Assembly: GCA_030527065.1 (NCBI GenBank)
Contig: JAUNBO010000001.1
Location: 1-26,237, forward strand
Origin: Bacillota bacterium
GTDB taxonomy: Bacteria > Bacillota > Clostridia > Peptostreptococcales > Anaerovoracaceae
Length of the DNA: 26,237 nt
Direction: 5' to 3'
Shown one piece after another: positions 1 to 26,237 of this stretch; the first letter of the stretch is position 1; each line of letters begins with the position of its first letter. The notes under the pieces were generated by a model. The model searched no databases and had not been told where the DNA came from. It saw nothing but the letters and a program-made list of their open reading frames with translations. A program made the translations under genes and the position numbers.

Positions 1-51
1 AACAGCGGCCGGGAAAAGCCGCCGGAAGGAAACAGCGGCTGGGGAAAGGCC
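1..51 (+). repeat. Imperfect direct repeat with 30-nt period (AACAGCGGCCGGGAAAAGCC / AACAGCGGCTGGGGAAAGGCC)
   Basis: AACAGCGGC occurs at 1-9 and 31-39 with similar downstream bases. The period is a multiple of 3. Confidence 0.55.
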
Positions 52-58
52 TCTGTAA
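1..58 (+). CDS. Possible 3' end of an upstream gene (partial; ...TAAGKSRRKETAAGERPL*), perhaps the ATPase of the ABC module
   Basis: Frame 2 is open from the window edge to TAA at 56-58, shortly before the next start. No recognisable motif is present, so the identity is a guess from the downstream ABC permease, which has no ATPase in the window. Confidence 0.25.
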   Translation, partial: TAAGKSRRKETAAGERPL

Positions 59-75
59 AGAAACAGGGAAAGGAA

Positions 76-2169
76 TTGAAGGAAATGGGTATCGGGGTAT
101 TAAGAAAAGGGATGATGGTTTTGCTGGTTCTGGGGCTGCTCTTCGGCGGGCTCCCGTGGCCGGGGACAGGGGAGCCGGGCCCGGAAGTGTATGCTGCGGC
201 GCCGCCTCTGGAGATCACCAGGACAGGGGCTTCCTCCGCCACACAGCAGGAAGCGGACGTACCTCTGAGCTTCACCCTGAGGAACACGGGGAGCTCGGCT
301 TATACATACAGCGGCGTCAGCCTGGTGTTCGAGAACGATCAGGGCCTTACGGTCAGCGGCGGCAGCAGCGGCAGCGTTACCCTGGCTCAGGGAGAGGAGA
401 CCACGGTCCTCTTTTATGTGGACGTTTCCCGGAGCGCCGCCACAGGCTCCCGGTCCTATGCCCTGCATTTTACCACGGCATCAGGAACCGACGTCTCCAC
501 AAGGAATTTTTCCCTCACCATCTATGAGAACATCGCCACTCCCAGCCAGAACAGCGGCGCCTACATCGCTTCGGTGGACATCTCCCATCAGATATCGCCG
601 GAAGGGGGGCTGGTCCCGGGCAATGAGAACACCATCACCTTCCAGGTGTTCAACAAGGGCAACGTGATGATAAGAGACGCCCAGCTGGTCCTGACCATGC
701 CCGAGGGCCTCTCCGTCTATAACGAAAGCAACACCGTCTCCCTGGGGTATCTGGGGACCAGCAGCACCAGGAAGAGCGTTTCCGTGCCGGTGCAGGTGAA
801 CGACAGCGTGACCGCAGGTCTTTACGCCGTCACCGCCCAGGTGCAGGGCTTCAATTACAGGACCGGCGACGCCCTCAGCGAGGAAAAGACCTTCTATATT
901 CCCGTAGAGGGCAGCGGCGGGGTTTCCTCCAGAGACCTGGGCATAGAGAACGTCACGGCCCCGTCCACGGTGAACGGATCGGCGCCCTTCAACCTCAGCT
1001 TCAGCGTGGCCAACAAGGGCCAGACGGCGGCGAGGAACCTCCGGGTATCGGTGGAGCTGCCGGAGGGGATCCTCAACAGGACCCAGACCTCCTTTGTAGA
1101 GAGCAGCCTGGGGGCGGGGGAGAGCAGGAACTACTCCTTCACCCTTTTCGCCGCAGACAATATAGAGGAAAAGAACTACCCCCTGCGGCTGGTGGTGGAG
1201 TTTCTGGACGATGGGGAACAGACCCCTGTTTCTCAGTACGCGGGCGTTTACATCGCCCAGGAGCAGAGCAGCGGCGGCGACGTGAAAACGCCCCAGCTGA
1301 TGGTGTCCAATTACAGCTACGGCGGCAGCAGCGTCCAGGCGGGGACGGAGTTTTACCTGGGCCTGAACCTGCTGAACACCTCCGGCGCCACTCTTTCCAA
1401 CATCAAGGTGACGGTGTCGGCGGAGGCCGGAGCCATGGTCCCGGTGGACAGCAGCAACGCCTTTTTCATCCGCAGCATCGGCGGCGGCGGCGCCTATTCC
1501 GGCGGCCTGCGCCTCAGCGTGGACCCTCAGGCGGAGCAGAAGACCACCACCATTACGGTAAGCATGCGCTATGAGGACGGCGACGGCAACGAATACTCTT
1601 CAGAGGACATTATCTCTGTCCCCGTCACCCAGGAGACCCGCCTGGTGGTGGACGATGTGATGAGCCCCATGGAAAGCTATGTGGGAGAACAGGGATCGGC
1701 GGAAATCGCTTTCTATAATATGGGAAAGACCACTCTGAACAATCTGCGGATCAATGCGGAGGGGGAATTTGACGTCTGGAGCAGCAACAGCTATTATGTG
1801 GGGAATATGGAAAGCGGCAGAAGCGACAGCTACACCTTTACCTTTGTCCCCAGAGAAGCAGGCCCCTTCAACGGCGCCGTTACCTTCACCTATGAAGATT
1901 CCGCCGGGGCCCAGCAGTATCTGGAGGTCCCCTTCACCTTCCAGGCGGTGGAAATGCCCATATGGGACGAGGAGCCCATGCCGATAGAGGAGCCCGAGGG
2001 GGGCGTCCCCTGGAGCATCATCATCGGCGCGGCGGCAGTGCTGCTGGTGGGCGGCATCATTGCGGCCAGGAAGATCAGAAAGCGCAGGATGCACAAAGCG
2101 GTGGAAATGGAGGATGCGGAGCTGGAGATACCTGATGAAAACGGCGGCGAAAACGGCGAAGAAAAGTAA
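76..2169 (+). CDS. Large exported, C-terminally membrane-anchored protein with tandem Ig-like (CARDB/NEW3, COG1361-like) domains; ABC-transporter-associated
   Basis: N-terminal basic plus hydrophobic signal (RKGMMVLLVLGLLFGG). Repeated beta-rich modules (LSFTLRNTG, ITFQVFNKG, LSFSVANKG, IAFYNMG). C-terminal TM segment WSIIIGAAAVLLVGGIIAA followed by RKIRKRR and an acidic tail. Start uncertain (TTG 76 or ATG 85; frame is open to the window edge). Confidence 0.75.
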   Translation: MKEMGIGVLRKGMMVLLVLGLLFGGLPWPGTGEPGPEVYAAAPPLEITRTGASSATQQEADVPLSFTLRNTGSSAYTYSGVSLVFENDQGLTVSGGSSGSVTLAQGEETTVLFYVDVSRSAATGSRSYALHFTTASGTDVSTRNFSLTIYENIATPSQNSGAYIASVDISHQISPEGGLVPGNENTITFQVFNKGNVMIRDAQLVLTMPEGLSVYNESNTVSLGYLGTSSTRKSVSVPVQVNDSVTAGLYAVTAQVQGFNYRTGDALSEEKTFYIPVEGSGGVSSRDLGIENVTAPSTVNGSAPFNLSFSVANKGQTAARNLRVSVELPEGILNRTQTSFVESSLGAGESRNYSFTLFAADNIEEKNYPLRLVVEFLDDGEQTPVSQYAGVYIAQEQSSGGDVKTPQLMVSNYSYGGSSVQAGTEFYLGLNLLNTSGATLSNIKVTVSAEAGAMVPVDSSNAFFIRSIGGGGAYSGGLRLSVDPQAEQKTTTITVSMRYEDGDGNEYSSEDIISVPVTQETRLVVDDVMSPMESYVGEQGSAEIAFYNMGKTTLNNLRINAEGEFDVWSSNSYYVGNMESGRSDSYTFTFVPREAGPFNGAVTFTYEDSAGAQQYLEVPFTFQAVEMPIWDEEPMPIEEPEGGVPWSIIIGAAAVLLVGGIIAARKIRKRRMHKAVEMEDAELEIPDENGGENGEEK

Positions 2170-2181
2170 GGGGACAGGGAA

Positions 2182-3507
2182 ATGAACAGCAGAGATTTAG
2201 GGGAGCTTTGCCTGCGCAATCTGTTCAGGCGGCGGACCCGGACCCTTTTGGCCATCGTCGGCGTGGTGGTGGGGACCTGCGCCATAGTGGTGATGTTGTC
2301 CATCGGATTCGGGCTGACCCAGAGTTATCAGGAGCAGATAGAGAGCTACGGCAATCTCCACATGACCAACGTTTACAGCAACAGCTCCGGCGGCAATGTG
2401 GGAGAGGACACCCGGGGGGCCCTTACGGAGCAGGTGCTGGAGACCATAAAAACCATAGACGGCGTGGATGCGGTCACTCCGGTGATCAGCGAATATCTGA
2501 CGGTAGGCCACGGAAAAAAGGTGGCGTCGCTGGAGATCGTGGGCCTGGACGCCGACGTCCTGGAATTGTTCAATTACGACGTGGAGGACGGCGGACGGCT
2601 TCTGGAAAAGACGGACAAAATGGGCATCCTGTTCGGCAACCAGGTGGTCTACTGGTTCTATGACCCCAACAGCAACAGCTATTGGAGCGAGGAGCCGGAG
2701 GACGTGATGAGCGGCAAGCTCATCCTGACGGGAGACTGGGAATACGGCGTCCGCAATCCTTCCTCCGGCGGAGACGACATAGAGTATGAGGAATATGATG
2801 TGAAAGCCGTAGGCGTTCTCTCCAATCCCGACGACCAGTCCGCCTATTCCGCCTATATGAACATAGAGGACGTAGAGCAGATACAGAAAGACCTGCGGAA
2901 AGCCCGGAAGGAAAGCACCGTGCAGACGGCGGTGAAAAGCTACGAGAGGGCATGGGTCTATGTGGGCGACATCAATAAAGCTGCGGACGTGAGCAAGGTC
3001 CTGCGGGAGGACCTGGGCCTTCAGGCCTACAACGACGGAGACTGGCTGGAATCCGTCAAGGAGACCACCCGGATGATCCAGGGCATTTTAGGGGGCATCG
3101 GCGGCATTTCTCTGCTGGTGGCGGCTCTGGGCATCACCAATACCATGATCATGTCCATCTACGAGCGCACAAAAGAGATCGGCATCATGAAGGTCATCGG
3201 CGCCAACCTGCAGGACATCAAGCGGATGTTCCTGCTGGAAGCGGGGCTCATCGGCTTTCTGGGGGGCCTGGCGGGAGTGCTTCTGAGCCTGCTCCTTTCC
3301 CTGCTCATGAACACGGTGCTGAAGGACGTCATCGGCATGGCTCTGGGCAGCATTATGGGCGGCGGCGGCTCCAGCATCTCCGTCATCCCCTGGTGGCTCA
3401 TCCTGGTGGCCATCGCCTTCGCCACCGGCGTGGGCGTCGCCGCAGGGTATTACCCCGCCAGGCGGGCCATGAACCTCTCGGCCCTGGAAAGCCTGCGGAA
3501 CGAATAG
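2182..3507 (+). CDS. ABC transporter permease, MacB/FtsX family
   Basis: N-terminal RNLFRRRTRTLLAIVGVVVG TM segment, a large extracytoplasmic loop, then the family motif LGITNTMIMSIYERTKEIGIMKVIGA and C-terminal GYYPARRAMNLSALESLRNE. Confidence 0.92.
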   Translation: MNSRDLGELCLRNLFRRRTRTLLAIVGVVVGTCAIVVMLSIGFGLTQSYQEQIESYGNLHMTNVYSNSSGGNVGEDTRGALTEQVLETIKTIDGVDAVTPVISEYLTVGHGKKVASLEIVGLDADVLELFNYDVEDGGRLLEKTDKMGILFGNQVVYWFYDPNSNSYWSEEPEDVMSGKLILTGDWEYGVRNPSSGGDDIEYEEYDVKAVGVLSNPDDQSAYSAYMNIEDVEQIQKDLRKARKESTVQTAVKSYERAWVYVGDINKAADVSKVLREDLGLQAYNDGDWLESVKETTRMIQGILGGIGGISLLVAALGITNTMIMSIYERTKEIGIMKVIGANLQDIKRMFLLEAGLIGFLGGLAGVLLSLLLSLLMNTVLKDVIGMALGSIMGGGGSSISVIPWWLILVAIAFATGVGVAAGYYPARRAMNLSALESLRNE

Positions 3508-3553
3508 GGCGGGCCGCCGGTCAGGAAGGACAGACAGCAGGTAACTATTCATA

Positions 3554-3588
3554 GGGCGCCAGTCCGGCAAACCGCCCCCCTGGCGCCC
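3554..3588. other. Stem-loop between convergent genes (GGGCGCCAG...CTGGCGCCC)
   Basis: Perfect 9-bp arms at 3554-3562 and 3580-3588. No U-tract. Confidence 0.5.
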
Positions 3589-3607
3589 CGTGAAAAGTAA
3601 CGACAGC

Positions 3608-3640
3608 AGGAGGCTGCGGCAGGGTTTGCCGCAGCCTCCT
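3608..3640. terminator. Strong hairpin between convergent genes (possible bidirectional terminator or 3'-end stabiliser)
   Basis: Perfect 14-bp stem AGGAGGCTGCGGCA / TGCCGCAGCCTCCT with loop GGGTT. No adjacent U-tract on either strand, so termination is not certain. Confidence 0.55.
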
Positions 3641-3669
3641 TGGCAATGTTGACGTCAGAGAGAAGAGTG

Positions 3670-4929
3670 TTACCAGCCGCAGCAGTGGTTCCAGGCATGG
3701 GAGTTGCCGGCGCAGGGGTCCGGGCAGGGGCTACAGGCGCTGCCGCAGCCAGTGCCGCAGCCGCAGTTCCAGTTGCTGTTTCCCCCCCACTCCCAGCAGA
3801 AGTCCGCTTCGGAGCAGGTCCCGGCCACAGTGCCGCAGCCACAGCTCCCATTGCTGTTGTAAGAGCGGGCCGTCCCGCAGGCGCAGGGCGCAGCGTAAGG
3901 GTCCGGGCAGTTGTCGTCGGCTGCCGCTGCTGCCGCTTCCGGCTCGCAGGGGAGCAGTCCTTCGCAGGCGTCCAGGCAGAAGAGGCTCCTGCGGGAGACC
4001 TCCACATTGACCTGAGGCGTTACCGCCACCCGGGACCGGAGAGCCACGGTGTAGAAGAGGCCGCCGTCGTCACAGTCGCAGTCGGGACCGCCGGGACGGC
4101 GGGGCCTGCGGCAGGAGATATAGAGCTCGGGATTGATCAGCTCCACGCCGCCGCTGAACCGGAACACGACCGAAGGCGACAGTCCGTTGACGGCGCAGGG
4201 CAGGGACAGGTCCGGGATGGAGAAGGTGGAGGGGCACTGGGTGGGCAGACACATGACCGGGGCGTCGTCGCCGGGCTTGATAGTCAGTGTGAAACGGCAG
4301 CATCTGCCGCAGGTGCTGACGGTGCCCTCCAGCACGTATCTGATCTTGGCTTCCCAGGGACCGATCCGGTCCAGGAGCAAAAAGGCCTTGGTGGGAAGGC
4401 CGGCCTCGGTGCAGCGGTCCCTTTGCAGGTCGGAGACAAAGCTGCCCACGCCCACGGTGTACTGGCCGTTGGAATAGGTCACGGAGTCCGCCTCATAGCC
4501 GTCTATGGTCACCTGTCCGGCGGCGATGTTGCCCGGCGGGCGGGTCTCAATGTATTCTAAGACCCCGTAGGAGCTTTCAATGTTGAAAACGGCGTTGCGG
4601 TCCAGCTGGCAGCCGCCGTAGCCGCCGCAGCTGTTGCAGCCGCCGCAGTCCAGTTCGAAGTCCGCAGTAAATTGGCAGCCGCCGGAATTCCCTGTATCTA
4701 TCTGGAAGAGCAGGGGGCAGCTCTTTGCCTTATTGTATGAAAAAACCTTATCCAAATACACAAGATGGGGCTCCTGTGCCGTAAAAGTCACGTCCTCGGT
4801 GTTTACGCTGTGGCCGCACAGCTTGCCTAAGCAGGCGACCGGCGTCTCGCAGGGTCCGCAGTCTCCCCAGCAGCCCGGAAGGGCGCAGGGAGAGCAGGAA
4901 GGGACGCAGTGTTGCATATGCCGTCTCAT
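3670..4929 (-). CDS. Cysteine-rich protein (42 Cys in 419 aa), probable spore coat/exosporium structural protein
   Basis: Long ORF with SD GAGGT 9 nt before ATG. Cys/Gly/Pro-rich termini flank a beta-rich core. No signal peptide or TM segment. A sigmaK-like promoter lies upstream. The family assignment is inference. Confidence 0.7.
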   Translation of the reverse strand: MRRHMQHCVPSCSPCALPGCWGDCGPCETPVACLGKLCGHSVNTEDVTFTAQEPHLVYLDKVFSYNKAKSCPLLFQIDTGNSGGCQFTADFELDCGGCNSCGGYGGCQLDRNAVFNIESSYGVLEYIETRPPGNIAAGQVTIDGYEADSVTYSNGQYTVGVGSFVSDLQRDRCTEAGLPTKAFLLLDRIGPWEAKIRYVLEGTVSTCGRCCRFTLTIKPGDDAPVMCLPTQCPSTFSIPDLSLPCAVNGLSPSVVFRFSGGVELINPELYISCRRPRRPGGPDCDCDDGGLFYTVALRSRVAVTPQVNVEVSRRSLFCLDACEGLLPCEPEAAAAAADDNCPDPYAAPCACGTARSYNSNGSCGCGTVAGTCSEADFCWEWGGNSNWNCGCGTGCGSACSPCPDPCAGNSHAWNHCCGW

Positions 4930-4971
4930 GGGCTCATTACCTCGTTTCTGTTGATCTGTTGCCTGGCTTCG

Positions 4972-4991
4972 GGCCCCGGGGGGCCTTTTTT
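4972..4991 (+). terminator. Intrinsic-terminator-like hairpin on the + strand
   Basis: GGCCC-CGGG-GGGCC followed by six T (4986-4991). The stem is short and no annotated + strand gene lies directly upstream. Confidence 0.45.
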
Positions 4992-5063
4992 ATTGGAGCG
5001 GGCAGAATCCCGCCCGTCTGAAAGCCGCTTTCCACCGGCGGGATTTCCCCGGCGGTTTGTATC

Positions 5064-5091
5064 AAAATATGCGATGTTGAAAAAAAGGTGC
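5064..5091 (-). promoter_or_regulatory. sigmaK-like (mother-cell) promoter for the Cys-rich gene
   Basis: Minus strand reads GCAC-16 nt-CATATTTT, matching the AC-N16-CATAnnnT consensus of Bacillus/Clostridium sigmaK promoters. A near-identical architecture lies upstream of murA. Confidence 0.6.
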
Positions 5092-5229
5092 GCCTGGGGG
5101 CGCCTATATCTTGGGGGACAAGCCGGCCTCTACCACAAAATGGTGGGAAATGTGTAAAAATAGAGGCTTGTGCGGGATAAAAAGGGGAGAAAATGGGGAG
5201 GTATTTCCCATTTTTTTATTAAAAATCTA

Positions 5230-5258
5230 TTGATAACAAAGTAGAAGTGGAGTATAGT
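5230..5258 (+). promoter_or_regulatory. sigmaA promoter of mraZ/dcw operon
   Basis: TTGATA (5230-5235), 17 nt, TATAGT (5253-5258), preceded by an AT-rich UP-like tract. Confidence 0.8.
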
Positions 5259-5262
5259 GGAG
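5247..5262 (+). promoter_or_regulatory. MraZ-binding repeats
   Basis: GTGGAG-TATA-GTGGAG: two perfect 10-nt-period boxes of the Firmicute MraZ repeat type that flank and overlap the -10 element. Confidence 0.75.
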
Positions 5263-5291
5263 AGGAAAAATGAAACTCAGGAGCAGTCCCC

Positions 5292-5720
5292 ATGTTCATT
5301 GGAGAGTATCAAAACTCAATAGACGAAAAAGGCAGAATCATCGTTCCCACCAAGCTCAGGGAAGAACTGGGCTATCGCTTCGTCATGACCAAGGGACTGG
5401 ACCGCTGTATCACGGTTTATCCCATGAAAGAGTGGGAAAAACTGCAGGAAAAGCTCAGCACCCTCCCCGTGTCCAGCAAGGAAGCCAGGGCTTTCATCCG
5501 CTTCCTTACAGGGGGAGCCGCGGAATGCGAGATGGATAAGCAGGGGAGAGTGGTGGTGCCGCCCCATCTGCGGACCTATGCCGTTCTGGAAAAGGATGCG
5601 GTCACCGTGGGAGCCACCACCCGGGTGGAGGTCTGGAGCAGGGCCATGTGGGAGACCTATGCCGACACCGATATGAACGACGAAGCCATGGCGGAAAAAA
5701 TGGTGGAATACAACATCTGA
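5292..5720 (+). CDS. mraZ: Division/cell wall cluster transcriptional repressor MraZ
   Basis: [19 protein letters not shown] and [12 protein letters not shown] are the two SpoVT-AbrB repeats. SD AGGAG 8 nt upstream. First gene of the cluster. Confidence 0.97.
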
Positions 5721-5823
5721 CGCAAAGGGGAGCGGGATGTTGTCTGCACGCCGGCGCCTGAAGGCGGAAGTACGGCCGGAAACAAAGGAAACAGAAAGCC
5801 GCAGGCAGAAACAGGGGGACCGG

Positions 5824-6774
5824 ATGGAATTCAAGCACACGTCGGTTTTGTTGGCGGAGGTAATAGAGAACCTGAGGATCTTTCCCGGCGGCGTCTATGT
5901 GGACGGTACGCTGGGAGGAGGCGGCCACGGAGCGGGGATCTGCAGAAGGCTGGATCAAAAGGGGTTACTAATTGGAATAGACAGGGACGGCGACGCTCTG
6001 AAAGCCGCCGCCGAAAGACTGAGGTTCTATGAGTGTGAAAAGCGCCTGATAAAAGGCGAGTATGCGGACATCAAGGAAATCCTGGAAAGGGAAGGGGTGG
6101 AGCGCATAGACGGCGCTCTCCTGGACCTGGGGGTCTCCTCCTTCCAGCTGGACAGTCCGGACCGGGGTTTTTCCTACATGCAGGACGGCCCTCTGGATAT
6201 GCGGATGGACGGGGAAGGGGACCTGACCGCCGCAGAGGTGGTGAACGGCTACAGCGAAGAGGCTCTGGCCGGGGTGATAAGAAATTTCGGAGAGGAGCGC
6301 TGGGCCTCCCGGATCAGCAGATTCATAGCGGAAGAGCGGAAGCGGGAGCCCATCCTCACCACGGGCCGGCTGGTGGATATCATAAAAGCGGCCATACCCG
6401 CCTCCGCCAGGAGAGAAGGCCCCCACCCGGCCAAGCGGACCTTCCAGGCCCTGCGCATAGAGGTCAACGACGAGCTTGGGCAGCTGGAACGGGCCCTGGA
6501 CGATTTCATGGACGTTCTCGCCCCCGGAGGCAGGCTGTGTGTCATCACCTTCCACTCTCTGGAGGACCGGATCGTCAAGGAAAAATTCCAGCGGAGGCTG
6601 GACCCCTGCGATTGTCCCAAAGACCTGCCGGTCTGCGTCTGCGGCAAGGCGGCGGACGTGAGGAAGGTGACGGGAAAGCCCATCCTTCCGACAGAGACAG
6701 AAACAGAAGAGAATCCCAGAGCCCGGAGCGCCAAGCTGCGGGTGATAGAAAAAAAGGCAAGCGAGGAAGAGTAA
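5824..6774 (+). CDS. rsmH: 16S rRNA (cytosine1402-N4)-methyltransferase RsmH (MraW)
   Basis: [76 protein letters not shown]. Homology begins at ATG 5824; an in-frame ATG at 5737 is an alternative start. Confidence 0.97.
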
Positions 6775-6777
6775 GGC

Positions 6778-7212
6778 ATGATAGCGGCAGAGCAGTGGTA
6801 TGAATACCAGACCAGTTACCAGAAATATGGCATAGATATGAAGCCTGCGGAGCGGCGGGTGCGGAGCGCAGCTCCGGCCAGGCCGGCGGTCAGGGGCAGA
6901 GACAAGGGGACAGCCATGCTGCTCCTGCTTTTGGTTGGCCTGGTCTGTGTCGCCCTCATCATCATCACCGCCTATTCTGCCAGCATCACTTACAGCATCA
7001 ACCAGATGCTTGCGGAGGAAGAGCAGATCCAGAACGAGATCGCCAATCTGACGGTGGAGCTGAAAACGGCCACCAACATAGAGACCATAGAGGAAAGAGC
7101 TCTGAACGAGCTGGGAATGACCTATGCGGAGATCCATGAGATCGCCTATGTAGGGGGAGAGGACATAAAGGATTTCAGCGTGGCGCTGAAAGCCCGTGCA
7201 TATAATGAGTAG
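6778..7212 (+). CDS. ftsL: Cell division protein FtsL-like (bitopic, coiled coil)
   Basis: Located between rsmH and the class B PBP. Cytoplasmic N-terminus, one TM segment, heptad coiled coil and C-terminal IEERALNELGM. Confidence 0.8.
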   Translation: MIAAEQWYEYQTSYQKYGIDMKPAERRVRSAAPARPAVRGRDKGTAMLLLLLVGLVCVALIIITAYSASITYSINQMLAEEEQIQNEIANLTVELKTATNIETIEERALNELGMTYAEIHEIAYVGGEDIKDFSVALKARAYNE

Positions 7213-7217
7213 CGGGC

Positions 7218-7226
7218 TGATATAAT
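7218..7226 (+). promoter_or_regulatory. Extended -10 sigmaA-type element upstream of the PBP gene
   Basis: TG-A-TATAAT is a perfect TGn-TATAAT. No convincing -35. Confidence 0.55.
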
Positions 7227-7237
7227 ATTTCAGGGGG

Positions 7238-7290
7238 GCGAGGGAATACGCAAGGCGGCGCAGAGAAGGCGCCGATACTGCGTATTTCGC
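7238..7290 (+). other. Extended stem-loop in the ftsL-PBP intergenic region
   Basis: GCGA/TCGC, AATACGCA/TGCGTATT (7245-7252/7279-7286) and CGGCGC/GCGCCG (7256-7261/7269-7274) are nested pairings. Confidence 0.6.
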
Positions 7291-7325
7291 ATATACGGAA
7301 CCCTCTTGCAGAACAGGAGAAAGGG

Positions 7326-9329
7326 ATGAATCCGGCAGGAAACAGGACAAAAAGAAGATTGATGTTTTTCTTTTTCGCAGCGGGGATCCTTTGTGTGGCC
7401 CTGTCCCTCAAGCTGGGGTGGGTGCAGATCGTCATGGGAGAGGAATATTCCAAAGCGGCGGTGGAGCAGCAGACCCGGGATGTGCCGGTGAGCGCCCAGC
7501 GGGGCGTCATTTATGATACCAACGGCGTGGAGCTGGCCATCAGCGCCACCACCCACACCATATGGGCCCGGCCCTCTGAAATAAAAAGCGCCAAAAAAGA
7601 CGAGGAAAACCAGGCCCGGCTCATTATGACGGCCCAGGAGCTGTCGGAAATCCTGTCTCTGGACTATGACGAGACCCTTGCCACCATCAGCCAGGAAAAA
7701 AGCCTGGTGAAGGTGGCCCGGTATGTGGATAAGGAAACGGCCCAGGCCCTGCGGGAGGCGGAGCTGGAAGGGATTTCCATAGTGGAGGACGTGAAGCGCT
7801 ATTATCCCCTGGGGGCCTTTGCATCCCACGTTCTGGGGACCACCACCGACGACAACCAGGGCCTCACGGGCCTGGAGCTGAAATACGATCAATACCTGTC
7901 CGGCGTGTCCGGCCGGTGGATCAAGAGCGCCGACATAGACGGCGATAAGCTGGCCTATGGCGTGGAAAAATACTATCAGGCGGAGGACGGCCTCAGCATC
8001 GTGCTGACGCTGGATTCCGTCATTCAGCACTATGTGGAAAAGGCCATCGCCCAGGTGGCGGAGGACACCTCCGCCAAGCGGGTCCTCTGCATCGTCATGG
8101 ACCCCAAGACCGGGGACATCCTGGCCATGGCCATGACGCCGGAATACGACCCCAACAGTCCGAGAATCCCTCTGGGCGAGGAGGAGCAGAGCTACTTTGA
8201 GACCCTGGACTCCGCTGCGCAGCAGGACTACTGGAACGAGATGTGGCGGAACGCCATGATCAGCGATACCTATGAGCCCGGCAGCACCTTCAAGCTCCTC
8301 ACCACGGCCATCGCCCTGGAAGAGGGGATCACCACCCCCACGGAGACCTTCACCTGCCAGGGGGCCTACCAGGTGGCCGGCGTCACCCTCCGCTGCTGGA
8401 GATATCCCAACGTCCACGGCACGGAAACCCTCACCCAGGCGGTGCAGAACTCCTGTAACCCCGTATTCAACACCCTGGCCCAGAGGATGGGCAAGGAGAC
8501 CATGTATGAATATCTGGAAGCCTTCGGGCTCCAGGAGAAGACCGGGGTGGATTACCCTGGCGAGGGCGGGAACAACCTGCAGAACATAGATTCTGTGGGC
8601 CCGGTGGAGCTGGCCACCATTTCCTATGGCCAGGGCATTGCGGTGACCCCCATCAGCCTGTTGCGGGCCATCTGCGCCCTGGGGAACGACGGCATGCTGA
8701 TGCAGCCCCGGCTGGTGAAGGAGCTGCGGGATTCCGACGGCAACGTGGTGGAGAGCTACGAGCCCGTGGAGGTGCGGCAGGTGGTGTCCAAAGAAACGGC
8801 GGACGAAATGTGCCTGATCATGGAATCCGTGGTCTCCGAGGGCGGCGGCGGCACGGCCAGGGTGATGGGCTACCGGGTAGGGGGCAAGACAGGGACCGCC
8901 AACAAGGTGGAGGACGGCGCTTACGGCGACGGCGTGTATGCGTCTTTCCTGGGGATGGCCCCCATGGACGATCCCCAGGTGGCGGTGCTGGTGGTGGTAG
9001 ACGAGCCCCAGGGAGTGAAGTACGGCAGCCAGACGGCGGCTCCCGGCGCTAAGTTGATATTGGAGGATACCTTGCGCTATCTGAACATAGAGCCTTCCTA
9101 TACCGAAGAGGAGCTGGAGGCTCTGAACAGCGACAAGGTGGCGGTGCCTTCGGTGGCGGGGGAGAATTTCAGCGAGGCCATAGGCATCCTGGGCGGCGTG
9201 TCCCTGCAATACGTGGTGTCGCCGGCTCTGGATCTGGATTCGGTGGAGGACTTCACCGTGGTGGATCAGTATCCCCCGGCGGGAGAAACGGTATCAAAGA
9301 ATTCCACCGTATATTTGTATAGGGAATAA
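7326..9329 (+). CDS. spoVD: Class B penicillin-binding protein SpoVD/FtsI (transpeptidase) with C-terminal PASTA-like domain
   Basis: N-terminal TM segment, RGVIYDTNG and RYYPLG dimerisation-domain motifs, SxxK (EPGSTFK), SxN (NSCN), KTG (GGKTGTA). SpoVD versus FtsI role cannot be decided from sequence alone. Confidence 0.88.
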   Translation: MNPAGNRTKRRLMFFFFAAGILCVALSLKLGWVQIVMGEEYSKAAVEQQTRDVPVSAQRGVIYDTNGVELAISATTHTIWARPSEIKSAKKDEENQARLIMTAQELSEILSLDYDETLATISQEKSLVKVARYVDKETAQALREAELEGISIVEDVKRYYPLGAFASHVLGTTTDDNQGLTGLELKYDQYLSGVSGRWIKSADIDGDKLAYGVEKYYQAEDGLSIVLTLDSVIQHYVEKAIAQVAEDTSAKRVLCIVMDPKTGDILAMAMTPEYDPNSPRIPLGEEEQSYFETLDSAAQQDYWNEMWRNAMISDTYEPGSTFKLLTTAIALEEGITTPTETFTCQGAYQVAGVTLRCWRYPNVHGTETLTQAVQNSCNPVFNTLAQRMGKETMYEYLEAFGLQEKTGVDYPGEGGNNLQNIDSVGPVELATISYGQGIAVTPISLLRAICALGNDGMLMQPRLVKELRDSDGNVVESYEPVEVRQVVSKETADEMCLIMESVVSEGGGGTARVMGYRVGGKTGTANKVEDGAYGDGVYASFLGMAPMDDPQVAVLVVVDEPQGVKYGSQTAAPGAKLILEDTLRYLNIEPSYTEEELEALNSDKVAVPSVAGENFSEAIGILGGVSLQYVVSPALDLDSVEDFTVVDQYPPAGETVSKNSTVYLYRE

Positions 9330-9346
9330 GCTGTTGTTCCCTTTTT
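9321..9346 (+). terminator. Terminator-like hairpin overlapping the PBP stop codon
   Basis: AGGGAATAA-GCTG-TTGTTCCCT (9 bp, one G-U) followed by TTTT. Confidence 0.5.
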
Positions 9347-9387
9347 CCGGGAGCAGGAGCGCTCCGGGAGAAAGGGAGGACAAAGCC

Positions 9388-10644
9388 ATGAACGAAAGGG
9401 AAGCGGAAAGGCGCAGGCGCACATCGGAGGCCGCCGCCCGTTTCTGGGGGTATCCGTCCAGAGACATGACGGTGTTCGGCGTCACCGGCACCAACGGAAA
9501 GACCACGGTAAGCTATTTCCTGAAAAGCATCCTGGAGGAAGCCCGGGGTCCCTGCGGCCTGCTGGGGACCATAGAATACCGCTTCGGGGACCAGGCAGAG
9601 AGGGCCCGGCTCACCACGCCGGATTCCATAGAATTGCAGCGATGGCTGGCCCGGATGAAGGACAGGGGCATGAGGCAGTGCGTCATGGAGGTTTCCTCCC
9701 ATGCCCTGGCCCTGGAAAGGGTGGCCCACGTGGATATCAGCTACGGGATATTCACGAATCTGAGCAGGGACCATCTGGATTTTCACCAGGATACAGAGGA
9801 ATATTACCAGACGAAGAAGCGGCTGTTCCATATGGTGAAGAAGGCCTCCGTCATAAATATTGACGATGATGGCGGCAGACGCTTGCACAAAGAGCTGAGA
9901 GAGAGTAAAATAGTAGCGTTGTCCTGCTCCCTGGAGGATGAAGAAGCGGATTATTTCGGAGAGGGAGCGGAGAGCGGGTCCCGGGGATCCCGCTTTTTGC
10001 TGAGAAGGCAGGGGGAGGCTCTGGGGGAAATGACGACGGCTCTGCCGGGAAGCTACAACGCTTCCAACGCCTTGATGGCGGCGGCCTGCGCCCTGGAGGC
10101 GGGGGTCTCCTTCCGGGAGGCGGCGGCAGGGGCCGCAGGCCTGAGAGGGGTGCCGGGCCGGCTGGAGCCGGTGGAAAACTCCCTGGGGGCGAAGGTCTAT
10201 GTGGACTTTGCCCACACTCCCGACGCCCTGGAAAAGGTCCTGACGGCTCTGCGGGAGCTGAACGAAGGGCGCCTGCTCTGCGTCTTTGGCTGCGGAGGGG
10301 ACCGGGACCGGTCCAAACGGCGGGAAATGGGCCGTGTGGCAGGCCGCCTCTGCGATTTCTGCGTGGTCACCGACGACAATCCCAGGACCGAAGCGCCGGA
10401 GCAGATCGCCGGAGAGGCGGCGGCGGGCCTTGCGGAAACGGGCACGGCCTATGAGGTGGTCCACGACAGAAGGGAAGCCATCCGCAGGGCGATGAAGGAA
10501 TGCCGGCGGGGAGACGTCCTGCTTATAGCGGGAAAGGGCCACGAGGAATATCAGATCATCGGAAAGGAAAAACGCCCTTTCAGCGACAGAGGGACGGTCC
10601 TGGAGCTGCTGAAGGAAAGCGGGAAGGAAGCATGGAAAAGCTGA
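9388..10644 (+). CDS. murE: UDP-MurNAc-L-Ala-D-Glu--meso-diaminopimelate ligase MurE, lacking the N-terminal domain (418 aa)
   Basis: GVTGTNGKTT, TTPD, MEVSSH, FTNLSRDHLDFH, VDFAHTPDAL, FGCGGDRD, DNPR (meso-DAP type) and AGKGHE are present. SD GGAGG 8 nt before ATG 9388. The FWGYP motif is at residues 19-23 rather than near residue 95. Confidence 0.9.
   Translation: MNEREAERRRRTSEAAARFWGYPSRDMTVFGVTGTNGKTTVSYFLKSILEEARGPCGLLGTIEYRFGDQAERARLTTPDSIELQRWLARMKDRGMRQCVMEVSSHALALERVAHVDISYGIFTNLSRDHLDFHQDTEEYYQTKKRLFHMVKKASVINIDDDGGRRLHKELRESKIVALSCSLEDEEADYFGEGAESGSRGSRFLLRRQGEALGEMTTALPGSYNASNALMAAACALEAGVSFREAAAGAAGLRGVPGRLEPVENSLGAKVYVDFAHTPDALEKVLTALRELNEGRLLCVFGCGGDRDRSKRREMGRVAGRLCDFCVVTDDNPRTEAPEQIAGEAAAGLAETGTAYEVVHDRREAIRRAMKECRRGDVLLIAGKGHEEYQIIGKEKRPFSDRGTVLELLKESGKEAWKS
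9883..9911 (+). promoter_or_regulatory. Candidate internal sigmaA promoter within murE
   Basis: TTGCAC, 17 nt, TAAAAT in a locally AT-rich patch. Confidence 0.4.
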
Positions 10645-12029
10645 CGATAAGAGAGATAGAAAAAGCCGTGGGCGGCGCCCTTCTGTTCGGAGACCCGGAG
10701 GGAGCGGTGGACAGCGTGGCTTCGGATTCCAGAGAGGTTTTGCCGGGCGGGCTTTTTGCGGCCATCCCCGGAGAGCGGGTGGACGGCCACGATTTCATTG
10801 CCGCCGCCGCTGCCGCAGGCTGCGCCGCCGCCTTAGTGTCCAGAGAGGAATGGAAGGATAAGGAGAGGGCCCGGCAGGCGGGCCTGGCCGCCATTCTGAC
10901 CGAAGATACCGTGGCGGCCCTTCAGAGGCTGGCGGCCTGGTATCTGGATCGCTTTTCTCTGGTGAAGGTGGGGGTTACCGGGAGCACCGGAAAGACCACC
11001 ACCAAGGAAATGCTCTACCATATCCTCTCCCGCCGCTACCGCACCGTCAGGAATCCGGGAAACCTCAACAGCCCCGTGGGCCTCTCCCGTTCCATTTTCC
11101 AGATAGAGCGGGATACGGAGGCGGCGGTGTTCGAAATGGGCATGGACCACCTGGGGGAGATCCGTTCCCTGGCGGCCATGGTCCGGCCTCACGCGGCGGT
11201 CATCACCAACGTGGGCCTGTCCCACATCGGCCAGCTGGGAAGCCGGGAAAACCTGCTGAAAGCAAAGCTGGAAATCACGGAGCTCCTGGGAGCAGAGGAT
11301 GTTCTGGCGGTGAACTGGGACAACGACCTTCTCTCCGCCGTTTCCTATCCGGGCCCTTATCATCTGGTGAAAGTGGGACAGGAAGGGCCGGATCTGCGGA
11401 TCGAAGACATAGAGGACCACGGCGAGGACGGCCTGTCCTTCACCCTGCGGACAGAGAAGGAACAGGCTTCCTTCCGTCTGGGGATCCCGGGGCGGCACAA
11501 TGCCTGGAACTGCGCCCTGGCGGCGGCGGCGGGCCTGGCCTGCGGCGTTTCTCTGGAGGAAGCCGCTTTGGGGCTGCAGGAGCTGGAGTCCACGGACAAG
11601 AGGCTGCATATCATAAAGGCCGGCGGAATAAAGATAATTGACGACAGCTACAACGCCAGCCCGGATTCCGTGAAGGCGGCGCTGAACGTGCTTCTGACGG
11701 TAAAGGCCCGGCGGAAGGTGGCGGTGCTGGCGGACATGTTTGAGCTGGGCCCGGAAACGGACCGGCTCCACTATCAGACAGGAAGGTACGCCGGGGGCTG
11801 TGCGGACCTTGTCCTTGCCGTGGGGACCCAGGGGCGTTTCATTGCCGGGGGGGCCAAGGACGCCTGCGGCGCCCTGGTCCGGCATTTTGAGACCCGGCAG
11901 GAGCTGGAAGAGGAAATAAAGGGATTGGTGAAAGAAGGGGACGCTGTGCTGGTGAAGGGGTCCCGGGGGATGGCCATGGACCGCATCGTAAAAATTCTGG
12001 AAGGAAGCATGGAAGGCCATGGATTATAA
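10632..12029 (+). CDS. murF: UDP-MurNAc-tripeptide--D-Ala-D-Ala ligase MurF
   Basis: DSREV and ERVDGHDF N-domain motifs, GVTGSTGKTTTKE, AVFEMGM, IIDDSYNASP, VLVKGSRG. ATG 10632 overlaps the murE end by 13 nt. Confidence 0.95.
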   Translation: MEKLTIREIEKAVGGALLFGDPEGAVDSVASDSREVLPGGLFAAIPGERVDGHDFIAAAAAAGCAAALVSREEWKDKERARQAGLAAILTEDTVAALQRLAAWYLDRFSLVKVGVTGSTGKTTTKEMLYHILSRRYRTVRNPGNLNSPVGLSRSIFQIERDTEAAVFEMGMDHLGEIRSLAAMVRPHAAVITNVGLSHIGQLGSRENLLKAKLEITELLGAEDVLAVNWDNDLLSAVSYPGPYHLVKVGQEGPDLRIEDIEDHGEDGLSFTLRTEKEQASFRLGIPGRHNAWNCALAAAAGLACGVSLEEAALGLQELESTDKRLHIIKAGGIKIIDDSYNASPDSVKAALNVLLTVKARRKVAVLADMFELGPETDRLHYQTGRYAGGCADLVLAVGTQGRFIAGGAKDACGALVRHFETRQELEEEIKGLVKEGDAVLVKGSRGMAMDRIVKILEGSMEGHGL

Positions 12030-12981
12030 GCTGCTCGCATTGCCAATAGTGATCGCCTTCGTCCTGACGGCGGTGGCCACGCCTCTCTTCATCCCTCTTC
12101 TGAAGCGTCTGAAGGCGGGACAGAGCATACGGGAGGAAGGGCCCCAGTCGCATCAGGCCAAGGCGGGGACCCCCACCATGGGGGGGATCGTCCTGTTGCT
12201 GACGGTGGTGGTCACCTGCCTGACGGCGGGCCGCCTCAACGGCGATATGTTCATTCTCCTGGCGGCCTTCGCCGCTTTCGGGGCCCTGGGCTTTGCCGAC
12301 GATTTCATAAAGGTGGTGCAGAAGCGGAATCTGGGGCTTACGGCCAAACAGAAATTCCTGCTGCAGATCCTCGTCGCCGTGGTGCTGGCGGTCTATCAGC
12401 AGCAGGTGTCCGTGTACGGAAGCAGGGTGTTCGTCCCCCTTGTGGACATTTACTGGGACCTGGGCTGGTTTTACGTGCCCTTCGTGGTCTTTGTGGTGGT
12501 GGCCATGGTGAACGCCGTGAACCTCACCGACGGCCTGGACGGGCTGGCGGCGGGGGTAACGGTGCCTGTGGCTCTGTTCCTGGCCCTGGCGGGAGCCGCC
12601 TTCGGCTTCGCTTCCACCCGGGTCTTCTGCGGGGCCCTGGCAGGGGCCTGCCTGGGCTTCCTGCTGTATAACCGTCACCCGGCCAGGCTCTTTATGGGAG
12701 ACACGGGCTCCCTGGCCCTGGGGGGCGGGCTGGCGGCGGCGGCCATACTCATGAACGTGGAATTGCTTTTGCCCCTGGCAGGAGGGGTCTATGTGCTGGA
12801 GGCCCTGTCCGTGGTCCTGCAGGTGGCCTACTTTAAGAAGACCGGGGGGAAGCGGCTGTTCCGCATGGCCCCCCTGCACCATCATTTTGAGCTGAAGGGC
12901 TGGAAGGAGACAAGAGTGGTCCGGACGGCGGTGGCACTGGCACTGGTCCTGTCGGTCTGCTCCTGGCTGCTCACAGGATAG
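12019..12981 (+). CDS. mraY: Phospho-N-acetylmuramoyl-pentapeptide transferase MraY
   Basis: KAGTPTMGG, FADDFIK, NLTDGLDGLA, FMGDTGS, MAPLHHHFE. Polytopic membrane protein. Confidence 0.97.
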   Translation: MDYKLLALPIVIAFVLTAVATPLFIPLLKRLKAGQSIREEGPQSHQAKAGTPTMGGIVLLLTVVVTCLTAGRLNGDMFILLAAFAAFGALGFADDFIKVVQKRNLGLTAKQKFLLQILVAVVLAVYQQQVSVYGSRVFVPLVDIYWDLGWFYVPFVVFVVVAMVNAVNLTDGLDGLAAGVTVPVALFLALAGAAFGFASTRVFCGALAGACLGFLLYNRHPARLFMGDTGSLALGGGLAAAAILMNVELLLPLAGGVYVLEALSVVLQVAYFKKTGGKRLFRMAPLHHHFELKGWKETRVVRTAVALALVLSVCSWLLTG

Positions 12982-12994
12982 GAAGGACAAAGAA

Positions 12995-14356
12995 ATGCTG
13001 AGGACCGATGAACGATATTTGGTAGTGGGGCTGGGAAAGTCCGGCGGGGCGGCGGCGGAAGCGCTGCTGGACCGGGGCTGCCCCGTGACGGTTTACGATA
13101 AAAAGCCGGAGGCGGAGCTGGAGCCGGCCCTGATAAAAGCCTTGAAGGAAAAGGGGGCGGCCTGCCTTTTCGGCCGGGAACCAGAGGTTCCCGGTGGCTT
13201 TGACGTGGTGGTGCTGAGCCCGGGAGTGTCCCGGGAGCTGCCTCTGGTGGCGGCGGAGGAACAGGCGGGGGCCAGGGTCACAGGCGAGCTGGAGCTGGCC
13301 TGGCTCATGGGCCGGGGCTGCTATGTGGCCATCACGGGGACCAACGGCAAGACCACCACCACGGTCCTTACGGGGGAAATCTTCAAAAATGCGGGAAGAA
13401 AGACGGAGGTGGTGGGCAACGTGGGAGTGGCCGTATCCTCCCGGGCCGGAGAGGCCGATGAGGACACCTGGATGATCACGGAGGCCAGCAGCTTCCAGCT
13501 GGACGCCACGGAGAGATTCCACCCGGTCATCTCCGCCATCCTGAACGTCACCCCGGACCATCTGGACCGTCACGGCACTCTGGAGAACTATGCCCTGGCC
13601 AAGGCGAAGATCTTTCAGCGCCAGACGGGAGAGGACCATTTCATCGTCAATTACGACGACAAAGAAGCCTGGAAGCTCCGGGTCTTCTGCAAGGCCCATG
13701 TGGTCCCCTTCAGCAGGCGGGAGCAGCTTTCCCAGGGCTGCTTCGTGAAGGACGGCAGGATCGTCATACGGGAAGACTGCGGGAAGGAGACGGAGATATG
13801 CCCTGCCGCAGAGCTGTTCATTCCCGGGGCCCACAATCTGGAGAACGCCCTGGCGGCCTCGGCCATGGCCTACTATGCGGGCATTGCGCCGGAGGTGATA
13901 GGGGAGACCCTCCGCAGCTTCCGGGGGGTGGAGCACCGGATGGAGCTTTGCGGCCAGGTGGACGGCGTCCGCTTCGTCAACGATTCCAAGGGCACCAACC
14001 CCGACGCTTCCATCAAAGCCGTGGAGGCGGTGGAAGGCAATATCATCCTCATCGCCGGGGGCTACGACAAAGGCGCTTCTTATGAGGAATTCATTGGGGC
14101 CTTCGGAGGCAAGGTGAAGGCTCTGGTGCTGCTGGGGAAGACGGCGCCGAAGATACGGGCGGCGGCGGAGGCGGCGGGCCTGAAGAACATCATCATGGCT
14201 GCGGACATGGAGGAGTGTGTCCTCCGCAGCTTCCGGGAAGCGTCGGCAGGGGATACGGTACTTCTTTCGCCCGCCTGCGCCAGCTGGGACATGTACAGCT
14301 GCTTTGAAGAGCGGGGAGAGCATTTCAAGGCTTGTGTGGAAAGCCTGAAACGATAG
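12995..14356 (+). CDS. murD: UDP-MurNAc-L-Ala--D-glutamate ligase MurD
   Basis: VVGLGKSG, VVLSPG, ITGTNGKTTT, EASSFQL, PDHLDRH, NDSKGTN, LSPACASWD. Confidence 0.97.
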   Translation: MLRTDERYLVVGLGKSGGAAAEALLDRGCPVTVYDKKPEAELEPALIKALKEKGAACLFGREPEVPGGFDVVVLSPGVSRELPLVAAEEQAGARVTGELELAWLMGRGCYVAITGTNGKTTTTVLTGEIFKNAGRKTEVVGNVGVAVSSRAGEADEDTWMITEASSFQLDATERFHPVISAILNVTPDHLDRHGTLENYALAKAKIFQRQTGEDHFIVNYDDKEAWKLRVFCKAHVVPFSRREQLSQGCFVKDGRIVIREDCGKETEICPAAELFIPGAHNLENALAASAMAYYAGIAPEVIGETLRSFRGVEHRMELCGQVDGVRFVNDSKGTNPDASIKAVEAVEGNIILIAGGYDKGASYEEFIGAFGGKVKALVLLGKTAPKIRAAAEAAGLKNIIMAADMEECVLRSFREASAGDTVLLSPACASWDMYSCFEERGEHFKACVESLKR

Positions 14357-14365
14357 GGGAAGGGA

Positions 14366-15484
14366 ATGGCGAAGCAGAAGCGTTACCGCATGAAACCGGG
14401 AGATTTTGTACTGACCATCCTGGTGATGGCCCTGGTGGTGTTCGGCGTCATCATGGTGTTCAGCGCCAGCTATTATGCTGCCATCAGCGAGTATGGAGAC
14501 GCCTACTATTATCTGAAAAGGGACGTGATGTGGGCTCTGCTGGGGGCGGTGGCCATGGTGGTCACCTCGGTGGTGAACTACCGGATCTATGCCAAGGTGG
14601 CGCCGGTGCTGCTGGTGGTGAGCGTGGTCCTGCTGGCCCTTCTCTTCACTCCTCTGGGAGACGAGCGGGGCGGGGCGGTCCGCTGGCTGGACCTGGGGAT
14701 CCCCGTCACCATCATGCCGGGAGAGATCGCCAAGATCTGCGCCATCATCTTTACCGCCTGGTACCTGAGCAGGGACCCGAAGATCATCCGCTCCTTCACC
14801 CGGGGAGTGCTGCCCATGCTGTGCCTCTGCGCCGTCTACGGCGGCCTCATCATAGCCCAGCCGAACCTCTCCACCGCCATCACCGTATGCACCATCATCG
14901 TGGGGATCATGTTCGTGGCGGGGCTGAACCTGCTCTATCTGGCGGGGCTGGGGCTGGCGGGAGCCGCCGCCGTTACGGCCCTCATCCTGTCGGACCCGGA
15001 AGGCTACTGGGCCCGGCGCCTCACCAGTTTCCGGGACCCCTTCCTGGACGCCCAGGGAGACGGCTGGCAGGTGATACAGTCCTTTTACGCCCTGGGCTCC
15101 GGCGGGCTCTTCGGCGTGGGGCTGGGAAAGAGCATCCAGAAGACCCTTTACCTGCCTGAGCCCCAGAACGATTTCATCCTGGCCATCATCGGCGAGGAAC
15201 TGGGCTATGTGGGCTGCATCCTTCTGCTGATCTGTTATCTGGTGCTGATATGGAGAGGCTGCCACATCGCCATGAACGCGCCGGACGCTTTTGGCACCTT
15301 GCTGGCCTCGGGCATCACCATCATGCTGGCGGTGCAGGTGCTGCTGAACGTGGCGGTGGTCACCTCGTCCATGCCCCCCACGGGGATCACCCTGCCCTTT
15401 GTGAGCTTCGGCGGCAACGCGCTGCTGCTGTTCATGGGCTCCATGGGGATCCTTTTGAACATATCTCGACATTCGGCCCGATAG
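14366..15484 (+). CDS. ftsW: SEDS peptidoglycan glycosyltransferase FtsW/SpoVE
   Basis: GVIMVFSAS, GAVRWL, PGEIAK, QPNLSTA, GGLFGVGLGKSIQK, LPEPQNDFI, PTGITLPFVSFGG. FtsW versus SpoVE role is not decidable from sequence. Confidence 0.9.
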   Translation: MAKQKRYRMKPGDFVLTILVMALVVFGVIMVFSASYYAAISEYGDAYYYLKRDVMWALLGAVAMVVTSVVNYRIYAKVAPVLLVVSVVLLALLFTPLGDERGGAVRWLDLGIPVTIMPGEIAKICAIIFTAWYLSRDPKIIRSFTRGVLPMLCLCAVYGGLIIAQPNLSTAITVCTIIVGIMFVAGLNLLYLAGLGLAGAAAVTALILSDPEGYWARRLTSFRDPFLDAQGDGWQVIQSFYALGSGGLFGVGLGKSIQKTLYLPEPQNDFILAIIGEELGYVGCILLLICYLVLIWRGCHIAMNAPDAFGTLLASGITIMLAVQVLLNVAVVTSSMPPTGITLPFVSFGGNALLLFMGSMGILLNISRHSAR

Positions 15485-15496
15485 GAGGGTTTTAAC

Positions 15497-16591
15497 ATGA
15501 AAGTCATCATGAGCGGCGGCGGCACGGGAGGGCATATTTATCCGGCCATCGCCATTGCGGACAAAATCAAAAGGAAGCATCCGGAGGCGGAGATCCTGTT
15601 CGTGGGGACGGAAAAGGGCCTGGAACGGGAGCTGGTGCCCCAGAACGGCTACCCCATCCGCTTCATCACCGTCAGCGGCGTGGACCGGAAGCATCTTCTG
15701 CGGAATTTCAAGACGGCCAGGGACCTGCTGGCGGGCTCCGCCCAGGCCAGGGATATCATAGAGGAATTCCGGCCGGAACTGGTGGTGGGGACCGGAGGCT
15801 ACGTCTGCGGGCCCGTGATCCGGGCGGCCCACAAGGCCGGGATCCCCACTTACATCCATGAGCAGAACGCCGTGCCGGGGATGACCAACAAGCTGCTGGA
15901 GCGCTATGTGGAAAAGGTGTTCATCAGCTTTCCCGAGGCGGCGGAGCATTTCCGGCGCAGGGAAAAGCTGGTGGTGACGGGGAACCCCATCCGCAAGAGC
16001 TTCCTGACGGGGCAGCTCTGCGATCACAGGGCCGGGCTGGGGATAGGAGAGAGGGAATTCTTTGTCCTGTGCTTCGGCGGCAGCCGGGGAGCGGGGCAGA
16101 TCAACGCCGTGATGACGGCGGCGGCGGGGGAGCTGCTTTCCCAGCCGGGGCTGAGGCTGTGCTTCATCACCGGAAAAGCCTATTATGAAGAGATAAAGCG
16201 GCGGCTGGAGGCTCAGGGGACAGGAGAAGCCCGGGGGTTGCTGCTGCTGCCCTATGCGGGGAACATCCACGAATACCTTTCGGCGGCGGATCTGGTCATC
16301 AGCCGTTCCGGGGCCCTGACGGTGGCGGAGATCACAGCCTGCGGGAAAGCCTCCATCCTGATCCCTTCCCCCAACGTGACGGGGAACCATCAGTACTTTA
16401 ACGCAAAGGTGGCGGCGGACCGGGGCGGGGCTCTCATAATAGAGGAAAAGGAGCTGAGCCCGGAGAAGCTGACGGCGGCGGTCCTGCGGCTGAAGAAGGA
16501 CCGGGAGGCCTTGAACGCCATGGGGCGGGCCAGCCGGGAGCTGGGGCGCCTGGACGCCGCAGACGTGATCTATGACCATCTGGGGCTGTGA
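15497..16591 (+). CDS. murG: Undecaprenyl-PP-MurNAc-pentapeptide GlcNAc transferase MurG
   Basis: GGGTGGHIYP, GTGGYVCGP, HEQNAVPG, GNPIR, GGSRGA, SRSGALTVAE. Confidence 0.97.
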   Translation: MKVIMSGGGTGGHIYPAIAIADKIKRKHPEAEILFVGTEKGLERELVPQNGYPIRFITVSGVDRKHLLRNFKTARDLLAGSAQARDIIEEFRPELVVGTGGYVCGPVIRAAHKAGIPTYIHEQNAVPGMTNKLLERYVEKVFISFPEAAEHFRRREKLVVTGNPIRKSFLTGQLCDHRAGLGIGEREFFVLCFGGSRGAGQINAVMTAAAGELLSQPGLRLCFITGKAYYEEIKRRLEAQGTGEARGLLLLPYAGNIHEYLSAADLVISRSGALTVAEITACGKASILIPSPNVTGNHQYFNAKVAADRGGALIIEEKELSPEKLTAAVLRLKKDREALNAMGRASRELGRLDAADVIYDHLGL

Positions 16592-16626
16592 GTCCCGGCG
16601 GCGGGCCGGGTATTTGGGGCGTACAG

Positions 16627-16654
16627 GCACTTTTGCGCAGAAATCGCATATCAT
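16627..16654 (+). promoter_or_regulatory. sigmaK/sigmaE-like sporulation promoter upstream of murA
   Basis: GCAC-16 nt-CATATCAT. 18 of 28 positions are identical to the element upstream of the Cys-rich gene. Confidence 0.6.
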
Positions 16655-16712
16655 GTAGAATAGCGCACTGGGTTATATGTTAATATGCGGTTCTGCGGAG
16701 GTGTCATGGTCT

Positions 16713-17969
16713 TTGGATAGTTATCACATAACAGGCGGGAAGCGTCTGGCGGGGGAACACCGGATCACCGGTGCAAAAAATGCCGTCCTTCCCATTCTTG
16801 CAGGAGCCGTGATCCCCGGCGGCGTCAGTAAAATCCGGAATTGTCCCAGACTGTCCGATGTGGACGCCATGGTCAGGATATTGGAAGGCATAGGCTGCCG
16901 GATCCGCCGGGAGGACGACAGCATAGAGGTGGACGCCGGCGGCGTGGATTCCTGCCGGATCCCGGAGCATCTCATGAAGGAGATGCGGTCCTCCGTATTT
17001 CTTATGGGCCCCCTCCTCGCCCGCTGCGGGGAAGTGGTCCTGAGCCATCCCGGGGGCTGTGAGATCGGCCGCAGGCCCATAGACATCCACATTTCCGCAC
17101 TGCGGAAGCTGGGGGTGGAGATACGGGAGACGGACGGGGGCCTGGCATGCCGGGCCGCAAACCTGAAGGGTACGGAGATCCGCCTGGAGTTTCCCAGCGT
17201 GGGGGCCACGGAAAACCTGATGATGGCCGCCGTGGCCGCCAGGGGGGAGACCCGCATCCTGAATCCGGCCAGGGAGCCGGAGATAAGAGATTTACAGGAT
17301 TATCTGGTCAGCTGCGGGGCTTCTGTAGAGGGAGCCGGCGGGCCGGTGATACGGGTCCGGGGAGCGGGGCCTCTGAAAGGCGCCGAGCACAGGGTGATGC
17401 CGGACCGCATAGAGGCGGGGACGCTGCTGGCGGCAGCCGCCATTACCGGGGGACAGGTGCTTCTGACGGGAGCGATGCCGGAGGATATGGAAGCCGTTCT
17501 GGAGAAATTCCGGGAGGCGGGCTGCCTTCTCCGGACGGAGGGAGATAAGATAGAACTTTCCAGCCCTCCCAGACTCCGGGCCGTGGATTCTGTGGTGACC
17601 CAGCCTTATCCGGGCTTCCCCACGGATATGCAATCTCAGTTCCTGGCCCTGATGACTGTGGCCCGGGGCGAGTGCCGCATCCGGGAAACTATTTTTGAGA
17701 ACCGTTTCAAGCCGGCGAAGGAGCTGCTGCGCATGGGGGCCGACATACGCATAGAGGGTCCTGTGGCGGTGGTCCGGGGCGTAGAGGCTCTCCGGGGGGC
17801 CAGAGTGGCCGCAGGAGACCTGAGGGGGGGCGCTGCCCTGACGGTGGCGGGCCTGGCGGCCCCGGGAGAAACTTTCGTAGAAAATGTTTGCCACATAGAC
17901 AGGGGATATGATAAATTAGAAGTGACCCTGCGAAAGCTGGGGGCTGAAATAAGGCGGATCGAAGAATGA
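16713..17969 (+). CDS. murA: UDP-N-acetylglucosamine 1-carboxyvinyltransferase MurA
   Basis: GAKNAVLP, MRSS, PGGCEIGRRPIDIH (catalytic Cys), SVGATEN, PGFPTDMQ, DLRGGAAL, HIDRGY. TTG start at 16713 follows SD GGAGGTG. Confidence 0.95.
   Translation: MDSYHITGGKRLAGEHRITGAKNAVLPILAGAVIPGGVSKIRNCPRLSDVDAMVRILEGIGCRIRREDDSIEVDAGGVDSCRIPEHLMKEMRSSVFLMGPLLARCGEVVLSHPGGCEIGRRPIDIHISALRKLGVEIRETDGGLACRAANLKGTEIRLEFPSVGATENLMMAAVAARGETRILNPAREPEIRDLQDYLVSCGASVEGAGGPVIRVRGAGPLKGAEHRVMPDRIEAGTLLAAAAITGGQVLLTGAMPEDMEAVLEKFREAGCLLRTEGDKIELSSPPRLRAVDSVVTQPYPGFPTDMQSQFLALMTVARGECRIRETIFENRFKPAKELLRMGADIRIEGPVAVVRGVEALRGARVAAGDLRGGAALTVAGLAAPGETFVENVCHIDRGYDKLEVTLRKLGAEIRRIEE
17888..17917 (+). promoter_or_regulatory. 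Candidate internal sigmaA promoter for ftsQ in the murA 3' end
   Basis: TTGCCA, 18 nt, TAAATT, with TG in the extended -10 position. Confidence 0.35.
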
Positions 17970-18715
17970 CTGAGGAGAGACCCAGGAAAAAAAAGAAGAG
18001 AAGGAAAAAACATTATCTTTTGAGATTCATCCTGATCGTCCTGATCGGGGTGGGTCTTTATTTCTTCCTGACCTCGGACTTTTTCGCAGTGGAAGAGATC
18101 ATAGTGGAGGACAGCTCTTATTACACGGCGGGCCAGATCATAGAGCTGGCCGGGGCGGAGCGGGGTGTGAACCTCTTTGAAGCGGATGTGAAGGGAATGA
18201 AGGCGAGGCTGCTGGCGGACCCTTACATCAAAAGCGCATCGGTGAACCGGCAGCTTTTGGACAAGCTCATCCTCAGCGTGGAAGAGCGGGAGGAAAAAGC
18301 GGCGGCGCCTTTTGGGACAGGCTATGTGGTGATAGACGAAAACGGTATGGCCCTGCGGCTGACGGAGTCTGCTCCGGCCCTGCCTCTGCTGGAAGGGATG
18401 ACGATTTCGGCGGCGGAGCCCGGGGAACCCCTTCAGACAGAGGAAAACGCCAGGCTGAAGGGCACCCTCAGCCTGCTGGAGGCCATGGAAGAGGAGGATT
18501 TATACTTCAAAAAGGTAGAGGTTTCCAACCTTCTGGTGCGGGCTTACATTTATGACAATCTTTTTTGTGTGGGAGAGCCGGAAATCATACTGGAAAATAT
18601 GGACGGATTGCAGGAAGTGTTGTATGATTTATATATTCAGGGGATAGAACGGGGCACTATTTACGTAGGCAGCGACGGCTATTTTTCATATAGCCCCTCT
18701 GTGGATGCGGAATAG
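17966..18715 (+). CDS. ftsQ: Cell division protein FtsQ/DivIB
   Basis: Basic cytoplasmic tail (KKKRRKK), one TM segment, POTRA-like region (GVNLF...PYIKSASVNR...VEER). ATGA overlap with the murA stop. Confidence 0.88.
   Translation: MTEERPRKKKKRRKKHYLLRFILIVLIGVGLYFFLTSDFFAVEEIIVEDSSYYTAGQIIELAGAERGVNLFEADVKGMKARLLADPYIKSASVNRQLLDKLILSVEEREEKAAAPFGTGYVVIDENGMALRLTESAPALPLLEGMTISAAEPGEPLQTEENARLKGTLSLLEAMEEEDLYFKKVEVSNLLVRAYIYDNLFCVGEPEIILENMDGLQEVLYDLYIQGIERGTIYVGSDGYFSYSPSVDAE
18600..18628 (+). promoter_or_regulatory. Candidate internal sigmaA promoter in the ftsQ 3' end
   Basis: TGGACG, 17 nt, TATGAT inside an AT-rich stretch. Confidence 0.4.
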
Positions 18716-18738
18716 GGCGCAGCTTCGGGCTGCGGCCC
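18715..18738 (+). other. Small GC-rich hairpin after ftsQ
   Basis: CGCAGC/GCTGCG arms (18718-18723/18729-18734) with outer GGG/CCC. No U-tract. Confidence 0.4.
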
Positions 18739-18806
18739 CGGAAAAAGGAGAGCCGGGAACAGGCCTGCCGGGAGCGGGGACCGTCCGGTCAGGGGGAAGG
18801 GAGACC

Positions 18807-19583
18807 ATGGAAGGAGTAAAAAAGAAGAAGATCAGCGGCGTCGTCGTCATCGGCGTTCTCGCCCTCATCATCGGCGTGGTCCTGGCGATCCAGATAGACA
18901 CCACCCAGGGGGACGAGGTGGGCGGTCTTATCCCGGTAGGACAGGTCCAGAGCATGGAGGCGGAGCTGAAGGCGGTCAAGAAGGAGCGGGAGGACATCTA
19001 TCAGGAGCTTCTGGTCCTGGAAGAGCGCATGGCGGAGATAGAGGCGGAGAAGATCAGCGACGACGCCTTCTTGCAGTCCCTCTCTTCAGAGCTGGAGAGA
19101 TACCGGATGTATTCCGGCCTTTTGGATGTGAAGGGGCCCGGGATCATCATCACCGTGGACGACCCTGTGCCCACGGAGGAAAATCCCGGCGACGGCTACA
19201 GCGTCATCATGCTGCGCTACGACCTTCTGCTGAGCCTGGTGAACAAGCTGAAGGAGGCCGGGGCCGAGGCCATTTCCATCAACGGCCACCGCATCACCAA
19301 TACCACGGAGATCAGCCTGGCGGGAGACAATGTGAACATCAACGGGCAGGCCACGGCTCCTCCCTACACCATTGCGGCCATCGGGGACGCCGACACCATG
19401 GAATCGGCCATCACCATACGCCACGGCATCGTGGAGGTCATGCGTACCACCTATTTCCTTCAAGTGGACATCGTAAAACAGGAAGAGCTGACCATCACCC
19501 GGTACACCGGGGTCATCAACTTCCGTTATGCGGTGCCGGTGGCGGAAGAGGGCGGTACGGAAGGCTCCACCACGGCCCCGTAA
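18807..19583 (+). CDS. DUF881 family protein (YlxW/YlxX-like), first copy
   Basis: TM segment, coiled coil, GLLDVKGPGIIITVDD and LVNKLKEAGAEAISING. ATG 18807 follows SD GGGAG. Confidence 0.88.
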   Translation: MEGVKKKKISGVVVIGVLALIIGVVLAIQIDTTQGDEVGGLIPVGQVQSMEAELKAVKKEREDIYQELLVLEERMAEIEAEKISDDAFLQSLSSELERYRMYSGLLDVKGPGIIITVDDPVPTEENPGDGYSVIMLRYDLLLSLVNKLKEAGAEAISINGHRITNTTEISLAGDNVNINGQATAPPYTIAAIGDADTMESAITIRHGIVEVMRTTYFLQVDIVKQEELTITRYTGVINFRYAVPVAEEGGTEGSTTAP

Positions 19584-19597
19584 GGCGGTGATGAGAG

Positions 19598-20326
19598 ATG
19601 AAGGCCTGGATGCCGCTGATTTTTCTGTTTTCTCTGGGGATGGGGTTCCTCCTGGTCACCCAGAGCTCCGTCTCCGGAGGACAGCACCTCTATGTGTCCG
19701 CCAGCTCTCTGGACTACTATGCGGTCAATATTGAGGCGGAAAAGGAGACCATAGAGACTTACCGGACCCTGTTGGAAGAGACCCGGCTGCGGTTGGAAGA
19801 GCTGGAGAGTATGGACGAAGGGGACGAGCAGGAGGCTTATCTGGCAAGCCTCCAGTCGGAGCTGGAGCTTTACGCCATGGCCTCCGGCAGTCTGGCGGTC
19901 CAGGGGCCGGGGGTGAGCATCCTCGTCGACGATGGGGAGGGGGAGCTCATGTCCTGGAATGTGAACGATATCCTGGTCCACGATCTGGACCTCCTGCTGA
20001 TCCTCAACGAGCTGAAATATGCCGGGGCGGAGGCCATTTCCGTCAACGGGCAGAGGATCGTGGACAGCACCTCCATCACCTGCTCCGGATACACGGTACG
20101 CATCAACGGCATCGTTTATGCGCCGCCGTATGAGATAAAGGCCATCGGAGACAGCGCCCGTCTCTCTTCGGTCCTGGTGGGACCCAACGGCTACGGCACC
20201 CTGCTCAGCGAGGTGTACGATCTGGTGTTCCGCCTGACGGTGGAAAACAACGTGGTGATTCCGGCGTATACGAGGGCGCGCACCTATCAATATGCCGAGA
20301 TTGCCAGAGAGGGGGAAGGGAATTGA
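19598..20326 (+). CDS. DUF881 family protein (YlxW/YlxX-like), second copy
   Basis: TM segment, coiled coil, VQGPGVSILVDD and VHDLDLLLILNELKYAGAEAISVNGQR. Confidence 0.88.
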   Translation: MKAWMPLIFLFSLGMGFLLVTQSSVSGGQHLYVSASSLDYYAVNIEAEKETIETYRTLLEETRLRLEELESMDEGDEQEAYLASLQSELELYAMASGSLAVQGPGVSILVDDGEGELMSWNVNDILVHDLDLLLILNELKYAGAEAISVNGQRIVDSTSITCSGYTVRINGIVYAPPYEIKAIGDSARLSSVLVGPNGYGTLLSEVYDLVFRLTVENNVVIPAYTRARTYQYAEIAREGEGN

Positions 20327-20694
20327 TTTTTATCGTAATGCTCCTGGGACTGATATTGGGGCTGGTCCTGGGCTTTGTCCTGAACATCACATATCCCACG
20401 GAGTATTCCTTTTACATCACCATGGGGTTGCTGGCAGCTATGGACTCGGTCCTGGGGGCGGCCCGTTCGTACATGGAGGGGAAGTACAACAACCTGATCT
20501 TCATCAGCGGCTTCGTGGTCAACGCCCTGCTGGCGGGGGTCCTGGTGTATCTGGGAGACCGCCTTGGAGTGCCTTTGTACTATGCGGTCATACTGGTATT
20601 CGGCGGCAGGCTGTTCCAGAATCTGGCGGTGATCCGCCGGCTGGCCCTGGACCGGTACCTGACAAAAAAGAACACGGAAGAAAACAAGAAATAG
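20323..20694 (+). CDS. sbp: Small basic protein Sbp (DUF1290 family)
   Basis: GLLAAMDSVLGAARS, FISGFVVNALLA, LGDRLGVPLY, FGGRLFQNLAVIRR. Usual position after the DUF881 pair. TTG start overlaps the upstream TGA. Confidence 0.9.
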   Translation: MIFIVMLLGLILGLVLGFVLNITYPTEYSFYITMGLLAAMDSVLGAARSYMEGKYNNLIFISGFVVNALLAGVLVYLGDRLGVPLYYAVILVFGGRLFQNLAVIRRLALDRYLTKKNTEENKK

Positions 20695-20714
20695 TAGCAT
20701 GTCCGGGACAGATG

Positions 20715-20723
20715 TGCTACAAT
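20715..20723 (+). promoter_or_regulatory. Extended -10 element upstream of ftsZ
   Basis: TG-C-TACAAT in the sbp-ftsZ gap. SD GGGGAGG at 20745-20751. Confidence 0.5.
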
Positions 20724-20759
20724 TAGTATATCCGAGTATAAAAAGGGGAGGATCAGTCC

Positions 20760-21944
20760 ATGCTGCAATTTGAGATGGCGGAGCAGAAAAATGCACAGAT
20801 AAAGGTTCTGGGAATTGGCGGGGGCGGCTGCAACGCCGTGAACCGAATGATAGATGCGGGGATGAACGGAGTCACCTTTCTGGCCCTGAATACGGACAAG
20901 CAGGCTCTGGGGAACTGCAAGGCGGAAATCAAGATCCAGCTGGGAGAAAAGCTGACCAGAGGCCTGGGAGCCGGCGGCAATCCGGAGGTGGGGCAGCGCT
21001 CCGCTGAGGAAAGCCTGGAGGAAGTGCTCAAATACATAGACGAAAGCAATACGGATATGGTGTTCCTCACCGCAGGCATGGGCGGCGGCACGGGCACCGG
21101 CGCGGCGCCGGTCATCGCCAAGGCTGCCAAGGACAAGGGCATACTCACCGTGGGAGTGGTCACAAAGCCCTTCACCTTTGAGGGACCCACCCGGCGGAAG
21201 CAGGCGGAGCTGGGGATCAAATTCCTGAAAAAATATGTGGACTCCCTGGTCATCGTCCCCAACGATAAGCTCTTACAGATTTCGGATAAAAGCACCTCCA
21301 TGCTCCAGGCCTTCAACATGGCCGACGAGGTCCTGAGACAAGGGGTCCAGGGCATTGCGGAGCTCATCGCCGAGGCGGGGCTCATCAATCTGGACTTTGC
21401 GGACATCAAGACGGTGATGAGCGACCGGGGCGTGGCCCACATGGGCGTGGGCAGAGGCTCCGGCGAGGACCGGGTGGCCAAGGCGGTAAAGGAAGCCATA
21501 GAGAGTCCTTTGCTGGAAACCACCATCAACGGCGCCAAGGCCATCCTGCTCCATGTCTGCGGCGGCTACGACCTGGGCATGCTGGAGACCAACGAGGCGG
21601 CGGACCAGATAGAGAAGTCCGCCGACCAGGACGCCATCATCATCTTCGGCGCCTCCGTAAAGGAAGAGCTGGCGGACGAGATCATCATCACCGTCATCGC
21701 CACGGGCTTCGACGAAGAAGGAGAAGGGCTGGCGGAGGTCCGGAGCAAGATGGGCGAGCTGGACCCGGAGAGAGGGCTGGCGGCCAGGATGCGGCAGGGG
21801 ACCGGACCGGTCCGGCCGGAGGAAGAGGGAGCGGAGCAGCCGGAAGAGACCGGCGTGGAAGGGGCTTCGGCCTCCGACGAGATATTCAGCAGAGACACGG
21901 GATTTTTTCAGGTGCCCTCCTTTTTGGACAAGGGAAAGAAATAG
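20760..21944 (+). CDS. ftsZ: Cell division protein FtsZ
   Basis: [26 protein letters not shown], tubulin signature [15 protein letters not shown], acidic linker and C-terminal peptide QVPSFL. Confidence 0.98.
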
Positions 21945-21983
21945 GAATAACAGGGGCGGAAGCAAAAAACGAACATTCACAGG

Positions 21984-22011
21984 AGAAGCCGGCAATTCCG
22001 GCTTCTTTTTT
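21984..22011 (+). terminator. Intrinsic terminator after ftsZ
   Basis: AGAAGCCGG-CAATT-CCGGCTTCT followed by a T-tract to 22011. Confidence 0.88.
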
Positions 22012-22028
22012 AAGAAAAGGGAAACACC

Positions 22029-22862
22029 ATGCAGAGCATCACTTCCAGACAGAACCCGCTGCTGAAGCAGACCATAAAGCTCAAGGCCAGGAAGCAGCGG
22101 GACAAAGAGGGCCTGTACATCATAGAGGGCTACCATCTGCTTTGGGAAGCCGTGAACGGCGGAGTGCCTCTCCGTCATGTTTTTTTTCAGGAGACTCCCT
22201 GCGGAGCGCCCTTGCGGGAGAGCCGGGAACTGGCGGCGGCCCTGGAAGAAAAGGGGGTTTTTACGGCCTGCCTGCCGCCGGAGCTCTTCGCCCTGGCGGC
22301 GGAGGCGGAGACGCCTCAGGGAGTCCTGGCTGCGGCGGAAAAGCCCAGGGCGGCGGGGGACTGGTTCCCCCGGGACCGGAGGCAGGGCGGCGGCAACGTC
22401 CTGGTGGCGGACCGGATACAGGACCCGGGAAACATGGGGACCCTGATCCGCACTGCCGACGCCGCCGGCTGCCTGGGAATGATCGTGCTGAAGGGCACGG
22501 TGGACGTATACAGCCCCAAGGTGGTCCGCAGCGCGGCGGGCTCCCTTTTCCGGCTGCCCCTGCTTTTCCTGGACACGCCGGAGCAGGCCCTGAAAATTTT
22601 GCGGGAAAATGGGAAACGCAGCGTTTGCACAGGGCCCTGTTGTGATGTATACTATTATGATGTAGATATGCGGGAAAACGTGGCCCTCATCATCGGCAAC
22701 GAAGGCGAAGGAGCCTGCCGGGCTTTTATGGAGGGGGCGGACGTTTCGGTAAAGATACCCATGGCGGAGGGGACGGAGTCCCTGAACGCCGCGGTGGCGG
22801 CGGGGGTCCTGCTCTACGAATCCGTCAGACAGAGAAGCAAAAAAATGGTCCCAATGAAATAG
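22029..22862 (+). CDS. TrmH/SpoU-family RNA 2'-O-methyltransferase
   Basis: ITSRQNP, YIIEGYHL, IQDPGNMGTLIRTADAAG, IIGNEGEG, IPMAEGTESLNAAVA (SPOUT motifs). Substrate not determinable. Confidence 0.93.
   Translation: MQSITSRQNPLLKQTIKLKARKQRDKEGLYIIEGYHLLWEAVNGGVPLRHVFFQETPCGAPLRESRELAAALEEKGVFTACLPPELFALAAEAETPQGVLAAAEKPRAAGDWFPRDRRQGGGNVLVADRIQDPGNMGTLIRTADAAGCLGMIVLKGTVDVYSPKVVRSAAGSLFRLPLLFLDTPEQALKILRENGKRSVCTGPCCDVYYYDVDMRENVALIIGNEGEGACRAFMEGADVSVKIPMAEGTESLNAAVAAGVLLYESVRQRSKKMVPMK
22625..22653 (+). promoter_or_regulatory. Candidate internal sigmaA promoter for pheST within the methyltransferase gene
   Basis: TTGCAC, 17 nt, TATACT in a conspicuously AT-rich patch. Confidence 0.5.
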
Positions 22863-22877
22863 GAGGATAGAGGAAAG

Positions 22878-23903
22878 ATGCAACAGAACAGATTGAAGGA
22901 GATCCTGCAGGAAGCCAGGACACAGCTGCAGAAGGCCGGCTCTCTGCCGGAGGCGGAAGAGCTGCGGGTGAGATTTCTGGGAAAGAAGGGCGAGCTGACG
23001 GAGATCCTTCGCTCCATGGGCTCTCTGGACCCGGAAGAGAGGAAGGAGCTGGGCCAGGCGGCCAACAGCGTGAGGAAAGAAATAGAAGGGCTGCTGGAAG
23101 AGCGCTTCGCCGCCCTGAAGGATGCGGGGAAGGCCATGCGCTTTAAAGCGGAGCGCATAGACGTAACGGAGCCCGGCCGGCCGGCAGCCCTGGGGGCCCT
23201 GCATCCTATTACCGTTACCATAGAGGAGCTCTGCCGCATCTTCATGAGCATGGGCTACAGCATTACCGAGGGGCCCGAGATAGAGACGGTATTCAACAAC
23301 TTCGACGCCCTGAACGCCGCTCCCACCCACCCCTCCAGAGATATGACGGACACCTTCTACATTACGGAGGACGTCCTTCTGCGCACCCACACCTCTCCGG
23401 TCCAGGTACGCACCCTGAAGAGGCAGAGCCCTCCCATCAAGGTCATTTCCCCCGGGCGCTGCTTCCGCTTCGATACTCCCGACGCCACCCACTCCCCCAT
23501 GTTCCATCAGGTGGAGGGGCTGCTGGTGGATGAGGGCGTCACCATGGCGGACCTGAAGGGAACCCTGGACTGCTTTGCCAAGGAGACCTTCGGCGCCTCT
23601 ACCCGGACCCGTTTCCGTCCCCACTACTTCCCCTTTACGGAGCCCAGCGCGGAGATGGACGTGTCCTGCTTCAAATGCGGCGGCGCCGGCTGCCGGGTAT
23701 GCAAGGGCAGCGGCTGGATAGAGGTCCTTGGCTGCGGCATGGTCCATCCCAATGTCCTGAAAATGAGGGGGCTGGATACCGAAAAGTACACGGGTTTTGC
23801 CTTCGGCATGGGCGTGGAGCGCATAGCCATGCTGAAGCACGGCGTGGAGGACATCCGGCTCTTTTACGAAAACGACGTCCGCTTCATAGAGCAGTTCAGG
23901 TAA
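22878..23903 (+). CDS. pheS: Phenylalanine--tRNA ligase alpha subunit
   Basis: FLGKKG, NFDALN, HPSRDMTDTFY, LRTHTSPVQ, SPMFHQVEG, RPHYFPFTEPS, GFAFGMGVERIAM. Confidence 0.98.
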   Translation: MQQNRLKEILQEARTQLQKAGSLPEAEELRVRFLGKKGELTEILRSMGSLDPEERKELGQAANSVRKEIEGLLEERFAALKDAGKAMRFKAERIDVTEPGRPAALGALHPITVTIEELCRIFMSMGYSITEGPEIETVFNNFDALNAAPTHPSRDMTDTFYITEDVLLRTHTSPVQVRTLKRQSPPIKVISPGRCFRFDTPDATHSPMFHQVEGLLVDEGVTMADLKGTLDCFAKETFGASTRTRFRPHYFPFTEPSAEMDVSCFKCGGAGCRVCKGSGWIEVLGCGMVHPNVLKMRGLDTEKYTGFAFGMGVERIAMLKHGVEDIRLFYENDVRFIEQFR

Positions 23904-23916
23904 GGAGGGCAGAAAC

Positions 23917-26237
23917 ATGCTGGTACCTGTTGAATGGTTGAAAGAATATACGGATATCCCTGTGGATGCGGAGACCTTCTGCGCAAGGATGGTCATGTCC
24001 GGCTCCAACATAGAAACGGTGGAGAAGACCGGGGAAAACATCGAAGAAGTGGTGGTGGGCAGGGTCCTGTCCATAGAGAAGCACCCGGATGCGGACAAGC
24101 TGGTGGTGTGCCGGGTGGACGCAGGGCAGGAGAGGCCGCTGCAGGTGGTGACGGGAGCCCCCAACGTGTCCGAAGGGGCCCTGATCCCGGTGGCCCTTCA
24201 CGGCAGCAGGCTGCCGGACGGCACCGTCATAAAGAAAGGAAAGCTCCGGGGAGTGGAATCGGAGGGCATGTTCTGCTCTTTCCGGGAGCTGGGATACGAG
24301 GATAAGGTGGTCCCCGTGGTTTTTCGGGACGGCGTGTGGATCCTGGAAGAGGACGCTGTGCCGGGGACGGAGATCGTGGAGGCCATGGGCCTGGCGGATA
24401 CGGCGGTGGATTTTGAGATCACTCCCAACAGGCCGGATTGCCTTTCCATGCTGGGCATGGCCAGGGAGGCGGCGGCCACTTTGGGAACGGAGCTGCGCTA
24501 TCCGGAAACCGTGTGCCGGGCCGTCAGAGGAAAGGCGGAGGACTACCTTTCCGTGGAGATACGGAAGCCGGAGCTGTGCCGGCGCTATGTGGCCCGCATC
24601 GTCACCAACGTAAAGATAGAGCAATCCCCCTGGTGGCTGCAGCGGCGGCTCATGCATGCGGGAATGAGGCCCATCAACAACATCGTGGACATCACCAATT
24701 ATGTGATGCTGGAATACGGACAGCCCATCCACGCCTTCGATATCCGCAACGTGCTGGACCGGAAGATCATCGTGGACACCGCCGGGGAAGGAGAGCTCTT
24801 CACCACCCTGGACGGCACGGAGCGCAGGCTTTCGGAGGGAATGCTGCTCATTAAGGACGGCCGGCGGGGCGTGGCCCTGGCCGGCGTCATGGGGGGCCTG
24901 AACTCGGAGATAGAAGCGGATACGGACACCATCCTGATAGAATCCGCCAATTTCGACGGAGCCAGCGTCCGCTCCACTTCCAAAAAGCTGGGGCTGCGGA
25001 CAGAGGCCTCCGCCCGCTTTGAAAAGGGCATAGATCCCAATCTGGCGGCGGCGGCGGCGGACCGGGTCTGCAAGCTCATAGAGCTGCTGGGGGCCGGGAC
25101 GGTGGCGGCGGGAGCCGTGGACTGCTATCCTGAGCCCCGGAAAGCCAGCCCGGTGCTGGTGCGGCCCGCCAGGGCCAACAGCCTCCTGGGGATAGAGCTG
25201 ACCACGAAGGAGATGGAGGCCATCTTCCGCAGCCTGGAAATGGAGACCCTCCGGGAAGAGGGCCAGCTGCTGGTAACTCCTCCCACCGTCCGCCAGGACC
25301 TGGAGACGGAGATAGACTTTATAGAGGAGATCGCCAGGCTTTACGGCTATGACAAATTGCCTGTGACCCTTCCCAAAGACCATTGCCGTTCCGGCAAGCC
25401 TCTCCGGCGTCAGCTGAGGGACCTGGCCAGGGACACTCTGGCGGGCCTGGGACTGGATGAGATACAGACCTATTCCTTCTTCAGCCCCAAAAGCGTGGAA
25501 AGCATGGGAGTGCCGGCGGAGGCGGAGGAGCGGAAGCTGGTGCGGCTCCTCAACCCCCTGGGGGACGAAAACAGCGTCATGCGCACCCTGCTGCTGCCCA
25601 ATCTGCTGGAGACCATGGGCCGCAATTACTCCCGGAGTATAGAGGAAGTCCGGCTCTTTGAGTTGGGGAACACCTTCTTCGATATTCCCGGAGAGGAAGG
25701 GCTACCTCAGGAGAGGGAGTCCCTGAGCATAGGCCTTTACGGGGGCCAGGGGGACTTCTTCACCCTCAAGGGCATAGTGGAAGCCCTGCTGAAAAAGCTG
25801 GGCGTGGGGGATGCGGTATTCCGGGCGGAAACAGAGATCCCGGCTTATCATCCCGGCCGCTGCGCCTCCGTCAGCTGCCGGGGGATGCTCCTGGGATACA
25901 TCGGCGAGCTGCACCCGGATATGGCCGAAAAGTACGGCATGGATCTGCGGGTCTGTTGCGGAGAGCTGTCCTTCGGGAAGCTGGCGGAATGTGTGGATCT
26001 GCGGAAGGCGTATAAGCCCCTGCCCAAATACCCCGCCGTATCCAGGGACGTGGCCCTGCTGGTGGACGAGGAAATCTGTGCGGGCAGCCTTGGAGAGGCC
26101 ATTTCGGCGGCGGCGGGCCCGCTGCTGGAAAAGACGGAGCTTTTCGACGTCTACCGGGGCAAGCAGGTGCCGGAAGGAAAGAAGAGCGTCGCCTTTGCCC
26201 TCACCTACCGGGCGCCGGACCGGACTCTCACCGACGA
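23917..26237 (+). CDS. pheT: Phenylalanine--tRNA ligase beta subunit (partial, runs off window)
   Basis: My translation from ATG 23917 gives MLVPVEWLKEY...HPDADKL...VVTGAPNV...ITPNRPDC...RPINNIVDITNY...RFEKGID...KYPAVSRD...RTLTD. It is absent from the ORF track, apparently because no stop is reached. Confidence 0.97.
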   Translation, partial: MLVPVEWLKEYTDIPVDAETFCARMVMSGSNIETVEKTGENIEEVVVGRVLSIEKHPDADKLVVCRVDAGQERPLQVVTGAPNVSEGALIPVALHGSRLPDGTVIKKGKLRGVESEGMFCSFRELGYEDKVVPVVFRDGVWILEEDAVPGTEIVEAMGLADTAVDFEITPNRPDCLSMLGMAREAAATLGTELRYPETVCRAVRGKAEDYLSVEIRKPELCRRYVARIVTNVKIEQSPWWLQRRLMHAGMRPINNIVDITNYVMLEYGQPIHAFDIRNVLDRKIIVDTAGEGELFTTLDGTERRLSEGMLLIKDGRRGVALAGVMGGLNSEIEADTDTILIESANFDGASVRSTSKKLGLRTEASARFEKGIDPNLAAAAADRVCKLIELLGAGTVAAGAVDCYPEPRKASPVLVRPARANSLLGIELTTKEMEAIFRSLEMETLREEGQLLVTPPTVRQDLETEIDFIEEIARLYGYDKLPVTLPKDHCRSGKPLRRQLRDLARDTLAGLGLDEIQTYSFFSPKSVESMGVPAEAEERKLVRLLNPLGDENSVMRTLLLPNLLETMGRNYSRSIEEVRLFELGNTFFDIPGEEGLPQERESLSIGLYGGQGDFFTLKGIVEALLKKLGVGDAVFRAETEIPAYHPGRCASVSCRGMLLGYIGELHPDMAEKYGMDLRVCCGELSFGKLAECVDLRKAYKPLPKYPAVSRDVALLVDEEICAGSLGEAISAAAGPLLEKTELFDVYRGKQVPEGKKSVAFALTYRAPDRTLTD

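Follow-up and report, generated by a model that had tools for sequence, protein, structure and literature searches.

The window analysed here, a stretch of 26,237 nucleotides that forms contig C140 of an 89%-complete MAG (G000) from the clostridial family Anaerovoracaceae, encodes a MurE ligase that lacks the UDP-binding domain 1 and retains domains 2 and 3 intact. The same short form is conserved in relatives and co-occurs with a second, full-length MurE and with the sporulation protein SpoIVA. We lean towards the view that this protein is a functional, sporulation-linked and probably cortex-specific ligase for meso-diaminopimelate (DAP) that operates without the uridine clamp.

The short murE gene (9388..10644, plus strand) encodes a DAP-type Mur ligase of 418 amino acids. 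Its ATG at 9388 is preceded, eight nucleotides upstream, by a GGGAGG Shine-Dalgarno sequence (9374-9379), consistent with the well-spaced ribosome-binding site described in an earlier note on this DNA. A Pfam scan of the 418-aa protein matched Mur_ligase_M (residues 32-235) and Mur_ligase_C (PF02875, residues 257-384) and did not find PF01225, as that note had anticipated for a MurE without its N-terminal domain. The protein scored 457.6 bits against NF001126, the NCBIfam equivalog model for DAP-type MurE (cut-off 373), and 442 bits against TIGR01085 (cut-off 257.3). Since the NF001126 alignment begins at profile position 85 of 486, approximately 77 N-terminal residues, corresponding to domain 1, are absent, in good agreement with the 75 or so first estimated. 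The space upstream is indeed too small to encode them, because the preceding PBP gene ends at 9329 and leaves a spacer of 58 nt. The neighbouring MurF (10632..12029, plus strand) is full length and, as had been stated, keeps its own N-domain (PF01225). No protein identical to the short MurE was found in an exact-protein look-up.

The catalytic and DAP-specific motifs TGTNGKT, DHLDFH, DDNPRTE, and GKGHEEYQ are all present, as the earlier note had reported. In an alignment of 45 short and full-length sequences, T33-T39 and K143 are invariant, as are D330, N331, P332, R333, and E386 of the DNPR and GKGHE motifs; K143 corresponds to the carbamylated lysine of known MurE. In MurE, meso-DAP binding involves the DNPR motif together with the glutamate of GKGHE (PMC3829189). 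The N-terminal 24 residues correspond to the last helix of domain 1, which ends in FYG-x-PS in full-length MurE, and AlphaFold2 modelled this helix confidently. The model as a whole reached a mean pLDDT of 94.2 and a pTM of 0.92, and over domains 2 and 3 it superimposed on E. coli MurE (1E8C) with a TM score of 0.89 and an rmsd of 2.2 A, and on solved MurE structures with TM scores of 0.85-0.89. These data confirm that the protein is a MurE without domain 1 and with intact domains 2 and 3. It shares with canonical DAP-type MurE (E. coli 1E8C, M. tuberculosis 2WTZ) domains 2 and 3, the P-loop, the carbamylated-lysine position K143, the DNPR/GKGHE motifs, and a dcw position between the PBP gene and murF. 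It differs from them in lacking the UDP/uridine-binding domain 1 of about 77-100 residues, in never being the sole MurE of a high-quality genome, and in being tied to sporulation genes. Plant PAP11, a component of the plastid RNA polymerase, was among the structural matches and likewise has a MurE body in a role other than housekeeping wall synthesis; however, PAP11 carries N-terminal extensions and is a structural subunit, whereas the short MurE keeps its catalytic residues.

The gene lies in a standard dcw cluster with the order mraZ, rsmH, ftsL, a SpoVD-like class B PBP, murE, murF, mraY, murD, spoVE/ftsW, murG, murA, ftsQ, ftsZ, and pheST. The PBP gene (7326..9329, plus strand), whose product has a PASTA domain and matches SpoVD with 613 bits, below the cut-off of 688, precedes every short MurE examined, a conserved arrangement. 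The 58-nt spacer between the two genes (9330..9387, plus strand) contains, in addition to the Shine-Dalgarno sequence, an RNA hairpin (9338-9377), the 3' arm of which overlaps part of GGGAGG. Folding of positions 9300-9420 gave an MFE of -44 kcal/mol (z -3.4), and none of 200 shuffled sequences was equally stable. As no T-run follows, the hairpin is not a classic terminator; it may serve in translation control or stabilise the transcript. A smaller hairpin was observed at the equivalent place in the spacer of a related metagenomic contig (L025). A promoter and terminator scan of positions 7100-10800 revealed nothing beyond shuffled expectation.

Among 5.8 billion protein clusters, the closest protein to the short MurE is P0002, which has 421 amino acids and 63% identity and is encoded on L025, an independent Logan contig whose gene order matches that of the window. 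There, a 667-aa PBP is followed directly by the short MurE with the same junction, and the two proteins have the N-terminal pattern M-[N/D]..EREA.RRRR in common. The closest relative thus has the short start as well, so that the truncation is not a strain-specific deletion, the possibility that a full-length MurE in close relatives would have indicated; truncation and synteny are both shared, as the comparison of orthologues proposed in the earlier note was meant to reveal. A six-frame search with NF001126 in 201 genomes of the Anaerovoracaceae uncovered 13 further genomes from about ten genera, including the cultured isolate Anaerovorax odorimutans DSM 5092, in which the DAP-type MurE matches the model only from position 74-105 onward. 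The short protein of A. odorimutans, 391 amino acids long, carries the NCBI label of an ordinary MurE. At these 13 loci, the PBP stop codon lies 18-96 nt before the P-loop codons, so that the encoded proteins (about 386-408 aa) begin 5-10 residues before TGTNGKT. We refer to forms that start near the P-loop right after the PBP stop as type A and to the window form, which retains the linker helix and comes with a spacer and a Shine-Dalgarno sequence of its own, as type B. At type A loci (L198-L210), the PBP C-terminus is conserved as YLYRE or YLYKE before the stop, and the last PBP codons (AGG GAG or AAG GAG, then TGA) constitute the Shine-Dalgarno sequence of the short MurE, whose gene starts 6-11 nt downstream. 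Because the end of the PBP gene supplies this site, the two type A genes are tightly linked in translation.

Further short forms were detected in metagenomes (P0038, P0186/L218, P0130, P0143, and P0264). Pattern scans of genome and metagenome contigs with the short protein as query picked up distant full-length MurE only, through universal motifs. One candidate, G212:C113 (L201), was rejected as a short form: this DAP-type MurE is not truncated and has a divergent, Ala/Gly-rich N-terminus of 146 residues, a low-complexity segment in the place of a recognisable domain 1, and may represent an intermediate or degenerate state.

In a tree of the MurE core, 12 type A sequences form one clade with a support of 99, with the A. 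odorimutans pair beside it, and the window protein and P0002 fall as a pair among full-length sequences. This tree needs two changes, whereas its well-supported branches alone force one, and an AU test with an earlier set of four sequences did not reject a single short clade (p = 0.31). The amino-acid composition of the window pair is deviant. Since the endpoints of the truncations differ, two events are favoured, and an independent origin of types A and B is likely, though not proven, on this phylogenetic evidence.

A search of the window genome for a second full-length murE, which the earlier note had recommended, was successful. This MurE, encoded on G000:C111, has 504 amino acids, is 30% identical to the short MurE and carries EDPG in place of the DNPR of DAP enzymes; among NCBIfam models it matches the Lys-type NF010628 best, at a score below the cut-off. 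Of the 201 family genomes, 122 contain an orthologue, and in 81 it is the sole MurE, so that this Lys-like protein is a housekeeping MurE. In relatives without DAP-type MurE, including G001 from the same genus, the PBP gene is followed directly by murF. Among the possibilities put forward earlier, a cortex-specific DAP paralogue beside a full-length vegetative MurE is therefore the best supported, given the second MurE and the co-occurrence of the DAP-type enzyme with SpoIVA described below; the assumption that the other copy would also be a DAP enzyme did not hold, as the C111 copy is Lys-like and carries EDPG. The C111 murE gene (L002 1456-4151, minus strand) overlaps by 4 nt with a gene for a 394-aa ATP-grasp-like protein that has only weak family matches (PF15632, E 8.5e-4) and could be a side-chain or cross-bridge ligase. 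No such gene pair was observed at the A. odorimutans orthologue (L195).

Using NF001126 above its cut-off as the marker of DAP-type MurE and TIGR02836 as that of SpoIVA, we cross-tabulated the 201 family genomes. SpoIVA was found in 37 of 41 genomes (90%) with both DAP-type and Lys-like MurE, in 4 of 81 (5%) with only the Lys-like enzyme, and in 13 of 56 (23%) with only the DAP-type enzyme, counts that refer to related, non-independent genomes. In one of the four SpoIVA-positive genomes with Lys-like MurE only (G085), a DAP-type MurE is cut off by a contig end. Within-genus contrasts (g1, g9, g11, g34, g37, g115) agree in all six cases between DAP-type MurE and SpoIVA, with none in the opposite direction. 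Genomes with the short form contain SpoIVA in 13 of 14 cases and Lys-like MurE in 12 of 14; the two that lack the latter are only 67% and 73% complete, and all short-form genomes that are at least 90% complete also carry Lys-like MurE. The exception with respect to SpoIVA is G171, which retains the short MurE and in which SpoIVA was not detected. G171 also has two tandem copies of Lys-like MurE (G171:C16:13586-16622).

We read this distribution as an indication that, beside a Lys-like MurE, the DAP-type MurE tends to be kept only in lineages with sporulation genes, and that in a sizeable part of these lineages it has shed domain 1. The association with SpoIVA could in part reflect joint loss during genome reduction. 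Moreover, A. odorimutans has been described as non-spore-forming (PMC11362086), so that SpoIVA marks sporulation genes rather than observed spores. The window genome possesses Spo0A, SpoIVA, lysA, and dapF. SpoVAD (TIGR02845) was not found in this 89%-complete assembly, and the best CwlD-like match reached 195 bits, below the cut-off of 221.6; part of the sporulation genes may be missing or may not have been assembled. Three other genomes (G003, G009, G017) have a full-length DAP-type MurE and LysA and no DapF match across the whole genome, which suggests that they obtain meso-DAP by another route, e.g., a DAP dehydrogenase.

A comparable dual system was described by Tipper and co-workers, who in the 1970s are reported to have found that Lysinibacillus (Bacillus) sphaericus builds its vegetative wall with L-Lys and its spore cortex with meso-DAP. 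Like that organism, the window genome has two MurE enzymes of different third-residue type (DNPR in the short protein, EDPG in the C111 protein), and its DAP enzyme would be linked to sporulation, as suggested by the co-occurrence with SpoIVA (37/41 vs 4/81) and the presence of Spo0A. Unlike in L. sphaericus, the DAP enzyme of the window genome and of at least 13 relatives lacks domain 1, the hosts are Clostridia, and the DAP cortex is a prediction.

We infer that the short MurE would be catalytically active and DAP-specific, adding meso-DAP in an ATP-dependent reaction to the D-Glu of a MurNAc-L-Ala-D-Glu acceptor. Housekeeping tripeptide synthesis would be left to the full-length Lys-like MurE encoded elsewhere, and the short enzyme would most likely supply DAP-containing precursors for the peptidoglycan of the spore cortex or the germ cell wall. 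Its acceptor probably remains UDP-MurNAc-L-Ala-D-Glu, which would be bound by the domain 2 pocket alone. In S. aureus MurE, domain 1 holds only the uridine nucleoside and most substrate contacts are made by domain 2 (PMC3829189), so that a MurE without domain 1 could still bind the UDP-MurNAc-dipeptide, probably more weakly. This weakening, which the loss of the uridine clamp should cause, is also a point against our reading.

An unlikely alternative, in line with the non-UDP or lipid-linked substrate proposed in the earlier note, is that the short MurE adds meso-DAP to a non-nucleotide acceptor, such as a lipid-linked MurNAc-dipeptide or a free or recycled muropeptide, which would amount to a new step of cortex or wall synthesis. 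MurT, the only Mur-type ligase known to be naturally devoid of domain 1, lacks it because its substrate is lipid II, where a domain that binds UDP would collide with the membrane (PMC6113224). A changed acceptor would also fit the clean removal of domain 1 at the domain boundary, probably at least twice. The clearest change common to the short groups, at the TTPES motif that is invariant elsewhere (TTPDS in the window protein, NTTPG in type A), would fit too, although we read it as probable relaxation at a position that formerly depended on domain 1. However, MurT differs in its DUF1727 C-domain, a frequent zinc ribbon and its dependence on a GatD partner, and its reaction is an amidation, not the addition of an amino acid, whereas the short MurE has an ordinary Mur_ligase_C domain (PF02875) with DAP motifs and lies between the PBP gene and murF, with no GatD-like partner adjoining. 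Furthermore, such a route would confront MraY and MurF with unusual intermediates, and domain 2 keeps nearly all residues that are conserved among MurE enzymes with UDP substrates. Full-text literature searches for a MurE without its N-domain yielded only MurT.

That the short MurE borrows a UDP-binding domain through a complex with MurF, the Lys-like MurE or another Mur enzyme is, in our judgement, improbable. MurE-MurF complexes and fusions exist (PMC10214165), the murF start overlaps the stop of the short murE by 13 nt, and a full-length MurE accompanies the short one in every genome that is at least 90% complete. However, no gene for a stand-alone N-domain was found in the genome: a PF01225 search matched only MurC and MurF, and tblastn with the N-domains of 57 full-length MurE matched only the N-domains of MurF and the paralogue, weak matches on C220 and C137 being spurious frames. 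The suggestion of the earlier note that MurF complements the short protein in trans thus gained no support. Structure prediction of the short MurE together with MurF gave no confident contacts (ipSAE 0.00), a score that is not evidence against a complex. A 979-aa double ligase (P0121) does not connect a short form with a partner, as it has N-domains on both halves; it had been considered as a short form fused to a partner and was rejected, since it consists of two complete ligases in tandem. P0121 and the 664-aa P0124, both with two complete MurE-type ligase bodies in tandem, were the top matches of the representative search.

We consider it similarly hard to credit that the short MurE is an eroding remnant or a non-catalytic protein left over after the Lys-like MurE made the DAP-type enzyme redundant. 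Such a relic would be in keeping with the complete loss of DAP-type MurE in many relatives, including the same-genus G001, with the somewhat longer branches of the short clades, and with G171, which lacks detectable SpoIVA and has the longest branch of its pair (0.68 vs 0.42). The long branch of G171 may result from relaxation after the loss of sporulation. The substitution patterns speak against it. Between the window and L025, a high-GC pair, the short MurE is 63% identical with a dN of 0.30, a dS of 0.81 and an omega of about 0.37-0.38, and the PBP is 77% identical with an NG86 dN of 0.165, a dS of 0.81 and an omega of 0.20. The ratio of MurE-core to PBP identity is 0.79 for this pair, within the range of full-length pairs (0.74-0.89), so that the faster rate of MurE is normal in the family. 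For dN(MurE core)/dN(PBP), six type A pairs gave values of 1.4-2.1, the window pair gave 1.9 and three full-length pairs gave 1.85-2.0; omega is 0.13-0.19 for pairs with measurable dS. Of the 116 columns with at least 90% conservation among 62 full-length DAP-type MurE, 109 (94%) are retained in the window protein, the P-loop, K143, DNPR, and GKGHE among them. Despite identities of 43-71%, the reading frames have stayed intact in at least 14 species, with well-placed ribosome-binding sites and a dN/dS well below 1, and a frame that stays open and motif-perfect over such divergence is not a neutral pseudogene, in accordance with the earlier impression that the gene is not decaying. Judged from these comparisons, the short MurE is kept by selection in at least 14 related species, under a constraint equal to that on full-length orthologues.

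An assembly or gene-calling artefact, as might be suspected in a fragmented MAG of 227 contigs, is extremely improbable, because the identical junction occurs in the independent assembly L025, analogous junctions occur in one isolate genome and 12 other genomes, and the frame 5' of the start codon contains no N-domain sequence.

In MurC-F, which are antibiotic targets, domain 1 is seen as the module for substrate recognition. A MurE that naturally lacks it and is kept by selection in many genera offers a direct test of how much of the UDP moiety catalysis requires, and as one carrier, A. odorimutans DSM 5092, is in culture, the question is testable now. The short MurE may reveal a low-affinity or an altered-acceptor mode of Mur ligases. 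If the acceptor were not UDP-linked, this would represent a hitherto unknown way in which peptidoglycan chemistry changes from vegetative wall to cortex during spore formation. More generally, the pattern points to many anaerobic Clostridia, apparently Anaerovoracaceae with gut and oral lineages among them, having two chemically different peptidoglycans, a Lys-like vegetative wall and a DAP cortex, a dual state that would be readable from genomes by the presence of two MurE types and SpoIVA.
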